The translations under genes and the position numbers were made by a program. A stretch of DNA of 64,000 bases from Promethearchaeota archaeon (GTDB lineage: Archaea > Asgardarchaeota > Heimdallarchaeia > Hodarchaeales > Hodarchaeaceae). Numbering within the stretch: position 1 is the first letter of the stretch; each line of letters opens with the position of its first letter. Below the pieces are notes generated by a model. That model was not told the origin of the DNA and searched no databases. It was given only the letters and a program-made list of their open reading frames with translations. Positions 1-64,000 of this stretch are shown here, piece by piece. The DNA is taken from contig JBHLMN010000002.1 in assembly GCA_048938105.1 (NCBI GenBank), forward strand, positions 320,001 through 384,000, written 5' to 3'.

Positions 1-244
1 GTCGTTGATCAGTTTTTTGGAACAAGACAGTTTCATGTGGACTAGATGATAAAATGGTAGTTGCCTTAGTTTTTCTTAATATTGCTGAATCTTTATGAGT
101 AGGATCTAGGTCGAATCTATGACTCATAAATTTAATTATTGCAACTTTAAACCCCTTTTCTTCTAAAATGTCAGTTATGTTTGTTGTTGTCGTCGTCTTA
201 CCTGTATTTCTACTACCTACTATTCCAACAATATATTTTACCAT
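1..244 (-). CDS. mobB: Molybdopterin-guanine dinucleotide biosynthesis protein MobB (partial, runs off window start)
   Basis: Not in the ORF track. Manual translation from ATG 244 gives MVKYIVGIVGSRNTGKTTTTTNITDILEKKGFKVAIIKFMSHRFDLDPTHKDSAILRK: N-terminal P-loop followed by the G.kVa.iK..H.fd.D...kDs pattern typical of MobB. Confidence 0.75.
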   Translation of the reverse strand, partial: MVKYIVGIVGSRNTGKTTTTTNITDILEEKGFKVAIIKFMSHRFDLDPTHKDSAILRKTKATTILSSSPHETVLFQKTDQR

Positions 245-286
245 TTTTCTGAGTTCCAAGCTGTAGGAAAATTATATATCAAAGCT

Positions 287-655
287 TTAGATTACATAAA
301 TTAGTAGGTAGATTATCACGCCTCCAAATGTAATTAAGCCACCCAACGTACCTCCAAGGATTGCTAATAATGCAGATAGGATCATCCAAACAATTGTATC
401 CTCTGCATGAGGTTTTTGATGAATAGTGACAATAAGAATGGCAATACCGCAGACAACAGTTAAGACACCCCATAACATATTAACTTCGGAAGGAATGGAA
501 ATAAAGTTTGGTAATATTGCGTTTATCGGTGTTGTTTGATTAACCAGAGCTACAATTCCCAGAAGGATCATAATCACACCCCCAATGGCTGTAAGAAGTA
601 CTCCAACTATCATCCCATATCGGTGCCACTTTGATTTATACCTACTTTTTGGCAA
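287..655 (-). CDS. Small membrane protein (3-4 TM), unknown function
   Basis: 122-aa ORF with hydrophobic Gly-rich helices; co-oriented with mobB. Confidence 0.7.
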   Translation of the reverse strand: MPKSRYKSKWHRYGMIVGVLLTAIGGVIMILLGIVALVNQTTPINAILPNFISIPSEVNMLWGVLTVVCGIAILIVTIHQKPHAEDTIVWMILSALLAILGGTLGGLITFGGVIIYLLIYVI

Positions 656-777
656 TTCTGTATTCCTCTATTCTCTTACCCTAGATAAGTAAGTTCATGT
701 TAAGAAAACCAAATTTGCTAATTTCTAATTATTTATAGATAATTTCAAAAGTACTCTAAGATTCTTTCTTTCTCACA

Positions 778-1224
778 ATGAATTCTGATACACGAACTTC
801 TTGGGAAAACTATTTTATGAAGATTGCCCAACAGGTAGCCACGAGATCCACTTGCGATCGAAAACATATTGGTGCGGTGATTGTAAGGGATAAGACGATC
901 CTCTCAACAGGATATAATGGTTCTATTCGAAATCTACCACATTGTGATGATGTTGGTCATATGATGGAAAATGGGCATTGTGTTCGTACAGTGCATGCAG
1001 AAGCTAATGCTATAGCACAAGCAGCTAAAAATGGAGTTAATGTGAATCAATCCGAGATCTATATAACTGCGTCCCCCTGTTGGACATGTTTTAAGCTATT
1101 AGCTAATGCGGGGATCATTAAAGTTATTTTCGGAGAGTTCTATAAAGACGAGAGGATATTTGAAGCTGCAAAACTTGCTCATATCAAGTTGAAACACCTT
1201 GAAGTAGTAACAGAGGATAAGTAA
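778..1224 (+). CDS. dCMP deaminase (ComEB/cytidine deaminase family)
   Basis: RSTC, TGYNG, HAE(ANA) and PCxxC zinc-binding motifs. Confidence 0.92.
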   Translation: MNSDTRTSWENYFMKIAQQVATRSTCDRKHIGAVIVRDKTILSTGYNGSIRNLPHCDDVGHMMENGHCVRTVHAEANAIAQAAKNGVNVNQSEIYITASPCWTCFKLLANAGIIKVIFGEFYKDERIFEAAKLAHIKLKHLEVVTEDK

Positions 1225-1354
1225 CTAATTTCTGATGTTGGGTGTAAGATTCATTACATCATGTATCTAGTAGATTATGCTCCCACTATAATAAAAAATG
1301 AGAAGAAAGAAAAATCCTAAATCGTGTATTATTTTTTAAACGCTAAACCCAACT

Positions 1355-1726
1355 TTATTGAACGTTATATCTTTGAAAATATTGAGTTCTAACACGTTTT
1401 AACCGTTTTTTTCGTTCTCTGCTTTTCTTAACAACAGTTCTTCTTTTCTGCTTTTTAACCATATTTTTTTTAGATGAATGAGTAGATAAATTACTTGAAT
1501 GTGATCGTTTAGTTTTATTTTTAGGATATTTCTTGTTTTTCTTCTCTATTTGGGTATTTCTCGAGGATTTTGTGATAAGCGGGGCCTTCTTGAGTGAAAC
1601 AGAGGCAAGTTGCCGCTTTTTCTTCTCCATGATCTTTCTTGTTTTTTCTTCTTCTTCCTCGAAATATTTTGTTGCGATATCTATTTCTGTGCGACCCCGT
1701 TTATTTCTTCTTGAATGAATTGTCAA
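1355..1726 (-). CDS. Highly basic Lys/Arg-rich low-complexity protein
   Basis: Track ORF is 1355..1741; an AGGTGA Shine-Dalgarno favours the TTG at 1726 (MTIHSRRNKRGR...). Confidence 0.6.
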   Translation of the reverse strand: MTIHSRRNKRGRTEIDIATKYFEEEEEKTRKIMEKKKRQLASVSLKKAPLITKSSRNTQIEKKNKKYPKNKTKRSHSSNLSTHSSKKNMVKKQKRRTVVKKSRERKKRLKRVRTQYFQRYNVQ

Positions 1727-1745
1727 TGAAATCACCTGCAATCAA

Positions 1746-1779
1746 TATCGAGACTGCATATATATCCGTTGTCTCGATA
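1746..1779. promoter_or_regulatory. 9-bp perfect inverted repeat (TATCGAGAC-16nt-GTCTCGATA) in the leader of the basic-protein gene
   Basis: Read directly from the sequence; function unknown. Confidence 0.4.
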
Positions 1780-2176
1780 GTAGTTCCTTGTACGTCCCTA
1801 ATCAGCTCAGAAGCGTCTCAGAGTCCTTCTACTTTCCTTCCATGTATAAAGTAATGGGAAATCTTGTTATTGTATAACATGGTGAGGTTTATGTTATTGC
1901 TCTATCAACGATTTACGGGTCTGAATAAGTTCATATAAGTTATATTCATTTTTCTAAATACATTTATTGTTTGCTGTTAAACCTAAACTAGTGGTATCTT
2001 ATAAGTTTAGTCATTCATTCAGCGTATCACACATCTTTCTAAATTTGAAAGCTAAAACAATATGGTGATACTTCTTGTACCACCGTGATCTCTAGATTTT
2101 TAAGCTTATCCTTTTAAAAACCGGGATAGAAAATTTTTGAAGCAGAAAAAGTAAGCTATCTTTTGTTGGGTCGTGA

Positions 2177-2905
2177 ATGACTAATTTTAATGTTATTTTT
2201 TTTAATGCTGGAGGGACACTGATTCAATTGAAGAATACTACAATTCCTATCCTTTATTCAGAATTCCTTTCACGGAAAGGTAAACAGGTTTCACCTGAGG
2301 AGGTTTATCAAGCCTTCAGAAAAGCTGAGTCTTGGATACTTTCACGAAAAAGACCAGGAGCACTATTTACTGACTTAGATCAACGAAAATACCAAAATGT
2401 ATTTTACAATCAGCTTGGTATAAGGAAGAGAAACCAAATCAATCAAATAGAGAAGCTTATTGCTGAGAATCTCGAATTAAAGTTCTCTCTTGAAAAAGAT
2501 GCTCTGAGAATTCTTCGTTACTTGAAATCAAGTTACCAGCTTGGAATTATCTCAAACTGGGATGAATCATTAATAGAAATTTTGGATGATCTAGCGATAC
2601 TAGATTATTTTGACTCAATTACTTTTTCTGGGGAAGTTGGTGTAAATAAACCTGATCTTGAGATTTTCAGATCTGCTCTTGAGGAGTTTCCTAATGTTAA
2701 ACCAAAGGAAACAGCTTATATTGGGGATGATTACATAACTGATATTATTCCCGCTCAAAAGTTGAAGATGTTTGCAATTTTGTTCGATAAAGGGCCTTCA
2801 GGAATGCATGGCCGACCTTTTCAAACTGATGTGAAATGTACTATAATCAGAGAATTAGCTGAATTGCCCGAAATTCTAAATAAACACGTTACAGTCCATA
2901 AATAA
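2177..2905 (+). CDS. HAD-superfamily hydrolase (subfamily IA); motif I Asp replaced by Asn
   Basis: FFNAGGTL (motif I), ISNWD, KPD, YIGDDYITD. Confidence 0.85.
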   Translation: MTNFNVIFFNAGGTLIQLKNTTIPILYSEFLSRKGKQVSPEEVYQAFRKAESWILSRKRPGALFTDLDQRKYQNVFYNQLGIRKRNQINQIEKLIAENLELKFSLEKDALRILRYLKSSYQLGIISNWDESLIEILDDLAILDYFDSITFSGEVGVNKPDLEIFRSALEEFPNVKPKETAYIGDDYITDIIPAQKLKMFAILFDKGPSGMHGRPFQTDVKCTIIRELAELPEILNKHVTVHK

Positions 2906-3000
2906 GTAAATTTAATGGAAATGGTTAAAAGGGTAAATACATTTATTTAATAAAACAGTTTTTTTTAGAATAATAAATCCCGTTATTAGAGGGAAAAATT

Positions 3001-5190
3001 ATGTATAGCGATCTATCACCTCAGACACAATCACTAATTCCAGGAAAAACTGGACATCTTTTTTCTGTAATGCGAGTAGCATCCTTTCATCACTCTCCAC
3101 GATTTGCTTCTTGCTCTTTTGATGGAACTGTAAGAATATGGGATGATGATAAACAGGAGAAGGTTCTTTTCTTTTTCTCAGAGGCTATTGAAGGGCTTTC
3201 AATAACTCCTGACGATAAAAACATTATTGTAATTCTTGGAGATTCTTCAAAAGCTTTTCTTTATAATCTACAGAGTGAACAGACGCATGAAATCGGTGGT
3301 GATATTGCATTTCGGAATATTTTCGGAACAAATCCAAGTAGTACCAAAGTTGCTATCGCTACCTTCAATGATGATGTCTATATATATCACCTTACCTCTC
3401 AGAAGTTAGGATCACATATTTTTGTTGAAAATATGTCTGGAAATTCTCTAATCTGGATAAATGATGATATTTTCTGTATTCCCAAGAGAGATGGTAGTGT
3501 TGTATTAATTAGTAGCGAGAAACGGAAGATTAAACAGGAAATTCCAGTACATGATGGGCTGATAACTTCTATTTGTAGAGACGGGGAGAGTATTGTGACT
3601 GTATCCGAAGATAGGACTGGTAAAATCTCGGATTTGGATTTCAATCCACAATTTGGGTTTAAGATCGACTTCACACCCCTTTCAGTAGATTACAGTGCAC
3701 AAGCGGGAATAGTTGTGGTAGCAGGCGAGAGAAAAATGCTTATTGTCAATACAAATACTGGAGAGCTATTAAGTCATGATCATAGTCTATCTGTTTGTAA
3801 TGCTGTTATTACTCTAGATTCCAAAATTATTAAAGGAACTGGAGAGCGAGATATTTTTATTTACTCTACCACAGGAGAAAAAATATCTCAAATTAAGGGT
3901 CATTCCAATACAGCAGAATTTGTTTCCTTTTTGGGAGATAATATGCTTATTTATGCTTCAGGAGACAAACAAGTACATTATTTAAACTATTCAACAGGTC
4001 AAGATCAAACCTTAGCAGAACATAAAGAAACTGTTTCTTCTGTTCTGTACATTCCATCCCAGAATTTTGTAATTGCAGGAGCATATGATGATACAATCAG
4101 CATATGGGATCTTACAAACCACTCAGAGATTAAACGGATCAAAAAAGTTCCATTAGTCACAGGATTAGCATACTCTCCCTCTGAAGATATCTTTGTCGCA
4201 GCGTGTAGTGGAGATTATTCTTTACATGTTTTTACAATAGAGGGTAAAAAACTAACAACTTGGGCTGCTCATGACGATTTCATAAGTTCAGTCTTCTTCA
4301 TGAATGATGAAGTCATTATTTCTGGGAGCGACGATGGATTCATAAAGTTTTGGAAGCGAAATGGAAAATTAATAAGCTCAGTTGAAACTAAATCAGCAAT
4401 AAAATCGATTGGAACAACGTTGGAATTCGATTATAATGTAACTGGTCATGCAAACGGTGATCTAATCTTTTGGGAGAAAATCTCAAATCGTAAAATAACA
4501 AGTCATAAAGCTGGTGCTCTAATCCAACGAATAAACGTCATTAATAATTCTCTCTTACTTTTTGCAGCTCAAAATCGTTTATACCTCATGCAAATGGATG
4601 GACATCATATAACTAATGTCCAAGAAGTATGTAAGCATACTGAACCTATCCGAGGAATATATAGGCAAGAAAAACCAGAGAAAATCATCACTGTAGCCCA
4701 CAGTGCTGAAATTTATGAAACAACTTTTGTTTCGGAAAGTGAGCTGGTTCCTCCTCCAGCTGCAGAAATAATAGAAGAGAAAATAATTAAACCATCTTCG
4801 ACCGTTATTTTCGCCCCAGGAGCAGTGGAAGAGGATTTTGAAGTATTAGAAACAAGGGATATTCCACTGATTGATGTTGAACCAAGACAAGTAGTGTCTG
4901 AGGTACCTGAAGCTATTTTATCAGTTGATGTTAATCATCTAATGAAAATTTCTGAGTATCTAACACAAGTTACCCAGCAAATCAAAGAACTTGTTGTACC
5001 AGAATTAAAATCCTTTAGAATTGACACTAGTGCTTTAGAAAAATCACTTGAAGATGTACAAAAGAATATTAAGAATCGATTAGCAGAATACAGTGAAGAC
5101 GAGAAAGAAATTGAAGAAAAAACTGATGGAACAGTCCCCCGAGAGAAAAAAGACTGGACTAGTATTGATTGGGGAAAACGAAAACATTAA
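3001..5190 (+). CDS. WD40-repeat beta-propeller protein (likely two propellers) with acidic linker and C-terminal helix
   Basis: Repeats such as SCSFDGTVRIWD, AGAYDDTISIWD, SGSDDGFIKFWK over about 575 aa. Confidence 0.85.
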   Translation: MYSDLSPQTQSLIPGKTGHLFSVMRVASFHHSPRFASCSFDGTVRIWDDDKQEKVLFFFSEAIEGLSITPDDKNIIVILGDSSKAFLYNLQSEQTHEIGGDIAFRNIFGTNPSSTKVAIATFNDDVYIYHLTSQKLGSHIFVENMSGNSLIWINDDIFCIPKRDGSVVLISSEKRKIKQEIPVHDGLITSICRDGESIVTVSEDRTGKISDLDFNPQFGFKIDFTPLSVDYSAQAGIVVVAGERKMLIVNTNTGELLSHDHSLSVCNAVITLDSKIIKGTGERDIFIYSTTGEKISQIKGHSNTAEFVSFLGDNMLIYASGDKQVHYLNYSTGQDQTLAEHKETVSSVLYIPSQNFVIAGAYDDTISIWDLTNHSEIKRIKKVPLVTGLAYSPSEDIFVAACSGDYSLHVFTIEGKKLTTWAAHDDFISSVFFMNDEVIISGSDDGFIKFWKRNGKLISSVETKSAIKSIGTTLEFDYNVTGHANGDLIFWEKISNRKITSHKAGALIQRINVINNSLLLFAAQNRLYLMQMDGHHITNVQEVCKHTEPIRGIYRQEKPEKIITVAHSAEIYETTFVSESELVPPPAAEIIEEKIIKPSSTVIFAPGAVEEDFEVLETRDIPLIDVEPRQVVSEVPEAILSVDVNHLMKISEYLTQVTQQIKELVVPELKSFRIDTSALEKSLEDVQKNIKNRLAEYSEDEKEIEEKTDGTVPREKKDWTSIDWGKRKH

Positions 5191-5317
5191 TAGTTCTCTA
5201 AGAGAGAAACAATATCCAAGTTATTTCCTTAGTATGCAAATGCTTTATGAGTATCAATGGAAAATTAAAGATTAAAATCTTCTAAAACGAAAAAGAAAAT
5301 CAATAGGAAGCTTTGAT

Positions 5318-6553
5318 ATGGAAGAGAGTCCAAGCATCTCTGAAGAATTAAATGAGACGACAGCTATTCCACTAGATCAGCCCCCTGAAAGCAAAATGAA
5401 ACGTTTAGGGGAGTATATGAAAGAGACATTGAAAGAAATGTTCCATACCCTTAGACATCCCGAATTTAAATTTGCAATTTCTGGAATAGTCATCACAGTC
5501 GTATTGATCTTGGTTTCGATATGGTTTCTTATTCATAGAGGAGTTGATCCCAATGCAGAACAACCAATAGATCCTATGAACATGAATCTAATCGGTATCC
5601 TAGTAGGAATAGTTGTTGCATTTATGGTAATCTACGTTTGGTTTTTGTTAGGTTTTAAAATCACACCTAAGGCTGGCCACTATTTAGTAGATAATAAAAT
5701 CTTAAAACTGTTCTTTACAAGAGGAGATGTTCATTACCTCGAATATGTTCCTGTAGAGAAAAGGAAAATTGCAATGCCTAATATTTTAAATAAATTCATT
5801 GCTTTAGTTCTCGCTTGGGTGTCTGTTTCGGCGTTCATAATGAACATGTTAGCTGCATTCTTAACCGAGGGAGATCCCTCTAAATTTATTACTCCTGGAG
5901 ATGATATACTTTTCTTTATCTTACAACAAGTCATTTTATTTATATTGGTTCCATTAATTTTTACATTGATTTATCCACTTGCATGGATGTTGATAGACGC
6001 TAAATTGAAAGCTTATAATTCTGCAACTAAACTTAATTGGTTAGTAGGAAAAAAAGTGGGAAATCTGACTGGAGGATTTATCACTATCGGTTCATTATTT
6101 GTTTTGGGAGCCGATGCATTATCAGCTCCTGATATTCAGGTACGAGCTGAATTATTGATTAATCTTGTTTTATTTTGTTTGATAAATATTTCTTTGACAG
6201 TTATTCTTATTTCTCTGTTCTATAACATTTTTTTCTATGGAAAATTTTATCAAAGAATAATCGAGGATGTAGAAGTTGGTTTTGGTGTCACTTCAGTCAC
6301 ATTAGTTGATAAGAGTGGAGAACCACTGCCAGAGGAACCCGAACCTGCACCCGAGCCTGAGGTTATTCCTGAACCAGAGGAACCTGAACCTACACCTGAA
6401 CCTGAAGTTATTCCTGAACCAGAGGAACCTGAACCTACACCTGAACCTGAGGTTATTTCTGAACCAGAGGAACCTGAACCTACACCTGAACCTGAGGTTA
6501 TTCCTGAACCAGAGGAACCCGAACCTAAATCTTTTATATCAGAAGAGGAGTAA
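5318..6553 (+). CDS. Multi-pass membrane protein with Pro/Glu-rich repetitive C-terminal tail
   Basis: About 6 hydrophobic segments followed by (PEEPEPTPEPEVIPE)n. Confidence 0.8.
   Translation: MEESPSISEELNETTAIPLDQPPESKMKRLGEYMKETLKEMFHTLRHPEFKFAISGIVITVVLILVSIWFLIHRGVDPNAEQPIDPMNMNLIGILVGIVVAFMVIYVWFLLGFKITPKAGHYLVDNKILKLFFTRGDVHYLEYVPVEKRKIAMPNILNKFIALVLAWVSVSAFIMNMLAAFLTEGDPSKFITPGDDILFFILQQVILFILVPLIFTLIYPLAWMLIDAKLKAYNSATKLNWLVGKKVGNLTGGFITIGSLFVLGADALSAPDIQVRAELLINLVLFCLINISLTVILISLFYNIFFYGKFYQRIIEDVEVGFGVTSVTLVDKSGEPLPEEPEPAPEPEVIPEPEEPEPTPEPEVIPEPEEPEPTPEPEVISEPEEPEPTPEPEVIPEPEEPEPKSFISEEE
6329..6526 (+). repeat. Coding tandem repeat, 45-bp unit x ~4.4
   Basis: Unit ccagaggaacctgaacctacacctgaacctgaggttattcctgaa repeated with few substitutions. 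Confidence 0.92.
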
Positions 6554-6563
6554 AGTATTTACT

Positions 6564-8189
6564 TCATTCTTCCCTTTTTCTAATATGATTTTCCAAACAG
6601 CTTTGAACAAAAGCTTTGAACAGGGGAGCTGGTTGTTCAAAACGTGATAAAAATTCGGGATGAAATTGTGTTCCAATAAAGAATGGGTGATCTGGCAGCT
6701 CTCCAATATGAACAACAGAACCATCAGTAGACATTCCTGAGAATGTAAAACCTTTCGTAGCTATCTGAGAAACATAATCAGGATTGATTTCATATCGGTG
6801 TCGAAAACGCTCTTTTGTCTCATCCTTGCCATATATGGTATGCACTCGAGTTCGTTTTCTAATTTTCACAGGATATAGTCCAAGTCGCATCGTTCCTCCC
6901 TTGCGATAAATTGTACGTTGTGAAGGTAAAAGATCAATCACAGGATAAGGAGTATCTGGATCGAATTCTGTTGAATTAGCATTTTCAAGGCCACAAATAT
7001 TTCTCGCAAACTCAATAACAGCACACTGAAGCCCTAAACAGATTCCTAAGAAAGGTAATTCATTCTCCCGCAGTCTTGTGATCAAGGAAATCTTTCCCTC
7101 GATACCCCGATATCCAAAGCCTCCAGGAATAATAATACCATCACAAGTTTTGATATGGTGATCCAAGTCCTTAGTAGTTATATTTGTTGTTTCAATAAAT
7201 ACTGGATTTACTTTTACACCTAAATGAGCTCCTGCGTGAGTCAGTGCTTTAGCAATTGAGACATAAGCATCTCCGAGTGCTGTGTATTTGCCACCAACAC
7301 CAACAATCACATTTCCAATTGGCTTCTTGATCTTATCTAGAAGATCTCTCCAAATCGAAAGTGAAGGTAATCTTTTAGGGCCCATCTGCAATTTCTTGAA
7401 TACACTTGCTAGAATTTCTTCTTCCAATAATTGAAAGGGGTACTCATAGATTATTTGGACATCGTGTCCACTAATGACATCGGACACAGAAACATTGCAG
7501 AACATGGCAACTTTTTGGCGTACATCTGGATTTAATGGCTTTTCAGAGCGGCAAAGGAGAACATCGGGTTGTATTCCCATCCCTTGTAAGGTTTTAACAC
7601 TTGCCTGAGTTGGTTTTGTTTTTTGTTCTCCCACTACTTTTAGGAACGGAATAAGTGTTACATGAACCCAGCAAACATCTGATTTGTCACAACTTAACGC
7701 CAATTGCCGCAGAGCTTCAATAAAATATGCGTTCTCAATATCTCCAATTGTTCCACCTACTTCAACCAGCGTTATATCAACAACATCGTCTTTCTGGCGT
7801 ATCCACGAAATTATTTCGTTTGTGACATGGGGGATAAACTGAATATCTTGGCCGAGGAACTCTCCTTGCCTTTCTTTTTCAATTATATTTCGGAAGATTT
7901 GGCCCCCGGTTAGAGAAGACCAAGAATCAAGTGAAATATTAAGAAATCTCTCATATGTACCAAGATCCATGTCAGTTTCAGTACCATCATCAAGAACAAA
8001 TACTTCCCCGTGTTTGAAAGGATTTATTGTACCAGCATCTACGTTTAAATATCCATCGAATTTGATCGGACAAACAGAGTAACCAGAACTACTCAGGAGC
8101 TTCGCGAGAGAGGCAGCTAATAGTCCTTTACCTAAACCACTCATTACTCCTCCTGTTACAATAATGTATTTGTTACTTATTCTAATCAC
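6564..8189 (-). CDS. pyrG: CTP synthase
   Basis: TGGVMSGLGKG, DGYLNVDAGT, KTKPTQ, GICLGLQ and QFHPEF motifs. Confidence 0.98.
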   Translation of the reverse strand: MIRISNKYIIVTGGVMSGLGKGLLAASLAKLLSSSGYSVCPIKFDGYLNVDAGTINPFKHGEVFVLDDGTETDMDLGTYERFLNISLDSWSSLTGGQIFRNIIEKERQGEFLGQDIQFIPHVTNEIISWIRQKDDVVDITLVEVGGTIGDIENAYFIEALRQLALSCDKSDVCWVHVTLIPFLKVVGEQKTKPTQASVKTLQGMGIQPDVLLCRSEKPLNPDVRQKVAMFCNVSVSDVISGHDVQIIYEYPFQLLEEEILASVFKKLQMGPKRLPSLSIWRDLLDKIKKPIGNVIVGVGGKYTALGDAYVSIAKALTHAGAHLGVKVNPVFIETTNITTKDLDHHIKTCDGIIIPGGFGYRGIEGKISLITRLRENELPFLGICLGLQCAVIEFARNICGLENANSTEFDPDTPYPVIDLLPSQRTIYRKGGTMRLGLYPVKIRKRTRVHTIYGKDETKERFRHRYEINPDYVSQIATKGFTFSGMSTDGSVVHIGELPDHPFFIGTQFHPEFLSRFEQPAPLFKAFVQSCLENHIRKREE

Positions 8190-8387
8190 CCATAGAGCTA
8201 TTTCAATATTCCTACTATTTTAGTTCGTCCTCTAGCTAGTAAATCTAAAGATTTTTGCGAGATACAATTATTTGAATCATCTAAGAAGTCATAGGAATAA
8301 CATATTATAAAGTAATAATAACCTAAAATATCTACTGTTTACATTATCATTTATAGCTTTGAAGTTCCCCTATTTCTAAGGTATGGA

Positions 8388-8930
8388 ATGAAAATGAATC
8401 GAATGAAAGAACTTCATGATCCAACTGTTGCATGGTTTCCAGCTCCAGTTGTCTTGGTCTCCTGTACCAATGAAAAGACAACGAATATAATAACAATTGC
8501 GTGGACAGGTGTTGTATGTTCTCGCCCACCGTTGATTTCTGTGTCCATTCGGCCATCAAGATATAGTCATGAATTAATTTCTGACAGCAGAGAATTCGTT
8601 GTGAATATTCCTACAATAAAGCAATTAGAAGGCGTTAAATTATGTGGAACCAAAACTGGAAGAGATATGAATAAGTGGCATGCGTGCGGATTTACTCCTG
8701 AAAAAGCAATCAAGGTTTCAGTACCACTTATACGCGAGTGTCCTGTTAATGTTGAATGCAAAGTTGTAAAAACTCTTCCTGATATGGGAACACATACAAT
8801 ATTTATTGGGGAGGTGCAGGCAATACATGTTGACCCCCAACTCAATTCAATCTTAGATGTTGCACCGTTATGTTACTCACCTAAATCAGGAATTTTTGGA
8901 AAATCTCTAGCGCTCAGAGAAGAAATTTAA
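8388..8930 (+). CDS. Flavin reductase family protein (flavoredoxin-like)
   Basis: PAPVVLVS, NIITIAW, EFVVNIP, ECPVNVEC, GTHTIFIGEV. Confidence 0.9.
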   Translation: MKMNRMKELHDPTVAWFPAPVVLVSCTNEKTTNIITIAWTGVVCSRPPLISVSIRPSRYSHELISDSREFVVNIPTIKQLEGVKLCGTKTGRDMNKWHACGFTPEKAIKVSVPLIRECPVNVECKVVKTLPDMGTHTIFIGEVQAIHVDPQLNSILDVAPLCYSPKSGIFGKSLALREEI

Positions 8931-8966
8931 ACAAGTAAAAGAAATTTCTACAAGAGTATTGGAGAA

Positions 8967-10448
8967 TTGATGGTTATGGATTTCACTTCTTTGAATAACC
9001 TTTATTGTCGGAAGTTTGGTGTCTGGCTCCTGAGTCTATTTCCGATCTTTTTAGTACTCATGCTATTATTAATTGCTATTACTCCTGGTGAAATAGAGGT
9101 AGAAGATCCCAAATTCCTAATAACAGTAACAGTATACATTATACTGATCTTTACCGCAATTCCGTTTGCTTTCAATGGTTATCTCATGGAAAATGATTTT
9201 AATACTGAGATAAAGAGAATAGAACGGACTGGTCTTTTAATTCAGGGAGTTGAGGGATTTAATGATATCGAATCATCGATTAAATTGCTATACCGTGGGT
9301 CCTATTCAATTACTGGAACTGTATTCATTAGCTTTTTAGCGTTCATATCTGCTATAATATTACAGAGCAATATTGGTTTATTAGCTAGGGTTTTCATGTT
9401 TGCTGCAAGTATAGGTCTCTTAGCAATATCTAGTGGCGCATCTATTCTCATTCGACTCCCTGATAAATCTGCTCTTCAACCTGGTGGTTTGATGAAGTTC
9501 TATACTCCCAAGAGTATAAATCTTAAGTTGGATAATATTTTAACAGATTCTATTTTCACTCAACTCGACCCCATTACTAGGATTCGTGTGGATGAATGGT
9601 CAAAATCAATTCTCGAGCATTTCAATTCAGAATATCTTAAGGATCTTGATGATCAAACAAGACTCGAGCGTGCACGTGAAAAAATTTTCTTAATGATCTA
9701 TCTTAAGGAAATGAAACCCGAATTAATGACCGATGAGGTTTTCCAACGAGAATTATGTGAAATTATCTTTCCAAATTTCTTGGATGAGTTTTTAGCTGGA
9801 ACTCAGTCACAAATCTCTGTCACTACATTGATAACCATTATACGGGACATTGAAGATGAAATCCCACAGATTTTCGAGCTAATTCAGCGTATTTTTGTCT
9901 TGGTTACCGATAATTTACATTATCTTCAAAAAAAGGAAGAATTTGTGACTATTTGTCATCCTACAACACACATAGGTAATATAGATCCCTTTAGAATAAT
10001 CGTTTTTGTATTAAACTTAACAGCCGCTCAACGAAAGATTAAAATCCAAGCACAAACCTCTATGAGCTCTTTAGACCCAGATGACGCTTCGCAAATTTTA
10101 TTATTAGATGAAGGGAAAATTTATCTTCCTCCTGAAGGTTCAGTTTTAGAATTTTCCTCGACTACAGCATTAATTGACACATTGCGGTTAGTAAGCGATA
10201 TATTGCAAGTGGGTGATGCAATTAACCTCCAATTCCGCCCCAATAGAAATGGAACGCATGTCTTGAACATTTTTGTTGAGGATCCTGAACGAGGGATTAT
10301 CACAGGCAGATCAGTTGTCGTAGAGGTTCATCGTGACCTTCGATTTTATGCTAAAACTCTTGGAGCGAAAGCTTTAGGTTATATTGGCGCAGCTGTCTCA
10401 CTTATTGGAATCAGTATGGGGTCTTTAGTTAGCTTATTTGGGATTTAG
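8967..10448 (+). CDS. Hypothetical membrane protein (4 N-terminal TM, soluble domain, C-terminal TM)
   Basis: 493-aa ORF; hydropathy pattern only, family not recognised. Confidence 0.75.
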   Translation: MMVMDFTSLNNLYCRKFGVWLLSLFPIFLVLMLLLIAITPGEIEVEDPKFLITVTVYIILIFTAIPFAFNGYLMENDFNTEIKRIERTGLLIQGVEGFNDIESSIKLLYRGSYSITGTVFISFLAFISAIILQSNIGLLARVFMFAASIGLLAISSGASILIRLPDKSALQPGGLMKFYTPKSINLKLDNILTDSIFTQLDPITRIRVDEWSKSILEHFNSEYLKDLDDQTRLERAREKIFLMIYLKEMKPELMTDEVFQRELCEIIFPNFLDEFLAGTQSQISVTTLITIIRDIEDEIPQIFELIQRIFVLVTDNLHYLQKKEEFVTICHPTTHIGNIDPFRIIVFVLNLTAAQRKIKIQAQTSMSSLDPDDASQILLLDEGKIYLPPEGSVLEFSSTTALIDTLRLVSDILQVGDAINLQFRPNRNGTHVLNIFVEDPERGIITGRSVVVEVHRDLRFYAKTLGAKALGYIGAAVSLIGISMGSLVSLFGI

Positions 10449-10462
10449 ACTGGCGTAAGGCA

Positions 10463-11788
10463 ATGAAATTCTTTCGTCAAAACCCCATTTTATCTCTCTT
10501 GTTCATATTTAGTTTGATATTAATAAATGGAATTGGAGCAACCCTCCCGATTCCTAACTTAACTCAACTTGCTGATTACTATAACTTCCCGTTAATAGGA
10601 TTTATTGAAGGAATGTTTGTAGTCATTTCCACATTTTTTTTGTTTGTTTGGGGATTTTGTGTTGATAAATTAGAGAGGAGGCAGATACTATGGATTGCAA
10701 ATCTTATCTGGGTTCTTCCTGCGTCAATCATTTTTCTCTTTCCAGAATTTCTTTTAGTATACTTTTTGGGTAGAATGGGAATGGCAATAGGCCTCTCTGC
10801 TTTTTCTCCTATTGCTTACTCTATTTTGGCTGATTATGCAAAGTATGAAGATCGTGGATTGATTTCATCGGGATTAAACATCGTTTGGGTTGGATCAAGT
10901 GCTGCTGGAATCTTGTTGGGTGGTTTTTTTTATTTTCAATGGAACTTATCTTTTGGATTTCTAGCCCTCTTCGGTTTTTTGATCCTCGGTTGGCAATTCT
11001 TTATTCACATTCCTAAAAGAGGGAATCAAGAACCCGTTTTTTTACATATTGCAGAATACAATTATCCCTGGCGGATCCAACTCAAACATGTACCCGTAAT
11101 GTTAAGATCAAAAACAATATTCTGGTTGCTAGTTCAAGGATTCTTTGCTCTCATTCCAGGTACTATCTTTACATTATGGCTTGTTGCTTTCCTGAGTTCT
11201 TCTGAAAGTCTTAATATAGCGAGTATTGGAATTGCTAGTGTTATTGCTGTTGTAATTGCTAGTGGTAGAGCTGTTGGGTACCCTTTCTTCGGCAGATTGG
11301 GTGATTATTTCGCAAAAAAACAAGGTCCAAAAGTTAGAGGTATAATTGCAAGTCTCTGCATGGCTGGTCAGGCAATATTTTTTTTCTTTGCGTTTATGTC
11401 CGTAGATTCTTCTTTGTTGAATTTTATTCTTTTTAGTTTCTTTTTTTGGCTTGGTAGTTTTATTGGGGCGGCTTCAGGTCCCAATCGAACCTCTTTACTT
11501 TTTGATGTGTCATTGCCAGAACATCGAGGGAGTCTAGGAGCATTCTTTTCCATAACTGACCAATTTGGCCAAGTAATCGGGATTGTTCTTTCAACAATAT
11601 TACTTCAATCATATGGATTCAGCGATGTTTTCATTTTAAGCCTTGTTTTCTATTTATTTGCAGCAATTTCTTGGACTCTGAGCCTTCCTCATATAAATAA
11701 TGATAATTTAAAAATTCAGGAAACTTTAAATCAACGAATAAAAGCAATAACTGATAAAACTGGAGTGTTGGATGATGAATTTAAATAA
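10463..11788 (+). CDS. MFS transporter
   Basis: 12-TM pattern; WGFCVDKLERR and GRLGDYFAKK motif-A loops. Confidence 0.9.
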   Translation: MKFFRQNPILSLLFIFSLILINGIGATLPIPNLTQLADYYNFPLIGFIEGMFVVISTFFLFVWGFCVDKLERRQILWIANLIWVLPASIIFLFPEFLLVYFLGRMGMAIGLSAFSPIAYSILADYAKYEDRGLISSGLNIVWVGSSAAGILLGGFFYFQWNLSFGFLALFGFLILGWQFFIHIPKRGNQEPVFLHIAEYNYPWRIQLKHVPVMLRSKTIFWLLVQGFFALIPGTIFTLWLVAFLSSSESLNIASIGIASVIAVVIASGRAVGYPFFGRLGDYFAKKQGPKVRGIIASLCMAGQAIFFFFAFMSVDSSLLNFILFSFFFWLGSFIGAASGPNRTSLLFDVSLPEHRGSLGAFFSITDQFGQVIGIVLSTILLQSYGFSDVFILSLVFYLFAAISWTLSLPHINNDNLKIQETLNQRIKAITDKTGVLDDEFK

Positions 11789-12995
11789 AAGAAATTTTGG
11801 TATTAATACACATGCAATATACAGTGGAGAACAGATAGATATAGCAACACGCGCGCTAAAGACTCCAATATATGCTAGTAATACCTTTTCTTATTCTAAC
11901 ATGGAGGAATTCTTTAAGGCAGCTGTTAATGCTTATGGTATAGACCCGAAGGAGTTTACTTACTTCTATACACGCACAGCTAATCCTACTACAACTGCTC
12001 TTGAGCTCAAATTATCTTCTATTATTGGTTGTAAAGGTACACTTACAACTTCTTCTGGCATGGCTGCGATAACATTCGTTATTTTAGCGAATTATAAACC
12101 CAAAACTAAGATTTTGGCTTCTGATTCTGTCTATAGAAGTACAAATTCATTTGTGACGGAAACATTGCCAAAATTAGGTATTAGTTGTGATTATTTGGAT
12201 TTTCGTGATCTTAATATACTTGAAAAACAACTTCGAGATAATATGTATTCAGTGGTACATTTTGAATCTCCAGCGAATCCAACAATGCGTTGTTATGATA
12301 TCAAAGCTATCTGTGATCTGGTTCATGAATATAATGCAGAAACTGCTGTGACTTTTGATAATACTTTCGCCTCTCCAGTATGTCAGAAGCCCTTGAAACT
12401 AGGTGTTGATTTTGAGGTTCATTCTAGTTCTAAATACATCAACGGTCACGGGGATGCTCTTGGGGGGGTGATAGCCTCTAATAATAATGAAATTCTTTCT
12501 GAATTTCGTCGTCAGTTCTGTGAAACCCTTGGTCAAACCCCATCACCATTAAATTCTTATTTAATACTCCGAGGATTAAAAACAATTGGTTTACGAATAA
12601 AACAACAATCAGAAAATGCTTTAACAGTCGCAAAGTTTCTGGAGGAGCATGAAAAGGTAGCTCGGGTCTATTATCCAGGTTTACCAAGCCACCCTCAATA
12701 TAAGATTGTACAAAAACAAATGAACCCGTTCGGGGGAATGCTAGCTTTTGAGTTAGAAAATGATGATAATGTCCGGGATTTATTGAATAACAAGTTACAG
12801 ATCATCCGATTAGCCATGGATCTTGGTGATATCCAATCACTTATTGAGTGGCCTTATATTATGACTCATTATGATCTTAAATATGAGCTTAAAATAGCTA
12901 CAGGTGTAACTGAGACACTTTTACGACTTAGTGTCGGAATTGAGGATGTTACTGATATTATTAACGATCTTGAATATGGATTATGCCAAATTTGA
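11772..12995 (+). CDS. PLP-dependent transsulfuration-family enzyme (methionine gamma-lyase / cystathionine gamma-synthase-like)
   Basis: YTRTANPT, SSGMAAI, FESPANP, DNTFASP, HSSSKYINGHGD (PLP Lys), LRLSVGIE. Confidence 0.92.
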   Translation: MMNLNKRNFGINTHAIYSGEQIDIATRALKTPIYASNTFSYSNMEEFFKAAVNAYGIDPKEFTYFYTRTANPTTTALELKLSSIIGCKGTLTTSSGMAAITFVILANYKPKTKILASDSVYRSTNSFVTETLPKLGISCDYLDFRDLNILEKQLRDNMYSVVHFESPANPTMRCYDIKAICDLVHEYNAETAVTFDNTFASPVCQKPLKLGVDFEVHSSSKYINGHGDALGGVIASNNNEILSEFRRQFCETLGQTPSPLNSYLILRGLKTIGLRIKQQSENALTVAKFLEEHEKVARVYYPGLPSHPQYKIVQKQMNPFGGMLAFELENDDNVRDLLNNKLQIIRLAMDLGDIQSLIEWPYIMTHYDLKYELKIATGVTETLLRLSVGIEDVTDIINDLEYGLCQI

Positions 12996-13253
12996 TATAA
13001 TCCAACCATATTATTCTCTTTGGACATTGATTATTTCTAAAAATATTTTATATATAAATCAAAAAGTACAATACCGCCAAATAGCCGACAAAATAGAATA
13101 GAAAAAAACTTCACGACCTATATGAAATCTTTTAAATAGTAAAAACGTATTCATGTCAACATCCTTTCAATAAAAAAGTCGAAAGAAAATATTAGACAAA
13201 TCAAAAGACAAAGTTTTAAAAAACAACAAAAATGGCTCTTTCTGGGGAATCTG

Positions 13254-14309
13254 ATGCGAAGCTCACCGAAATTTGATTCTGTAAAGCTTTTCTTTCAGAG
13301 TGGTATTCAATATTTCTCAAACATAAAGACACAGTTATTTGTGACTGTAATGCTTTTTTACATCTCACAAGTTGAATCATTGGAAGCATTACAAGCTTTT
13401 GAGCTTCCAAAAATTGAATTTGGGGATTATATTTACTTAATAAGACCTTATGGATGGGTCTCGAATTTTGTATCCATAGGTTTTGGTTTACTTTTAACAA
13501 ACATATGGGTCTCCTATTCCCCTCTAATTATTATTCAATACATCTTGGTTGGGTTTGCTATAGGTCCTTTATTATGGGGTGGATTATATACCTTTAATGA
13601 AGTTTTTGACGCTGAATTTGATCGAATCCATCCTACCAAAATGAATCGTCCTATTGCTGCACAACGTGTTTCAAGAAAAATGGGTATTCTTATTGGTAGT
13701 GTACATGTTCTTCTAGGTCTTGCTTTAATGGCTTTAATCTCACCAGTTGGTTTTTTCCTGGCTCTCATAATGGTTGGATTCCAGATTCTGTATTGCTTTC
13801 CTCCATTTCGTTTGAAGGAAACGGTAGTGAATTTATTTTTTTCAGGACCGATGAACCATTTTTTCAGAATTCTTATTGGTTGGACATTAGTCCTTCCATT
13901 AATTGGTGCCCCTTATTTCTTTCTTATTGGGGTTGTTTGTCTTCTAGCAATAGGTTATTTGAGTTATAAGATCCAAGATAAAGAGATTGCGGATCAATTT
14001 GGATATCGTGGATTAGAAAGTCATCTCTCTCAGCGAGGGATCATCATTTTCGATAGTTTATTAGCAATAATGGCATCCACATTTATTTTCTTAGCTTTTC
14101 TGTCTTATCAAATAACTTGGCATCTTCTTCTTTTTGTTCCATTAAGTATCGTGATATTTCTTTATATTTGGCTTAGTTCTTCCTCTATATGGCAAGTCGC
14201 AAAACCTGGTATCTTCATTGGAAAATTACATAATCTTGTGATCATATTCTTTCTTATTGAATGGTTAATAATTATTATAAGATTACTTCCCTTTCTAAAC
14301 ATATTTTAA
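13254..14309 (+). CDS. UbiA-family prenyltransferase (decaprenyl-phosphate phosphoribosyltransferase-like); true start may be downstream
   Basis: NEVFDAEFDRIHPTKMNRPIAA Asp-rich motif, YCFPPFRLK, multiple TM. Confidence 0.82.
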   Translation: MRSSPKFDSVKLFFQSGIQYFSNIKTQLFVTVMLFYISQVESLEALQAFELPKIEFGDYIYLIRPYGWVSNFVSIGFGLLLTNIWVSYSPLIIIQYILVGFAIGPLLWGGLYTFNEVFDAEFDRIHPTKMNRPIAAQRVSRKMGILIGSVHVLLGLALMALISPVGFFLALIMVGFQILYCFPPFRLKETVVNLFFSGPMNHFFRILIGWTLVLPLIGAPYFFLIGVVCLLAIGYLSYKIQDKEIADQFGYRGLESHLSQRGIIIFDSLLAIMASTFIFLAFLSYQITWHLLLFVPLSIVIFLYIWLSSSSIWQVAKPGIFIGKLHNLVIIFFLIEWLIIIIRLLPFLNIF

Positions 14310-14337
14310 GCATAGATGCAATGGAGTTAATTTTTCC

Positions 14338-15234
14338 TTGAGTATAATGCAATTTCATATTGAATCTTTTATTACAATTATCACATTGATGACTTTTTAT
14401 GGAATACTAGGAGGAGTTTCTGCTGTTTTATCAAAAAAGGGAATAATTCAAATTGGTGGTTTACGAGTCGAACGTTCTTGGAAAATCTTTCTTCAAACAT
14501 TTCTTAAATTATTATCGACTCCCGTGTGGCTTACGGGGGCTATTCTTGGGATTTTTGGATTTTGTGTGTATCTAATTGCGCTACAACACTTCGAGCTTTC
14601 TATAGTCAAACCATTAGTAAATACAAATCTCGCGTTTACATTTATACTTGCTTATATTGTCTTCAAAGAACGACTGAAATTGACTGAATGGTTGGGAATA
14701 TTTGGCATCATAATGGGAATGATCCTTTTAGGGGTTGTAACTAGTGAATCAACTGATGTAATTGAATTAGTTCCCTTAATCTGGTTATTACCTCTTACAA
14801 TAGGAGGTATTATTCTACTAGTAGTCTTTATCCTTACTGAAAGAGTTAATAATGAAGAATTTTTTTATTCAATATCTGCAGGAATCTTTTATGGTTTGGG
14901 GGCAATTTTTACTAAAGCTATCCTAATTTTATTCGTCCCAAATGCAAATATTGCTCTACTATTATTCACAGTAATGATGTTTTCGTTAACATACATTGTG
15001 GCCATTGTTTCTCAACAGTTTGCATTTCAAAATGGTCGTCTCTCGATTGTTAGCCCAATCACAAATTCCATTTCGGTCTTGATTCCCGTTATAGGTGCAT
15101 ATTTTATATTTACTGAACAACTATATATCGAAAAAATACTAGGACTTGTATTTATTCTATTTGGTATAATCTTACTACGTAGAACCATTTTAATTAAGAA
15201 CCATTATCCTCAACAAGTTGATTCAAGTATCTAG
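14338..15234 (+). CDS. DMT/EamA-family transporter
   Basis: Two DMT repeats (LSIVKPL...FKERL; LSIVSPI...FTEQL). Confidence 0.85.
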   Translation: MSIMQFHIESFITIITLMTFYGILGGVSAVLSKKGIIQIGGLRVERSWKIFLQTFLKLLSTPVWLTGAILGIFGFCVYLIALQHFELSIVKPLVNTNLAFTFILAYIVFKERLKLTEWLGIFGIIMGMILLGVVTSESTDVIELVPLIWLLPLTIGGIILLVVFILTERVNNEEFFYSISAGIFYGLGAIFTKAILILFVPNANIALLLFTVMMFSLTYIVAIVSQQFAFQNGRLSIVSPITNSISVLIPVIGAYFIFTEQLYIEKILGLVFILFGIILLRRTILIKNHYPQQVDSSI

Positions 15235-15254
15235 AGGTTTTCATTCTCTCTACA

Positions 15255-15917
15255 TTAGATTCTTCTGAAAATTCTTTTTAATCTGTGATTGATAGTGTGA
15301 AGATGTACAGAAAATGGAGACCGTCTTCCCTCTACTATTGTTTCTCCTCTCATGAGAGAATGACGAAATTCCTCAATAGTAAAACCATTGAAAGATATCC
15401 ATGCTTGGCCTACTTCAGGAGCAAAGTGTGCATCAGAACCTCCAGTTTGTACTAGTGAATGTCTTTCAGCGAGCTTGAGAGCCTTTTTATTTGCACTAGG
15501 TAATATACAACGTGAATTAAAAACTTCAATTGCATCAATAAAAGGTAAATCAGGTTCAGTAACTCTAAATCGCTTACCTCGAATCACATCAAAGGGATGA
15601 GGAACAACCACTATACCCCCTTTTTCTTTAATTTCTTCTGCGACCTCAGGAAAATAGGAGGTTTTGAGCTCCTCTTCAAGCCATGCTCCAAGGATTTCTC
15701 CACGATCTGTCATAACTTCAATGCCTGGGATAAAAATAAAATCATCACCATTAGATGAAAGGACTTCTTTAAAAGCCAAAACTCCTTTGATGGTGTCATG
15801 ATCACAGATCATGATACCATGGATTCCCTGTTTTTTGCATAGTTTTAAAATAAGCTCTGGTTCTAGATTAGAACATTTTGAATATTTTGTGTGACAATGA
15901 AAATCCACGCGTGTCAT
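15255..15917 (-). CDS. PHP-domain metal-dependent phosphoesterase
   Basis: DFHCHT, DHDT, PGIE, PHPF, EVFNSR, GGSDAH. Confidence 0.92.
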   Translation of the reverse strand: MTRVDFHCHTKYSKCSNLEPELILKLCKKQGIHGIMICDHDTIKGVLAFKEVLSSNGDDFIFIPGIEVMTDRGEILGAWLEEELKTSYFPEVAEEIKEKGGIVVVPHPFDVIRGKRFRVTEPDLPFIDAIEVFNSRCILPSANKKALKLAERHSLVQTGGSDAHFAPEVGQAWISFNGFTIEEFRHSLMRGETIVEGRRSPFSVHLHTINHRLKRIFRRI

Positions 15918-16030
15918 TATGTTTCACTATTAGAATTACTGATATTAAATATAGCGATATGACAATCTTAAACCGCTCAATATATAAATTCCGTAAAATA
16001 TACTTGCGAAATATGCAAAGTAGAAATAAA

Positions 16031-17428
16031 ATGGATGATAGTCATATGCAATCCTTTAACTCCTTACAGAAATGGTCTTTTGGATTAGGAAGTTTTACTC
16101 AATGGTTCATCAATAGCGCGTTCAATACCTGGGTTTTAACATTCTATTTTGCGGCTGTTAAGCTCCCAATTCAATACATCATGACTGCATTTGTATTATG
16201 GACAATTTGGAATGCTTTTAATGATCCTCTGATAGGTTATTTGTCAGATAGGACTAATACGCGTTTTGGTAGAAGAAAACCATATATCATGATTGGATTG
16301 ATCCCAATTTTGATAATTGAGATTATCTTATGGATTCCTCCTATTCCAGTTGGAAATAATTATCTTATTACATTTTTATATCTTCTAATAATGTTATTTT
16401 GTTATGATACCTTTTACACAATGGTGAGTTTACCATATGATTCATTATTCCCAGAATTGTACACTTCAGTCGAAGAAAGGGCCGAGGTGAACACTATTAA
16501 ACAAATCCTCTCAATGTTAGGTTTAATTGTTGCGTTCTTAGTACCAGGGATTTTTATAGGGGATCAGAATGAAATGGGAGGATATCTAATAAATGGAATT
16601 GTCACAACCGCGATAATTCTTGTCACTCTCATAGTTTCTTTGAAGTGGGGAGTTATAGAACGTGTTGAATTTCAATCAGACTATCAACATACATTTAACT
16701 TTTTCCAAGGGTTGAAATACACCTTTAAAAACAGAGGATTTATCCTATATACTATTATGTTTTTCTTATATGAATATATCCTGCTTCTCCTAGGAACTAC
16801 TGTTCCATTATATGCTAGAGAAGTATTACGCATAACAGACACTTTACTTACATCAATTTTACTCGGGATGTTGTTTATTGTTGGTTTAATAACAGTATTT
16901 TTATGGAAAAAATTAGATTTGAAGTTTGGAAGTCGCAAATCTTACGCTTACGCAATAATTCTGTATTTTTGTGCCAGTATTCCCTTATTATTAGTTGATT
17001 CGTTTGAGACAGCATTTATAACTGTAATAACAATGGGTGTGGGTTTTGGAGGCATGTTGTATTTTATTTACTTAATCATTGCAGATATAATTGATGAAGA
17101 TGAATTGAAAACTGGCGTTCGTCGAGAAGGTACCTTCTTTGGGATCACCAACTTTTTCATGCGACTCGCGATGATTTTGTCTATTATCACTGTATCCCTT
17201 GTCTTCGTGTCGACAGGATGGGAAGAATATAAACCGATTCAGATCCTTCAACAATCTGAAGTGGTATTAGGCCTTAGACTATTAGTTTTTCTATTTCCAG
17301 CTATTGCTTTAGGAGTTACTCTTGTCTGTCTTTATTTCTATCCATTCTCAAAAGATCATGTGAATCAGACTAAAGAAGGAATTATTAAACTACACCAAAG
17401 TAAAAAAGAACGTGTTAAATTGCAATGA
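16031..17428 (+). CDS. MFS glycoside-pentoside-hexuronide (MelB-like) symporter
   Basis: NAFNDPLIGYLSDRTNTRFGRRKPY, ADIIDEDELKTGVRREG. The track start (15878) overlaps the PHP gene; ATG 16013 or 16031 is more likely. Confidence 0.9.
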   Translation: MDDSHMQSFNSLQKWSFGLGSFTQWFINSAFNTWVLTFYFAAVKLPIQYIMTAFVLWTIWNAFNDPLIGYLSDRTNTRFGRRKPYIMIGLIPILIIEIILWIPPIPVGNNYLITFLYLLIMLFCYDTFYTMVSLPYDSLFPELYTSVEERAEVNTIKQILSMLGLIVAFLVPGIFIGDQNEMGGYLINGIVTTAIILVTLIVSLKWGVIERVEFQSDYQHTFNFFQGLKYTFKNRGFILYTIMFFLYEYILLLLGTTVPLYAREVLRITDTLLTSILLGMLFIVGLITVFLWKKLDLKFGSRKSYAYAIILYFCASIPLLLVDSFETAFITVITMGVGFGGMLYFIYLIIADIIDEDELKTGVRREGTFFGITNFFMRLAMILSIITVSLVFVSTGWEEYKPIQILQQSEVVLGLRLLVFLFPAIALGVTLVCLYFYPFSKDHVNQTKEGIIKLHQSKKERVKLQ

Positions 17429-17431
17429 TTT

Positions 17432-18922
17432 TCATCCTATATACTTCTTATGGATGTTTTTCAGGATTTCATCTAGTGCTTTAACAATCTTAGCATCTAA
17501 TTCGGGTGGATGATGTGTTTTCATAATTTCATGCGCTCTCTCATTAGCCCGAGTTAAAATATCCTGCTTATCTGATTTTTCAAACACCTCATAATCAGTT
17601 CGATCGAATAATTTCGGGGTAAAAAATTCTGAACGGAAATGTTTGAGGGTGTGGGGATGACTAAGATATTCACCACCAGGTCCAACCTCATGGATAACAT
17701 CAAGCGCTAATGCTTCATCAGAAATCTCAATACCTTTTAATACACGACTTATTGCTTTCAGGTTTTCATCGTGGAAGATCATCGCAGCGTAAGAACAAGC
17801 TTGAATCCCAGGACCAAGTCCTCCCAAAGCGTTAACAATAAGATTGATTCCAGCCATTGATGCAAGTAGAACATTCATGGCTGATTCTTGCCCTGCTTGG
17901 GCATCTAGCACTTTAGAATCAGTACAACCTGCAGTACCCCTAGTTGGTAAGTTATAATAATTAGCCATTTGAGCTGTTAAGACATTCATTAATCCTGCTT
18001 CAGGAGCTCCTAGTGCTATTTGAACAGTTCTAGGATCCAGAATTGAAGAGGCGGTTCCATAAACAATGGGCGGTGGCGGTGCAATTCCATAAGATTCATT
18101 TGCTAATTGACACATCACAATACCTGAAAGGATCTCAGCATTATGTTGAACTAATGAACCACCTAATGTAGCAGGTCCAGTAGCATGAGCCATTACTTCT
18201 GGACAAAAAAGAACTGGTAAGCCAAACATGGCATATCCAAGTGCATAGTCCGTCATCGTTTCATTATGCATTAGAGGGGAGACAGTATTTACCCAAGCCC
18301 ATGAACATGGCTTTTTTTGTAAGTCACTGAGATCATCCCGAAAGAGGTTGAAGAACTCAAAACCATCATCAGGGCTCATTCCGCTAGGTGGAATGAATAA
18401 TGGTTTATCTGTATACTTAACTTCATATACAAAGCGATAAGCAGCAGCTGTCATGAGATCTAGTTGTAGATCAATCTCCTCAACTGTACCAGAAAGTCCT
18501 GAACCTCCCAAATGCATCATTTCAAGAGCGTCTCCGAGACGTGTCATATCTGCAATATCAGCAAAGGTAGATCTTCGCCAATTTCCTTCAAGATCGACCA
18601 CATGGGTTGGGGAATGGCTAATGGTATAATTAATCCGTCCTGATTCTAATTTAATGTGTTTTTTTGATTCAGGATGAACACTATACCATGTAAATGAAGA
18701 AGGGCACTTATTTAGCGTTTCTTCAACAAGATCTGAATCTAAAAATACCTTTTTAGACTTAATTTTACATCTAGCTTCTTTTAGAATATCTAACGCTTGT
18801 TGAGAAAGAACACGGACACCTGTTTTTTCTAGGACTTGTAATGTTGCCTCATGTATTTCTTCCACTTGGTTGTTACTAAGTATATTTATTGTAGGTAAGT
18901 TATTTTTTATTCCTAGAAGCAT
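17432..18922 (-). CDS. Trimethylamine methyltransferase (MttB) superfamily protein, non-pyrrolysine
   Basis: IHEATLQVLEKTGV, SPL, GPATLGGSLVQHNAE, TDSKVLDAQAGQE, VGPGGEYLSHPHT; no in-frame TAG; AGGTGA SD before ATG 18922. Confidence 0.9.
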   Translation of the reverse strand: MLLGIKNNLPTINILSNNQVEEIHEATLQVLEKTGVRVLSQQALDILKEARCKIKSKKVFLDSDLVEETLNKCPSSFTWYSVHPESKKHIKLESGRINYTISHSPTHVVDLEGNWRRSTFADIADMTRLGDALEMMHLGGSGLSGTVEEIDLQLDLMTAAAYRFVYEVKYTDKPLFIPPSGMSPDDGFEFFNLFRDDLSDLQKKPCSWAWVNTVSPLMHNETMTDYALGYAMFGLPVLFCPEVMAHATGPATLGGSLVQHNAEILSGIVMCQLANESYGIAPPPPIVYGTASSILDPRTVQIALGAPEAGLMNVLTAQMANYYNLPTRGTAGCTDSKVLDAQAGQESAMNVLLASMAGINLIVNALGGLGPGIQACSYAAMIFHDENLKAISRVLKGIEISDEALALDVIHEVGPGGEYLSHPHTLKHFRSEFFTPKLFDRTDYEVFEKSDKQDILTRANERAHEIMKTHHPPELDAKIVKALDEILKNIHKKYIG

Positions 18923-19060
18923 TGAATCACCTAATCTTTGTTTAAATTGAATAAGTAGTAACAAATAGACGGGTTCTACTAACTAAAAGTATTTTAGCTT
19001 AACTTCTACCTAAAGAGCTAAATACTTAAAAGCTCCTTAAGCTCAATAATTAAATTAAAG

Positions 19061-20860
19061 GTGAAAAAAATGCCTGCAAGATTATATCTACGATCATTTT
19101 GGATTTTAACATTCCTTTGGGGAATTGTTTTTGTACTTGCGATGGTTTTAGCGTATCTTATCTCGGTAGGTGGATTCATCCCTCCTGGATATGAATATTT
19201 TATTATTCTTTTACCAGTCATCTTTGCATTCTTTGTTGTAGGGTTACAATTCTTGATTTCGCCTTGGATAATGGATATCACTATTTCTTGGGTATATCAA
19301 GCAACCAAATATCAGGTTGACGAATTACCCACTCATATCCGTGATTTCCTGTACCAACAAATGGAACTACATAATTTTTCCCTCAAATGGGTCGCTATTA
19401 TCCATGATAATAATCCCAATGCCTTCACTTATGGTCATACAAAAAAACGGGCACGAATGGCTATTACTGAAGGAATATTAAACTACTTAGACGAATCAGA
19501 GCAGATCGCAGTCGTTGCTCATGAAACTGGGCATATAGTTCATCGTGATTTCATTTGGATGACTGTTGCAGCTGCAATTCCATTGATCTGTTACTCCTTT
19601 TATCAAGGTCTCTGGACTTTTGCACGTGTTTCAGCTCGTACTAGTAGAGACGATGATGCAGCTAAGGTTAGCGCAGTCGCACTTGTTGTGGCAATTGGGG
19701 CTTGGATTGCATATTATATTTCTCATTTTCTTGTCTTATTTCTTTCACGTGTTCGTGAATATTATGCTGATAGCTTCTCTGCGGAAGCAACAGGCGATCC
19801 AGGGGCGTTATCAAGAGCCCTGGTGAAAATTGCTTATGGTATGGTCAAGGAGGACGCAACAACTCAACAACGGATGCGTGATGAAAGTGTATCTCCATCT
19901 GCAAGAAAACAGGCCTCTAAGCAACACGCTTTTAATATTGGAATGCGCTCATTAGGAATTTTTGATGTTAGTGGAGCACAGAACTTAGCAATGTCTGCAT
20001 ATGGACGTGGTGTATCTGATTTAAATGAAGAAACTGTTGCAAAAGCTGCTCAGTGGGATCTTTCTAACCCTTGGGGTGGTTTTCTTGAACTCTTTTCTAC
20101 TCATCCTCTTCCAGCCAAAAGGATTAGATCTTTGAATAAGATGCAGGAAGAACGAGGTTTAAGACCAGAATTCCCAGGAATTGGTAAAGTCAAACTTCCT
20201 GAAAGCTTATGGGATGAATTTTTAATTGATCTCTTTTTATCTTATATTGCACCTCTCCTTTTCTTTCTCTTACCTCTTATTGGTGCATTTTTAGTATATC
20301 TCTTAAGCGATTATTCTGGGACTGTTTACGATCCTATGATAGGTATGGGTGCTGGGCTTCTTCTGTTTGCATTGATATGGAAATGGAGACGTCGTGAAAA
20401 ATACCCCAAAATTAGAGACAGTGATGATACAGTTACAGTCGTTCACTGCTTGACAGATCAAACAAAGAACTCATATTATGAAGCTTCTCCCCTTCGAGGT
20501 AAGAAAGCAGTCTTTGAGGGACGTGTTGTGGGCCGAGGAACACCAGGATATTGGTTAAGTGAGGACTTAGTGATTCAAGATCAGACGGGGATAATCACAT
20601 TAGACTACAGTCCTATTTTAGGGTTTATGTCATGGATTTTTGCACTGTTTCGTGTACCAAGTCTACAGGGTAGAATGGTTAAAGCATATGGCTGGTATCA
20701 TAGAGTTCCAACACCTGTGCTATCTGTTTGGAAGATTGTGACTGAAGACGGGCGGACTTACAAAAATAGATGGTCAGGCCTTAATTGGCTCTTTATGTGG
20801 ATTGTAATCATAATAGGCCTTTTCTTGATCATTTTTGGCCTTTCTATTTCTGTAATCTAA
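19061..20860 (+). CDS. htpX: M48 (HtpX-like) membrane zinc metalloprotease with C-terminal TM and beta-domain extension
   Basis: PNAFTYG, HETGH (HExxH), SRVREYYAD, FSTHP. Confidence 0.88.
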   Translation: MKKMPARLYLRSFWILTFLWGIVFVLAMVLAYLISVGGFIPPGYEYFIILLPVIFAFFVVGLQFLISPWIMDITISWVYQATKYQVDELPTHIRDFLYQQMELHNFSLKWVAIIHDNNPNAFTYGHTKKRARMAITEGILNYLDESEQIAVVAHETGHIVHRDFIWMTVAAAIPLICYSFYQGLWTFARVSARTSRDDDAAKVSAVALVVAIGAWIAYYISHFLVLFLSRVREYYADSFSAEATGDPGALSRALVKIAYGMVKEDATTQQRMRDESVSPSARKQASKQHAFNIGMRSLGIFDVSGAQNLAMSAYGRGVSDLNEETVAKAAQWDLSNPWGGFLELFSTHPLPAKRIRSLNKMQEERGLRPEFPGIGKVKLPESLWDEFLIDLFLSYIAPLLFFLLPLIGAFLVYLLSDYSGTVYDPMIGMGAGLLLFALIWKWRRREKYPKIRDSDDTVTVVHCLTDQTKNSYYEASPLRGKKAVFEGRVVGRGTPGYWLSEDLVIQDQTGIITLDYSPILGFMSWIFALFRVPSLQGRMVKAYGWYHRVPTPVLSVWKIVTEDGRTYKNRWSGLNWLFMWIVIIIGLFLIIFGLSISVI

Positions 20861-20879
20861 TACTTCTTCTTCTTTTTTT

Positions 20880-21728
20880 TTATTCAACATCTTTCTCCAT
20901 AAAAAGTAGTCCCATATCTTTTCGGTATTGTCGTTGAAGACGAATTTTGTCTAAATCTAAGGGTACTGAAACTACTCCCATACTCCCGTCAGGAATCGAA
21001 GATAATATGTTCTTGCCAATTGGTTCGTCATTAGTGAAACGATATGAGGGATCAACAATACAGGTAGCTCCAGCACACCAATACGGGTCTCGAATGGCTT
21101 GCATAGCTGTGTCGCTAACTATTATAGCCGCTGCTGCTTCTTTTCCTCGAATAATTGCTAGATTATGCCACATGAATCGGCCATAGTTAGTAAATGAACG
21201 ATCGGGGATAGTAGTCAAGATTGGGGAAAAAACAATGTCAAAATTTTTATTTATTAACGAAGAATAATCGTTAACATTCCACAGATCACTGCAAATCTGG
21301 ATTGATGCCTTCCAATCACTAATTTGCCAAATAAAATCCTTTTCTCCTGGAGTAATTTCTTGTAGTTGTTCATATCCAAAAGGATGACGTTTGTCATATG
21401 TTCCAATTAGGTGTCCTAATGGATCAAAAATATGTGCTCGATTGAAATACGAATCTTTATCTTTTACTAAGTGACTCCCACCAATTACCCATGATGAAAA
21501 TTGAATTGCTACTTCTTTTAAAAAATCTAAGGATAAATTTTGCATCGTTTCAGTATAGCTCCCCTTTCTCATCCCATTCCAATATTCAGGGAAACATATT
21601 GCATCTGTAATTTTAAAAGTAGTAGAAAATTCAGTGAAAAGATTTTGATATTGTTCTAGGTTGTTATTAAACTCATCAACTTTTATATTTGGTTGGAGAG
21701 CCGTGATTCTTAAATGAGACGACTTCAA
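20880..21728 (-). CDS. Carbon-nitrogen hydrolase (nitrilase superfamily)
   Basis: Catalytic triad FPE / YDK / ICSD. Confidence 0.9.
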   Translation of the reverse strand: MKSSHLRITALQPNIKVDEFNNNLEQYQNLFTEFSTTFKITDAICFPEYWNGMRKGSYTETMQNLSLDFLKEVAIQFSSWVIGGSHLVKDKDSYFNRAHIFDPLGHLIGTYDKRHPFGYEQLQEITPGEKDFIWQISDWKASIQICSDLWNVNDYSSLINKNFDIVFSPILTTIPDRSFTNYGRFMWHNLAIIRGKEAAAAIIVSDTAMQAIRDPYWCAGATCIVDPSYRFTNDEPIGKNILSSIPDGSMGVVSVPLDLDKIRLQRQYRKDMGLLFMEKDVE

Positions 21729-21748
21729 ATATAGAACGTTCCTATCCC

Positions 21749-22975
21749 TTATTGATTAATTGCTAAAGAATTGATATAATTCTGTGATAATCTATGAACT
21801 AACTGAGAAATGTCAATAGATAGAATTGATGAATGTTGCTCTTGAAGAAATTGATCAATGTTCAATTGACACGAAGGGCAAGCATTAAGACATAATTCTG
21901 TTCCTCTTTCTTCCATTTGTTGAATAAGCTTTAATGCAACATCTTTTGCTATAGTGGGGTAATTTGCCTTAACTAATCCTCCTCCTCCACAACAAAGAGC
22001 ATTCTCGCGATTATTGGGTAATTCAAGATTTTCAACTCCAGGAAGAAGATCCATAAGTTCTCGTGCAGTCTCGAATTCGCCACAATGGCGGCCTAATTCG
22101 CAGGGATCTTTAAATGAGACTTTAATTGGAGTTAGGCTTAATAATTTCAATTTTTTTCTCTTAATTAAACTTATTATGTATTCCATATGTGTTATTACTT
22201 TGAATGGTAACTCTTCTCCTAATAATTTAGGATATTCTTGGCTAAAAACGCGGTAACAACCAGCACATGAAACAAATAATGTTTTAATTTTTAGCTTTTT
22301 AATCTCAGCAACATTATGTTTAGCCAGTTCTTTAGCTTTCTCTTTACATCCCCCTAATAAATATGGATTTCCACAACAATATTCTCTAGGGGAAAAGATT
22401 GTGATTTTTTCATTAGCGTGTTTTATAAGTCTTATAATTGATACTGGAGCTCCAGCTGCTCGGCCCATATATGATGCGACACATCCAATAAAATAACCAA
22501 CCCCAGTTTCTACAGGTTGGTTCACCCATTCTTCATAGGTATCCTCCACATCAAAAGACCAAAAGTTCCTATCTTCTTGGTTCATTCCTAAGAAATTATG
22601 AGTTTTAGCTAAGTTTTGGAACATTCGTTCCGTTTCCGTTGGTAAGCGATCCTGCAATAACCCTTTTAATTCAGTATAAACCTCCATTAGTGGAATATCT
22701 ACAATACATTCTTGTTCACATGCCCCACAAAATGTACATTGAAATAACCCTTCTGTAAGGGCATTCAATCCTTCATCTTTCTTTAATAATCCTTGCGCAA
22801 GATTACGTGCTGTTATCATCTTTCCTCTCCCAGTTACAATTTCGTGACGAACTGAAAGAAACGTTGGGCATGCTGCGTTGTTATTAACGCAATAAGCGCA
22901 GTATGCGCAAGTGAAGAATTCATCATAATGTTCTAAATGTTTTAAATTCAAGTGGTCAATCCTCGAGAAAGTCAC
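21749..22975 (-). CDS. Fe-S oxidoreductase, HdrD/GlpC-like (4Fe-4S dicluster plus two CCG domains)
   Basis: CAYCAYC...CP, CTFCGACEQEC, CCG, SCAGC, DPC, CCGGGG, ACPSC. Confidence 0.9.
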   Translation of the reverse strand: MTFSRIDHLNLKHLEHYDEFFTCAYCAYCVNNNAACPTFLSVRHEIVTGRGKMITARNLAQGLLKKDEGLNALTEGLFQCTFCGACEQECIVDIPLMEVYTELKGLLQDRLPTETERMFQNLAKTHNFLGMNQEDRNFWSFDVEDTYEEWVNQPVETGVGYFIGCVASYMGRAAGAPVSIIRLIKHANEKITIFSPREYCCGNPYLLGGCKEKAKELAKHNVAEIKKLKIKTLFVSCAGCYRVFSQEYPKLLGEELPFKVITHMEYIISLIKRKKLKLLSLTPIKVSFKDPCELGRHCGEFETARELMDLLPGVENLELPNNRENALCCGGGGLVKANYPTIAKDVALKLIQQMEERGTELCLNACPSCQLNIDQFLQEQHSSILSIDISQLVHRLSQNYINSLAINQ

Positions 22976-23155
22976 GACAACTATCAGCTACATTCTTATT
23001 TTTAACTTTCTGTTTCTTAATCGTTATTATTCGAAAAGATAAATGAGAAAAATAGTTTTTTCGTACCTAGAAGCTCAAGCCCTCATGCATCATTCTTGAC
23101 CTCTCTAACAGGATTAAGATCCACGCCTTTCTCTGAAATATTTCTCCTAAATACT

Positions 23156-24043
23156 TTAAAAAGGCACATATCCATAGCTCATAAGAAATTCCTGTTCTTC
23201 AGGGGTTAAATCTTCTCCTTCATCCCTTTTTTTGAGAAGGACTTCTATCTTTTCTTCAATCTCCCCATATACTTGTTTATGTGTCTCGTCTGCAATTAAT
23301 TTCTTAACTTTGGCAATTTTTCCTTTCAAAGCGTCGAGCTCTTCCTGTTTTGCTTGAACTTCTACTCTTAATTCTTCTATTCGTTGAAGATGTTTTACGA
23401 ATTCTTCATGAGCTTTATCTTCTTCCTCCTTTAGCGGTTTAATGCGAATATACATCTGTTGGACCTTTTCACTCATCTCTCTCCTGTCAGCTTCCTCCTG
23501 CGAAATTTTTTGGTCAATCTCTGCAATTTCTTGTTCTATTTTTTCTTTAGTTTCTGGAACATTTCCTAAATAATCAGCTACTATGGCCTCATTCCTTTTT
23601 TCTAGGTATGCAATTCTATCTTCTACACGTTGAATCTCTTCAATGAGGATTTCTTCATCCTCACGGGATAGTGATTTTGTTTGTTGCATGAATTCCAATT
23701 CATAGAGGTGAAATTTTAACTCAACTATGGTAAGCTGTTCTAATTGAGATTGTGTTAGAATCTTAAATACTGGCCCATCAACCCGTTGAGCTTGTCGACG
23801 GAGAAAGGATCTCCTCTTTTTCAGTTTTTCGAGTATATCCTTTTGTGAATCTCTTGATTCGATCTCAGGAGCAGCTTTTGCAAGGAGAGCTTGTCGTTCC
23901 GCCTTTAGTTTATCTCGCTGTTTTCTAAAGCGTGTTGTTAGTTTATGTTCTGTTTGAAGTTCTTTTCGCATGATTTTAATTTCTTCAATCAGATTTCTTT
24001 GTTGTGAATAATGCAGTTTTAAATGCTCTTTGTGAGTTGACAA
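23156..24043 (-). CDS. Archaeal coiled-coil protein (COG1340-like)
   Basis: Heptad-rich; LEFMQQTKSLSREDE internal motif and GEDLTPEE C-terminus typical of this family. Confidence 0.7.
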   Translation of the reverse strand: MSTHKEHLKLHYSQQRNLIEEIKIMRKELQTEHKLTTRFRKQRDKLKAERQALLAKAAPEIESRDSQKDILEKLKKRRSFLRRQAQRVDGPVFKILTQSQLEQLTIVELKFHLYELEFMQQTKSLSREDEEILIEEIQRVEDRIAYLEKRNEAIVADYLGNVPETKEKIEQEIAEIDQKISQEEADRREMSEKVQQMYIRIKPLKEEEDKAHEEFVKHLQRIEELRVEVQAKQEELDALKGKIAKVKKLIADETHKQVYGEIEEKIEVLLKKRDEGEDLTPEEQEFLMSYGYVPF

Positions 24044-24253
24044 AAATATCAGGCCAATTTAGGTTTTTAAATTGATTGTCTACCAAATGATTAAAGGTAG
24101 ATGAAATAGAGCTGAGAACAGATAATATAAATTATTAATTAAGTGTAGCTTTTATATTAGGAAGAAATAGACTATTTTTAAGAGGTTATCCCTCAAATCT
24201 CAAAATGTTTTAATTGACAACTGATAAGCCCTTAAGACAATAGAGGAGATAAT

Positions 24254-24769
24254 ATGGAATTTTTTGAGGTTGTTATCAGGAACAAACGGTTCAAAGAGTT
24301 TCAGCCTGACCAGTCATTAACTTCTGATCAAATTAAACAGCTATTAGCCTGCGCTCAATTAGCTCCCTCTTTATCTGACATTCAAAATTATACTTTCATA
24401 ATTATTGACTCGGACTTAAAGCAGGAAGTTGCTGCAAAAACGGAGGGATCTGAGTGGATTCAATACGCTGCTGCAATTTTTGCTGTTGTAGTTGTTGAAG
24501 AAGACGATGATGTCAATATTATTGATGCTATTATATCGAGTTCTCAGTTAATGATGGCTGCAACCGCTAATAATCTAGGTAGTAATTTCATTGTAGAGTT
24601 TGATCATGAAGCTATTGCAAACCTTCTAGGCGTAACAGATAATCGTTTAACAGTGATAGGTCTTATTCCTGTTGGAAAAACTTTAGATGAGGGTTCACAG
24701 GGTTATAAAAGAACTTTAGCGGAGTTAAGTAATCATAATAAGTTAGGAGAACCCTATGAATTCGAATGA
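24254..24769 (+). CDS. Nitroreductase family protein
   Basis: AQLAPS..IQNYTFIII, LMMAATANNLGS, LIPVG. Confidence 0.88.
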   Translation: MEFFEVVIRNKRFKEFQPDQSLTSDQIKQLLACAQLAPSLSDIQNYTFIIIDSDLKQEVAAKTEGSEWIQYAAAIFAVVVVEEDDDVNIIDAIISSSQLMMAATANNLGSNFIVEFDHEAIANLLGVTDNRLTVIGLIPVGKTLDEGSQGYKRTLAELSNHNKLGEPYEFE

Positions 24770-24854
24770 ATTGTTATATTTAGAAGCTAATAAATTCTTT
24801 ATAATTTAATAGAGAAGATTCAAGAAACAGAAGCCGAGGATAAGGGAACCATTA

Positions 24855-25385
24855 ATGGTTTCACTTAATGCAAAATCTTTTTTAAAAGACAAGGCTTATT
24901 TAGTCGTTAAAGTGGATTCAAATGAATTTACACTTTCAATTAATCAAATTCATGGGATAGGGGAATTTAACAATGAGTTCCAAGAAGAATTAGAATCAGG
25001 ATTCTATTTAGGAAATTTTCACTTACATGCTAGGATCATTCCTGTTATAAATTTGAAAAAATACCTCAATTGTCCGAATTCAGATTTTGTTTTAACAATA
25101 CAATCCAGAATTCTTTTTATAAGTAGTACAAAGGAAACAATCCTCAGTTCAAAAACCATGATTGTTGGTTTAGGTGTAGATGCAATTTTAGGTTTTTATC
25201 GTTATAAAACTTCTGGAAAAGAGATAAAATCGGAAGGAAACCTCTCATCTGAAGCGAATTGCTTCAGAATGAACTCATATATCGAGATCAACTCTAAGAT
25301 ATATCCTTTATTAAACTTGAAGAAGCTCCTCGATTTTTCTCAATTGGAGAAGTTACTAGAAGATTATTTACCAGAAAAGATTTAA
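24855..25385 (+). CDS. CheW-like domain protein
   Basis: YLVVKV..EF.L.I.QI, LGNFHLHARIIPVINLKKYL, VGLGVDAI, LLNLKKL. Confidence 0.78.
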   Translation: MVSLNAKSFLKDKAYLVVKVDSNEFTLSINQIHGIGEFNNEFQEELESGFYLGNFHLHARIIPVINLKKYLNCPNSDFVLTIQSRILFISSTKETILSSKTMIVGLGVDAILGFYRYKTSGKEIKSEGNLSSEANCFRMNSYIEINSKIYPLLNLKKLLDFSQLEKLLEDYLPEKI

Positions 25386-25425
25386 TAATATGTTTTATCA
25401 GTTGTAGACAAGAGAAAATATTTTT

Positions 25426-26913
25426 GTGGCTTATTGGGGCTTTTTAATGGAGAAAATAGGGAAAAATATAAGAGTATTTTGCCTCTGTAAGAAACAATAT
25501 GACCTTGAGTCATTTTTAAATACAGCATTGGCTCAAACTGAAGCTCAGCGTTATCTAATCAGTTTTTTTACTTCAAAAAAACCTTCTACAAAATTATTTT
25601 CTTCTTTAATTGATGGATTTACAATTACAGCCATCAAGGTACCAATTAAAGTTACAGCTAAATGGAAGAAGAATGAATTTGTAACTCAATTGAATGATTT
25701 TTGTGCTGCGATTCCAAAAACATCTACTCGTCAAAACTTATTTCTTGACTTTACTAACTTAAATGTCACGAAAAGCTTTGTTAATTTTATTGAATCTTCA
25801 TTTGAAAACAAACTTATTGATACTAATGTAGAAAAATATTCAATTTTCTCTCTTTTTCTCGAAAAAAAGATAGGAAAAACGTTGATAAATCAGCTAGCCT
25901 TAAGTTACCCTTTTTTATGCTTGGCAAATTCTCAAATTCACCCTAATTTTTATTATGATTCTAAAATGGGCGGTAAATTTCCTACAAACTTACGAGACCT
26001 TTATCAACCCATCCAAATCCTAATAGAGGAGCTAGAAAAGAATTCACTTGAACAAGACCGTCTAAATAAGGAATTATTTATACTTTCAACCCACAATAAC
26101 ATTCTCGAATCTTCTTTAGCCACTTTCCTAGAAATGGATCGTGAAAAAGTAGATTCACCACGTGGAAACGTTCCAGCAGATTTAGTTTCCTTATCACATT
26201 ATAGAGATCTCAAACAAAGATATGATGAAAAAACTCAGATGCTTTCAACTGTTAGTCATGACTTGAAATCTCCTATAGCAGCAATCCAAGGTTTTGCTGA
26301 AATATTAAGAGACGGATTAGCTGGAGAAGTAACTCCAGAGATGAAAAAACACCTAGAAATGATAGTATCTAACTCAAAGAGACTCTCGCGAATGGTAGAG
26401 AGTATTATGGAATATGAGAAATATGATCAATCTGATTATATCACTCAACGAGAAACTTTTGATCTAATCGAGATAATACATGACGCTAAAATGTTGATTT
26501 TACCTCAGATGATTCATAAAGATCAGGAAATGCATATTTATACTCCTGATTCATTAGAGATGGTTGGTAATCGCGAACTTTTATTACGAGTATTACAAAA
26601 TGTGTTGGATAACGCGGTAAAATACTCACCTCAAAAGAAAGGGAAAATTGAATTGTTTGCTGAAGAACAAAGCATTAAGGGTAACAAAATCATTAAAATT
26701 ACTATAAAGGACAACGGATTTGGATTCAATGAGAAAAATTTAAAACGAGCATTTGAACCGTTTGCCCGTTTCGAACCAGGCTCAACCTCGACAGGCTTAG
26801 GATTATCAATAGTTCATAAAATTGTTGAATCTATTCATGGAGGCTCAATAAAAATCACGTCACCAGGGAGGAAAAAAGGAACTACAGTCACCATTTTACT
26901 TCCAAAAACTTAG
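25426..26913 (+). CDS. Sensor histidine kinase (HisKA + HATPase_c) with MEDS-like N-terminal region
   Basis: H-box SHDLKSPI, N-box NVLDNAVKYS, DNGFG, FEPF, GLGLSI; LSYPFLCL...HPNFYY resembles the end of a MEDS domain. Confidence 0.9.
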   Translation: MAYWGFLMEKIGKNIRVFCLCKKQYDLESFLNTALAQTEAQRYLISFFTSKKPSTKLFSSLIDGFTITAIKVPIKVTAKWKKNEFVTQLNDFCAAIPKTSTRQNLFLDFTNLNVTKSFVNFIESSFENKLIDTNVEKYSIFSLFLEKKIGKTLINQLALSYPFLCLANSQIHPNFYYDSKMGGKFPTNLRDLYQPIQILIEELEKNSLEQDRLNKELFILSTHNNILESSLATFLEMDREKVDSPRGNVPADLVSLSHYRDLKQRYDEKTQMLSTVSHDLKSPIAAIQGFAEILRDGLAGEVTPEMKKHLEMIVSNSKRLSRMVESIMEYEKYDQSDYITQRETFDLIEIIHDAKMLILPQMIHKDQEMHIYTPDSLEMVGNRELLLRVLQNVLDNAVKYSPQKKGKIELFAEEQSIKGNKIIKITIKDNGFGFNEKNLKRAFEPFARFEPGSTSTGLGLSIVHKIVESIHGGSIKITSPGRKKGTTVTILLPKT

Positions 26914-27030
26914 TTTTTAAAGGATGGTTTTTTCCTGATGAGAATAAACTGAAACCAGGATTCCTATAGTGATCTGATTTAATATTTTTTATTAAATAAG
27001 TGGCAGATTCAAAAATAAGTCCATTAAGAT

Positions 27031-27363
27031 TTATTTATAGAAATCTAGTAAATTACTACTATTATTGTCCTCATCACGGGGATTTAAAATAATCCTGAAA
27101 AGATCCCATACAACCTCACTGGCGCATCTTCCACGTTCAGTTAAGGCGTAGAGAACCTCAAGTTCTTCCTTCCCCCGAATTTTAAAGATTAAATCAAGGT
27201 CAAGTAGTGTATCTAACCGAGACTTTACCTTGCTTGGGGAGGCTTGATGTTCTATAGATGAACAAATCTGTTTAAAAGTTCTACCATTTGGATTTAAATG
27301 GAGATATTGCATTATTAGAAGAGAATACTCTTTTTCTAACTTCTTAAGTGGATTAATTTCCAA
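27031..27363 (-). CDS. Winged-helix transcriptional regulator (HxlR/MarR-like)
   Basis: RTFKQI...SPSKVKSRLDTLLDLDLI...YALTERG. Confidence 0.8.
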   Translation of the reverse strand: MEINPLKKLEKEYSLLIMQYLHLNPNGRTFKQICSSIEHQASPSKVKSRLDTLLDLDLIFKIRGKEELEVLYALTERGRCASEVVWDLFRIILNPRDEDNNSSNLLDFYK

Positions 27364-27566
27364 TGTTTGAATCTCATTTAGGAGTTTATTTCGAGAATGT
27401 AGTCATTCCTGAGGATTCTCGGGTTAATTTACAAGATTTACTTCAAGAAAGATGTCATTCTTGAAAACTTTTGGGTTCTTTATAAGATTGAGACATGACT
27501 AGTTCCTATTCCTAACGATCGATATTTCAAATAACTAATATAACCTCTCTTTAAGGGAGATTTATT

Positions 27567-28595
27567 ATGTCTTATGCTCCAGATAAAATGCAAGTACTAC
27601 TTAAGAAACAAAAATATCAACTTTATGGGAAAAATACAGCTGTTAAGAAGTGTACTTGGACGCATAACGCTTTAAGGGAAGATCGTTACTGTTTTAAACG
27701 ATTTTATGGAATTCAATCTCATCGCTGTGTTCAGTTCTCCCCCACACTGATATGCAATTTTTCTTGTCAGTTTTGCTGGCGAATTCATGAATCTGATCTC
27801 AGTTTAAAAAATATGTACAAGGATTATGATGTTACAGATATCCAGAGATTACCAGAAGTCTTTGATTCACCTGAGGAGGTTGTTAAGGGTATCTTACTAG
27901 GTCAACGTAAGATTATCTGCGGATATAAACCATATATTAATAATCAGAAATATGAGGAGGCAATGGATCCTAAACATGCTACAATGAGTTTAACAGGAGA
28001 ACCTTTTCTTTATCCCTGGATCCCAGAGTTAATTCAAGAATTAAGAGAAAAAAATATGACTGTATTTATCGTTACCAACGGTAGCGTGCCTGAAACACTA
28101 AAATTGATTTTAGAAACAAAAATCTATCCTACTCAGCTGTACATTACTCTTCCTGCTCCAGGGATTAAGAATTTTATTCGCACACACCGTCCTTTAGAAG
28201 ATGCTAAGTTGGTTTTAAATAAAATTTGGGAAACTCTCTCTATGATTGGGAAAGGAGTTCCTTTTCGAACTGTCGGGCGTTTAACAGTCGCTAAGGGACT
28301 CAATCTCATAGATCCCCAAGGATATGCCCAAATGATTGAAGTAATGAATCCATCCTTTATTGAGATCAAAGGCGTTGTTCATGTCGGTGCTGCGGAGAAA
28401 AGGCTTCCCAGATCTGTTATGCCATCCCATGATAACATTTACTCCTTTGCTCAAGAGTTAGAAATGTTAACAGATTATAAAATCGTTAGGGAATCCAAAG
28501 TCAGCCGTTTAGTAATATTATCGAATGGAAATAATCCTTTGATAATCCCAGAACTAAAAAATTCAGCTCCTATTCAACCAGAGAACAATATTTAA
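27567..28595 (+). CDS. taw1: tRNA 4-demethylwyosine synthase (radical SAM, archaeal TYW1)
   Basis: KKCTW, CFKRFYGIQSHRC, CNFSCQFCWR, SLTGEP, VTNG, QLYITL. Confidence 0.95.
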   Translation: MSYAPDKMQVLLKKQKYQLYGKNTAVKKCTWTHNALREDRYCFKRFYGIQSHRCVQFSPTLICNFSCQFCWRIHESDLSLKNMYKDYDVTDIQRLPEVFDSPEEVVKGILLGQRKIICGYKPYINNQKYEEAMDPKHATMSLTGEPFLYPWIPELIQELREKNMTVFIVTNGSVPETLKLILETKIYPTQLYITLPAPGIKNFIRTHRPLEDAKLVLNKIWETLSMIGKGVPFRTVGRLTVAKGLNLIDPQGYAQMIEVMNPSFIEIKGVVHVGAAEKRLPRSVMPSHDNIYSFAQELEMLTDYKIVRESKVSRLVILSNGNNPLIIPELKNSAPIQPENNI

Positions 28596-28801
28596 TTGAA
28601 AGATCATATAACATGCTTTTTTAAGGGATAGTTTACATAATCAAGTAACAGTATGTCTTTTTAACCGAAAAGCGATATCATTCCGTGAATACAAAACTCA
28701 CAAAGGATTCTTCTTTAAGATGGGCATCTCATGGTTCCTGAGGATTCAACAATGATTTGTGTTAAAAAAAAGGAACAATTAAATGAAATGAATTAGTAAC
28801 A

Positions 28802-29017
28802 GTGGGTGATAACAAGATGCAACTTGCAGAAAAATCAATAGAATCAATAACACGATTAAGGCTGAAATCTGGAACAGCCATTGAAATCCATATGATAACT
28901 CAAAATAAGGGTACCAATCGAATGGTTATAGAGAAAGGCGAAGAAAGTCTTTCTCTTGAACAGGAGGAAATCTCTGAATTTATTACGTTGTTTAATGACT
29001 TTTTAGAAAGCTTTTAG
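28802..29017 (+). CDS. Small hypothetical protein (predicted beta-rich plus C-terminal helix)
   Basis: 71-aa ORF heading a co-oriented cluster; C-terminal motif shared with the next gene. Confidence 0.65.
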   Translation: MGDNKMQLAEKSIESITRLRLKSGTAIEIHMITQNKGTNRMVIEKGEESLSLEQEEISEFITLFNDFLESF

Positions 29018-29040
29018 AATTTGGTAGGAGCTGATCTTTA

Positions 29041-30051
29041 TTGGAAATTGAATATCAGAATAAATATGTAGTTACATGGTGTTTAGATCGGGATGGGCCT
29101 CGGATTTGTTTACGAGTTATTACTAGAGAAGATGAAAATAGAACAATTGAGATCATTAGTGAGGATTTCATCTTAGAACTTGAAGATGAAGAAGCCAGAG
29201 ATTTTCTTAATATATTAAACCAGATGGAAGCTACAAGTTCAATTAAGCCAGTAACTAAATATCCTGAGTATGAAACTCCTGAAATTGAAGAAGAACCCCT
29301 CGTTGAAGCTAAGATTTCATCTGAAGTAGCACCAGAGATTGAAGAACCTGTAATACCTGAAATTGCACCAAAAGTTGTAGAATCAGGAGTAGCTGAAGTA
29401 GTACCAGAGGAAGCTGAAATTATTTCCCCAGAAGTCCCCGATTCTGCGGAAATAATTCAATTCTTAAAGCAATCAGAGCAGACTTACTCAGAAATCACTT
29501 CTAGTTCTCAAACTGAGGACTCAGTTGAAGAACAAACCCAGCTGTCTGATGAAATTGATGTTGAAAGCATACAAGAGGAAGCTATCTCAGATTCAGCTCC
29601 GATCCAGAAAGTATCAGAGGAGGTAGCAACAGATATTGAAACAGCATCCTTCTTTCAGGATTCTGTTTCGAAGAGTCCCTTGGAGATGATTCTTGAAGAA
29701 GATCAGAAAAAGGAAGAAATAGTAGCTGCAGATAGCTCATCTTTATCAGAACAAAATGCAGAAGAAACTTCAGATGAATATCCAGAAACTAAAGTCATAT
29801 ATACTCCTGATGACCTCCAAACGGAATCATTCTTCAGTAAATTTGATACAAGTCGTACAGTGGATCTTTTGCAAAAAACTGAACCCGAATCCGAGTCTGC
29901 TCCCGAACCTAAGCGAGTAGTTGAATTGGAACCTACACCAAAATTTGTTAAAAAGGAGCCAACACTAACAGAAGCAGAACGAAGGGCTGCAATTGAAAAA
30001 GAGAGAGCTGAAAGAAAACGAAGGTTGTGGGAACTAACACGTGGATTCTAA
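29041..30051 (+). CDS. Hypothetical protein: small N-terminal domain, long acidic disordered region, basic C-terminal helix
   Basis: 336 aa, E/S/P-rich middle, ends in AERRAAIEKERAERKRRLWELTRGF; GGAG SD before TTG start. Confidence 0.8.
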   Translation: MEIEYQNKYVVTWCLDRDGPRICLRVITREDENRTIEIISEDFILELEDEEARDFLNILNQMEATSSIKPVTKYPEYETPEIEEEPLVEAKISSEVAPEIEEPVIPEIAPKVVESGVAEVVPEEAEIISPEVPDSAEIIQFLKQSEQTYSEITSSSQTEDSVEEQTQLSDEIDVESIQEEAISDSAPIQKVSEEVATDIETASFFQDSVSKSPLEMILEEDQKKEEIVAADSSSLSEQNAEETSDEYPETKVIYTPDDLQTESFFSKFDTSRTVDLLQKTEPESESAPEPKRVVELEPTPKFVKKEPTLTEAERRAAIEKERAERKRRLWELTRGF

Positions 30052-30104
30052 TTGAATTAGCAGTTTTATCTAGCATTTAAACTAAGATAAGAGTCCCTTT
30101 AAAG

Positions 30105-30749
30105 ATGGAAACCTCTAGAACAACCATTTCTGCTATAATCTTCGATGCAGGGGATATACTTGTCCATCAAATTCCAGATGATAAAGTGAAAGCTTGGAAT
30201 AAGTTCTTAACTCATTATCATAACTCAAAAATGGATAACAAAGAATATTTTACCCAATTATATGAAAAAGTTAGGACCTTGGGTATCGATTCCAATTTTG
30301 AAATAGTTTCACCCTATTTATCCACTGAACCAAGATTCAAGATTTCTTTAATTGAAGAATATGAAATAGAGAAATGGTGGAAAAATCCTGATCCGTGGCT
30401 CTTTGAAACGATATCTAAATTCTGGAAGATTGGGTATAAGATTGGTATTTTAACAGATAGTGCTCTTTCTTCGAGAACTATTCGTGAAGTATTGTCTCAA
30501 TTATCTCCATATGTTCACAAAATAGTGTCCTCTCGTGATGTTGGAGTTATGAAACCTGATAAACAAATGTACTCCACAATATTATCAGAACTAAAAACAC
30601 CTCCCAACAAGTCCTTATTCATCGCTCATGATCCTGATGAAATAAAAGGAGCTTTAAATTCAGGACTCTTGTGTATAAATTTTGAGTACATAGGAAATTT
30701 AAAAAAATTATTTGAATTTATTAAAAGAAAATACGTTTTAGAGCAATAG
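30105..30749 (+). CDS. HAD-superfamily hydrolase
   Basis: IIFDAGD, ILTD, GVMKPD, FIAHDPDE. Confidence 0.82.
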   Translation: METSRTTISAIIFDAGDILVHQIPDDKVKAWNKFLTHYHNSKMDNKEYFTQLYEKVRTLGIDSNFEIVSPYLSTEPRFKISLIEEYEIEKWWKNPDPWLFETISKFWKIGYKIGILTDSALSSRTIREVLSQLSPYVHKIVSSRDVGVMKPDKQMYSTILSELKTPPNKSLFIAHDPDEIKGALNSGLLCINFEYIGNLKKLFEFIKRKYVLEQ

Positions 30750-30760
30750 GTGTAAGAATA

Positions 30761-31954
30761 TTGTTAGAGAATAGTTCACTTCCATTTGTAGCAATATTAC
30801 ATGCTTATCAACCTCCTACTCAAGAAGCTAACATTCTGGATCGTATTGTCAAACGGTGTTATTTGCCAGTTGCACAGGCTTTGCAAAATAATCCTGATTT
30901 CAAAATTACCTTGAATATTAATGCTAGCCTTACAGAGATGCTTGAAGACGATTATTTAATAGTAATAGAGAAGTATGCAGAGTTAGCTCGGAATAACCAG
31001 ATTGAATTTCTCGATTCTGGGGCTTATCACCCCATTCTACCGTTAATATCTCAAAGAGAAGCACGAAAGCAGATTAAAATGAATAGAAAAATCAATTCAC
31101 GTATTTTTGGCTCTGTTTGGAAACCTCGTGGATTATGGCCGCCTGAACTTGCAGTTTCTGAAACACTGGCGACTCTTGTGGAATCCCTAGGATATGAATA
31201 TATGATTGTTCCAGAGATTGCTATTAGCTCAAATTCTCCTTTTCCTACCCCTTTACTCACTCGATTACTTGTCCATCCGAGTGCGCCAAAGCTTTTTCTC
31301 ATTAACCGAAATCGTGAGGTTTCAAATAACATATCCTTTCACAGATATACTACAATCCAAAATGCGTTTGAGCATTTCAATAGGTTAAAAGCACTACAAC
31401 CTAATGGGATATTAGTACTTGCAACAGATTTGGAGACCTTTGGAGAACATCATCGTAAATATGAAGAATTTTTGGTTCAAATCTTCCAGTCAACTGAGAC
31501 TAAAGTGGTTTCTGAGATCTTGGATTTGCCAAAACAACCCATCGTGGAGTTCCGAAGCAGCAGTTGGAGTACCTCCGAAGAAGATTTGTATCGAGATATT
31601 CCATTCCCTCTTTGGGCTTACCCAGGTAATAGTATTCATGAGTTATTGAACTTTCATTTTGATTTACTTTCTGAAACTCTTGAATTATTGTTATCTAAAA
31701 AGGATGAAACAGACTATGAGGTTAAAATGGCACTAAAAGCTGTTGCTAAAGCCCAACACTCATGTCAAACATGGTGGGCCTCTACTAAAGACCATTTTAG
31801 TAAGGAACTAATCAAAAAGGGTTTTGATGCTCAACAATCTGCATTAGAATTGACATTAATGGCGATTGGGTCTGAAATTGACCATGCAATTCCGAATGGA
31901 CTATCCAATCGCCTTGAAAAGCGATTAACACGATATTTATCTCGTATTCGGTGA
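30761..31954 (+). CDS. Glycoside hydrolase family 57 (amylase/amylopullulanase-like)
   Basis: HAYQP, YHPILPL, WPPELA (nucleophile), ATDLETFGEH (acid/base). Confidence 0.9.
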   Translation: MLENSSLPFVAILHAYQPPTQEANILDRIVKRCYLPVAQALQNNPDFKITLNINASLTEMLEDDYLIVIEKYAELARNNQIEFLDSGAYHPILPLISQREARKQIKMNRKINSRIFGSVWKPRGLWPPELAVSETLATLVESLGYEYMIVPEIAISSNSPFPTPLLTRLLVHPSAPKLFLINRNREVSNNISFHRYTTIQNAFEHFNRLKALQPNGILVLATDLETFGEHHRKYEEFLVQIFQSTETKVVSEILDLPKQPIVEFRSSSWSTSEEDLYRDIPFPLWAYPGNSIHELLNFHFDLLSETLELLLSKKDETDYEVKMALKAVAKAQHSCQTWWASTKDHFSKELIKKGFDAQQSALELTLMAIGSEIDHAIPNGLSNRLEKRLTRYLSRIR

Positions 31955-31986
31955 AATTTGTTAAAAATTAAGGGGCTGAAATTTAT

Positions 31987-33333
31987 TTGAAAGCAGAGAC
32001 TCTTCTTCAGGAATTAATACAATATAAGACAATAAATGATCCTACAAAGAAAATTCTTCCTCAACCCACAGTTTTGGATTATATTCAAAAAGAGGTAAAA
32101 ACTTGGAATCCAGATTTCAATGCTCATATATTAGAAAGTCAAGGATATTCGTCACTCTATCTAGCAATAGATCCAAAAAATGTTGATATACTCTTCATGG
32201 GCCATCTTGATGTAGTTCCTGTTGGTGATGGATGGACATCAGATCCATTCATTCTTAGAATAGATTCAGAATCAGGTTTAGGATACGGTCGAGGCTCAAA
32301 AGACTGTAAAGGTTCAGTAGTTTCTGCTTTACTCATGTTAAAGAAGCTTTGCAGAGAAAATAGTCCTTCTTTAGAAAATCTAGGATTCTTTTTTTCCACT
32401 GATGAAGAAACCGGTGGACGAAATGGTGCACAAATCTTTTTTAATTATGTTAAAAAGCATGACATTCCACTTAAATGTGTAATTAACGTGGATGGTGGCC
32501 CAAGAGTAGTTTACAAAAGACGAGCTGGCTTTGGAATCAAGGTGAATATCCCACCTAGAATTATCGAATCTTTTGGCCAGTTGAAAAAGCAAATATGTCA
32601 CACACGTATCCTTGGTGACGACAATCGTCACAGTGCTTATTTTGTACGAGGTTGTGATACACACGCTATAGTTACACTATCTAAACTTCTTCACCTTCAT
32701 CGAGACTGGATGATCAAAGAAATTGATGGCCCTTGGATAAAAGGAAATGTAATTCCAGATTATATCGAAGCTAGGATTGTTAAGCTTACAAAAAAGATAG
32801 AATCTCCACTAGTATCTTACGATGAGAATCTAACAAAGATTTTCCGTAAAATCCGTAGTATAATTCTACTTGACCTACCAACAGAGATTCCTAGCGAGTT
32901 TGGCATCACCGTCAATCCTAATCTTGTTTCTTATTCTGAAACTAATGGAACCGAAATTTATTTTGATGTTAGAGCATTTCTCTCCTCTAAAAAGACCAAT
33001 ATCTTGATCAATGCCTTTAAACAACGATTGGATGAGTTAGCTACTGAAGCTGAGATTTCCTGCCCAGGAACTTCAGGATATTTTCATACTCCAATAGACA
33101 ATCCACTAGTAAGAGTGACATCAGATGTATTAGAAAAATATTCGTTGCCATCGGATCCTTGTGAACAGGAAGGAGCATCGGACGCACGTTATGCCTCTGA
33201 TATTCCAGTTATTGATCTAGGCCCAAGAGGTGGAAATATACATGGAACTGATGAGTTTATTGATTTAGCTTCAATGAAAGAATTTTCCTCTATTTATGAG
33301 GAGATTGTTACACGGCTACTTAATTATGTATAG
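31987..33333 (+). CDS. M20/M25/M40 metallopeptidase (ArgE/DapE-like)
   Basis: GHLDVVP, GRGSKDCKG, DEETGG, GASDAR, HGTDE. Confidence 0.92.
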   Translation: MKAETLLQELIQYKTINDPTKKILPQPTVLDYIQKEVKTWNPDFNAHILESQGYSSLYLAIDPKNVDILFMGHLDVVPVGDGWTSDPFILRIDSESGLGYGRGSKDCKGSVVSALLMLKKLCRENSPSLENLGFFFSTDEETGGRNGAQIFFNYVKKHDIPLKCVINVDGGPRVVYKRRAGFGIKVNIPPRIIESFGQLKKQICHTRILGDDNRHSAYFVRGCDTHAIVTLSKLLHLHRDWMIKEIDGPWIKGNVIPDYIEARIVKLTKKIESPLVSYDENLTKIFRKIRSIILLDLPTEIPSEFGITVNPNLVSYSETNGTEIYFDVRAFLSSKKTNILINAFKQRLDELATEAEISCPGTSGYFHTPIDNPLVRVTSDVLEKYSLPSDPCEQEGASDARYASDIPVIDLGPRGGNIHGTDEFIDLASMKEFSSIYEEIVTRLLNYV

Positions 33334-33365
33334 GGATTAAGTCCAAAAGTGCGGATTTAATCCCT
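33332..33365. terminator. 13-bp stem-loop immediately after the M20 peptidase stop codon
   Basis: AGGGATTAAGTCC-8nt-GGATTTAATCCCT (one G-U pair); terminator or processing role is inferred. Confidence 0.45.
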
Positions 33366-33519
33366 TGGCGGGAAGCATTAATATTCTATTTGGTTTTCTC
33401 CTTCATGTGCATCTATATTTATCGTTTCCAAATATTAAGTGTTTTAATGAATCATGAGAGAATTTCGATATAATGAGATGAATATTTAAAAAAAAATGTA
33501 AGAATCCTTCATAAAAGCT

Positions 33520-34443
33520 GTGATGAATATGAAAATAAACAAAAAGCATCTCTTTTTCTCATTCATCTTTTTAATATTGATTTTAATACTAATTTCTGTA
33601 CACAATCTTGGCCTTGATGATTCACTAGCAAACTATGTTAATGATATAACCGATTCTGATCTGACTTATTCTATACTTTTCGGTATGTTTATACAATTAC
33701 TGACTTGGATTTTTATCGTCATAATTTTATTACTAATATGGAGTTCAATATTAGAAGCGTTAACTCCAAGAATGACGAAGACCGTCATCAACACATTGAG
33801 AGTGCTAGGAAGAATGATAATCATACCATTCTGCATCATTGCTTATTTAAACAATTTTCCTGGATTTGAAGGTACATTATTAGGAATCTCAGCCATTTTA
33901 GGAACAGCCATAGGATTCGCATCAACAACAACCATGGGAAATTTCTTGGCTGGACTTTATATTATGGCCACACGTCCTTTTTTGATTGGTGATTATATTA
34001 TTCTTCCTGATAGTAAAGTTGAGGGCCGTGTTAAAGAGATCACAGTGAATTATACCAAAATCACATTACCTACTGGTAATACCATATTTGTATCGAATAG
34101 TAAATTTTTAGGGCAATCTATCATCAATACAAGAACAACAGAGGATCAATTAATCCTTAAAAAGGGACAAAAAAAGCGATTTGTGTACCCTTTGATGTGG
34201 GGGGCTAATTCTGACGAAAAACATGCGTGGGCTGTTGAAGCCATCGAAAAAACAGGGGAAGAATTTAAGGAAAGATTGACTGAACCCATTACATGGTATG
34301 TTTATTCACGGACTAGACTAGATATAATCCACCAGGTCAATATAGTTTCTGATAGTGCAACTAAATTATTGGATTTAACTGGTGAGTTCATGACCGCGTT
34401 GACAAGAAATTATGATGAAATCAGGGATAAATACAAAGACTAG
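33520..34443 (+). CDS. mscS: Small-conductance mechanosensitive channel (MscS family)
   Basis: AIGFAS...GNFLAGL...RPFLIGDYI...EGRVKEI. Confidence 0.88.
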   Translation: MMNMKINKKHLFFSFIFLILILILISVHNLGLDDSLANYVNDITDSDLTYSILFGMFIQLLTWIFIVIILLLIWSSILEALTPRMTKTVINTLRVLGRMIIIPFCIIAYLNNFPGFEGTLLGISAILGTAIGFASTTTMGNFLAGLYIMATRPFLIGDYIILPDSKVEGRVKEITVNYTKITLPTGNTIFVSNSKFLGQSIINTRTTEDQLILKKGQKKRFVYPLMWGANSDEKHAWAVEAIEKTGEEFKERLTEPITWYVYSRTRLDIIHQVNIVSDSATKLLDLTGEFMTALTRNYDEIRDKYKD

Positions 34444-34621
34444 GATTCGTTGTAATTCTTAAAAAATTGTTTTAATTCTCTTAGACGTTTCTAATATCAT
34501 GTATATTGACACAATAAGTCATGGTTGTAATCACTTATTCACATGATAAGCACTCCTATAAGGTATTTATACTACTAAGAAATCATCAGGTTTCATAATC
34601 TCTCCAAGCCGAAGTGCATAG

Positions 34622-35722
34622 TTATAACCAACCTTTCTTCCAAAAATAAGTTAACATAACTATAGCAACCATTAACATAAAAAAAAGAGCCATAGGGTAA
34701 CCAATAGGCCAAGTTAATTCGGGCATAGACTGAAAATTCATTCCATAGATACCTGAAATTACTGTCATAGGGATGACAATTGTAGCGATGACGGTCAACA
34801 CTTTCATTACTTCATTCATTTTATTACTAGTGCTGGAGAGATAAATGTCAAGCATACCTGTAACAATATCTCGGAGCGTTTCCACTGTATCGATCACATG
34901 GATAGTATGATCATATACATCCCTAATGTACTTTTGGGTTTCAGTCTGTATCAATACTGATCCCCCACGTTCTAATCGGCTAATTAATTCTCTTAAGGGC
35001 CACACAGCTTTACGTATAAAGATAATGTTCGTTTTTAGAGAATGTATTATTTGTAAAGTCTCAGTTCCAGGAGCTGTAACTACCTCTTCTTCTAAAAATT
35101 CAATTCGTTCGATTAATCTTTCTAGAATCAAAAAATAATTATCAACAATAACATCAATTAATGCGTAAAAAAGGTGATCGGCGCCATAGGATCGAATCTT
35201 CCCCTTTTTCCCTCTTATACGTTCACGAATAGGATTAAATATATCTTCGGGCCTTTCTTGAAATGATAATACGTAATTTTCTCCAAGAATTAAACTGACT
35301 TGTTCAATGACAACACTTTTTCGTTCCTCATTATATTTAAGCATTTTTAAAACTATGTAGAGGTGATTTTCATAATCATCAATCTTTGGCCTTTGATCTG
35401 TATTGAGGATATCCTCTAATAATAAAGGATGCAAATTAAAATATTCTCCAAACTTTTCTAAAATTAGAGTGTTATGTAATCCATCAATATTAATCCATGT
35501 TATGGTAGGTCTTTCCTTAAAAGGTAAGCATTCTTCCACGGTCTTAACTTCTTTTTCTTCACAAGTCTTTGCATCATAATCAAAAACTGTTATCTTTATC
35601 TCTTCTATTTTTTTATGTCCAAGAAAAATTGGAGTACCAGGAGGAAGGCCTACTTTCTTATGTCTTCTTTTAATAATAGCAGGTTTTTTTGTTGATTTTC
35701 CTTTTTCCATAATTCGTGACAT
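34622..35722 (-). CDS. corA: Magnesium/cobalt transporter CorA
   Basis: LHPLLLEDI, QRPK, MNEVMKVLT, YGMNF..MPEL signature. Confidence 0.96.
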   Translation of the reverse strand: MSRIMEKGKSTKKPAIIKRRHKKVGLPPGTPIFLGHKKIEEIKITVFDYDAKTCEEKEVKTVEECLPFKERPTITWINIDGLHNTLILEKFGEYFNLHPLLLEDILNTDQRPKIDDYENHLYIVLKMLKYNEERKSVVIEQVSLILGENYVLSFQERPEDIFNPIRERIRGKKGKIRSYGADHLFYALIDVIVDNYFLILERLIERIEFLEEEVVTAPGTETLQIIHSLKTNIIFIRKAVWPLRELISRLERGGSVLIQTETQKYIRDVYDHTIHVIDTVETLRDIVTGMLDIYLSSTSNKMNEVMKVLTVIATIVIPMTVISGIYGMNFQSMPELTWPIGYPMALFFMLMVAIVMLTYFWKKGWL

Positions 35723-36329
35723 TAGATTGAATCTCCTTATTCAAATTTAAATTTCTCCTTAAGAATAAATGAAGGATTAATACTTTTAGATCAGAATATT
35801 TATTCAATCTGATTTTATTCATCTTACGAAAGAAGATGGGTTAATCTGTTTTTGTCAGATCTCTTGATTTGTGATTATTATTAATATTATGTAAAATTTT
35901 TAATAAAGATACAGGTCATAATTATGTTACTTTCTTAGCCGCTATAATGGAATATAATACCTTCCTGTCATATGTTTTAAGTGGAAGTTTCTATCCCTAT
36001 TGAGAGTTCCCCATTCAACATCTCTATTAACCTATTTCCTATTCTCTATGTTTATTTCATTTTATGTTTAGCAATTGGAAAAAACATTTTTTATTTAATT
36101 TAACACTCGAATAGCCTTTTAGCTTTTAGGAGCAATATTTGAATTTTTATATTAGCTAAAGAACCCTTTTTAAAGACAGGCCAATTTTCTTCTCACTTTA
36201 CTGAAAATAAAGATTTTATCAATGAAATAAAATCATAATGTTTCAATGCGTACCGAAAATCTCACTATAATGCTTTTATTAAAATAATCCTCAATCATCT
36301 TAGAATTAGATAAAAAGGTGTTTAAAAAA

Positions 36330-36701
36330 ATGAGCGAAAAAAAGATGAAAGAAGCGGAAAAGAAAAAGCAAGAAGCAATGAAAAAGCTCAAAGAAGTAGA
36401 AGAACTTGAGAGAAAATCGGTGAAAAAAAGAAAAGAAGCGGAAGTGAAAGAAAGGGAAGCTGAGAAAAAAACACAAGAAGCAATCAAGAAGCGTGAAGAA
36501 GAAGAAAAGAAGCAAAAGAAAGAAGCTGAACACAAACGTAAGGAAACTGAGAAGAAAGCTAAAAAAGAAGAGGAGAAACGAAAAAAAGAAGCTGAACACA
36601 AACGTAAGGAAACTGAGAAGAAAGCTAAAAAAGAAGAGGAAAGAGTGAAGAAGGAAGCTGAGAAGAAACTAAAAGAGACTGAAAAGAGACTGAAAACGTA
36701 A
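36330..36701 (+). CDS. Lys/Glu-rich charged helical protein (paralog A)
   Basis: AAGGTG SD then ATG 36330; MSEKKMKEAEKKKQEAMKKLKE... Confidence 0.7.
   Translation: MSEKKMKEAEKKKQEAMKKLKEVEELERKSVKKRKEAEVKEREAEKKTQEAIKKREEEEKKQKKEAEHKRKETEKKAKKEEEKRKKEAEHKRKETEKKAKKEEERVKKEAEKKLKETEKRLKT
36516..36680 (+). repeat. Coding tandem repeat, 66-bp (22-aa) unit x ~2.5
   Basis: gctgaacacaaacgtaaggaaactgagaagaaagctaaaaaagaagagga at 36525 and 36591. Confidence 0.85.
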
Positions 36702-36750
36702 TAACGAATCCTAATATGTATTTTTATTTAAGTAATTTTTAAGGAAATCT

Positions 36751-36771
36751 ACCTTGGACTAACTCCAAGGT
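36751..36771. terminator. Perfect 8-bp hairpin between the convergent E/K genes
   Basis: ACCTTGGA-CTAAC-TCCAAGGT. Confidence 0.4.
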
Positions 36772-36961
36772 TCAAATTGTAACTCCAAAAACTTAAGGAA
36801 TTTACTCAAATTATAAAAAAATAAAATTAAGGGTGTATTGGGATTAAATAATGGCAAATGAATTTTACAGAGAAATATTCAAATTTGTATATTAGCTTCT
36901 ACACCGAAAGATATGTTAGTTCCCTTAAATAGATGCTAATCTACTCTTTTTTATTATTGAT

Positions 36962-37147
36962 CTATTTTCTTTCTTCATCAGCTAGGGATTTTGTAGCTTC
37001 TTCCAATTTTTTTTCCGCTTCTGCAAACTTCATTCTTGCTTCATTTTTCTTTTTCTCTGCCTTCTTTTTGAACTTCTCTGCCTCTTTTAGTTTTCCTATT
37101 GCTTCCTGTTTCTTCCTTTCTGCTTCTTTGAGCTTTTTTTCACTCAT
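36962..37147 (-). CDS. Lys/Glu-rich charged helical protein (paralog B)
   Basis: AAGGTGA SD; MSEKKLKEAERKKQEAIGKLKE is nearly identical to the N-terminus of paralog A. Confidence 0.72.
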   Translation of the reverse strand: MSEKKLKEAERKKQEAIGKLKEAEKFKKKAEKKKNEARMKFAEAEKKLEEATKSLADEERK

Positions 37148-37267
37148 TTTCTCACCTTAATTTGGAAATCTTCATTCGCTACTAATTATATAATTAATAA
37201 AGGTTTATTTCTAATAAATTAATTATATAGATTTCATGATCACAAACTTATTCTTCAGAATGTGACT

Positions 37268-37651
37268 CTTTCTACTCTTCATTTAAGAGAGGAAATAATA
37301 CATGTGGTAGTATGGTTTAGTTCACTTGGATTGATTAAGCCACTTCGTTACTCTTGAAGGATATTCGTGGGTTATTTCAACTTTAGGCCTGAAATAACCT
37401 ACAGGTTTTCTAAAATTGATAAATCTATTTCCCATGGAATGACATTATGGAATTCAATTCGAAGATTTGGCAAAAAAAGAGGTAGTACGATTGTCAATCT
37501 CACTGGTAAGATCGTTTTCGGGCCTTTAGTAGATAAAAAAGTAATAATTATTGCTGATGTTGATCCATTCAAAGCAATCGAAGAGGAACAAAACCTTGAT
37601 AAAAGTAGGCATTATTCTCAATTTGATATCTTAAACAAACCCTTGACTTGA
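37268..37651 (+). pseudogene. Degraded C-terminal fragment of a nitrilase gene
   Basis: EEIIHVVVWFSS, then in another frame SHFVTLEGYSWVIST, then GSTIVNLTGKIVFGPL...IIIADVD...LDKSRHYSQFDIL. These match the nitrilase motifs HVAxWPG, FxAxEGRxFVIS, GSxIxxPxG and DxxGHYSRPD; the N-terminal half is missing. Confidence 0.7.
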
Positions 37652-37660
37652 TTAATTTTT

Positions 37661-37972
37661 GTGGATGAACCAGCAATGAAGATCAAACAAAAGAAAATTA
37701 AGAAGGAAAAAGTAGATACCACGAATTGGGGATCTTGGGGTTGTGAGCCATCTACTTTTGATTGGGAATATCAGGAAGACGAAACTGCTTACGTATTTGA
37801 GGGTAAGGTTATTGTAAAAACACCTACCGATGAAATAGAAGTGAAAGGTGGGTCTTTAGTGCAATTTCCGAAAGGATTAAAGTGTACTTGGAATGTAATT
37901 GAACCAATACGTAAAGTTTACACATTTCAGAAATTTGATTGGGCTGCTTGGGAAAAATCCCTAGAAGACTAG
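37661..37972 (+). CDS. Cupin_3 (DUF861/EutQ-like) protein
   Basis: WGCEPSTFDWEY..DETAYVFEGKV...FPKGLKCTWNV...RKVY. Confidence 0.88.
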   Translation: MDEPAMKIKQKKIKKEKVDTTNWGSWGCEPSTFDWEYQEDETAYVFEGKVIVKTPTDEIEVKGGSLVQFPKGLKCTWNVIEPIRKVYTFQKFDWAAWEKSLED

Positions 37973-40335
37973 ATTTGGTTTTCAGAAGTTATCTCTTCTT
38001 GGTCATCTTTCATTTCCTTAGATAAAGGTGAGTCTTTCTTTACTTTCTTTGGATTTAACACCCGTCCACAATGAGTACAAACAGGATATTTTGTTCTCCA
38101 ACTGCCTCCACAGTAATGACAAGTTTTTACTCGCCTTAAGATACGATTGGCTAGTCTCGTATATAATCCCCATAGCAAAGCCAAAATTCCTGCTGCTGCT
38201 CCGATCCAAGCACCAATATCACTCTCTAAAAATAACCACATCAACCATTCAACTAAGAAATTTAGTTTTGTTTGTAAATGAATGGTCATGTTGGTCTCTG
38301 CAGGGTAGTATCCCTCTTTTTGTACCAAAAAGAAGCAAAATAAATCACTTTTAGTTTGACTAGAGTCAAGAATGATTGGATTTTCTCTATTAGAGGTATA
38401 GAGGGATTGATTAGTTAAAAATAGAGATTTATCTAAAGACTCGGAATCGATTATTGCATAGTATTTAATATTGGCGCGAAGTAGGCCAGTAGTATCACGG
38501 ACTTCAAAATAAATGGTAATTTTATCACCTTGAATTGGTATGATAGGATCGACAAGAACTTTCATTGTTAATGAACGAAGAACTAAGTATGATGCTTGGA
38601 GATTAAAAAATTCGACATTTTGATGAGAAAGATGTATTGAGAATGTAAAGGGTCCTTCCTGCGAAATCGAGAAATTATAATGAGTAGAATAATTTGCTTC
38701 AGCTGTTATTGTGGGTGTTGCTATTACTGTGTTTAATGATTCAGCAGGTACACTTAATAGAAGTTTAGTATTAATAGATAATCCAGAAGAGATTTCATTA
38801 TTGAGGGGAAGAATTTGAATAAATATACTCTGATTATCTCGTACAGTTATTGGAGTATTATATTCTAATGAAAGTTGAAAAGGAAAAATCGATCCTAATC
38901 CGTTGAGAGCGAAAATATTGGCTTTAATTAACGATCCTTGGGATGAATTGTCAAATAAATATAAACCAAGAGAGACTGAGTAAAAAGCATAGAAATATCC
39001 AGATGTTCTATTTACACTATTTGCAGCTTGACCACCTATTGAGGTACTATAGGCTTCTATTGTAAGATAATCCCATAGAAGGATAGCTAACCTTTGTAGC
39101 TGCTTACCAAAAGTTCTAAAATCAGGGGATAAAGTGGACGAAGAATACCAATTAGCCATTCGGGACAGTAAACTTATGAAAGCGAATTGATCACTGATGT
39201 ATATTCGGTTACTAGGATATATTGCTAAAGGTATTAAATCATAAGTTGTCATCTTATCATAATATAAAATGTCATTATATCTGAAGAGAACCTGTATATC
39301 TGTCAAAAGGCGAACTAGATTGCCATGGTACAAATTAGCGAAAAATGGATCGAAAAAATCATAAATTTCTCTCTCTCCCTCTGTACTGAAATCTTTTATT
39401 TGATTAAAGAAGTATTCTAACAGGTATAGACTGTCTCTAAAATAAAAGAAACTTTTGTTATTTTGATAATGAAATTTTCCTAAGAGCTGATCTCTTTCAG
39501 CATGAAGAAAACCAAAATTTAAACCCATATTATATGATAAACTATAATCTAAGAATCCCTCTTTATTATTCATAGTCATGTTCTCAAGATGAAAAATTCT
39601 ATCTGTAAATTCAAGAACTTTGTCATCAAGAGTTTTATATAATAACTCCTGATAAATTGTCATAGCCATTAATTGGTCTTGGAGGAAGGCAATTGGGGAC
39701 ATAGATCCTGGAATTGGAGTATCTGTCGGGTCTAACAGAATAAAACTTTGCAAGTAAGCAGCAGGAGGTTGTCCACGAACATTAAGTTCAAGCGCTTGCA
39801 TGATATCATTTACTATTTCAATTGAAGATGCATTATGGGATGTATCAAGTGTTAACAGCGCTTTTGCTATCCAAAGATTCATATTTGTAGAAACATTTCT
39901 ATTCCCATCTTTCAAAATGTAAAAAAGGCCTTCAACGGTTTTAGCCAGTGTTTCCTTGGAGTTTATCAGATCCGTTGTGAGAATAAGATCAAAATCTGAA
40001 AGAATTTCATCTGATATTTGTGAGGATATCTGAACTGAATTTAAAGCAGTTACCGCTTGGCATATAATCTCTACAGCACTTGATAAATCATTTTTAAGAA
40101 ATTCTTTAACATTCCAGCTATCTATTAAGTATTCAATAACTTCCTCTTGTTGTTGTATTGCATTAGATGAGATTTGAGTTGTACGGGTAGTAGAACTGGG
40201 GAGTAGGAGTTCTGGATCAAATTCTCCCTGCTGGGTAAATGAAGAATTAATTACCTTTATTTCTAAAGAAGAAAGCAAATAAATTAGAACTACTATCAAG
40301 AGGATGATTCTCTTTTTCATATTTTTTTTTGACAT
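37969..40335 (-). CDS. Large membrane-anchored surface protein with C-terminal TM and cytoplasmic zinc ribbon
   Basis: N-terminal KKR plus hydrophobic signal; beta-rich Ig-like region; TM; CHYC...CTHC. Confidence 0.75.
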   Translation of the reverse strand: MSKKNMKKRIILLIVVLIYLLSSLEIKVINSSFTQQGEFDPELLLPSSTTRTTQISSNAIQQQEEVIEYLIDSWNVKEFLKNDLSSAVEIICQAVTALNSVQISSQISDEILSDFDLILTTDLINSKETLAKTVEGLFYILKDGNRNVSTNMNLWIAKALLTLDTSHNASSIEIVNDIMQALELNVRGQPPAAYLQSFILLDPTDTPIPGSMSPIAFLQDQLMAMTIYQELLYKTLDDKVLEFTDRIFHLENMTMNNKEGFLDYSLSYNMGLNFGFLHAERDQLLGKFHYQNNKSFFYFRDSLYLLEYFFNQIKDFSTEGEREIYDFFDPFFANLYHGNLVRLLTDIQVLFRYNDILYYDKMTTYDLIPLAIYPSNRIYISDQFAFISLLSRMANWYSSSTLSPDFRTFGKQLQRLAILLWDYLTIEAYSTSIGGQAANSVNRTSGYFYAFYSVSLGLYLFDNSSQGSLIKANIFALNGLGSIFPFQLSLEYNTPITVRDNQSIFIQILPLNNEISSGLSINTKLLLSVPAESLNTVIATPTITAEANYSTHYNFSISQEGPFTFSIHLSHQNVEFFNLQASYLVLRSLTMKVLVDPIIPIQGDKITIYFEVRDTTGLLRANIKYYAIIDSESLDKSLFLTNQSLYTSNRENPIILDSSQTKSDLFCFFLVQKEGYYPAETNMTIHLQTKLNFLVEWLMWLFLESDIGAWIGAAAGILALLWGLYTRLANRILRRVKTCHYCGGSWRTKYPVCTHCGRVLNPKKVKKDSPLSKEMKDDQEEITSENQI

Positions 40336-40854
40336 GTGATTAACCTCTTTCTAATCAAATTTTCTCAGATTGATGAATAGAAAAGCGGAGTGCGATGAAT
40401 ATAGTAAATTTAGTATTTTCTGGTGAAAAATGAAGGATTCTAAATGTCACATTATTAATCATTAAAACTCCAAATACATCATTATTAGGTTTACTAATCA
40501 GTTTATTTTTTTATCTGGACTTTCTATGTTTGGGTAATCACATTGGGAAATTAATCCTTCGGAGTGTAAGAGGAGTAAAAAGTGATTCCTGACTCATTAT
40601 CAGTACTTAACATGGCATGAAAATCGTCATAAGAAGTAGGGATAGTGTATTGCATATCTGCATTTTTATTAATCTTTAACAATAGATATTTTTCAATTTC
40701 AACCTTAGTCAGTTTAATTTAATATTATTGATACTAATTTAATTACTTGTGAAAGATCTCATTAAAAATGAATGATTTTATACTCAAAACTAGTTGCTTA
40801 AATTCGTCAATTAGATGACAGAACATGTCATATAAGATTTCTCGAGGCTAGGTT

Positions 40855-41856
40855 ATGGATAGAATCATAGAATGTGTACCCAATTTTTCAACTTCTGATC
40901 CTGCAGTAATAAAAGCGATTACTGACGCAATTAAAGCTGTTAGAGATATTAAGTTATTGAATGTAGATCCAGATGTTGATTATAATAGAGTTGTTATTAC
41001 ATTTGTGGGGACCCCGGAATCAGTTGGAGAGGCTGCATTCCAAGGCATTGCTAAAGCTACTGACCTTATTGATATGAGAAAACACAAAGGTGAACATCCT
41101 AGGATAGGAGCAGCAGATGTTTGCCCATTCGTTCCTGTCAAAGGAGTGACAGATGATGAATGCATTCAAATAGCTCATCAAACTGCTAAAAGAATCTCTA
41201 ATGAATTGAAAGTTCCTACTTACTTATATGCAAAAGCAGCTACCACCAAAGAAAGAGTGAGATTACCCGACATTCGTAAAGGAGAATATGAAGGATTACG
41301 TGAAAAAATAGTGGATCCTAAATGGAAACCTGATTTTGGGGAACCTGTCTTCAATGAACGTTCAGGAGCATATGTCATTGGGGCTAGAGATTTTCTCATT
41401 GCTTATAATGTAAACATCGGTTCCGAAGATGTAGAGATAGCTACTGAAATTGGCCGTACTGTTCGAGAATCGGGGTGGTGGGTGGAAAAAGATGGACAGA
41501 AAGTGCGAGAACCAGGATTGTTCAAAGGGATTCAAGGTATGGGAGTGACTCTCGAGAGACCAGATCGCAAATTAACGCAAGTTTCAATGAATGTAATGAA
41601 TTATAGAGGATTAACGAAACCCCATGAAGTATTTGAGGAAATCAAAAGACTAGCTACTGAAAAAGGCGCAAAAGTGACAGGAAGCGAAATTGTTGGTTTG
41701 ATCCCTCTCGAAGCTATTTTAATGGCTGGAAAATACTATGCACCAGATGAAGAAGAGGAAGATAGTTTAATTAAAATCGCTATTGCAAATCTTGGTTTGA
41801 GTGATCTTGATGAGTTCATTCCTGATCAGAAGATTATAGAGTTGATGATTAAATGA
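40855..41856 (+). CDS. ftcD: Glutamate formimidoyltransferase
   Basis: IIECVPNFS, DYNRVVIT, HKGEHPRIGAADVCPFVP, GARDFLIAYN, GSEIVGLIP. Confidence 0.95.
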   Translation: MDRIIECVPNFSTSDPAVIKAITDAIKAVRDIKLLNVDPDVDYNRVVITFVGTPESVGEAAFQGIAKATDLIDMRKHKGEHPRIGAADVCPFVPVKGVTDDECIQIAHQTAKRISNELKVPTYLYAKAATTKERVRLPDIRKGEYEGLREKIVDPKWKPDFGEPVFNERSGAYVIGARDFLIAYNVNIGSEDVEIATEIGRTVRESGWWVEKDGQKVREPGLFKGIQGMGVTLERPDRKLTQVSMNVMNYRGLTKPHEVFEEIKRLATEKGAKVTGSEIVGLIPLEAILMAGKYYAPDEEEEDSLIKIAIANLGLSDLDEFIPDQKIIELMIK

Positions 41857-42482
41857 CTAATGGAAATCTAGTTGATCTATCTGTTTCGGAATTTATTGAA
41901 GAAGTAGCATCAGATAAGCCAGCACCAGGAGGGGGAAGTGTAAGTGCCTTAGGTGGCGCTTTGGGTGCTGCTTTAGCAGTCTTAGTTGGGAAAGCAACTA
42001 TTGGAAAAGAAAAGTTCAAAGAAGTTCAAGAAGAAATGGAAAATGTGGTTTCAAGAGGAACAGAACTCCATCAAAGACTTAATAAATTAGTGGATGAGGA
42101 CACTAATGCTTTTAATCAAATTTTAAAAGCATATAGAATGCCTAAAGATGAACCAGACGTTCGGTCAACAGCAATACAAAATGCATTAATTAGAGCAGCT
42201 GAAGTTCCTCTAGAGGTCGCAAAGCTTAGCTTCGAGGCATTAGACTTAATATTGGTTGTTGCTGAGAGGGGAAATAAGAATGCAATTACGGATGCAGGCG
42301 TTGCCGCTTTATTTGCAGACTCTGCAGTCAGAGGAGCAATATTCAACGTTAAAATAAATATATTAAGTATTAAAGATGAAGAAATAAAATCTAAATTTAA
42401 ACAAGATATAGAAAAAATAATGATTGAGCTTTATTCTAAAAGAGAAGCAATAATAAAAGTTGTTGAAGCCGAGCTTGCCTGA
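41853..42482 (+). CDS. Formimidoyltetrahydrofolate cyclodeaminase (FTCD C-terminal domain)
   Basis: ASDKPAPGGGSVSAL, LVDEDTNAF, AAEVPL, GNKNAITDAG, NVKIN. Confidence 0.93.
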   Translation: MTNGNLVDLSVSEFIEEVASDKPAPGGGSVSALGGALGAALAVLVGKATIGKEKFKEVQEEMENVVSRGTELHQRLNKLVDEDTNAFNQILKAYRMPKDEPDVRSTAIQNALIRAAEVPLEVAKLSFEALDLILVVAERGNKNAITDAGVAALFADSAVRGAIFNVKINILSIKDEEIKSKFKQDIEKIMIELYSKREAIIKVVEAELA

Positions 42483-42538
42483 TTTCATCAATTTTTTCGG
42501 AGTTTACAATATATGTGCTCTAATCGGAGTTTGCTCTA

Positions 42539-43396
42539 ATGGTAATGATCTTAGATGGAAAAGCCACAGCACAAAGGTTGAGAGAAGAATTAAAAGTTAG
42601 AATAAAGAAGTTAGAATGGCGACCAACCTTAGGTATTGTTTGCGTTGGTAGCAGCCCAGCTTCAGTTATTTATGCTAAGAACCAAGCCAAAGCATGTGAA
42701 GAGATCGAAATTGATGCTGAGATTTATCAATTCGATAGAATTAAAGAGTTAAGGTTGATTCAATTTATTTCAAATAAGTTGAAAGACAAAGATGCGATAA
42801 TTGTGCATTTACCACTCCCAAATGGGATGAATACCGAGAAAATTTTTAATGCGATTCGTCCTGATCAAGATGTTGATGGATTACATTATGTTAATGTTGG
42901 TCGCCGATTATTTGATTATGAAGATGTCTTTTACCCTTGTACACCATTAGGGTGTATAGAGATCCTTGATCGCTATAATATTGAAATTGAAGGAAAACAT
43001 GCTGTAGTTGTTGGTAGATCTCATTTGGTGGGACGGCCATTAGCAACTATGTTAGAAAAGCGAAATGCAACAGTCACACAATGTCACTCCCGTAGCAAAC
43101 CTCTATCAAAATACACTCTACTTGCTGATATCCTTGTTACAGCAATTGGTAAAGCAAAACTCATTAAAGCAGATATGATAAAAAAAGGCGTTGTTGTGAT
43201 TGATGTTGGTATGAACCGTGATGAAACTGGTAAGCTTTGTGGTGATGTTGATTTTGCCAATGTAAAAGAGAAATGTAGTTTTATTACTCCAGTTCCAGGT
43301 GGGATTGGTCCAATGACAGTTGCAGAATTATTATCTAATACAGTTCTTGCTTCAGAACGTAAACAAAGGAAAAAACAACACAAAATATTAATGTAA
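42539..43396 (+). CDS. folD: Bifunctional methylene-THF dehydrogenase/methenyl-THF cyclohydrolase
   Basis: ILDGK, DVDG, PCTPLG, GRSHLVGRP, DVGMN, GDVDF, TPVPGGIGPMT. Confidence 0.96.
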   Translation: MVMILDGKATAQRLREELKVRIKKLEWRPTLGIVCVGSSPASVIYAKNQAKACEEIEIDAEIYQFDRIKELRLIQFISNKLKDKDAIIVHLPLPNGMNTEKIFNAIRPDQDVDGLHYVNVGRRLFDYEDVFYPCTPLGCIEILDRYNIEIEGKHAVVVGRSHLVGRPLATMLEKRNATVTQCHSRSKPLSKYTLLADILVTAIGKAKLIKADMIKKGVVVIDVGMNRDETGKLCGDVDFANVKEKCSFITPVPGGIGPMTVAELLSNTVLASERKQRKKQHKILM

Positions 43397-43462
43397 ATTC
43401 ATAATAAAAAAGAATGGGATTAATTACTCATTAATAAGAATATACGAGACGTCTGAAAACCA

Positions 43463-44257
43463 ATGAATCTATCTGTAAATGAAATCTATAATAAGAATTG
43501 CCTTGAAGGCCTGGATCAGATAAAACCTGAAAGCGTGGATCTCTTACTAACAGATCCCCCTTTTGGAATAGACTTTGACAAAGTTGGGTCTCAGTATAAT
43601 AGAAAGCAGAAAGAATTGGGACGATTTTATACAGAAATACATGGAGATTATTATGATTTTACCCTTCAATGGCTTCAAGCTGCTTGGAAAGCAATGAAAC
43701 CAACCGCAAATGGATTTATTTTTTCAGGATGGAATCGTCTTGGAGATATCCTAAACGCATTAACAGAGATAGGTTTTAGGTTGGTTAATCATCTTATTTG
43801 GAAATACCAATTCGGTGTTTTTACAAAAAAACGTTTTGTCACAAGTCATTACCACATACTTTACTTTACAAAGCTTGCAGCAAAGGAAGACAGTAATCGT
43901 ACCTTCAATCGTATATCTGAATATTCAAGTTCTCTAGGTAAACTATATTTTGAAGATGTTTGGAGAATTAAAAGGGACTATCAGAAGGGTGGGGAAAAAA
44001 CTCCAACACGGCTACCATTAGCAGTAACAGATAAATGTATTCGAATGGGGAGTAATGAAGGGGACATTGTGTTAGAACCTTTTTTAGGAAGTGGTTCTGT
44101 GGTCATATCATGTATCAAATACAACAGACGCTATATAGGTTTTGAAATTTCAGAAAAAATTTTCACCATTGCTAAAAAGCGGATTGAAAAAATGCAAAAT
44201 CATCTTGAGGGAAGAAGCTACAAGCTCGACGATTGGTTGATAAAACCTAAGAACTGA
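43463..44257 (+). CDS. Site-specific DNA methyltransferase (N4-C/N6-A, beta-type order), orphan
   Basis: Catalytic DPPF precedes SAM-binding EPFLGSG; no adjacent endonuclease. Confidence 0.9.
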   Translation: MNLSVNEIYNKNCLEGLDQIKPESVDLLLTDPPFGIDFDKVGSQYNRKQKELGRFYTEIHGDYYDFTLQWLQAAWKAMKPTANGFIFSGWNRLGDILNALTEIGFRLVNHLIWKYQFGVFTKKRFVTSHYHILYFTKLAAKEDSNRTFNRISEYSSSLGKLYFEDVWRIKRDYQKGGEKTPTRLPLAVTDKCIRMGSNEGDIVLEPFLGSGSVVISCIKYNRRYIGFEISEKIFTIAKKRIEKMQNHLEGRSYKLDDWLIKPKN

Positions 44258-44282
44258 ATTCTATTAACTTATGGGATGAATT

Positions 44283-45296
44283 GTGGTTTATCTAGTCACT
44301 GGTGGCACAGGATTAATCGGAAGTTTCATAGTAGAAAGACTTGCGAATGACACACATTATAACAATGGGGAATGTCGTGTAATTGTACGAACACCAGAAA
44401 GTAAAGCTGCAATCATGAATCAAGGGCTTATTCCAATAAAAGCGGATCTTAATGATCTGAACAGTTTAAAAAACGCAATGAAAGATGTTGAGGTTGTTTA
44501 TAACCTTGCTGCTGTAGCTTCTGATTGGGCTAGTAAGAAACAATTATTTAAAGTTAATGTGGAGGGAATGGAAAATTTATTGGAGGCTTGTCTTAATACT
44601 AACACTGATCCATTCCTAGCACATACAAGTTCGACTGGAGTTTATGGACATTTTATTCCTAAGATTCCGATTGATGAGAACTACAAATTTAATCCCACTA
44701 GTACATATCAGAAGAGCAAATATCACCAAGAAAAGGCAATTTGGGATATCTGTGATAAGGAAGGCTGGAAAAACTTTGGTATCCTCCGCCCTCCGAGTGT
44801 CATAGGTCCTAGAGATACAAAAACGATTTTAGGTATCTTTAAAGCAGTATATGAGCGAAAATTTCCCATTCTACGTAATGGAAGGGGGTACTTAACATTT
44901 ATTCACCCTCTTGATTTATGTTCAGCCTTGTTGCTACTTTACGAAAATAAACACCAAGCAAAAGGCCAAGCTTTCAATTTGAAATCATTTGAATGTCGTT
45001 TAATCGATTTTCTTGATTATATTGTAAAAACGATTTCTCCTCCCAAACCACCTAAACATGTCAGCTATCGAATGGTGTATACTATCGCTGTCCTTTCAGA
45101 GATATACGTTAAATTAACAGGAAGACATACTACTTTAAACCGTTATCGGGTTACTAAATTTGCATTATCACGGAGATATATCGATCAAAAAATTAAGGAC
45201 GTATTGGGTTTCAAGCCACAAAAGACCATGGAAGCAACCATAGACGAAGCATATAAATGGTTAGTTCAACATAATCTATATCCACCCGCTCATTAA
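44283..45296 (+). CDS. NAD-dependent epimerase/dehydratase (extended SDR, 3-beta-HSD-like)
   Basis: VTGGTGLIG, YNLAA, SSTGVYG, YQKSK, LRPPSVIGP. Confidence 0.9.
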   Translation: MVYLVTGGTGLIGSFIVERLANDTHYNNGECRVIVRTPESKAAIMNQGLIPIKADLNDLNSLKNAMKDVEVVYNLAAVASDWASKKQLFKVNVEGMENLLEACLNTNTDPFLAHTSSTGVYGHFIPKIPIDENYKFNPTSTYQKSKYHQEKAIWDICDKEGWKNFGILRPPSVIGPRDTKTILGIFKAVYERKFPILRNGRGYLTFIHPLDLCSALLLLYENKHQAKGQAFNLKSFECRLIDFLDYIVKTISPPKPPKHVSYRMVYTIAVLSEIYVKLTGRHTTLNRYRVTKFALSRRYIDQKIKDVLGFKPQKTMEATIDEAYKWLVQHNLYPPAH

Positions 45297-45469
45297 GGCA
45301 ATAGATACAATTATTCCATTAATACTGATATAAACTAAAGGATATATATGAGATTAAGCAAAACAGGGATAAGACATATGTTAAAAACAATCATTGTGTA
45401 AATATTATTTAAAGTAAGTTTTTTCATTTAAGAGAAGAGTAACTTCATGTTAAAACCATTTATCGAATT

Positions 45470-46399
45470 TTGCGGTCAAGGTTCTTAATGATGTCCTCTG
45501 AAGATGTTGATCCGATCGTCGATGCTAAAGTTCTGCTGATAGAGGACTCTCGTGATCATCAATTCCTATTTCTTAAGCGCTTAAGTAAGTTTGGCCTAAA
45601 AAAAGTTGTAGTTTGCGAAACAGGGGAATTAGGTGTTGAAAAAATTAAGTCTGATCCATCATTCGATATAGTTCTTGTTGATTACTCACTTCCAGGCAAA
45701 TCTGGGATTGAAGTAATTAGGGAGATTAGAAGACTAAATCCTGAAACACCTATTATTATGATCACAGGTTTAGGATCTGAAAAGATAGCAGTACAGGCAA
45801 TGAAGCTCGGGGTACAGGATTATCTCACAAAGGATGATTTTTTAACAAGTAACACGAACATAAAGCACATTTTCACCCAAATTTTATTAGAACATCGTGC
45901 TCAGCAGGAAATGATACTTGCTAGACGGTTAAAAGCTAAACCAGAACAATTATCAGTTTCAGTGTATAAATTTGGCCAGTTTGGTCCAGAACCGTTTCTC
46001 ACATCACATCTCCCTTTTGAAGAGTCATTTTCAGAAAGAGAAAAAGAAAATTTTCTCATAAAAATCGGAACTCATTATATGACTGCAACAGGTGCGGGAC
46101 ATGAGTATTCAAGAGGATTGTTTGAATTACCTGTTCCGAATTATGAAAAGTATAGAGGATTGGTATTTGGATTTCGAATGGCTGAAAAATATCATAACGA
46201 TGTACGCATACATGGGAATAAAGCAGAGAATTATGGCCTAATAGTAATCTTATTCCCAGTACTATATCGCTCGATTCTACCAAACAGATCAACAATTGAG
46301 AAACGCTTAGATGAACTTTTGTCAGCTTATTCAGATATGGGAGAATTAGATGAACATTTTATTGCCCGAACTAAGAATGTTTTCTTTGAATCTCAGTAA
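45470..46399 (+). CDS. Response regulator (REC) fused to an uncharacterised, possibly longin/uDENN-like, output domain
   Basis: LLIEDS, DIVLVDYSLPGKSG, MITG, YLTK; C-terminal domain begins VYKFGQFGPEP. Start may be ATG 45488. Confidence 0.88.
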   Translation: MRSRFLMMSSEDVDPIVDAKVLLIEDSRDHQFLFLKRLSKFGLKKVVVCETGELGVEKIKSDPSFDIVLVDYSLPGKSGIEVIREIRRLNPETPIIMITGLGSEKIAVQAMKLGVQDYLTKDDFLTSNTNIKHIFTQILLEHRAQQEMILARRLKAKPEQLSVSVYKFGQFGPEPFLTSHLPFEESFSEREKENFLIKIGTHYMTATGAGHEYSRGLFELPVPNYEKYRGLVFGFRMAEKYHNDVRIHGNKAENYGLIVILFPVLYRSILPNRSTIEKRLDELLSAYSDMGELDEHFIARTKNVFFESQ

Positions 46400-46506
46400 T
46401 AGTCGAATAACTAGGCTTATTCTATTATCAATAATGTTTTTTCTCCTTCTTTCGTTCGATAAATTAGATATATAAGAATCAAAATGAAACATTTTGTGAT
46501 TAAATT

Positions 46507-47163
46507 ATGAGATATATCATTGTGAAAATAATAGGAGTACCTTTCTTAATTCTTTTCATGAATCTTGGCTTCATTTTAGTAGCTAGGGAAGTATTCAGCA
46601 ATCTTTCAACAATAGTCCCAATTCTTCTTCTTGATGCATTTATCTGTATAGATATCATTATAAGACCAATTTCTGCAAAAAAAGATAAGTTTAATCGATT
46701 TATTAGTGCAATTTCATTTTTATTAATACCAATCTGGTTTACATTACCATATTTTGAGTTCAAAGTGCTAATTTCTAAAAGTCTTCCTTCCTTCATATTA
46801 AATTGTGTATCAATAATTGGAACTGTATTACTTGTTTTCGGAGGCCTTCTCTTGTTATTTAACCGGATACATCTAGGAAAATATGGCGGTCCAAAGCTTG
46901 TAATTGAAGAAGAACACCAGCTAATAACCACAGGTCTGTATAAATTTGTTCGACACCCTATGTATTCTGGATTCTTAATCTTATTTTTTGGTTACTCTTT
47001 AGCTTTCGGGAGTATTCTCATGACAATTACGATAACAACTGTTTTATTTCTAATATTTAAAACACGAATGGATATTGAGGAAAAACTACTAATAACAGAG
47101 TTCGGTGAAGAGTATTCTACATATATGAAGCGAACTAAGCGGTTGTTCCCTTTATTGTATTAA
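46507..47163 (+). CDS. Isoprenylcysteine carboxyl methyltransferase / PEMT family membrane protein
   Basis: HQLITTGLYKFVRHPMYSG, EEKLL..EFGEEY..YMKRTKR. Confidence 0.9.
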   Translation: MRYIIVKIIGVPFLILFMNLGFILVAREVFSNLSTIVPILLLDAFICIDIIIRPISAKKDKFNRFISAISFLLIPIWFTLPYFEFKVLISKSLPSFILNCVSIIGTVLLVFGGLLLLFNRIHLGKYGGPKLVIEEEHQLITTGLYKFVRHPMYSGFLILFFGYSLAFGSILMTITITTVLFLIFKTRMDIEEKLLITEFGEEYSTYMKRTKRLFPLLY

Positions 47164-47235
47164 TAATTGTTTTTTAATTCAAGAAAGACTAAATCTCAGG
47201 GCATTACACATATAGTAATTATAGGAGGTCAGAAA

Positions 47236-48114
47236 ATGGGAATAGAAAAAACTTCCAGTTACCATGAAGTTGAACTTATTGAAGAAGAAGCATCAGCTCT
47301 CTATGAGTTGGAGGAAATAACTAGATTGAAAATACCAAGTGGGAAATGTGGATTTTATAACTCAGGTTTCAAATTTAAAGACAAAAAAATTATCGGATTA
47401 AGCCTTCATCATAGAGAAATGTCCTATCTGCCTGGATGTATAGGTAATTTTCGCTACATTCAGAAATTGTATTTACGTGACAATCAACTAAGCGCTCTCC
47501 CTGATTGGATAGGTGACTTGCAAAATTTAAAGAATTTAGATGTATTCAATAACCAAATAAAATCCTTACCCAAGAGTATAGGAAAATTAGTGAACCTAGA
47601 GAGACTAGATTTATCACGAAATCAGACGAAGAAATTACCAAAAAGCATAGGAAATCTAAAGAGGCTTAAGAGGTTAGGCTTGTTACATGTTCAATTGGAG
47701 TGTCTCCCACAATCTATTGGAGAGTTAATAAACCTCCGAGATTTATGTGCAAACATAAATTACTTGAAATCATTACCTGAGTCACTTGGAAATTTAACCA
47801 AGCTTAAAGATTTAAGTCTTCATAAAAATCAATTAATAGCTGTTCCAGAAACTCTGGGAAACTTACAAAACCTAGAAGTATTAAGTTTACATAATAATAA
47901 ATTGACTTTTCTTCCTGATAGCATTGGAAAATTAACTGAATTGAAAACATTAAGACTTGAGAATAATCGTTTGAATACACTGCCTTTAAATATTAAAAAC
48001 TTAAAAAACCTTCAAAGTCTATGGATTGGCAATAATTTATTTGATAAGTTGTCTGACGAATTGGAAAACTGGATTAAATACCTGAAATCCTCAGGATGTA
48101 AGGTTAGGAGATAG
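47236..48114 (+). CDS. Leucine-rich repeat protein (about nine 23-aa LRRs)
   Basis: LxxLxLxxNxLxxLPxxIG repeats; GGAGGT SD before ATG 47236. Confidence 0.92.
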   Translation: MGIEKTSSYHEVELIEEEASALYELEEITRLKIPSGKCGFYNSGFKFKDKKIIGLSLHHREMSYLPGCIGNFRYIQKLYLRDNQLSALPDWIGDLQNLKNLDVFNNQIKSLPKSIGKLVNLERLDLSRNQTKKLPKSIGNLKRLKRLGLLHVQLECLPQSIGELINLRDLCANINYLKSLPESLGNLTKLKDLSLHKNQLIAVPETLGNLQNLEVLSLHNNKLTFLPDSIGKLTELKTLRLENNRLNTLPLNIKNLKNLQSLWIGNNLFDKLSDELENWIKYLKSSGCKVRR

Positions 48115-48197
48115 ACAAAAATCATAAAAATAAAAGATGCCAGAATATAATTAAGTTAATTTGTAGAGTTTACCTAAGAATCCCATAGTGATCAATT

Positions 48198-49376
48198 ATG
48201 CCCATAAACCTGAATCGTGAAGCACAAGTTGAATGGGATAAGTACTTAGAGGCCTCTTCAATCGATGACCAGATTTTTCACTTGGAAAGATTTCTTGGGG
48301 TCTGCGTGAAACATAAGGGAGTCGAGAAACACTTAGCTATGGCTAAAACTAAATTAAAGAAGCTCAAAGCCCAAAAAGCGAAACTAACTAAATCAAAAAA
48401 AGGTTCAGGGGAAAAATGGCTTGTTCCTAAGGGAGAAGATGCCCAAATTGCAATAATAGGGAATGTTAATTCTGGAAAATCATCCGTTCTGAATGTTCTT
48501 GCTCAATCAGAGGCAGCGAAGGTAGGATCATATCCTTTTACAACAGTTAAACCAGAAGTGGGATCGATCACAGCAAACGGAGCACGTCTGCAGCTCGTAG
48601 AACTACCTGCATTGGTGGAAGGAAGCGTGAAGGGCGAGATGTCTGGAAAATTGGTTTTAGCAGGGATTCGTAATGCTGACTGTGTGCTGATTACAGTAGA
48701 TTTATCGAAAGATCCAGTTCAGCAGCTTCAGATTATTCTAACTGAACTAAGCAATGGAAAAATTCGCTTGAACATGTCAAAGCCTCCTGTGACTATCGAG
48801 AAAGTTGGTTCAGGTAATATCCAAGTGTTTAATGAACATTTTTTTGAGGGTGAAGGAGGGAAAGAGGCTGTAATTGAGGTTATGCGGGGTAATGGCTTTC
48901 TGAATGCCATTGTACGTTTTCATGGGCCTGTTACAGTTGATCAATTTCTAGATGCACTCGATAAGACGATAACTTACCTTCCTGCCATAATTGTGGCCAC
49001 AAAAGGAGACTTAGAAGGGTCTAGGCTGAAATACGAAACCCTTATTCAGTTTATAAACGGGTCCAACTTTAATTTTCAGGTCATACCAACATCTACTTTA
49101 CAAAATGAGGGATTTGAGGGAATGGAGGAAATTATATTCAATCAACTAGGAAAAATCCGTGTCTTTACTAGGGATGCTAAAGGAGAGATTGCTGAAAGAC
49201 CTATCATATTGAAAAAAGGAAGTACAGTTGAAAATGCTATCCAAGTGTTAAGTAAAAAAATGTTGAAATTCTTCCGTTTCACTCGTATTTGGGGAAGTTC
49301 GGCAAAGTTTGATGGAGAGAAAGTGGGATTGGATCGTGTTTTACACGATGGAGACGTGATTCAAGTTTTTGCGTAG
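48198..49376 (+). CDS. DRG/OBG-family GTPase with TGS domain
   Basis: KHKGVE, GNVNSGKSS, YPFTT, TKGD, RIWGSSAKF.GEKVGLD..LHDGDVI. Confidence 0.92.
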   Translation: MPINLNREAQVEWDKYLEASSIDDQIFHLERFLGVCVKHKGVEKHLAMAKTKLKKLKAQKAKLTKSKKGSGEKWLVPKGEDAQIAIIGNVNSGKSSVLNVLAQSEAAKVGSYPFTTVKPEVGSITANGARLQLVELPALVEGSVKGEMSGKLVLAGIRNADCVLITVDLSKDPVQQLQIILTELSNGKIRLNMSKPPVTIEKVGSGNIQVFNEHFFEGEGGKEAVIEVMRGNGFLNAIVRFHGPVTVDQFLDALDKTITYLPAIIVATKGDLEGSRLKYETLIQFINGSNFNFQVIPTSTLQNEGFEGMEEIIFNQLGKIRVFTRDAKGEIAERPIILKKGSTVENAIQVLSKKMLKFFRFTRIWGSSAKFDGEKVGLDRVLHDGDVIQVFA

Positions 49377-49497
49377 ACAAAATTACCATAAGAAAGATTC
49401 AGTTTCTTTGCGAAAATCAAAAAAGTTTTAAATGTTTGCGTCACTTATTCAAACAGAGCAATATTTGTGCAAATAATACTCAAGACTGATCCCTAAG

Positions 49498-50514
49498 ATG
49501 GAGCAACAGAGTTCCCTTCCCGTTGATGAAAATGCCTTTCCAAGATTTCTTGAAGGTAAAGATTTCTATTCAATGTTTTTTGAAGCTTTCAATAAGTTAG
49601 CAAGATATATTGATCTGATTAATGATATCAATGTATTTCCTGTGCCTGACGGTGATACTGGAATTAATATGTACCAGACTTTTAGATCAATTGTTAATGA
49701 AATTAAAAATGTTAAGGAAAGTAATCATTGTGGTAAGATCATTTCTGCTGCATCTCTTGGAGCTTTTCGGGGTAGTGTTGGTAATTCTGGAATTATCCTA
49801 GCAGAATATTTTCGTGGTTTAGAAAAGATCTGTGGATATTTTTATACTATTGACAGTGTCTTATTTGCTAGGGGATTAAAATCAGCAGCTACCCTAGCCT
49901 ATCAAGCTGTAGAGCATCCTAAGGAGGGAACTATTCTTACTGTAGCCCGAATAATCGCAGAAACAGCTATGAAGTGGGCTAATACTTTAATTAGTCCTTA
50001 TGAGTTACTTTTTTTAGTTTTTGATAAGGCAAAAATAGCTTTACTAGACACTCATCGTCTTTTGCATGAAGCAAACTTCGCTGGAGTTGTTGATGCAGGA
50101 GCAATAGGTTTAGTCCTCATCTTTGAGGGATTTATTAGCGCACTAGTTCGTAAACCCCAAATTATTATCACCTCATTTCAAACCATTGATGAGGATTTAC
50201 TTCCATTTTTAAAACCAAAAATCAATTCACAAGAGAATAACCCAGAATTTGAGTTAATCTTTAGAATTAGTAATTTAATGAAGCCTTTAGATCTCATTAA
50301 AGTTGAGCTTAGGAAGGAAGGAAACTGCCTTTTAGTTATCAGTAATGATTCATTATCAGAAATTAAAGTTCATATTCATTGTTCTAATCCCAACAAAGTT
50401 ATAAGCAAAATGAGAAGTTTTGTTGGTTCTTTCGAATTAATTTCGATTCAGGCATTACATGAGCAAAATCTCGAGCTCATTGAACGTATTGAAAAGACTG
50501 TAAAAGTTGATTAG
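49498..50514 (+). CDS. fakA: DAK2-domain fatty acid kinase catalytic subunit (FakA-like, C-terminally short)
   Basis: INDINVFPVPDGDTGINM, GNSGIIL, AYQAV..PKEGTILTV, GVVDAGA.G, KVHIH. Confidence 0.9.
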   Translation: MEQQSSLPVDENAFPRFLEGKDFYSMFFEAFNKLARYIDLINDINVFPVPDGDTGINMYQTFRSIVNEIKNVKESNHCGKIISAASLGAFRGSVGNSGIILAEYFRGLEKICGYFYTIDSVLFARGLKSAATLAYQAVEHPKEGTILTVARIIAETAMKWANTLISPYELLFLVFDKAKIALLDTHRLLHEANFAGVVDAGAIGLVLIFEGFISALVRKPQIIITSFQTIDEDLLPFLKPKINSQENNPEFELIFRISNLMKPLDLIKVELRKEGNCLLVISNDSLSEIKVHIHCSNPNKVISKMRSFVGSFELISIQALHEQNLELIERIEKTVKVD

Positions 50515-50516
50515 CA

Positions 50517-51404
50517 TTGAAAGTTGGTATCGTTACCGATTCAATGAGTGATTTATCTCCTGAGCTTGCTAAAAAATATGGGATTGTAATTGTGCCTGGA
50601 ACAGTGTTTATTGATAATAACCCTTATCGTAGCGGAATCGATATATTTCCAAGTGATATTGAAGACCTTATAATAGAAAATAGTAAGAAAATAAGCACAG
50701 GAGCACCTTCTGCAGCAGAATATTACAACGCCTATACACACCTTTATGATATTGTGGATATTATTCTAAGTATTCATAGTCCTAGTAAGGTTACAGCTAC
50801 TTCGAGTGTGGCAAGAGTTGCAGCTAAACGATTAGAAGATCCAACGAGAGTAATTAGATTCGAATGTGGTGTTGGATCCTTGGGGTTAGGCTTAACCGCA
50901 ATTGCAGCGGCTATCACAGCAAAACAAGTGAGGGAACTATCAGAACTACTTCAAAGAGTCGCAGAATACTGTGAGAGGATTCAGATCATTGGAACCCTTG
51001 ATTCATTCAAATATCTTCAGAGAAGCGGACGAGTCAAACTAAAAATTACTGGTTTTCTGGCGAATGCTCTCTCTGTTAAACCTGTATTAATGATGCACGG
51101 AGATGATATTATTCTTTTAGAAAAACCACGAAATCGGCAAAAGGCTCTTGATTTTATGATTGAATCAGTGATTAAAAATATTGACATGAAATGTATCCCG
51201 AAAATGATAGGAATAGGCCATTTCAGTTGTGTTGAAGAAGCGAGAGGAGTTGAGGGTATTATCAGACAGAATTTTCCTGAACATGAGATTATCCAGGGAA
51301 ACGTTGATCCAATGATCGTTGCTCATACAGGCCCAGGGTTGATCTTGCTTTCATTTTTCGGTACATTAGATAATTCAGATAGAGGAGAAAGCATCAATGA
51401 TTGA
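50517..51404 (+). CDS. degV: DegV-family fatty-acid-binding protein (FakB-like)
   Basis: IVTDSMSDL, ISTGAPS, YLQRSGR, LSVKPVL, HTGPG. Confidence 0.92.
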   Translation: MKVGIVTDSMSDLSPELAKKYGIVIVPGTVFIDNNPYRSGIDIFPSDIEDLIIENSKKISTGAPSAAEYYNAYTHLYDIVDIILSIHSPSKVTATSSVARVAAKRLEDPTRVIRFECGVGSLGLGLTAIAAAITAKQVRELSELLQRVAEYCERIQIIGTLDSFKYLQRSGRVKLKITGFLANALSVKPVLMMHGDDIILLEKPRNRQKALDFMIESVIKNIDMKCIPKMIGIGHFSCVEEARGVEGIIRQNFPEHEIIQGNVDPMIVAHTGPGLILLSFFGTLDNSDRGESIND

Positions 51405-52074
51405 AGTCCTAGTAGCAGGATTTTTTGGATATCTGATGGGGTCAATTTTCATTTCCTATTTTCTAGTTTATTTTGTCAAAGGAATCGATTTGACGAAAGT
51501 AGGAACTGGTCAATTAGGCGCATCAAATACTGGGCGAATTTTAGGATGGCCAGTAATGATTCTTGTGGGTTTATTTGATATTTTTAAAGCAGCCTTTGCT
51601 CTTTTCGTCATAACGTTTTTTTTTGGATCTTCTCCTTGTTATGGGGCTACAATTATCCTTAGTAGCTGCGGTATTATTATTGGGCATACTCATTCGCTTC
51701 TGATCTATTTACATAAAAGGGAATGGTGTGGAGGAAAGGGTGGAGCTCCTCTCGGTGGTGTGATCTTTTTTCTTTCTTGGGAGAGTTTTTTGATTCTTTA
51801 TTTCTTTTTAATGCCTTTGATCCAACTTGGGAAAAGACTGTGGAAAAAACAAAGCATATATGAAAACTTCATTCCCAATGCTATTGTTGGGTTTTTCACT
51901 CCCTTTGTCGTTTTATATTTAACTGGTAATCCGCTTTACGTATTTTTAATCCTATTGCTACTAGGAATTATTGTTTATTCCGAGAGAGAAAAGGTCAAGA
52001 GTATTTTATTCCCTAATTCAGATGATAAAGATTCTATATCAAGTTCTTATCTTGGGATTAATAAGAGCTATTAA
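51397..52074 (+). CDS. plsY: Acyl-phosphate:glycerol-3-phosphate acyltransferase PlsY-like
   Basis: GYLMGSI, GIDL..VGTGQLGASNTGR..G, DIFK, GH...GGKG; motif 3 divergent. Confidence 0.85.
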   Translation: MIEVLVAGFFGYLMGSIFISYFLVYFVKGIDLTKVGTGQLGASNTGRILGWPVMILVGLFDIFKAAFALFVITFFFGSSPCYGATIILSSCGIIIGHTHSLLIYLHKREWCGGKGGAPLGGVIFFLSWESFLILYFFLMPLIQLGKRLWKKQSIYENFIPNAIVGFFTPFVVLYLTGNPLYVFLILLLLGIIVYSEREKVKSILFPNSDDKDSISSSYLGINKSY

Positions 52075-52255
52075 AATGTTCATCATAAAAAAGCTAAAAA
52101 TATACTCTAAAAGTGACCCAAACAGTATAAAAATTCCATTAGCTCATATTTCCTCAGACCAAGCGGCTCAGAGCAATACTAAAACTTAGTTTTTGCAATA
52201 AGCAGCTTCATAAGAAAAATAGTTCAGTCATTATCAAGACCTAGAGTGATTTTTT

Positions 52256-55039
52256 ATGGATGAATATTGGCATTCAGAGAATCTCAACGTTTTATTCGAT
52301 CAATTGGGAGTGGATGATAGTGGTTTATCGGATGCAGACGCTGAACAAAGACTCAGACAATATGGCCTAAATGAATTAGAGCGAGCAGAGAAGAAACATC
52401 CGATATTTCTTTTTTTTGCTCAATTCACAGATCCATTAGTTATAATTTTACTTGCTGCTTTGGTTATATCAGTCAGTATAGGGATTTTTTCTCCTGATGA
52501 GCATCAGCGATTGGAGTATTTCATTGATGCTCTTGCGATTTCCGCCATAATAACGTTCAACGCGTTTTTTGGGTTTATTCAAGAGTACAAAGCCGAGAAA
52601 TCAATTGAAGCACTGAAATCAATGGCAGCTCCCTTTACCACAGTCGTTCGTGAGGGGAAGAAGCAGAGAATTGAAGCCCAATATCTTGTACCTGGAGATG
52701 TCATCATAATAGAAGAAGGAGACAAGATTCCTGCGGATGGCCGCCTGCTTGAATCGCATTCTTTGCGCGTCGATGAATCCGCGCTTACTGGAGAGTCTTT
52801 TCCTGCTGCAAAAGAAGCAATGAGTCAACCTATGCCCTATGCACCAATCGCGGATCGTGAAAATTCAGTATATAGTGGTACTAATGTTACAAGAGGTCGT
52901 GGTCAAGCTTTAATTATTAAAACTGGCATGCAAACCGAGTTTGGTAAGATTGCAAAAGGTTTATTGGAAGAAAAGGTTGAAGAAACTCCTCTTCAAAAGA
53001 GATTAGCTACTCTCGGAAAATGGATTGGAATAGCTAGTTTGACCATTTGTGCTATCATATTCATCATCGGTGTGCTTCTACAGCGAGGAGCTATTGAAAT
53101 GTTCATTGTTGCTGTTGGTTTAGCTGTAGCAGCTGTTCCAGAGGGCCTTCCTGCTGTTGTTACACTTGCCTTAGCTCTTGGAGTTCAACGTATGAGTCGG
53201 AAAAATGCTATTATTAGACGACTTCCCTCTGTTGAGACCCTAGGTTCAACAACAGTCATTTGCTCCGATAAAACTGGAACTCTTACGAGAAACAAAATGA
53301 CTGTTCGGAAAATTCTTACTGTAGATGATGAATACAATGCTTCTAAAAACACTCCTATGAATGATGTACTTAGTTTGATTCTTACCATCGGTTCAGAATG
53401 CAACAATGCACAGCTTGCAGATTCTGAAAGGAAGAATGAGGGGGAATCAAAGGAAGTTGATATTGGTGATCCGACAGAAATTGCCATATTAAGAGTCGCA
53501 GAAAGAATGAACATGTTTGATTCGACGAAAGTACGATATAAGCGATTGTATGAGGTACCCTTTGATTCTGACTCGAAACGTATGAGTGTATTAGTACAAA
53601 ACCTCCAGGGGGAATACTTTGTATTCACGAAGGGAGCTCCTGATGTTCTAATTAGCTTATGCGCATATTACTTCTCTAATGGAGAAATTAAACCTCTTAA
53701 TGATGAAACACGTGTTAAATTAGAAGAAGCAGAGCAGAATCTTGCAAAGACTGGTTATCGAATGCTTGGAATGGCTTTTAAATCTGTAGATCCAAAAACA
53801 GCCAAAATTGACAAAATCTTATTATCCGAGGATACCGAAGAGATTGAGTCTCAACTGGTCTATGTTGGAGCCATGGCTATCATGGATCCTCCAAGAAAGG
53901 GTACCAAGGCTGCCATTGAAACTTGTAAGAATGCAGGTATTCGACCAGTCATGATTACTGGTGATCATCTTAAAACAGCTGTCGCGGTGGCAGCTGAAAT
54001 CGGATTAGTGTCATCGAACGAGCCAACACGATCAATGGAAGGAAGTGAATTGGCTAAAATTAGTGATGAAGAGCTTGCAAGAGTAGTTATGGATGTAAAT
54101 ATTTTTGCTCGGGTATCACCAGAACACAAACTCAAACTAGTTTCTGCTTTAAAATCCCATAATGAGATTGTTGCTATGACTGGGGATGGAGTTAATGATG
54201 CACCTGCTTTAAAACATGCTGATATAGGAGTAGCAATGGGTATTGCTGGAACAGATGTATCAAAAGAAGCCTCAGACATGATTTTAGCGGACGATGATTT
54301 TTCAACCATTATTGGTGCAGTTCTTGAAGGAAGAACGATATATGATAATATGAGAAAATTTATTCTCTACTTGCTTTCCTGTAATGCAGGGGAAATTGCA
54401 GTTATGTTTTTTGGAATTCTTCTCACATCACTCATTTTTCAGACACCAATATTGCCTCTTCTTGCAATTCAAATTCTTTGGGTTAATTTAATAACTGATG
54501 GACTTCCAGCTCTTGCAATGGGAGTTGATCCCCCTGACCCTGATGTTATGATCAGACAACCACGCGATCCTAAAGAGCCAATTCTCACACGAAAGTCAGT
54601 GTTTTTCATAATATATTCAGGATTCATTATTGCAGTTGGAACATTATTCTTATTTTTCTTATATATGTATTCTGATGTTTTTACTGGTCAGCTTCCTTCT
54701 GAAGACACTCGAATCCGTGCACAAACAGTTGCTTTTACAATGCTGATTATGTTTCAGATGATTATGGCTATAAACATTCGGAAAGAAGAGCATTCATTAC
54801 TTGGGAAAGAGTTCGTTCGAAATCCTTACCTTTTACTTGCTATTGCAAGTTCAGTCGTTCTTCATATATTAATAGTCTACATTCCTTTTTTCCAACCATT
54901 TTTTAACACTATTGAACTTAATCCTTTTGATTGGTTTATGATAATTGCTCTTGGGAGTATTCTTATAATAGTGGATGAAGTACGAACATTCATCGCACAT
55001 AAAATACCTCGGTTACAAAAGATAGCAGGATACTGGTGA
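52256..55039 (+). CDS. P-type ATPase, P2A (Ca2+-transporting, SERCA/PMR1-like)
   Basis: TGES, VAAVPEGLP, CSDKTGT, KGAPD, MTGDGVND, WVNLITDGLPA. Confidence 0.95.
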   Translation: MDEYWHSENLNVLFDQLGVDDSGLSDADAEQRLRQYGLNELERAEKKHPIFLFFAQFTDPLVIILLAALVISVSIGIFSPDEHQRLEYFIDALAISAIITFNAFFGFIQEYKAEKSIEALKSMAAPFTTVVREGKKQRIEAQYLVPGDVIIIEEGDKIPADGRLLESHSLRVDESALTGESFPAAKEAMSQPMPYAPIADRENSVYSGTNVTRGRGQALIIKTGMQTEFGKIAKGLLEEKVEETPLQKRLATLGKWIGIASLTICAIIFIIGVLLQRGAIEMFIVAVGLAVAAVPEGLPAVVTLALALGVQRMSRKNAIIRRLPSVETLGSTTVICSDKTGTLTRNKMTVRKILTVDDEYNASKNTPMNDVLSLILTIGSECNNAQLADSERKNEGESKEVDIGDPTEIAILRVAERMNMFDSTKVRYKRLYEVPFDSDSKRMSVLVQNLQGEYFVFTKGAPDVLISLCAYYFSNGEIKPLNDETRVKLEEAEQNLAKTGYRMLGMAFKSVDPKTAKIDKILLSEDTEEIESQLVYVGAMAIMDPPRKGTKAAIETCKNAGIRPVMITGDHLKTAVAVAAEIGLVSSNEPTRSMEGSELAKISDEELARVVMDVNIFARVSPEHKLKLVSALKSHNEIVAMTGDGVNDAPALKHADIGVAMGIAGTDVSKEASDMILADDDFSTIIGAVLEGRTIYDNMRKFILYLLSCNAGEIAVMFFGILLTSLIFQTPILPLLAIQILWVNLITDGLPALAMGVDPPDPDVMIRQPRDPKEPILTRKSVFFIIYSGFIIAVGTLFLFFLYMYSDVFTGQLPSEDTRIRAQTVAFTMLIMFQMIMAINIRKEEHSLLGKEFVRNPYLLLAIASSVVLHILIVYIPFFQPFFNTIELNPFDWFMIIALGSILIIVDEVRTFIAHKIPRLQKIAGYW

Positions 55040-55059
55040 ATAATTGATGTAAAGAAAGA

Positions 55060-55091
55060 TTAGGTTCGATTATTCAATGACTTGAACCTAA
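55060..55091. terminator. 10-bp stem-loop downstream of the P-type ATPase
   Basis: TTAGGTTCGA-12nt-TTGAACCTAA. Confidence 0.35.
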
Positions 55092-55222
55092 AGATGGAAA
55101 ATACTAATAAATAAAGAGAAGACAAAAAACAAGGATATCAATGATGTAAAGTGTCTTTAAGAACGAGTACTCTTTTGAAAATATAAACAAATAACTCACT
55201 TTCAGAAAGATGGGGTACACAA

Positions 55223-56731
55223 TTGGTTTCAATACTAAGAACCAGAGTTTCTCGCATATCTAATGCAGTGATATTTTTCGCATTAGCTTTGGTTCAAATC
55301 GTGATTGTTTCATGGATTAGTATTAGCCAAGAGGCGAAACCAGAATTTTTGGAATTCCAATGGATTACTCAGTGGCATTTTTTAGGTTTTTATATTTCTA
55401 TCAACCCTATGGCTGATCCTAGATTCACTGTTTTGTTAATAGTACTAACGGCTGGGCTGCAATTATTATTATTAGGATTTCTGGTAAATGTTGTGTTTTC
55501 AAATAAAAATATGGTTCAGATTTACCCTGAACCGTTATATGGTCCTTCTTATGCTCCTGAAGAAGCTCCATTGGTTGATAAAACAATCGAACTAGTAACA
55601 AGAGTTTCAAAAAAGGTGAGAATTAAAGTTAAAAAGATCTTTGTTTATCGAAAAGCGGTACCTAACGCATTTTCTCTTGATCTTCTGCCAATTCCTTTTT
55701 TTCGAAGACCATACTTAGTTCTTAACACTAATGTTTTAGAAATTCTGAATGATAACGAAATTGAGGCAGTTATTGCTCATGAACTTGCCCACGTTAAAAA
55801 TAGTGATAGTCTAATTCGATTAATATTATCTATTCCCCGTTTGTTCCTTAATCTTGTTTATATCTTTATATACCTACAAATCGTTACAGGTATATTAGTT
55901 GCAATTTTTGATACTTTTAATCCTGGAATAGCCTTAGAACGAGTTATTTTCCTGGGATTAATGTATTTGATTATAGCAATTGTCACAAAAATAACAGTTC
56001 ATTTTCTTTCCTCCGCTAATCGTCAGGCTGAATATCTGGCAGATTATTTTGCAGCTACTTTGGTTGGTTCAGATGTTTTAATTAACTCTTTAATTCATCT
56101 AGGCCAACGGAGTGAAACAATGCAAGTGCTATCCCGAGAGATTGAGTGGCTTGCGAGTCTTTCAGAAGAGAAAAAGCCTTCTAGTACATTTCTAGGGAGG
56201 ATTTATCAGCGGTTTCCCAAAACACAACTCAATGAGGATGTTGCTCGTGAAATTGCCCCAAAAATCTTCTTAGAAGAGAAACTTGAAGAGCTTGTGACTC
56301 ATTACGGTATAGATCTAGATATAGGGGAGAGGATACAGCTTGTAAATAGGGCTGTTCCTGTTTTACTAAAAAAGAGAGCTAAATATTTTATATCATTAGA
56401 AAAAAAAAGAGAAAAAGAAAATGAAGTAGACTTAACTCCTAGCATTCTAAAAGCAAAAACAATCGATTGGCGACATTTTGACTACAATGCCAGTCAAACC
56501 CTCGAAGACGAGGAAATTGAAAGTTTTATTGCCACGTTAATTGCTCAACCAGATAAAATGGTTTTTGAGCACGAGCTTTTTCAAACACCAGAAAAAGACG
56601 GTGATCACCCAAACTTTCGAGAAAGAATTCTTAGAATCTTCCGTATCTTTCATCTGAATGAGTATGAGAAGATTGTAGAGCAAATTGCCTCTGAAATCCC
56701 ATCAAAAGTCGTTTCTGATTCTCAATCATAA
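55223..56731 (+). CDS. M48-family membrane zinc metalloprotease with large insertion containing an EF-hand-like loop
   Basis: PNAFS, AHELAH, RQAEYLAD, and DHPNFRERI displaced about 180 aa downstream by an insertion. Confidence 0.88.
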   Translation: MVSILRTRVSRISNAVIFFALALVQIVIVSWISISQEAKPEFLEFQWITQWHFLGFYISINPMADPRFTVLLIVLTAGLQLLLLGFLVNVVFSNKNMVQIYPEPLYGPSYAPEEAPLVDKTIELVTRVSKKVRIKVKKIFVYRKAVPNAFSLDLLPIPFFRRPYLVLNTNVLEILNDNEIEAVIAHELAHVKNSDSLIRLILSIPRLFLNLVYIFIYLQIVTGILVAIFDTFNPGIALERVIFLGLMYLIIAIVTKITVHFLSSANRQAEYLADYFAATLVGSDVLINSLIHLGQRSETMQVLSREIEWLASLSEEKKPSSTFLGRIYQRFPKTQLNEDVAREIAPKIFLEEKLEELVTHYGIDLDIGERIQLVNRAVPVLLKKRAKYFISLEKKREKENEVDLTPSILKAKTIDWRHFDYNASQTLEDEEIESFIATLIAQPDKMVFEHELFQTPEKDGDHPNFRERILRIFRIFHLNEYEKIVEQIASEIPSKVVSDSQS

Positions 56732-57750
56732 AGAACTTTTTCCAACATGGCAGGAATTGACCGTTCGTCGGGTGTCATTAAATATAGCTTGATATTAGGT
56801 AATTTTCTAAGTTTTCCTATGATGGGAGTAGTGAGTTGAAGTGTTTGGCGTCGTGGAGTAAGTATAATTCGAACATCCTCTATTCGGCTAAGAATGGGTA
56901 GAAAATCCATCCCACTAGTGGCAAGAAGATCGGAAATAATAATAAGTGTTTTTTTACGTCCAATTTGATGAGAAAATTCTTTATTTGCTGCGAGTAATGC
57001 TGAAAAGATATCTGTTTTTCCCCCAGAACGAATATTGACTAATTTGGTAATAATATCCTGTGTGGTCATTTGTGAGTCAATGAATCTTTTAAAAACTTCT
57101 GGTTGGGTATCAAATCCAATCAAGGATATTTCTTTTATATTGAGCGTTAAGCTAAACAAAATAGATGTGAGAATAATCAGTTTGAGATAAGATAATACTG
57201 AATGACTCTTATCGATTAGTAATACTACATATTTTTGTTTCCAAATTCTTTTATTACAAATAACATGATTATACGTAAAATAAGAGTCCCCTGAAAGAAG
57301 GAAATTTACAATCGTTTTTTCTAGATCCCATGTTCTACCAGGAATATAGGGTATTTTTATAGGGTATCTTGAACGATCAATTGCATGAAAAATTCTCTTT
57401 GCATGCTTAAATAACTTAGGAATAAGCTTTTGTAAGAGAATCTGCTTTTCCTTAGGTGAAAAGTGCTCTTTAATTTGAAAAAATAAAGAATTGGACTCTA
57501 AAATGAAGTTAAAATTGGTAGAATCAATTTGCAATACTTCTGCGACAGTTCGTGGATAATTTTCAGCTAAAATTTCAATGACTCGGATGTTTTGTGTTTC
57601 TAAAGCTTGTTGTGTAAATTCCAAAGCAGTTTCAATATTTAATTTGTTTTGTAATTGATACTCATAGAGTTTTTCAAGTAAATAGGTAGGAGGTTCTGTA
57701 TCATGAATGGTTCGCGAACGAGAAGCGGGAGCAATGTCCCGCCTTAAGAT
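56722..57750 (-). CDS. vWA-domain protein (CoxE-like); frame open up to the MoxR 3' end, probably expressed as a -1 frameshift fusion
   Basis: MIDAS DKSHS, GGKTD, ISD. The track start is TTG 57624, but the frame has no stop for about 50 further codons upstream and no start codon in that stretch. Confidence 0.8.
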   Translation of the reverse strand: MLRRDIAPASRSRTIHDTEPPTYLLEKLYEYQLQNKLNIETALEFTQQALETQNIRVIEILAENYPRTVAEVLQIDSTNFNFILESNSLFFQIKEHFSPKEKQILLQKLIPKLFKHAKRIFHAIDRSRYPIKIPYIPGRTWDLEKTIVNFLLSGDSYFTYNHVICNKRIWKQKYVVLLIDKSHSVLSYLKLIILTSILFSLTLNIKEISLIGFDTQPEVFKRFIDSQMTTQDIITKLVNIRSGGKTDIFSALLAANKEFSHQIGRKKTLIIISDLLATSGMDFLPILSRIEDVRIILTPRRQTLQLTTPIIGKLRKLPNIKLYLMTPDERSIPAMLEKVLYD

Positions 57751-57761
57751 TTTTTTGGGGA
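57723..57761 (-). other. Candidate -1 programmed ribosomal frameshift signal
   Basis: mRNA UCC CCA AAA AAA UCU UAA, 5-nt spacer after the A7 run, hairpin AGGCGGGA-CAUUGC-UCCCGCUU. Confidence 0.7.
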
Positions 57762-58589
57762 AAAAATTGGTTCTGCGATTTCAAAAAGGCATTCTTCAAC
57801 TGTTTTATTAATATCTGGATGTAATTTGACTTTACCTGAATAAACTGCATAAATAGCAGGAAAAACAACATCTGGAGTTGTTGGTCTATTTTTCAGGAGT
57901 TGAGTAAGCTGAATTGCGGCCCTTACACTTGCTCCTGCTTCGAAATTCGTGGATGATCGTGTTTGATCAGTAAAAAGGACAATTTTCGCTATGAGATCGT
58001 CATCAGTGTATTTTGTCCTTAGTTGAACGATCCTTTTTGCTTCATCCCCAGATTTGTGTTCTAAGCGAATTAAAATACATCTGTCAAAAAATGCTTCTGG
58101 TAATGGATTGGTTCCTATATATTCAGCAGGATTTCTAGCGAAAATTGAGTAAAATTCATCTTTTGCTTGAATTTGTCCAAGCTGGGGAATTTCAATTTTA
58201 CGTTCATCCAAGGCTGCTAGAACTCCATTTATAGATTCACTCGGAGCACGATTAACTTCATTAAAGAAAAATAATCCTCCTTTTTGCATAGCATTTACCA
58301 ATGGACCAGGGATGAAACTTTCTTCGCCAAAACCTGTTTTCATGACCAAAGGTGGATCAAACCATCCCCTGAGATGAGTGATTGTGAGGTTCTCGTCACC
58401 ATCAACTCGATAAAAAGGTTGTCCGAGAGCCATTGCAATTGTTTTTACTAATTCAGTCTTACCAACACCCGACTCTCCCTCAATAACAGTAGCAATTTGG
58501 CTATTAATTGCAGCAAGGATTAGCTGAATTTCTTCGTCGAGACCGATTAGATTCTCCTGACATTTTCTAAGAATAACTTTGGAATTCAT
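57744..58589 (-). CDS. MoxR-family AAA+ ATPase (CoxD/GvpN-like)
   Basis: Walker A GESGVGKT, FIPGPLV.AM, Walker B region FFNEVNRA, NP.EYIGT.PLPEAFFDR, ASVRAAI. Confidence 0.92.
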   Translation of the reverse strand: MNSKVILRKCQENLIGLDEEIQLILAAINSQIATVIEGESGVGKTELVKTIAMALGQPFYRVDGDENLTITHLRGWFDPPLVMKTGFGEESFIPGPLVNAMQKGGLFFFNEVNRAPSESINGVLAALDERKIEIPQLGQIQAKDEFYSIFARNPAEYIGTNPLPEAFFDRCILIRLEHKSGDEAKRIVQLRTKYTDDDLIAKIVLFTDQTRSSTNFEAGASVRAAIQLTQLLKNRPTTPDVVFPAIYAVYSGKVKLHPDINKTVEECLFEIAEPIFSPKKS

Positions 58590-58622
58590 TTTATAATCCC
58601 AAATAGAAGAATGGACTGTTTG

Positions 58623-60575
58623 TTAGTCAAGTTCTAGGATTGCTTTTTTCAGTTTAACCTGACCATCTTCTTCATTGAAGCTAACCCACCCTTCCGATTC
58701 AAGCTCCTTTAATAAGCGTGTTGCAAAGATATTTTGAATAGCAACAGTTTTGGCAAGCTCTGTTAAATTTGCCTCTTGAATGTCCTGTAAAACAAATAAT
58801 ATGGCAAATTTAGGGTTTTTTGCAAGATTAATTCTTAATGTTTCGACTGCGGTCTTTAAATTAGCTGATTTTTCTTCCAGTTGTTGTTTTTCGGCAGATA
58901 GAGTTGAGATTGCAGATTCTTTTTCTTTTAATTCAGCTTTAATCTCTTTTAACTTCTTCTCGCTTTGTTCCCTCTCTATTTTTACGTCAATAAGCTGTGT
59001 TTGAAGATCTTTTATCTTGTTTTCATATTTATCGCGTTCACGTGCGATCTCAGCTTGTTTGGAACGAGAAGCATCGGCTTGTTGCGCAATTTCTTTTTGT
59101 CTTTGTCTTAAAATTTCCAAATCTTTTTGTTTCCCTTCTAACTCGCGGTCTTTTGTACTGAGTTGAGTTTTAAGGTCTACTAGCGATGTCTTTTGCTTTT
59201 CATGCTCAATTCTTAAATTTGTAAGAGCCTCTCGTAGTTCATTTCGATCAAATTCAATTGTTTGGATACGTTCGTCTTTTCCTTTTAGATCTATTTCTAA
59301 ATCTTTAAGTCGAGCCTCTAATGATCGGTTAGAGCTTTGAAGGTCGTCAATGAGGTCTTGAGCACTGTCTAGTCTTTCTTGGATCTCCTCTACTTCTGAT
59401 GTTTTTTCGCCCAAATCATGTTTTTGAGTAGTAATTTCTAAGGTTAGCATTTCAAAATTTTGTTTTACTTGTTTATATTCCTCTTTTAGCCTAATTAGCT
59501 GTTCTGAAAGTTTTTCAACTTCTTTCTCACTCATCTCTACCCTAAGATGTAGTTCTCTATTCTCATCTTCTTTCTGATCAAGAATTTGTCGTGTTTCTTC
59601 CAATTTACTACGAATAGCCACTGCTTCTTGACTTGTTTCGCCTGAATCTAGTAATAAATCTTCATTTTCTTGTTCCAACTTTGAAATCTGTTCTTTAAGC
59701 TGTTTTTCGTTTTCCTCTATAACCTGTATCTTTTGGTCTACTTGTTTGATATAATCTTCTTTTGACTGGAGTTTTTGATTCAACATTGCCTCTTGTTTCT
59801 GAATTTCATTTTGAAGAGTTTCAACTGCTTTTTTTAGTTTTACATTCTCCTCGGAATGAGTGCTTAGTACTTTAACCTCTGATTTCAAGTTTTCAATTTC
59901 AATATTGTTTTTAGAAGTTATATTCTCAATTTCTTGATCTTTATTCCCAATAACCTCTTGGAGTTGCTCTATTTCGAGTCGTGCGGACATTAATGCATTA
60001 CCAACAGTTTCAAATTCACTTTCCATCTTTTCACGGTCTTGAATAGCCTTTTTCAATTCACGTTGAGCTTCATCAAGCGATTCTTGGAGTCTGTTCAAAT
60101 CTTCGATTTGTGATGAAACCTTTCCTGAGTCAATTCCAGATTGGTTTCTCAATTGAGCAATTTCTGTTTCCTTTTCATCAAGTAGAATATGAAGATCGTC
60201 AATTTTCATTTCTAAGGCATTAATTTCTGATATTTTCTCTTTCAACTCCTGATTTTCTTCCTTGAGTCTTTCAAATTCCTCATTAGAGATAAATGTGGTC
60301 TCTGAATCAATATCGGAGCCAACTAAATCTAGATTGTCTATTCCTCTCAATCCTATTTTCGAAAATTCCGTGTGGGCTGATTTGTTAATTGATTGCATAT
60401 GCATTTTGAGCTTTTCAACCAGATCCTCTACATCTCCAATTGAATAATAAGACTTGGGCTGTTGTTGTAGATTTTTAATTACAGATTTAGCTTCGGATGA
60501 TATCCTTTGATCTAGGCGTCGTTCTTGTTCTGCAATACTTTTAATAAAGAGCAATTTGGGATTTTTGCGTTCCAA
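58623..60575 (-). CDS. Long coiled-coil protein with C-terminal winged-helix domain
   Basis: About 480 aa of E/K/Q/L heptads, then KFAILFVL...NLTELAKTV...ATRLLKELESEGWV; no Walker motifs. Confidence 0.82.
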   Translation of the reverse strand: MERKNPKLLFIKSIAEQERRLDQRISSEAKSVIKNLQQQPKSYYSIGDVEDLVEKLKMHMQSINKSAHTEFSKIGLRGIDNLDLVGSDIDSETTFISNEEFERLKEENQELKEKISEINALEMKIDDLHILLDEKETEIAQLRNQSGIDSGKVSSQIEDLNRLQESLDEAQRELKKAIQDREKMESEFETVGNALMSARLEIEQLQEVIGNKDQEIENITSKNNIEIENLKSEVKVLSTHSEENVKLKKAVETLQNEIQKQEAMLNQKLQSKEDYIKQVDQKIQVIEENEKQLKEQISKLEQENEDLLLDSGETSQEAVAIRSKLEETRQILDQKEDENRELHLRVEMSEKEVEKLSEQLIRLKEEYKQVKQNFEMLTLEITTQKHDLGEKTSEVEEIQERLDSAQDLIDDLQSSNRSLEARLKDLEIDLKGKDERIQTIEFDRNELREALTNLRIEHEKQKTSLVDLKTQLSTKDRELEGKQKDLEILRQRQKEIAQQADASRSKQAEIARERDKYENKIKDLQTQLIDVKIEREQSEKKLKEIKAELKEKESAISTLSAEKQQLEEKSANLKTAVETLRINLAKNPKFAILFVLQDIQEANLTELAKTVAIQNIFATRLLKELESEGWVSFNEEDGQVKLKKAILELD

Positions 60576-60701
60576 AATTCAATACCTTCTTTAATAATCA
60601 GAAGAGTTCCAAATAATTTGCAATAATATATCTTTTGGCTGATTTCAACTATTATATAGTCAGTAGAATTCTTGAAGTAAATTCTGAATTGAATTTAGTA
60701 A

Positions 60702-61307
60702 TTATTCAACGTCTGTTTCTGTATCTTCATCAGTTTTTGAGGGTGTCAAATTCTCCTTCAATGATTTTAGCTCTTGTTCAAAATCTCTGTAACGACCTTG
60801 ATATAAATTGGCTAATGCTAAATCTAAGTGTGAAGTCTTACTCTCAGGTTCATAACCGAGAATGCTTAGTAGTTTAAAATTGATTTGCTGAAAGTCTTTT
60901 AATAAATGTGGGAGGCGTTCTAAGTCCTTATTAACAGCATCAAACATCTTTAAGGCACTTATTTCACAGGTAGTGAGATTCTGAGTAAAAGATTCAACTT
61001 GAGGTTGAAGAACCACTCTTAATCGATAACGAATCTCATCTTTACTAATTGTAGTTTCTTGTGCTAGTATCTCCGCCCATTCAAGAATGGTCTCAAAATT
61101 CCTTAATCCATTCTTCTCTAGTTTTATCCAGTTTAAAACTGTCTCCAATGCATCTTCAACAGTAGCTAGCTGTTTATACAGCTCATCACGATTATGTAAA
61201 GATTGATTCTTAAGCAGATCCAATGATTGGTGTAAATCTGCTAAATAATCTTGATAAATTTTTTCTTTTTGCTCATCTGGGGCAGTCATTTTCATCTCTT
61301 CTCTCAT
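60702..61307 (-). CDS. Hypothetical all-helical protein
   Basis: 201-aa ORF co-oriented between hypF and the coiled-coil gene. Confidence 0.7.
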   Translation of the reverse strand: MREEMKMTAPDEQKEKIYQDYLADLHQSLDLLKNQSLHNRDELYKQLATVEDALETVLNWIKLEKNGLRNFETILEWAEILAQETTISKDEIRYRLRVVLQPQVESFTQNLTTCEISALKMFDAVNKDLERLPHLLKDFQQINFKLLSILGYEPESKTSHLDLALANLYQGRYRDFEQELKSLKENLTPSKTDEDTETDVE

Positions 61308-61441
61308 AGGATGGTTAAGAAGTGGGATAGAGGGAAGTTATTCTTTTCTAGAGTTAATACAGAGCTAGTAGTTTTAAAGGTATTCGTAAAGGGCCACCTC
61401 AAAACAAAAAAATTTTGTCAAATCAAGAAATTGATTTCCTC

Positions 61442-63826
61442 CTAGAGAATTTTAGCCAAGATCAGTGGAACCTGACCTATTGCAACTCCTCCATCACCAC
61501 AGGGTATCTTTTTATGCATAATCGAGAAATTAGAATTACCATATTTGGAAATATACTTGTAAAATTCAGTAAAAATCACACGATTATAACAAACTCCTCC
61601 TGACATCCCAATTTTCGTAATCCCATGTTTATCAGCAAGATCCAAGGCAACCTCCGCAAACTTTCTAGCAATGGCTTTTTCTGCTAACAATGCCAATTTA
61701 TTACGATTTTCTTTTCGTTGGATTCGCTCCCACAGGTTGTAAATGAGGGATGAGGTTTGAATTTCAACAACGCCATTTGTTGTGAGCTTTTCAGTTAATT
61801 CAAACTCGAAATCAATTGGTTTTCCTATTGCTTTTTCAGCAAAGGATTCTAGTTTAATTGCAGGTTCCCCTTCATAAGTTCGGTTCTTTGCTGCACCTAA
61901 GAGAACACTGACGGCATCTAGTAGCCGTCCGCAGCTCGATGTCATATTAACACCAGCAGAAGATTTATGAATTAAGATTTTTTCTAGCTGTTGAGCTACA
62001 ATAGAATAATCAAATGATTTGGGGATCCATGATAACCAGGGGTTCTTTTGAAATCCTTTAGTTACTTCTTGAAACGAATAATTCGAAAGAAGAATACCTA
62101 GAAGAACTCTATATGGATGGGACACAGCTTGGTCTCCACCTAGAAGAATTTGGTTTTCTAAGTGGGCTATCCGCTCATATTCCGAATAATTACCTAATAG
62201 TATTTCTCCTCCCCAAATTCTACCATCTTCACCATACCCAGTTCCGTCTATAGCTGCACAAATTATCTTTTCTTCAGGATCGATTTTAGCATCTAAGGCC
62301 AAAGCACCTAAATGCGCAAAATGGTGTTGAAATTGGTAAAAAGGGATATTTAGTTCCGATGAGAGTTGTTGGCCTAATTTTGAAGTAAAGAATTGCGGAT
62401 GAAGGTCACCACCAATGGCCTCAAGTGATTTAACCCCTAATAATTCTTTCATATGGTCTATAGTCGCTTTAAAAAAGTCTAGGTTTTCGATTGTGGTCAT
62501 ATGACCAATGTGTTGGGTTGGAAAACACCGAATCCCAATTCCTAAAACTCCTACATTATACATCTCTGCTCCGAGTGCAAGAACTATACGACCATTAGAA
62601 GACCATGGTAATTGGATAGGTTCAGGAACATAACCCCTGCTTCTCCGTATAAGCAATGGGTGTTCTGATTCGTTAAACATATGAAGTCGCATAATACTGT
62701 CATCAGCTCGTTGATATATCTCCCTATCATGTAAAAGAAGATAATCTGCAACTGATGCAAGCTGATGTTGAATATTATCATTATCTATTAGGATTGGGAT
62801 GTTACTAGGATTACCTGAAGTCATGATGAGAGCAGGATCGATAATATTTTCCAAAATTAAAAAGTGAATACCTGCATATGGTAATAAAACACCAATGTTA
62901 TGTAAACCAGGTGAAATGAAAGACGAAAGAGGGAATTCCTGTTTCTTTTCAAGTAGTAGAATGGGACGCATGAGAGATTGAAGTAATTTTGCCTCAGTAG
63001 GGGTATAATCGGCAAAACTCTGTACTCTATATAGATCAGGTGACATAACAGCAAAAGGTTTATCCCCACGTGCGCCTTTCCACCTCCTCAATTTTAGAAT
63101 AGGATCGTCCATTGTAGTATAACTAGCAAGATGGGTACCACCTATCCCCTTTATTGCAAGAATTTTCCCTTCATCTAATATTTTAACAACATCAAGCCAA
63201 TCGTTTCGAAATTCATCTTTATTTAAGACAATGTCACCAGATTTGTCTGCTAGATAATACTTTGGCCCGCAATTCCAACAACAAGTCGTTTGAGCGTGAA
63301 ATCTTCGGTCGATAGGATTAGTATATTCATCTAAGCATTCGGGACATAATGGAAATTTATCCATAACTGTTCGTGATCTATCATAAGGAAGTGAAGTAAT
63401 AACTGTGTAACGAGGCCCACAATCGACACAAGAAGTAAATGGGTAATTTATACGTCGAGAATCAAATTTCATATCAGAGAGGCACTTATTACAAATAGGA
63501 AGATCAGGAGGGATGTAAGAACCCTCAACACTGCGTGTTAGTGAGCTGGGAGCGATTTGAAATGAATCATATTGAGCAAGGTTTACGTTTGGAGGATTAT
63601 AAGCGATTTTGAAGGTTTCATAACGCGCAAGAGCTGGTTTATGATTTTTCAGAGTTTTAATAAAAGCTTCAATTTGTTTTTTATTCCCTTTGACTTGAAT
63701 TTCAACACCAGCGTCCCCTCGATTTTGTACAAAGCCCTTCATTTCATGTTTATGTGCAATATTATAAACGAATGGACGAAAACCAATTCCTTGAACCACA
63801 CCATTAATCATTATTCGGCAGAACAC
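61442..63826 (-). CDS. hypF: Hydrogenase maturation carbamoyltransferase HypF
   Basis: GVVQGIGFRPFVY acylphosphatase domain, two CxxC zinc fingers, KGIGG, HHFAH, DGTGYG, GDGGVAIGQ. Confidence 0.97.
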   Translation of the reverse strand: MFCRIMINGVVQGIGFRPFVYNIAHKHEMKGFVQNRGDAGVEIQVKGNKKQIEAFIKTLKNHKPALARYETFKIAYNPPNVNLAQYDSFQIAPSSLTRSVEGSYIPPDLPICNKCLSDMKFDSRRINYPFTSCVDCGPRYTVITSLPYDRSRTVMDKFPLCPECLDEYTNPIDRRFHAQTTCCWNCGPKYYLADKSGDIVLNKDEFRNDWLDVVKILDEGKILAIKGIGGTHLASYTTMDDPILKLRRWKGARGDKPFAVMSPDLYRVQSFADYTPTEAKLLQSLMRPILLLEKKQEFPLSSFISPGLHNIGVLLPYAGIHFLILENIIDPALIMTSGNPSNIPILIDNDNIQHQLASVADYLLLHDREIYQRADDSIMRLHMFNESEHPLLIRRSRGYVPEPIQLPWSSNGRIVLALGAEMYNVGVLGIGIRCFPTQHIGHMTTIENLDFFKATIDHMKELLGVKSLEAIGGDLHPQFFTSKLGQQLSSELNIPFYQFQHHFAHLGALALDAKIDPEEKIICAAIDGTGYGEDGRIWGGEILLGNYSEYERIAHLENQILLGGDQAVSHPYRVLLGILLSNYSFQEVTKGFQKNPWLSWIPKSFDYSIVAQQLEKILIHKSSAGVNMTSSCGRLLDAVSVLLGAAKNRTYEGEPAIKLESFAEKAIGKPIDFEFELTEKLTTNGVVEIQTSSLIYNLWERIQRKENRNKLALLAEKAIARKFAEVALDLADKHGITKIGMSGGVCYNRVIFTEFYKYISKYGNSNFSIMHKKIPCGDGGVAIGQVPLILAKIL

Positions 63827-64000
63827 TGATTTCCCACTTGTATCAGCGAAATTAATACCTATTCTTATGTTTAACTGACTTAATTTCTATATAGGAAGGA
63901 TATCTCATAATGCAGGAGGAAAGAAACATAAAGAATGTAAATTCTCTCTTTCTTCCTTTTATAAGAAATAATACATGGATATAGGGAAGATGATTATAAC

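Follow-up and report, generated by a model that had tools for sequence, protein, structure and literature searches.

Does an Asgard archaeon pass the phosphorylation signal of a bacterial-style two-component system directly to an output domain of the kind that regulates small GTPases in eukaryotes? The question is raised by one gene in the window, by which we mean the whole stretch of 64,000 nucleotides that was analysed (G000:C6:320001-384000, from an assembly of 5.85 Mb in 65 contigs). A preliminary description of this sequence had proposed that the gene encodes a receiver domain fused to a longin/uDENN-like domain. The uninterrupted open reading frame given there, 45470-46399 on the forward strand, is real, but the TTG at 45470 is merely the longest possible start in the list of open reading frames; because the recorded product (P0002) and 35 orthologues all have an N-terminus that fits a start of the form M(M)SSE, we take the gene to begin at the first in-frame ATG, at 45488, and to end at 46399 (Table 1). 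The two-domain layout is common to 45 homologues sharing 45-86% identity, and in the orthologue alignment the columns of the C-terminal part average 64% identity, so that the fusion is an observation beyond chance. The full-length AF2 model (pLDDT 87.6, pTM 0.72) places a receiver at residues 14-120, followed by a helix and a longin domain.

Table 1. Features of the receiver-longin gene, its conserved neighbours and the Rag-like gene cluster of a paralogue. Coordinates are those of the window, except for the last four rows, which are positions in locus L016 of the same genome; residues are counted from the ATG.
Feature	Position	Strand	Remarks
N6/N4-type methyltransferase, conserved upstream	43463-44257	+	Pfam
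NAD-dependent epimerase/dehydratase, conserved upstream	44283-45296	+	Pfam
Receiver-longin response regulator, CDS	45488..46399	+	303 aa, stop included in the coordinates; ATG start, translation checked
Receiver (REC) domain	45530..45835	+	Pfam PF00072, E 4e-21, 75.7 bits
Putative phospho-acceptor Asp65 (in VLVDYSLP)	45680..45682	+	Asp in 30/35 orthologues, Glu in the other five
Linker helix, receiver to longin, 29 residues (122-150)	45851..45937	+	AF2 full-length model
Longin domain, residues 156-297	45953..46378	+	AF2; beta-beta-alpha-beta-beta-beta-alpha plus two C-terminal helices
Gly166-Pro167, "GP motif", beta1-beta2 hairpin	45983..45988	+	34/34 orthologues
GAGHEYSRGLFELPVP, most conserved stretch; predicted homodimer interface	46091..46138	+	helix 1 end, loop, edge strand 3
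Asp238-Val-Arg240, beta4-beta5 loop; candidate arginine finger	46199..46207	+	wide family: D 86/89, R 85/89
L016: Rag-like GTPase	4275-5279	same strand	
L016: divergent Rag-like GTPase	5218-6216	same strand	
L016: longin paralogue	6213-7034	same strand	273 aa
L016: Rag-like GTPase	7051-7980	same strand	

The close homologues come from sources named Hodarchaeales, Hodarchaeota, Heimdallarchaeota archaeon or Kariarchaeaceae. Strict orthologues of the full receiver-linker-longin architecture (E<=1e-60) are present as a single copy in six of the seven sampled genomes of the genus-level group to which the window belongs, and the 143 other sampled Asgard genomes returned one weak match only. Among the Asgard genomes sampled, the orthologous group is therefore confined to one genus-level group of Hodarchaeales.

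The N-terminal domain matches the receiver family PF00072 above its cut-off of 30.2 bits (residues 21-122 of the longer, 309-aa reading) and takes the (beta-alpha)5 fold in the full-length model. Besides the acceptor, the characteristic residues are widely kept among the 35 orthologues, with Glu19 and Lys115 present in all of them, Thr93 in 34 and Asp20 in 30. Judged by these residues, the receiver of the window protein is intact and phosphorylatable, in agreement with the acidic pair, Asp, Thr and Lys pointed out in the preliminary description. Glu takes the place of the acceptor in five orthologues, P0039-P0042 and P0044, three of which are also without the second acidic residue; one member of this clade, P0041, carries the source name Kariarchaeaceae. 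The side branch appears, from these substitutions, to have given up phosphotransfer, and since five orthologues have Glu in place of the acceptor Asp, the family can work without it. The helix that joins the receiver to the longin domain recurs in a separate AF2 model of the C-terminal part, at residues 2-17 of that model, and in the orthologue alignment the receiver and the linker are conserved to the same degree as the longin domain. No histidine kinase gene is adjacent to the receiver-longin gene in six orthologous loci; the genome has 30 HATPase_c matches, the nearest about 19 kb upstream of the gene (C6:346569, about 26569 in the window).

The C-terminal domain (residues 150-309 of the longer reading) gave no match to Pfam or NCBIfam even at E 10, and against the sequences of the PDB nothing meaningful was retrieved with either the single sequence or an 89-sequence profile. 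Its AF2 model, computed with 34 orthologues in the alignment, has a mean pLDDT of 87.2 and a pTM of 0.85. By DSSP, the linker helix is followed in it by two strands, a helix, three strands and three helices, which is the beta-beta-alpha-beta-beta-beta-alpha order of a longin; the domain itself lacks an N-terminal helix such as roadblock domains have. We compared the model with 48,161 PDB representatives using VIA-align, a structure search that is independent of Foldseek and names its matches by complex, not by subunit. The best match was the longin of a Lokiarchaeota Roadblock-Longin protein (8yqg; Z 11.5, rmsd 3.1 Å, 133 aligned residues, 16% identity), followed by the longin of Lst4 (Z 9.9) and a chain of the lysosomal folliculin complex (Z 9.8). 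Further matches were to chains of SEA/GATOR1 (Z 8.4 and 8.0), adaptor sigma (8.4 and 7.9), C9orf72-SMCR8 (8.1), TRAPP and Mon1-Ccz1 (7.2-7.6) and SNARE longins (6-7.1), with roadblock proteins at 5.8-6.4. The top 12 rows (Z 7.4-11.5) are longin-containing chains throughout, and 8yqg was also the best match in Foldseek (E 1.2e-4). Neighbours in the ESM-Atlas were Asgard clusters, some with members matching the Folliculin or NPR2 Pfam families or with fusions to Arf-like GTPases, while a feature search of the protein atlas gave sub-threshold leads only, among them an NPR2-bearing cluster at 0.81. The model and the two structure searches thus support a longin fold for the C-terminal domain, bearing out an assignment that had been made by eye.

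The sequence motifs on which that assignment leaned all lie where they had been placed: SVSVYKFGQFGPEP begins at 45953, GLFELPVP falls within 46091-46138, and YGLIVILFP follows the DVR loop. The first of these regions holds the GP motif, which in the full-length model sits between the strands 156-162 and 167-172. In the 89-sequence alignment that we used for conservation counts in the wide family, its Gly is found in 86 and its Pro in 72 of the sequences. A GP motif just before strand 2 and near an arginine finger has been described as specific to FLCN, NPRL2, SMCR8 and C9orf72, and as absent from FNIP2, NPRL3, adaptins, TRAPP and DENND proteins; both the GP motif and the arginine finger were also found in longins of Heimdallarchaeia (PMC12290439). 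The position of the motif in the window protein matches this description of GAP-type longins. It does not agree with the earlier statement that an F-x3-GP hairpin opens DENN-type modules, because the motif belongs, by the same account, to the GAP-type longins only and is absent from DENND proteins (PMC12290439). [quoted passage not shown]

The second element of the signature is Arg240. It stands 73 residues after the GP motif, as compared to 78 in SMCR8 (G68-P69 and R147; PMC12290439), and by its position in the sequence it may be an arginine finger like FLCN R164, NPRL2 R78 and SMCR8 R147. A link to the folliculin family is also seen at the level of profiles. The window protein itself matches neither Folliculin (PF11704) nor NPR2 (PF06218) even at E 10; four of the 89 relatives match PF11704 weakly (best E 3.6e-4), and this is the sole family matched by more than two members. 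The same genome encodes a 449-aa protein that scores above the PF11704 cut-off, and hhalign aligned the longin family with the Asgard Pfam-Folliculin family of that protein over 103 columns with a probability of 93.8% and an E-value of 1.7e-7. In the latter family the GP is invariant and an Arg is invariant in the matching loop, with the loop arginines of the two families two columns apart. Neither the Pfam-Folliculin protein of this genome nor the profile of its 19-sequence family led to human FLCN or NPRL2 among the PDB sequences, and the 89-sequence profile likewise did not reach FLCN (R164) or NPRL2 (R78) there. PF06218 had no match in the genome, but it had none in any control genome either and is therefore uninformative.

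Co-folding of two copies of the linker and longin domain gave a median ipSAE of 0.60 over three runs, against 0.00 for the best control; among 30 proteins with solved structures of one-chain pairs, 20 reach this mark, and among 23 with solved single-chain structures, one does. At least 92% of contacts are common to the runs, with a partner pLDDT of at least 82. Helix 1 contributes its end to the predicted interface, together with strand 3 and the GAGHEY...GLFELPVP stretch; the two chains pair symmetrically strand to strand, and the GP hairpin and Arg240 stay outside. The longin domain is thus predicted to form a symmetric homodimer in the usual mode of longin and roadblock domains, and the strong conservation of the GAGHEYSRGLFELPVP stretch would be explained by its place in this interface. 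Within it G204, H205, G210, L214, P215, V216 and P217 are invariant among the orthologues, and in the wide family two Gly and an L-P of the helix 1/strand 3 region are near-invariant, with G and LP conserved in at least 93%. A similar longin dimer, that of 8yqg, has already been solved, so the success of the homodimer prediction may reflect likeness only.

Searching 1.8 billion proteins with a profile of the domain retrieved 314 cluster representatives at E<=1e-3, of which 115 were at 1e-10 or better. The members are mostly about 140 to 950 residues long, with one of 4,023, and the longin is usually C-terminal; all ten named members that we looked up are from Asgard archaea (Odin-, Thor-, Heimdall- and Hermodarchaeota, and Hodarchaeales). 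Among 103 representatives, the Pfam domains found together with it are PAS (28), TPR (up to 19), REC (14) and GAF (8). Since the longin stands C-terminal to PAS, TPR, REC and GAF modules, we take it to be the output of one- and two-component sensors. One distant receiver-longin protein is located in a FIST-histidine kinase-CheY operon, and the class is therefore used in real two-component pathways. The contexts of four distant receiver-longin genes contain no GTPase, two of the four contigs being too short to inform.

Fusions of this kind have been seen before. Asgard proteins in which an "NPRL2-like longin" is fused to domains of two-component systems were reported by Liu et al. (bioRxiv 10.1101/2020.10.19.343400, Fig. 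5c; Nature 2021), who concluded that two-component systems, with "eukaryotic" regulators, remain at the centre of growth regulation in these archaea (bioRxiv 10.1101/2020.10.19.343400). Their fusions and ours share the Asgard origin, the union of an NPRL2/folliculin-type longin with a two-component module and the proposed meaning, in which signalling of a prokaryotic type feeds eukaryote-like GTPase regulators, and the window protein belongs to their class by its Asgard homologues, by the fold and profile of its longin and by its fusion to a receiver. They differ in the depth of treatment, the fusions taking up one sentence and one panel in the part of that account that deals with them, which gives neither structure nor activity. 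Both the concept of the fusion and the conclusion on GTPase regulation were thus already published in 2020. Our literature search found no report of structure or activity for any receiver-longin protein, and no paper on the Lokiarchaeota Roadblock-Longin protein (8yqg).

The surroundings of the gene name no partner among the small GTPases. In each of the six loci compared (the window, L003, L005, L022, L023 and L024), a methyltransferase and an epimerase gene immediately precede it on the same strand, and these conserved neighbours suggest nothing about GTPases. Within 180 kb of the receiver-longin gene no small GTPase gene was found, the nearest gene of the Ras superfamily being 181 kb away. 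A DRG GTPase encoded two genes downstream was considered as a target and rejected: it is a GTPase of the translation type, and its adjacency, seen in the window and in the closely related L005 only, is lost in the more distant orthologous loci, where the gene just downstream encodes a TrmB-family regulator (L003 and L022) or a block of genes separates the DRG gene from the regulator (L023).

Elsewhere in the same genome, the longin domain does keep company with small GTPases. The domain occurs there eight times, and the genome has about 70 loci for small GTPases of Rag- or Arf-like type. One paralogue shares a compact operon with three Gtr1/RagA-like GTPases, all on one strand and with gene ends that overlap or nearly abut (Table 1), and at two other loci a fusion of a NosD beta-helix to the longin lies tail to tail with an Arf-like GTPase. 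Three of the seven independent family loci in the genome are at most 2.5 kb from a small GTPase gene, for which the probability by chance is about 0.006; the receiver-longin gene is the exception to this proximity.

These observations lead us to a reading to which we would give slightly better than an even chance: the window protein may be an orphan response regulator whose output is a longin of the folliculin/NPRL2 type, that is, of the GAP type, and which controls a small GTPase. Asp65 would be phosphorylated by some histidine kinase of the cell, and the linker helix would pass this on to the pairing or the exposure of the longin platform. The platform would bind one of the roughly 70 Rag- or Arf-like GTPases of the genome, and GTP hydrolysis would most likely be accelerated through Arg240, as it is by FLCN, NPRL2 and SMCR8 in eukaryotes. 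By this analogy, two-component phosphorylation would be wired to the regulation of small GTPases, most likely by a GAP. A bolder version, which is conceivable and which we would not bet on, holds that the protein acts on a Rag- or Arf-like GTPase as a homodimeric longin GAP switched by phosphorylation, that the orthologues in which Glu replaces the acceptor are naturally locked on, and that the whole is a one-polypeptide prokaryotic forerunner of GATOR1 and folliculin. If that were true, a His-Asp phosphorelay would stand here where the nutrient signalling of eukaryotic GATOR1 and folliculin uses amino-acid sensors.

Most longin platforms are GEFs or scaffolds, not GAPs, and Mon1-Ccz1, TRAPP, Ragulator and MglB-type platforms could serve as models for a longin that binds a GTPase as a GEF, as an effector of its nucleotide state or as a scaffold, with phosphorylation controlling assembly. 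Mon1-Ccz1, TRAPP, adaptor sigma and roadblock chains are indeed among the structural matches (Z 6-8.4), a symmetric dimer such as the one predicted is a generic platform, and reviews describe longin/roadblock dimers as mainly GEFs and occasionally GAPs (quoted in PMC10933270 and PMC13408092). We nevertheless think such a role rather unlikely, because GP and the loop Arg are near-invariant in the family and form a pair specific to GAP longins (PMC12290439), and because profile comparison links the domain best to the folliculin type. The same signature and profile link speak against a longin unrelated to GTPases altogether, which would serve as a dimerisation or protein-binding module for another partner, for example the methyltransferase or the epimerase. 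Longins without GTPase roles exist (PMC10933270), those of SNAREs and adaptors match the model with Z 6-8.4, the receiver-longin gene lacks a GTPase neighbour, and no neighbours but these two enzymes are conserved in 6/6 loci; the location of family members next to small GTPase genes in this genome, including the Rag-like operon, makes it improbable all the same.

Two further explanations concern the signal and not its target. With an orphan regulator, no adjacent kinase, and five orthologues that carry Glu for the acceptor (three of them without the second acidic residue), the protein could serve chiefly as a phosphate sink or act constitutively, phosphorylation having little to do with the function of the longin. 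This would leave unexplained, however, why all catalytic residues of the receiver are kept here and in 30 of the 35 orthologues, why receiver and linker are conserved as strongly as the longin, and why a distant receiver-longin gene lies in a kinase operon, and we consider it very unlikely. Hardly credible is a C-terminal domain of PAS or GAF type, which would be a small-molecule sensor and hence a second input instead of an output. An alpha/beta sandwich is common to these folds and to longins, and LOV/PAS, GAF and IclR effector domains do appear low in both structure searches; but the LOV/PAS and GAF rows of Foldseek have a TM of about 0.3 and an rmsd of 10-14 Å, and in VIA-align they reach a Z of at most 5.7 (a GAF domain), against 9.8-11.5 for the longins. 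The order of elements in the model is that of a longin, and proteins of the wider family already bear PAS or GAF domains N-terminal to this one, which therefore is the output. We rejected a PAS/GAF identity, the fold that had been named in advance as speaking against the longin assignment, on the structure scores and the element order.

The reading as a GAP-type regulator can be set beside the eukaryotic complexes that it recalls. GATOR1, folliculin and C9orf72-SMCR8, which are disease genes, act in the control of mTORC1 and of lysosome signalling. It counts against the reading that the eukaryotic longin GAPs work in heterodimers and have DENN or other modules C-terminal to the longin. With FLCN-FNIP (acting on RagC/D), GATOR1 NPRL2-NPRL3 (RagA/B) and C9orf72-SMCR8 (Arf/Rab), the window protein shares the longin fold (Z 8-9.9), a GP before strand 2, a conserved loop Arg and a dimerising platform, the last of these here predicted. 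It differs from them in having no DENN or other C-terminal module, a predicted homodimer and a receiver as input, and the similarity in sequence is detectable only through Asgard intermediates. The origin of the longin GAP complexes is a question of eukaryogenesis, and an Asgard version that is small, soluble and made of one chain, and that BeF3- or acetyl phosphate would switch on in a simple chemical way, would lend itself well to testing whether the GP-plus-arginine longin predates eukaryotes as a GAP and which Asgard GTPases it serves. The assets of this candidate are its fold, its motifs, the predicted dimer, the natural Asp-to-Glu variants and the paralogue in a Rag operon of the same genome. 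Because the concept has been published and the gene context names no target GTPase, its value is that of a characterised candidate and not of a discovery.

Other systems resemble it in part. The longin of 8yqg, the best structural match, is likewise from an Asgard archaeon and forms a dimer, but it is fused to a roadblock domain where the window protein has a receiver. Two prokaryotic systems tie a receiver to related modules without the GP and Arg signature, as far as tested. In the REC-NitrOD3 response regulators of Thaumarchaeota, a receiver is fused to a roadblock-like domain (Galperin et al. 2018, PMC5847659), hence to a module of the roadblock/longin superfamily that is roadblock-like and not a longin. 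In Myxococcus, RomR/RomX and MglA/MglB also tie a receiver to the control of a small GTPase, but there the receiver is a separate protein, RomR, and MglB is a roadblock protein.

The genome that encodes the regulator contains, on another contig, a tight cluster (L016) in which a longin-family paralogue (273 aa) lies among Rag-like genes: a RagA/Gtr1-like GTPase of 334 aa, a divergent Rag-like protein of 332 aa and a second RagA-like GTPase of 309 aa. The paralogue itself gave no Pfam matches, and an additional Rag-like gene is located 2 kb upstream of the cluster on the opposite strand. This cluster provides, ready-made, a candidate regulator together with its candidate targets. Small GTPases of the Arf-like type also accompany longin domains, at two paralogous loci where a NosD/right-handed beta-helix protein carrying a longin domain of this family at its end (784 aa in L017, 574 aa in L018) is encoded tail to tail with an Arf-like GTPase (159 and 188 aa, respectively); L018 additionally holds a stand-alone longin of 238 aa.

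Coordinates of regulator neighbours and longin-associated loci (G000, the window's own assembly; C, contig)
Feature	Position	Strand or orientation
N6/N4-type methyltransferase and NAD-dependent epimerase/dehydratase	window 43463-45296	same as regulator
ICMT/PEMT-family membrane methyltransferase (218 aa) and leucine-rich-repeat protein (315 aa)	window 46507-48114	
Rag-like cluster	G000:C52:99775-103480 (L016:4275-7980)	all genes same strand
NosD-longin locus	G000:C41:118822-122895 (L017)	
NosD-longin locus	G000:C41:154046-160254 (L018)	
Pfam Folliculin match, 23.5 bits	G000:C52:42106-42354 (L015)	
Gelsolin-repeat protein	G000:C65:12031-13242 (L021:1032-2243)	minus
Operon with distant REC-longin as first gene	L026:445-5188	one strand

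Directly upstream of the regulator, the methyltransferase and epimerase pair was found co-oriented in 6/6 orthologous loci examined, and these genes may form an operon. On the downstream side, the ICMT/PEMT-family and leucine-rich-repeat genes separate the regulator from the DRG GTPase in the window; in a close relative (CP070695.1) the DRG gene follows the regulator immediately. Eukaryotic ICMT methylates prenylated small GTPases.

Among the aligned orthologues, Glu replaces the phospho-acceptor Asp in P0039-P0042 and P0044 (P0041 carries the source name Kariarchaeaceae), and in three of these the second acidic residue has become Gly, with the longin domain still conserved. These sequences represent naturally occurring pseudo-receivers or phosphomimetic forms. 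In L026, the gene of a distant REC-longin (304 aa) comes first in an operon whose other products are a further receiver protein of 333 aa, a FIST sensor, a histidine kinase and a receiver of the CheY-like type.

Elsewhere in the genome, the Folliculin match falls within a stop-free reading frame with a listed length of 8,857 aa, which would be a giant protein bearing a folliculin-type longin. A gelsolin-repeat protein (403 aa) immediately adjoins a stand-alone longin-family member (306 aa) in L021.

What the first reader, a model, noticed from the sequence alone, without database searches (positions are those of the whole stretch)
49498..52074. Bacterial-type fatty acid kinase-PlsY operon (fakA-fakB-plsY) in an archaeal genome
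Seen: three coupled genes (2-bp gap, then 8-bp overlap) embedded between an archaeal DRG GTPase and a P2A ATPase, with base composition like the rest of the window. Established: FakA phosphorylates a fatty acid held by FakB/DegV, and PlsY transfers acyl-phosphate to glycerol-3-phosphate, giving lysophosphatidic acid, the first step of bacterial ester lipid synthesis; archaea canonically make G1P isoprenoid ethers. Inference: a self-contained, ACP- and CoA-independent route to put scavenged fatty acids into ester or hybrid lipids, directly relevant to the lipid divide if the host is Asgard. PlsY homologs in some uncultured archaea are known; I am not aware of a functional characterisation of this three-gene unit.
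Basis: partly seen in the sequence, partly recalled or inferred. Interest (0 to 1): 0.85.

Follow-up and report, generated by a model that had tools for sequence, protein, structure and literature searches.

The report
Archaeal fatty-acid kinase–PlsY lipid operon
A Hodarchaeales (Asgard) archaeon carries a conserved three-gene operon, a shortened fatty-acid kinase, its fatty-acid carrier and an altered PlsY acyltransferase, that could supply the acyl-phosphate donor archaeal PlsY genes seemed to lack, but which lipid it makes is untested.

Summary
Three coupled genes lie at 49498-52074 (2-bp gap, 8-bp overlap) on a 410-kb contig with the genome's own composition. They encode Dak2+FakA-middle (338 aa), DegV/FakB (295 aa) and PlsY (225 aa). 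Each is single-copy.

The host is an Asgard archaeon of the Hodarchaeales group. The same gene order recurs in 9 other species genomes of its family. In the sister family, PlsY and the kinase are one fused protein followed by DegV.

The best reading is free fatty acid to acyl-phosphate to an acyl-glycerol-phosphate.

It is not a plain copy of the bacterial system:
- The kinase lacks the FakB-docking C domain, and its zinc-site Cys is Glu.
- The PlsY clade has replaced two G3P-pocket residues (His177 to Glu/Asp, Asn180 to Lys), so the acceptor (G3P, G1P or other) is open.

The genome has GlpK, two G1PDH-like genes and five PlsC-like genes. I found no PlsX, GpsA or FAS II condensing enzyme.

Asgard PlsY is in print; I found no paper on an Asgard Fak system. 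This scan had already noted such cassettes in at least 25 other genomes (Heimdall-group and DPANN).

Verdict: new variant of a known kind, interest 0.66.

The parts
49377..49497 (+). 121-bp AT-rich intergenic region upstream of fakA, with a TTTTAAAT TATA-like element at 49426-49433. This is a putative archaeal promoter and has not been tested.
   Evidence: Sequence read directly. The assignment is an inference only.
49498..50514 (+). Short FakA-like kinase (338 aa). It has a Dak2/DhaL ATP-binding domain plus the FakA middle domain and no C-terminal FakB-docking domain.
   Evidence: Pfam gives PF02734 at 99 bits and PF21645 at 40 bits. It matches only positions 1-302 of 530 in TIGR03599 and 3-319 of 549 in NF038248. 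The DGDTG, GNSG, EGTILTV, GVVDAG and HxH motifs are kept, and Cys240 is Glu. dN/dS is 0.15-0.18.
50517..51404 (+). DegV/FakB-family fatty-acid-binding protein (295 aa, TTG start).
   Evidence: PF02645 scores 170 bits and TIGR00762 scores 190 bits, above the cut-off of 99.7. It aligns over its full length to FakB2 (4x9x) and 1pzx, and the GGR arginine and the HTG histidine are kept. dN/dS is 0.20-0.24.
51397..52074 (+). Derived PlsY-family membrane acyltransferase (225 aa as called).
   Evidence: PF02660 scores 78.7 bits; TIGR00023 scores 66.8, below the cut-off of 137. The AlphaFold2 model matches only Aquifex PlsY 5xj5-8, with TM 0.61-0.72. Arg45, His92 and the GGKG loop are kept, while His177 is Glu and Asn180 is Lys. 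dN/dS is 0.19-0.30.
52046..52189 (+). Out-of-frame remnant of the PlsY C-terminal tail. These 47 residues are 85% identical to the tail of the closest orthologue but are read in another frame. A frameshift lies near 52035-52045. It is either a real mutation or an assembly error.
   Evidence: The ORF 51971-52189 is listed.

Best explanation
This is a native, vertically maintained operon of Hodarchaeales encoding a minimal fatty-acid kinase coupled to a PlsY-type acyltransferase.

The proposed mechanism has three steps:
1. DegV (a FakB homologue) binds a free fatty acid. The fatty acid is most likely scavenged or released by a lipase, because the genome has no recognisable FAS II condensing enzyme.
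2. The 338-aa kinase, a natural equivalent of the active S. aureus FakA_NL truncation, uses ATP to phosphorylate the carboxyl group and give acyl-phosphate.
3. The membrane PlsY homologue transfers the acyl group to a phosphorylated glycerol acceptor, giving an ester-linked lyso-lipid. The five PlsC-like acyltransferases could acylate this further.

What is shown: domain content, conserved catalytic motifs, gene coupling, conserved synteny, gene fusion and purifying selection.

What is inferred: kinase activity, fatty acid as the ligand, hand-over of acyl-phosphate to PlsY, and the identity of the acceptor. G3P from GlpK is the default. G1P or another acceptor is possible because the pocket is altered.
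For: - Domains and motifs are as described under parts.
- Each of the three genes is single-copy in a 99%-complete genome.
- The fakA-degV-plsY order and overlaps are conserved at 10 loci in 9 other species genomes. The flanks are unrelated in the more distant ones.
- Presence and absence of the three genes coincide exactly across the 20 other species genomes of the family. Nine have all three and eleven have none.
- In the sister family, one 585-598-aa ORF encodes PlsY, Dak2 and FakA_M, followed by DegV with a 4-bp overlap. A further example lies on a 90.8-kb contig beside ribosomal proteins L19e and L32e.
- The operon-linked and fused PlsYs fall together on one side of a well-supported branch (SH-aLRT 98).
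- Lipase/esterase-like alpha/beta hydrolases sit directly beside the operon at 7 loci, and they come from two different families.
- dN/dS is 0.15-0.30 for all three genes.
- The FakA_NL truncation of S. aureus is catalytically active, with a KM for FakB1 of 0.99 uM against 0.09 uM for the full-length enzyme (PMC9136124).
- Bacterial PlsY-DegV fusions, and the idea of FakB-to-PlsY channelling, are already in print (PMC5700162).
- The genome has no PlsX, so the kinase is the only visible source of acyl-phosphate.
- Candidate downstream and supply enzymes are present: GlpK at 712 bits, above its cut-off, and five PlsC-family genes.
Against: - There are no biochemical, transcript or lipid data.
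- All three proteins score far below the NCBIfam equivalog cut-offs.
- The FakB-docking domain is absent from the whole genome.
- Cys240, whose C240A mutation lowers S. aureus FakA activity more than 100-fold, is Glu throughout this family.
- His177 has no tolerated substitute in Aquifex PlsY and Asn180 is very sensitive to change, yet both are replaced here.
- The operon is accessory. It is missing from 11 of 20 other species genomes of the family, three of them single-contig.
- PlsC-like genes and GlpK do not co-vary with the operon.
- This copy of plsY has a 3' frameshift.
- The only lipidomics the papers read here mention for a cultured Asgard archaeon (a Lokiarchaeon) showed only archaeal phospholipids (cited in PMC13400652).
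Confidence: 0.62

Rival explanations
1. The kinase module works as above, but the derived PlsY does not use sn-glycerol-3-phosphate. It acylates the archaeal backbone sn-glycerol-1-phosphate, or an ether lyso-lipid such as GGGP. The product would be heterochiral or mixed ether/ester lipids rather than bacterial lysophosphatidate.
For: - The replaced residues are exactly those that bind the G3P 2-OH (His177) and clamp its phosphate (Asn180). The replacements are fixed within the clade: Glu or Asp at position 177, Lys at 180 in family f1, and Thr or Ser at 180 in the fused forms.
- Other Heimdallarchaeia PlsYs keep the canonical KHxxN motif.
- A basic residue at 180, together with the retained Arg45 and Lys104, still fits a phosphorylated acceptor.
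- The genome has two G1PDH-like genes and the ether-lipid enzymes GGGPS-like and CarS, but no GpsA.
- Ordinary bacterial PlsY and PlsC already accept G1P (PMC13400652).
Against: - GlpK is present in 20 of 23 genomes of the order, so G3P is obtainable.
- Bacterial PlsY accepts G1P without these substitutions, so they are not required for that activity.
- No coordinates were available to check the pocket geometry, and the model has only pLDDT 74.5.
- The substitutions could instead compensate for the 5-aa loop insertion.
Confidence: 0.22
2. The module is not a lipid-synthesis route. The DegV/Dak2 pair would phosphorylate or sense another carboxylate or lipid, for example for signalling or for detoxifying free fatty acids. 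The PlsY-like protein would have a different role.
For: - Equivalog scores are far below their cut-offs.
- The unit is accessory within the family.
- Large DegV paralogue expansions (6 or more copies) in other Heimdallarchaeia families suggest varied ligands.
- Coleman et al. judged it unlikely that archaeal PlsY and PlsC act in membrane lipid synthesis (PMC6431249).
Against: - The acyl-phosphate-binding elements of PlsY are kept: His92, a hydroxyl residue at position 41, and the GGKG loop.
- The FakB arginine essential for phosphotransfer is kept.
- Fusion of the kinase to PlsY argues for direct metabolic coupling.
- Lipase-like genes sit beside the operon.
Confidence: 0.1
3. The finding is an artefact: a bacterial contaminant, a chimeric contig or a very recent bacterial transfer. 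Alternatively, it is a decaying relic in this genome.
For: - The bin has 7.25% estimated contamination.
- plsY carries a 3' frameshift.
Against: - The contig is 410 kb and the operon has the genome's composition.
- The neighbours are a DRG GTPase and other Asgard-type genes.
- The closest homologues of all three proteins (45-88% identity) are only in Asgard MAGs, after which identity drops to about 35% for bacterial proteins.
- Synteny is conserved in 9 other genomes.
- dN/dS is 0.15-0.30.
- The frameshift removes only a non-conserved tail lying after the last conserved motif.
Confidence: 0.03

Closest known systems
Firmicute fatty acid kinase FakA/FakB feeding PlsY (S. aureus, S. suis, B. subtilis YloV/DegV; PDB 7w7h, 7rm7, 4x9x)
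   Same: It has the same three protein families and the same predicted chemistry: fatty acid on DegV, plus ATP, gives acyl-phosphate, which goes to PlsY. The ATP/Mg motifs, the HxH motif of the middle domain and the FakB phosphotransfer arginine are conserved.
   Different: The kinase has no C-terminal FakB-docking domain, and its zinc-site Cys is Glu. The three genes form one tightly coupled operon, or a fusion. From my own knowledge, not tested here, these genes are usually dispersed in Firmicutes. The host is an archaeon without PlsX or a recognisable FAS II condensing enzyme (only a marginal ACP-like hit).
S. aureus FakA_NL truncation (PMC9136124)
   Same: The domain content, N plus middle, is the same as in the window's 338-aa protein. 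The truncation is catalytically active and dimeric.
   Different: FakA_NL is a laboratory construct with about 10-fold weaker affinity for FakB. Here the short form is the natural state across Heimdallarchaeia. Complete short forms also occur on some bacteria-like contigs.
Bacterial PlsY-DegV fusions of Bellilinea caldifistulae and Thermanaerothrix daxensis (noted in PMC5700162)
   Same: A soluble Fak-system partner is fused to the C-terminus of PlsY, which has been read as channelling of the labile acyl-phosphate.
   Different: In the Hodarchaeales sister family the fused partner is the kinase (Dak2 + FakA_M), not DegV. DegV is the next gene. Only four clusters at 90% identity with this architecture were listed in a search of 5.8 billion proteins.
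Previously reported Asgard PlsY and PlsC homologues (Coleman 2019, PMC6431249; Manoharan 2019, PMC6737245; Rieche 2026, PMC13400652)
   Same: A PF02660 protein in Asgard genomes, discussed in connection with the lipid divide.
   Different: Those papers found no archaeal PlsX and named no source of acyl-phosphate. The linkage to the kinase and DegV, the fusion and the altered acceptor pocket were not described in any paper the searches retrieved.
Aquifex aeolicus PlsY (PDB 5xj5-5xj9)
   Same: It has the 7-TMH fold (TM 0.61-0.72). Arg45, His92 and the Gly-Gly-Lys-Gly phosphate-hole loop are kept, and position 41 still carries a hydroxyl.
   Different: Ser35 is Thr, Asn37 is Gln, His177 is Glu and Asn180 is Lys. 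There is a 5-aa insertion after the His92 motif and an insertion of about 10 aa before the last helices.

Membership tests
FakA (fatty acid kinase catalytic subunit; TIGR03599 YloV / NF038248) | Dak2/DhaL ATP-binding N domain with the DGDTG Mg/ATP motif | tested here: met
   PF02734 scores 99 bits. The protein is 36-40% identical to SaFakA_N and to 7w7h. The DGDTG, GNSG, EGTILTV and GVVDAG motifs are conserved.
FakA (fatty acid kinase catalytic subunit; TIGR03599 YloV / NF038248) | Middle domain with the Cys-His-His(-His) zinc/catalytic cluster | tested here: inconclusive
   PF21645 scores 40 bits, and the HxH motif (KVHIH) is kept. The Cys240 equivalent is Glu in all family-f1 proteins and is Cys in the fused f2 forms. 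Glu-His-His could still bind a metal, but this has not been tested.
FakA (fatty acid kinase catalytic subunit; TIGR03599 YloV / NF038248) | C-terminal DegV-like FakB-docking domain (PF13684) | tested here: not met
   The protein ends after the middle domain. PF13684 has no match anywhere in the 99%-complete genome.
FakA (fatty acid kinase catalytic subunit; TIGR03599 YloV / NF038248) | Score above the curated NCBIfam cut-off | tested here: not met
   TIGR03599 scores 227.7 against a cut-off of 396.1. NF038248 scores 168.4 against 975.
FakA (fatty acid kinase catalytic subunit; TIGR03599 YloV / NF038248) | ATP-dependent phosphorylation of FakB-bound fatty acid | not testable with these tools
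   This needs a radiochemical or coupled enzyme assay.
DegV/FakB fatty-acid-binding protein (PF02645, TIGR00762) | Full-length DegV (EDD) domain above the curated cut-offs | tested here: met
   PF02645 scores 170.3 against a cut-off of 27. TIGR00762 scores 190.2 against 99.7.
DegV/FakB fatty-acid-binding protein (PF02645, TIGR00762) | Conserved arginine required for phosphotransfer (FakB1 Arg173, GGR motif) and the carboxyl-binding Thr, Ser and His | tested here: met
   The alignment to 4x9x and 1pzx shows sGRv aligned with gGRis, the HTG histidine, and the Thr and Ser positions kept. The role of Arg173 is taken from PMC9136124. The roles of the Thr, Ser and His residues come from my own knowledge.
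DegV/FakB fatty-acid-binding protein (PF02645, TIGR00762) | FakB1 equivalog score | tested here: not met
   NF038249 scores 92.3 against a cut-off of 350.
PlsY acyl-phosphate:glycerol-3-phosphate acyltransferase (PF02660, TIGR00023) | PF02660 domain and the 7-TMH PlsY fold | tested here: met
   PF02660 scores 78.7 against a cut-off of 24.1. The AlphaFold2 model hits only 5xj5-8, with probability 1.0 and TM 0.61-0.72.
PlsY acyl-phosphate:glycerol-3-phosphate acyltransferase (PF02660, TIGR00023) | Acyl-phosphate site: hydroxyl at position 41, His92, and the Gly102-Gly103-Lys104-Gly105 loop | tested here: met
   Thr41 is Ser, a change that retains about half the activity in aaPlsY. His92 and GGKG are kept across the clade.
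PlsY acyl-phosphate:glycerol-3-phosphate acyltransferase (PF02660, TIGR00023) | G3P phosphate clamp: Ser35, Arg45, Lys104, Asn180 | tested here: not met
   Arg45 and Lys104 are kept. Ser35 is Thr (S35T has 17% activity in aaPlsY). Asn180 is Lys throughout the f1 clade.
PlsY acyl-phosphate:glycerol-3-phosphate acyltransferase (PF02660, TIGR00023) | His177, which binds the 2-OH of G3P (no substitute tolerated in aaPlsY) | tested here: not met
   The residue is Glu in f1, Asp in one outlier, and Asp in the fused f2 forms. Other Heimdallarchaeia PlsYs keep His.
PlsY acyl-phosphate:glycerol-3-phosphate acyltransferase (PF02660, TIGR00023) | Equivalog score | tested here: not met
   TIGR00023 scores 66.8 against a cut-off of 137.2.

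The most novel reading that the evidence does not exclude
Hodarchaeales, the order proposed as the closest relatives of eukaryotes, have remodelled a bacterial-type Fak-PlsY module. The kinase lost its docking domain and is operon-linked or fused to PlsY, and the acceptor pocket changed from His/Asn to Glu/Lys. On this reading, scavenged fatty acids are ester-linked to the archaeal G1P backbone or to an ether lyso-lipid. That would give heterochiral or mixed ether/ester membrane lipids in a living archaeon.
Probability: 0.2. Interest if true: 0.9.

Novelty: new variant of a known kind. Interest (0 to 1): 0.66.

Why it matters
PlsY genes in Asgard archaea have been cited since 2017 as a hint that the archaeal ancestor of eukaryotes could make ester lipids. 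They were also discounted, partly because no archaeal PlsX was known and so no source of acyl-phosphate. A conserved kinase-carrier-PlsY operon, with a kinase-PlsY fusion in the sister family, supplies that missing donor. It turns the idea into a three-protein system that can be cloned.

The altered acceptor pocket makes the stereochemistry of the product (G3P or G1P) a concrete and testable question about the lipid divide. Hodarchaeales strains have now been isolated, so lipidomics is becoming feasible.

There are limits. The module is accessory within the family. Eukaryotes use neither PlsY nor Fak, so this bears on the plasticity of archaeal membranes rather than on direct ancestry of the eukaryotic pathway.

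Tried and rejected
1. Chimera or contaminant: rejected on composition, contig length, conserved synteny and Asgard-only close homologues.
2. A split FakA with its C domain encoded elsewhere: PF13684 is absent from the genome, and the downstream gene is a true DegV, not a FakA_C domain.
3. PlsX as an alternative acyl-phosphate source: absent.
4. GpsA: absent. The PF01210 hits are 3-hydroxyacyl-CoA dehydrogenases, PanE and an octopine-dehydrogenase-like protein.
5. Co-variation of GlpK or PlsC-like genes with the operon across the order: none. Both are near-universal, so this test says nothing about the acceptor.
6. 'Short FakA is unique to archaea': rejected. Complete N+M forms occur on bacteria-like contigs beside DegV/FabH or CdsA/RelA. 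In the tree they nest among bacterial full-length FakAs.
7. P0221 (780 aa) as a possible PlsY-FakA-DegV triple fusion: rejected. It is a bacterial full-length FakA with an extra Dak2 stretch.
8. The C-terminal half of the roughly 400-aa PlsY-like proteins of family f20 looked to me like a CdsA or dolichol-kinase motif, but Pfam gives no match. This is left as a note.
9. The sigma-70 promoter/terminator scan was not run, because the host is archaeal.
10. Pocket geometry could not be examined, because the tools give no model coordinates.
11. The DPANN cassettes reported in earlier scan notes could not be checked here. The one scan of genome contigs was already used.
Full report
**Observation**

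The window holds three co-directional ORFs at 49498-50514, 50517-51404 (TTG start) and 51397-52074.

Pfam and NCBIfam give these assignments:
- Gene 1: Dak2 (99 bits) plus FakA-like_M (40 bits).
- Gene 2: DegV (170 bits; TIGR00762 190 bits, above its cut-off).
- Gene 3: G3P_acyltransf/PlsY (78.7 bits).

The flanking genes are a DRG-type GTPase (MMR_HSR1 + Xtn + TGS) and a type IIA P-type ATPase.

**Host and assembly**

The window is C6:320001-384000 of a 5.85-Mb bin with 65 contigs, 99% completeness and 7.25% contamination. Contig C6 is 410 kb.

The operon has GC 0.355 against 0.351 for the genome. Its tetranucleotide distance to the genome lies at the 22nd percentile of random windows.

The closest homologues of PlsY (52-85% identity) and of the kinase (42-88%) come only from MAGs that NCBI labels Hodarchaeota, Promethearchaeota, Heimdall-, Hermod-, Thor- or Odinarchaeota. 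The next tier is bacterial, at about 33-39% identity. I consider a chimeric or bacterial contig excluded.

**Anatomy of the kinase**

The 338-aa protein matches only positions 1-302 of 530 in YloV and 3-319 of 549 in FakA. It therefore has the ATP-binding N domain and the middle domain but not the C-terminal domain. PF13684 (FakA-like_C) has no match anywhere in the genome.

Published work shows that S. aureus FakA_C is the docking site for FakB. It also shows that the truncated FakA_NL is still an active kinase, with a KM for FakB1 of 0.99 uM against 0.09 uM for the full-length enzyme (PMC9136124).

The alignment shows DGDTG, GNSG, EGTILTV and GVVDAG conserved, along with the HxH motif. The residue equivalent to Cys240 is Glu in every protein of the window's family. 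It is Cys in the fused forms of the sister family. In S. suis FakA this Cys and three His residues form a structural zinc finger (PMC10848957).

**Anatomy of DegV**

DegV aligns over its full length with FakB2 (4x9x) and 1pzx. It keeps the GGR arginine that FakB needs for phosphotransfer, and the HTG histidine.

**Anatomy of PlsY**

The AlphaFold2 model (pLDDT 74.5) matches only Aquifex PlsY, at TM 0.61-0.72.

The acyl-phosphate elements defined in PMC5700162 are mostly kept: His92, a hydroxyl residue at position 41, the GGKG loop and Arg45.

The G3P pocket is changed. Ser35 is Thr, Asn37 is Gln, His177 is Glu and Asn180 is Lys. There is also a 5-aa insertion after the His92 motif.

These changes are invariant within the clade. 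The fused proteins of the sister family share the insertion and an acidic residue at position 177. Other Heimdallarchaeia PlsYs keep the canonical GSGN...R and KHxxN motifs.

In the PlsY tree, the operon-linked and fused PlsYs lie together on one side of a branch with SH-aLRT 98. They sit next to the canonical Heimdallarchaeia PlsYs. Bacterial sampling in that tree is thin.

**Comparative evidence for coupling**

I searched 399 genomes of the phylum, the window's own genome included, with each protein in turn:
- PlsY-like genes occur in 115 genomes.
- The kinase occurs in 67 and DegV in 71, all within the window's class. None was found in the other 318 genomes with these queries.
- In one family (f4) the kinase hits cover only the Dak2 domain and may be DhaL rather than FakA.
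- Within the window's family, the same 9 of 20 other species genomes have all three genes, and 11 have none.

At 10 loci the order fakA-degV-plsY and the gene overlaps are conserved. Only the two closest genomes share the wider neighbourhood.

Seven loci have an alpha/beta hydrolase of a lipase/esterase-like type directly beside the operon. It is either downstream of plsY (DUF676/PGAP1-like) or upstream of fakA (Abhydrolase_1/Lipase_2-like). Homologues exist elsewhere in the window's genome.

In both genomes of the sister family, a single ORF of 585 or 598 aa encodes PlsY, Dak2 and FakA_M. DegV follows with a 4-bp overlap. Only four clusters at 90% identity with this architecture were listed in a search of 5.8 billion proteins. 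One lies on a 90.8-kb contig beside ribosomal proteins L5e/L18p, L19e and L32e.

dN/dS against two orthologous loci is 0.15-0.30 for all three genes.

In the FakA tree, a branch with SH-aLRT 95 separates all archaeal short forms from the bacterial full-length proteins. This is compatible with one old origin in the class.

**Pathway context in this genome**

Present:
- Two G1PDH-like genes (280 and 317 bits to NF002022).
- A weak GGGPS-family gene.
- CarS, above its cut-off.
- A bona fide GlpK (712 bits, above the cut-off of 590).
- A GlpD-like gene.
- Five PlsC-family acyltransferases.
- Several 3-hydroxyacyl-CoA dehydrogenases.

Absent or only marginal:
- PlsX.
- GpsA.
- A real ketoacyl synthase.
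- ACP, where there is only a 25-bit PP-binding hit.

Both G3P (from glycerol) and G1P are therefore available. Fatty acids are more likely scavenged or released by lipases than made by FAS II. A second acylation would need acyl-CoA or another donor.

GlpK (20 of 23) and PlsC-like genes (23 of 23) are near-universal in the order. Neither tracks the operon.

**Most likely mechanism**

DegV binds a free fatty acid. The short kinase, presumably a dimer through its middle domain, phosphorylates it with ATP. The labile acyl-phosphate passes to the adjacent or fused PlsY. PlsY esterifies it to a phosphorylated glycerol acceptor.

The loss of the docking domain may be offset by co-translation from one operon, or by tethering the kinase to PlsY, as in the sister family. 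These steps are all inferred from homology and gene context. None has been shown.

The identity of the acceptor is the main open point. I put about 0.62 on the general pathway. Separately, I put about 0.2 on an acceptor other than G3P.

**Literature**

Asgard PlsY and PlsC are in print (PMC6431249, PMC6737245). Coleman et al. found no archaeal PlsX and doubted a role in lipid synthesis.

Rieche et al. 2026 showed that bacterial PlsY and PlsC accept G1P as well as G3P. They mention Asgard plsY.

Li et al. 2017 noted two bacterial PlsY-DegV fusions and proposed channelling.

Searches pairing 'fatty acid kinase', DegV or FakA/FakB with Asgard or archaea found no report of a Fak system in Asgard archaea. 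The preprint describing the Hodarchaeales isolates contains no lipid analysis.

The library covers open-access papers and preprints only, so a report elsewhere cannot be excluded.

Earlier notes of this scan describe similar cassettes in at least 25 other genomes, including Hodarchaeales, other Heimdall-group archaea and DPANN archaea. I confirmed the Hodarchaeales and Heimdall cases independently. I did not test the DPANN cases.

**Verdict**

This is a new variant of a known kind of system, the Fak-PlsY route. Its interest lies in the operon and fusion evidence and in the remodelled acceptor pocket. Its accessory distribution and the absence of any functional data hold the score down.

Noticed in passing
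window 52030-52189: The plsY of this genome is frameshifted near 52035-52045. The 47-residue C-terminal tail found in the closest orthologues (85% identity) is encoded in another frame, in ORF 51971-52189. The catalytic core is intact, and more distant family members lack the tail altogether. This could be a real mutation or an assembly error.
   Followed up: partly
L067:11055-11858, L068:10728-11522, L069:7808-8602, L072:3034-3831, L030:574-1377; L070:7450-8229, L071:7827-8606: Two different families of alpha/beta hydrolase sit directly beside the operon in seven related loci. One is DUF676/PGAP1-like and lies downstream of plsY. The other is Abhydrolase_1/Lipase_2-like and lies upstream of fakA. 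They are candidate lipases that could release the fatty acids.
   Followed up: partly
L063:2713-5152 and L087:8655-11078: In the sister family, the PlsY-kinase fusion and DegV are followed in two genomes by the same pair of genes: a radical SAM protein and a DUF1786 protein (annotated as a putative pyruvate formate-lyase activating enzyme). These may belong to the same unit.
   Followed up: no
L049:862-2085 (-), L054:1474-2679 (+); G244:C69, G266:C106, G269:C6: In the largest family of the phylum (f20), PlsY-like domains sit at the N-terminus of proteins of about 400 aa, often as tandem triplets. They lack His177. The C-terminal half carries an FGD...G..K...KT.EGT motif that reminded me of CdsA or dolichol kinase, but Pfam gives no match.
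   Followed up: partly
L073:5242-5955 (-), L074:2612-3325 (+): Another Heimdallarchaeia family (f7) has a divergent PlsY-like gene with GSGSVSTRN and no His177, directly downstream of a DegV gene. Separate fakA-degV pairs lie elsewhere in the same genomes. Genomes of f4 and f7 each carry six or more DegV paralogues.
   Followed up: partly
proteins P0228 and P0257: Complete short FakA forms (N + middle domains, 311-328 aa) also occur on bacteria-like contigs. One is next to DegV, FabH and an SLH-domain protein; the other is next to CdsA and RelA/SpoT. Loss of the docking domain is therefore not confined to archaea. Fusions of Dak2, FakA_M and a true DegV domain also exist (P0430, P0468, P0489).
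   Followed up: partly
window 46507-47163 and 47167-48114: A PEMT/ICMT-family membrane methyltransferase (phospholipid or isoprenylcysteine methyltransferase type) and a leucine-rich-repeat protein lie 1.4 to 3 kb upstream of the operon. The methyltransferase has a homologue of about 37% identity about 5-7 kb from the operon at two other loci (L068, L069).
   Followed up: no
G000:C20:118218-121701: One of the five PlsC-family acyltransferase genes (360 aa) lies about 1.6 kb from an FGGY-family sugar/glycerol-kinase-like gene.
   Followed up: no

Follow-up and report, generated by a model that had tools for sequence, protein, structure and literature searches.

A predicted -1 frameshift at a conserved slippery site would give a MoxR ATPase and a MoxR-vWA fusion from one locus in an Asgard archaeon

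We suggest that adjacent MoxR and vWA reading frames of a Promethearchaeota archaeon (Hodarchaeales) are one recoded gene, from which a predicted -1 shift would give both an ATPase alone and an ATPase-vWA fusion, and we consider this reading probable on the basis of sequence comparison. Some ribosomes probably slip back one base at a conserved A-run placed before an RNA hairpin. The locus lies on the minus strand of the window, the analysed stretch of 64,000 nucleotides of contig JBHLMN010000002.1, and all coordinates refer to the window. The first-pass annotation had proposed that one locus makes both a MoxR ATPase and, through a -1 shift, a MoxR-linker-vWA fusion, and all of the comparative tests run lend support to the proposal. 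The signal appears, across the sequences compared, to alternate over evolutionary time with other arrangements, namely long homopolymers, genes fused in frame and ordinary separate genes. We found no earlier description of such a frameshift for MoxR in the literature.

The MoxR-class AAA+ ATPase ORF (frame 0, 57744-58589 with the stop counted in, minus strand) encodes 281 aa and ends with TCC CCA AAA AAA TCT TAA, matching the earlier reading base for base. Two overlapping heptamers, C_CCA_AAA (57759-57753) and A_AAA_AAA (57756-57750), form the putative slippery site at 57750-57759, both in the X_XXY_YYZ phase, and the A7 run itself occupies 57756-57750. The 0-frame stop TAA (57744-57746) stands one codon past the A-run. 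The -1 frame is shut on its upstream side by a UGA at 57781-57783, so that it overlaps the MoxR ORF by only 37 nt, and is open from 57780 to 56725; the entire -1 ORF (56722-57780, minus strand) has 352 codons from stop to stop and ends with TGA at 56724-56722. Its earliest ATG, GTG or TTG is the TTG at 57622-57624, in agreement with the earlier description of a stop-free frame lacking a start codon before this position. The predicted products, recomputed here with the sizes given before, are the 281 aa ATPase and a transframe protein of 622 aa (280 + 342) with the junction ...IFSPKKILRRD.

RNAfold returned the same GC-rich hairpin that had been noticed before, AGGCGGGA / CAUUGC / UCCCGCUU (57723-57744, minus strand), with an 8-bp stem (57744-57737 / 57730-57723), a 6-nt loop and an energy of -13.3 kcal/mol when the 45 nt past the run are folded. 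The hairpin begins 5 nt past the heptamer and its invariant GCGGGA core begins after 7 nt. The core, GCGGGA/UCCCGC, is kept in 16 of 19 same-genus orthologs, and the spacing is identical in 15 of the 16 hairpin-bearing loci, the exception being L010, in which the heptamer is embedded in an A13 run. The loop and the linker after it vary freely in the ortholog alignment, unlike the core. Selection at the protein level could act on the Lys-Lys and Arg-Asp...Pro-Ala residues, but the codon choice argues otherwise, the core being encoded by rare codons: CGG for 7% of Arg, GAC for 20% of Asp and CCC for 15% of Pro. Compensating changes had been named before as a check on the stem. The covariation score was reached by 42 of 500 shuffles and is not significant because the core never varies; the hairpin is supported instead by the conservation of its rare codons. 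Four of nine pairs are invariant, one pair occurs as GC, AU and GU, and a related strain has an A-U pair in place of G.U at 57743. The folding energy alone is not significant (z = -1.07 over the 71-nt region).

We compared 41 orthologous loci, 19 from the same genus (51-86% vWA identity) and 22 from a second family (27-34% identity). In 19/19 and 22/22 of them, respectively, the vWA frame stands at -1 and an in-phase A_AAA_AAN is present, so both the slip site and the phase, which the earlier annotation had wanted checked in orthologs, are kept throughout. The A6 core is invariant in the alignment, the A6 sites end A_AAA_AAC or A_AAA_AAU in strict codon phase, the A-run begins at codon position 3 in 17 of the 19 same-genus loci, and the 0-frame stop follows 1-15 nt past the run. 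The -1 frame has coding character from the slip site on: in the 120 nt past the A-run, the 19 loci have no stop in the -1 frame, and 57 and 73 stops in the other two frames. At 35% GC, this genome has many in-phase heptamers (0.8% of codons). Only 3 of its 3374 long ORFs, two of which are MoxR-vWA pairs, passed a filter requiring that the -1 frame stay open for 200 codons or more, that the overlap contain an in-phase heptamer and that a start codon be absent nearby.

Both halves of the locus encode recognizable domains. The MoxR ORF matched AAA_5 (E 6.2e-22) and AAA_3 (E 5.3e-14) of Pfam, and it contains Walker A (58455-58478), Walker B (FFFNE, 58257-58271), sensor 1, Arg finger and sensor 2; the Asn replacing the usual Asp of Walker B is a deviation shared with P0004, a natural fusion described below. 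Its sequence matches in PDB were NorQ (1.7e-8), CbbQ (1.2e-7) and the AAA domains of midasin, while Mg_chelatase (PF01078) had no Pfam match at E <= 0.1 and NCBIfam returned only a weak CobS match (E 0.03). The -1 frame product matched VWA_2 (E 6.5e-11) and VWA_CoxE (E 2e-7). The MoxR-vWA assignment made before is borne out by the AAA_5 match and the MIDAS-containing vWA domain, whereas its designation as CoxD/CoxE-type would be based solely on the modest VWA_CoxE match.

The first 21 residues after the shift (57691-57753, minus strand; KILRRDIAPA and a variable stretch) form a linker that is predicted to be disordered (AF2 pLDDT < 50 for residues 1-21) and differs in length and sequence among orthologs. 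It is followed by a conserved helical N-terminal domain of the vWA protein (57385-57687, minus strand; AF2 helices, residues 23-123; LLEKIYEYQLQ...ILESxSLxFQIK), about 60 nt of which lie upstream of the earliest canonical start codon, and by the vWA domain (56725-57261, minus strand), modelled by AF2 as a Rossmann-like fold of residues 165-342. The MIDAS motif consists of DxSxS (57199-57213), a Thr that belongs to GGKTD and falls within 57010-57024, and an Asp that belongs to ISDLL and falls within 56923-56937; D181, S183, S185, T247 and D275 are invariant across 19 sequences. The top Foldseek matches of the AF2 vWA model were the NorD VWA domain (9qhd_G) and the MDN1/Rea1 MIDAS domain (8ql1, 6qt8).

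The locus is flanked by genes for a coiled-coil winged-helix protein and an M48 peptidase, and no chlH/cobN-type partner was detected among the flanking genes. The upstream gene (58623-60575, minus strand) encodes a coiled-coil protein of 650 aa with a C-terminal MarR-type winged helix (Pfam MarR, E 4.9e-7, and coiled-coil matches) and ends 33 nt ahead of the MoxR start in the same unit. In 18/18 orthologous loci, and also in L080, the C-terminus of this protein immediately precedes MoxR.

The same genome has a paralogous MoxR-vWA pair (G000:C18) with U_UUU_UUA, followed by a stop and a different hairpin. This pair is present across the Asgard phylum, in about two thirds of sampled Asgard genomes, and its -1 phase is kept by 29/29 loci at class level and by 31/40 others at phylum level, the stems being lineage-specific. 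In-frame fusions, which had been suggested as something to look for among orthologs, do exist with the same AAA-vWA architecture: P0004, a fused paralog of 618 aa, adjoins an orthologous pair with the frameshift arrangement, and one family has orthologs of the paralogous pair that are fused (668-732 aa). The equivalent place of an in-frame fused paralog carries an A8 run.

According to the proposed mechanism, the majority of ribosomes would read frame 0 and terminate at TAA (57746-57744), producing the 281-aa AAA_5 ATPase. A fraction, pausing at the hairpin (57744-57723) while the P and A sites are occupied by A_AAA_AAA or C_CCA_AAA, would shift one base back and carry on in the -1 frame. The shifted product of 622 aa would comprise the AAA module, a flexible linker of about 20 residues, the helical domain and the MIDAS-type vWA domain. 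From these signals we infer that the shift occurs, and that at the A7 locus it is mainly ribosomal. The shift may serve to place a minority of covalently tethered vWA adaptors in MoxR hexamers, by analogy with NorQ hexamers, which take one NorD each, and with the ChlI/ChlD products of frameshifted chlD.

The same proteins could be made by transcriptional slippage, in which RNA polymerase adds one A to A7 and a subpopulation of A8 mRNA carries the fusion in frame; we consider this unlikely. Long runs are found among orthologs, A9-A13 in L005, L006, L010, L016 and L018, with the heptamer of L010 inside the A13 run noted above. Runs of at least 9 are a classic substrate of slippage, for instance in Thermus dnaX as referred to in PMC3711429, and the efficiency of chlD reporters climbed with A-run length, from 10% for A7 to 40% for A9 and 63% for A11 (PMC3711429). 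The three same-genus loci that lack the hairpin carry A10, A11 and A10, suggesting a switch to slippage-prone long runs. However, the A7 of the window and the A6-A7 of most orthologs are short for efficient polymerase slippage, a programmed slippage site having a homopolymer of about 9 or more A/T, and the strict codon phase is of consequence to a ribosome and irrelevant to a polymerase. The conserved hairpin, placed exactly 7 nt downstream, would have no known role in slippage and points to the ribosome, because a downstream structure, untranscribed while the run is copied, cannot act on the polymerase.

Production of two separate proteins is a rather improbable alternative. Translation of vWA would then begin at TTG 57624 or a non-canonical codon, or follow from coupled termination and reinitiation, and the A-run and hairpin would be kept for some other purpose, such as pausing that serves the coupling, mRNA processing or stability, or attenuation. 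Standard gene callers divide such loci in two genes, and NorQ/NorD, CbbQ/CbbO and RavA/ViaA are normally distinct polypeptides. In the paralogous family, a few loci have an ATG overlapping the stop (ATGA; L042, L049) and one family has ordinary separate genes with the ATG 10-13 nt past the stop (L026, L110, L111), so a free vWA protein is viable there. Against this, the TTG is not conserved as a start among the orthologs, whose earliest ATG, GTG or TTG lies at non-conserved positions 0-575 nt past the A-run (median 122), in many loci within or beyond the conserved helical domain, and the ortholog alignment has no conserved near-cognate start codon after the hairpin. The -1 frame opens just 13-91 nt upstream of the MoxR stop and always spans the heptamer. 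The hairpin is unlike a terminator because a T4 run follows it in only 2 of 16 cases, and the natural in-frame fusions indicate that the joined protein is functional.

Contigs of three studies (four runs), one of them from a ~91%-identical strain, all show A7, the length for which verification in reads had been advised. The explanation is almost certainly neither a plain fused gene with a sequencing or assembly error in its homopolymer nor a freshly broken pseudogene: a one-base change of the run would unite the frames, and a fused paralog with A8 exists, but the run shows no indel in those contigs, the identical -1 configuration recurs in 41 independent assemblies, and both ORFs are intact and conserved with their catalytic and MIDAS motifs present.

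To our knowledge, programmed frameshifting is documented for very few archaeal cellular genes, the usual examples being fucA1, in which the slippery heptamer is reportedly A-rich, and the methanogen chelatase genes. The heptamer-spacer-hairpin cassette offers a means to study frameshifting by the ribosomes of the closest archaeal relatives of eukaryotes. The proposed recoding also affects annotation, since the vWA genes are now called with truncated N-termini and without the ATPase half.

The nearest precedent of the predicted recoding is frameshifted chlD ("magnesium/cobalt chelatase"; Antonov et al. 2013, PMC3711429; Kuznetsov et al. 2022, PMC9227772), which the first-pass annotation had cited correctly as making AAA-only and AAA-vWA subunits. 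There, in bacteria and in archaea (Methanocaldococcus, Methanococcus), one locus supplies AAA+-only and AAA+-linker-vWA subunits through a -1 shift at a poly-A run or A-rich heptamer (PMC3711429, PMC9227772). The MoxR-vWA locus shares with chlD a C-terminal vWA/MIDAS domain reached by a predicted -1 shift at an A-run, in-frame fused relatives and annotation as two adjacent genes. It differs in its AAA+ clade (AAA_5/MoxR), in having a coiled-coil winged-helix gene instead of a chlH/cobN-type neighbour, in the conserved hairpin at fixed spacing, in its Asgard host and in a second paralogous family on a U-run. If true, the idea carries the chlD case over to a second AAA+ clade. Saccharolobus solfataricus fucA1 is a cellular archaeal gene in two ORFs expressed by -1 frameshift (PMC1616953); the shift in fucA1 restores a single enzyme, whereas two functional products are predicted for MoxR-vWA, and in the literature found it concerns one species, whereas the MoxR-vWA case is conserved across the phylum.

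The predicted fusion resembles NorQ/NorD, CbbQ/CbbO and RavA/ViaA in combining an AAA_5 ATPase with a vWA partner with intact MIDAS, but differs from them in that the vWA part has no conserved start of its own and would be covalently attached to one ATPase subunit at its C-terminal lid. Each NorQD hexamer is engaged through its pore by just one NorD, whose N-terminal domain docks on one NorQ subunit at the C-terminal lid (PMC13036017). A tethered adaptor in a minority of subunits, if true, would offer a simple means of enforcing this NorQD-like geometry of one adaptor per hexamer.

The architecture is also similar to that of midasin (Rea1/MDN1), in which a long flexible linker connects AAA_5-type modules covalently with the MIDAS domain at the C-terminus; midasin differs in having six fused AAA modules in one polypeptide of ~4700-4900 residues, with no recoding. 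P0002 matches three midasin AAA domains, with per-domain scores of 30-40 bits that are no better than NorQ (37.6 bits) and therefore show no special relationship to midasin. A more far-reaching reading, highly improbable when taken as a whole, is that the recoding is ancient and Asgard-wide, that two paralogous AAA_5-MIDAS systems would each tether one MIDAS adaptor per hexamer, and that "AAA_5 ring + flexible linker + MIDAS" would be an architectural forerunner of eukaryotic midasin.

A further comparison is provided by dnaX, as summarized in PMC3711429: in E. coli, A_AAA_AAG and a downstream hairpin let one gene give the two AAA+ clamp-loader subunits tau and gamma, and in Thermus the same outcome is reached through transcriptional slippage on A9. 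This contrast of hairpin and long run mirrors the alternation among MoxR-vWA orthologs. The dnaX shift truncates, the long form being the 0 frame, whereas the predicted MoxR-vWA shift extends. The natural fusion P0004 has the dnaX polarity, in that the -1 frame reaches a stop 3 codons past its in-phase A_AAA_AAA.

We detected that the MoxR ORF of the window, encoding a 281-aa ATPase on the minus strand (58589..57744, ending ...IFSPKKS), runs into an overlapping vWA ORF in the -1 frame. The final MoxR codons, TCC CCA AAA AAA TCT TAA, contain an A7 run (57756-57750) and two heptamers in the X_XXY_YYZ phase, C_CCA_AAA (57759-57753) and A_AAA_AAA (57756-57750), all present as the first-pass annotation had described them. 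The GC-rich 8-bp hairpin claimed there was also returned by RNAfold as the dominant local structure at 57744-57723 (stem 57744-57737 / 57730-57723, minus strand, loop CAUUGC), with an energy of -13.3 kcal/mol for the 45 nt 3' of the A-run, in a host genome of 5.85 Mb and 35% GC. The folding z-score of the 71-nt region is -1.07, which is not significant; in the fold of lowest energy the A-run is also paired to the U-run lying 5' of it, a weak alternative. The -1 frame is closed upstream by a UGA (57783-57781, minus), is open to 56725 (352 codons) and has its earliest ATG/GTG/TTG at the TTG at 57624, in agreement with the earlier description of a stop-free frame lacking a start before that TTG. 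A shift on either heptamer would give the identical 622-aa product with the junction SPKK-ILRRD, and conceptual translation reproduced both predicted products, the 281-aa ATPase and the 622-aa AAA-linker-vWA fusion with its IFSPKKILR junction.

The search of 40 related genomes with the -1 protein detected 19 orthologous pairs of the same genus, with vWA identity of 51-86% and MoxR identity of 65-94%. All 19 have the vWA ORF at -1 with respect to MoxR, and every pair carries an A-run of 6-13 within the overlap together with an in-phase A_AAA_AAN heptamer; the run begins at codon position 3 in 17 of them (the remaining two being A9 and A11), and the shortest overlap able to host the shift is 13 nt. 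The hairpin was found in 16/19 orthologs, with its core GCGGGA ... UCCCGC exactly 7 nt past the heptamer and with variable loops. In the -1 frame this core reads CGG GAC ... CCC GCN, where CGG accounts for 7% of Arg, GAC for 20% of Asp and CCC for 15% of Pro codons in the window's genome, and the region directly 3' of the stem varies in letters and length. A core of rare codons that is kept next to a freely changing flank is the pattern expected of selection on RNA structure; the covariation count was uninformative, since the six core pairs are invariant. An intrinsic terminator was rejected as the role of the hairpin, because even T4 follows the stem in only 2/16 orthologs.

In a class-wide search, the gene pair was also detected in 27/31 genomes of a second family. 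The -1 phase and the invariant (C/A)GA AAA AAA G are present in 22/22 of the second-family loci examined, so that the slippery site and phase, whose conservation the first-pass annotation had proposed to check, are kept in both sets of relatives. Second-family stems differ from that of the window (for example CCUUACA/UGUAGGG, CUCUAUC/GAUAGAG, and CCCUACU/AGUAGGG), and a conserved GAUGAACC follows the stem.

A conserved U-run (U6-U9), coding for an I-F-F-P motif, lies 3-12 nt 5' of the A-run in the window (57761-57770, minus) and in the orthologs, and could act as an additional slip site or as a component of the signal. At L002, a related locus, the U-run reads U_UUU_UUC in phase and leads into the -1 frame of the vWA ORF.

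Ribosomal -1 frameshifting classically requires an in-phase heptamer, a spacer and a downstream stem, and such a stem is without influence on RNA polymerase while the A-run is being copied. The heptamer phase, the 5-7 nt spacer and the conserved stem of the locus therefore favour a reading in which the ribosome would shift by -1 at the A7 locus, on the heptamer before the stem, over slippage during transcription, on which the stem could not act. In the A10-A13 orthologs, slippage during transcription probably adds to ribosomal frameshifting or replaces it. The three orthologs without the hairpin have A10, A11, and A10; two of these loci are closely related, so they represent two events, not three.

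Separate translation of the vWA protein is much less likely than ribosomal frameshifting. Over the 120 nt past the A-run, the 19 loci together contain 0 stops in the -1 frame vs 57 and 73 in the other frames. The positions of their earliest ATG/GTG/TTG are not homologous and range from 0 to 575 nt past the A-run (median 122), and the alignment revealed no near-cognate start conserved among the orthologs. Moreover, a conserved helical domain (LLEKIYEYQLQ...) begins ~25 residues past the junction, which in the window is ~20 codons ahead of the TTG, and together these features make independent vWA initiation unlikely. An assembly error, likewise much less likely as an explanation of the two frames, is not the source of the A7 junction: the run length flagged for verification in the first-pass annotation was checked on contigs from four public runs (three studies), which show A7 and no indel across the junction, and the -1 phase is kept in the orthologs. 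One of the four runs represents a strain that differs by 51 substitutions in 590 nt, among them a G to A at 57743 (coding strand) by which a G.U pair of the stem becomes A-U.

The window's genome has an in-phase X_XXY_YYZ heptamer at 0.8% of its codons. ORFs of at least 200 aa (n=3374) were filtered for three features together: a -1 frame that stays open past the stop for 200 codons or more, an overlap containing an in-phase heptamer, and the absence of a start within 30 nt. Only three passed: the window locus, another MoxR-vWA pair, and an acyl-CoA dehydrogenase ORF followed by a -1 frame with DinB_2 and G_GGA_AAA in the overlap (G000:C14:231115-233177, equal to L081:616-2678). The last is probably a chance case, as the DinB domain begins 150 residues into the open frame and starts are available.

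The second MoxR-vWA pair is a paralog outside the window (G000:C18:563-2496; L027/L031), with U_UUU_UUA, a stop and a 9-11 bp hairpin unlike the window's. Its 289-aa MoxR ends CGU UUU UUA UAA; next come the stem AAUCCCGGGAG/CUCUCGGGAUU and, at -1, a vWA frame of 370 codons that lacks a start. At class level this pair is present in 76/82 genomes and at phylum level (Asgard) in 148/220 sampled ones; it is in -1 phase at 29/29 class-level loci and at 31/40 further phylum-level loci cut out. The heptamers include U_UUU_UUA/C, A_AAU_UUU/C, and G_GGU_UUU, or U_UUU stands immediately 5' of the stop. Stems just 5' of a conserved GAUGA vary by family (GGAGGA/UCCUCC, GGAGAU/AUCUCC, GGGAAUUC/GAAUUCCC, GAGGACAU/AUGUCCUU, GGGGGCGG/CCGCCUCC), and none is evident in family f14. 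The f14 loci (L088-L092, L116, L117) have the pair in -1 phase with an overlap of 10-13 nt in 6/7 and 52 nt in L091; the one element prone to slipping in them is a U_UUU ahead of the stop or of CAA, and no start codon follows for 47-245 nt. If recoded at all, f14 would use a non-canonical single-tRNA slip.

The paralogs are in-frame fusions of 668-732 aa in one Asgard family (f24: L102, L103, L114, L115) and separate genes in the +1 frame, with ATG 10-13 nt past the stop, in two others (f4, f22: L026, L110, L111, L101); an ATGA overlap is seen at two paralogous loci. The pair thus changes in evolution between fused, recoded and split forms, as has been reported for chlD. The search for longer relatives added a further in-frame fusion of the kind the first-pass annotation had suggested looking for, the 618-aa Hodarchaeales protein P0004 (L080:3001-4857), whose gene directly follows a frameshift pair of family A (A8, -1) on its contig. 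Its AAA half is 38% identical to the window's MoxR (residues 12-280) and its C-terminal half 29% identical to the -1 protein (residue 48 onward), with a ~40-residue linker between them. Near L080:3812-3830 its junction has an in-phase caA AAA AAA gca, and the -1 frame stops after three codons, so P0004 could also yield an AAA-only short form, with dnaX-like polarity.

The same -1 shift is known from chlD, where the shift on A7-A11 yields ChlI-like and ChlD-like (AAA-vWA) subunits (PMC3711429; PMC9227772), which bears out the precedent cited in the first-pass annotation. Reporter efficiencies are 10-63% (PMC3711429), and frameshifted chlD occurs in bacteria and Methanococcales, with fused relatives (PMC3711429; PMC9227772), much as the MoxR-vWA paralogs interchange their forms. 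The window locus itself was rejected as a chlD, having neither a Mg_chelatase domain nor chelatase neighbours. MoxR-vWA would be a second AAA+/vWA family recoded in this way, with a clearer stimulatory structure than chlD and phylum-wide conservation. A review from 2021 names no recoding in archaea beyond fucA1, some viruses and the chelatase case (PMC8211752), the available text supplements of PMC3711429 mention no MoxR or vWA cluster, and we found no description of MoxR/AAA_5-vWA or Asgard frameshifting in the part of the literature covered.

By its sequence the 0-frame protein is a MoxR-class ATPase (Pfam AAA_5 at 6.2e-22, AAA_3 at 5.3e-14), with Walker A, sensor 1, Arg finger, and sensor 2. 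AAA+ Walker B normally carries Asp; here, as in P0004, it reads FFFNE (58257-58271, minus), with Asn for Asp. Its solved sequence relatives are NorQ, CbbQ, and the AAA modules of midasin; a special midasin kinship was rejected, since the 131-bit total comprises three domains of 30-40 bits each, not above NorQ. The -1 protein matches VWA_2 (6.5e-11) and VWA_CoxE (2e-7), and its MIDAS motif (DxSxS, T, D) is invariant across 19 sequences. In the AF2 model built on the ortholog alignment (pLDDT 82.9, pTM 0.77), the junction is followed by 21 disordered residues; residues 23-123 form a helical domain and residues 165-342 a vWA fold. The vWA part had no PDB match by sequence at E <= 0.01, so that only the fold search is informative; it ranks highest the VWA domain of NorD, from the NorQD complex, and the MIDAS domain of MDN1/Rea1.

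In NorQD, each hexamer is engaged by a single NorD, whose N-terminal domain sits on the lid at the C-terminus of one subunit (PMC13036017). From these structures and frameshifted chlD we infer that the -1 shift may serve to set the stoichiometry of vWA-bearing subunits. The gene 33 nt upstream of MoxR (58623-60575, minus) encodes a 650-aa coiled-coil protein that ends in a MarR-type wHTH; it keeps this position in 18/18 orthologous loci and at L080, and its product is likely a partner or substrate of the MoxR-vWA system.
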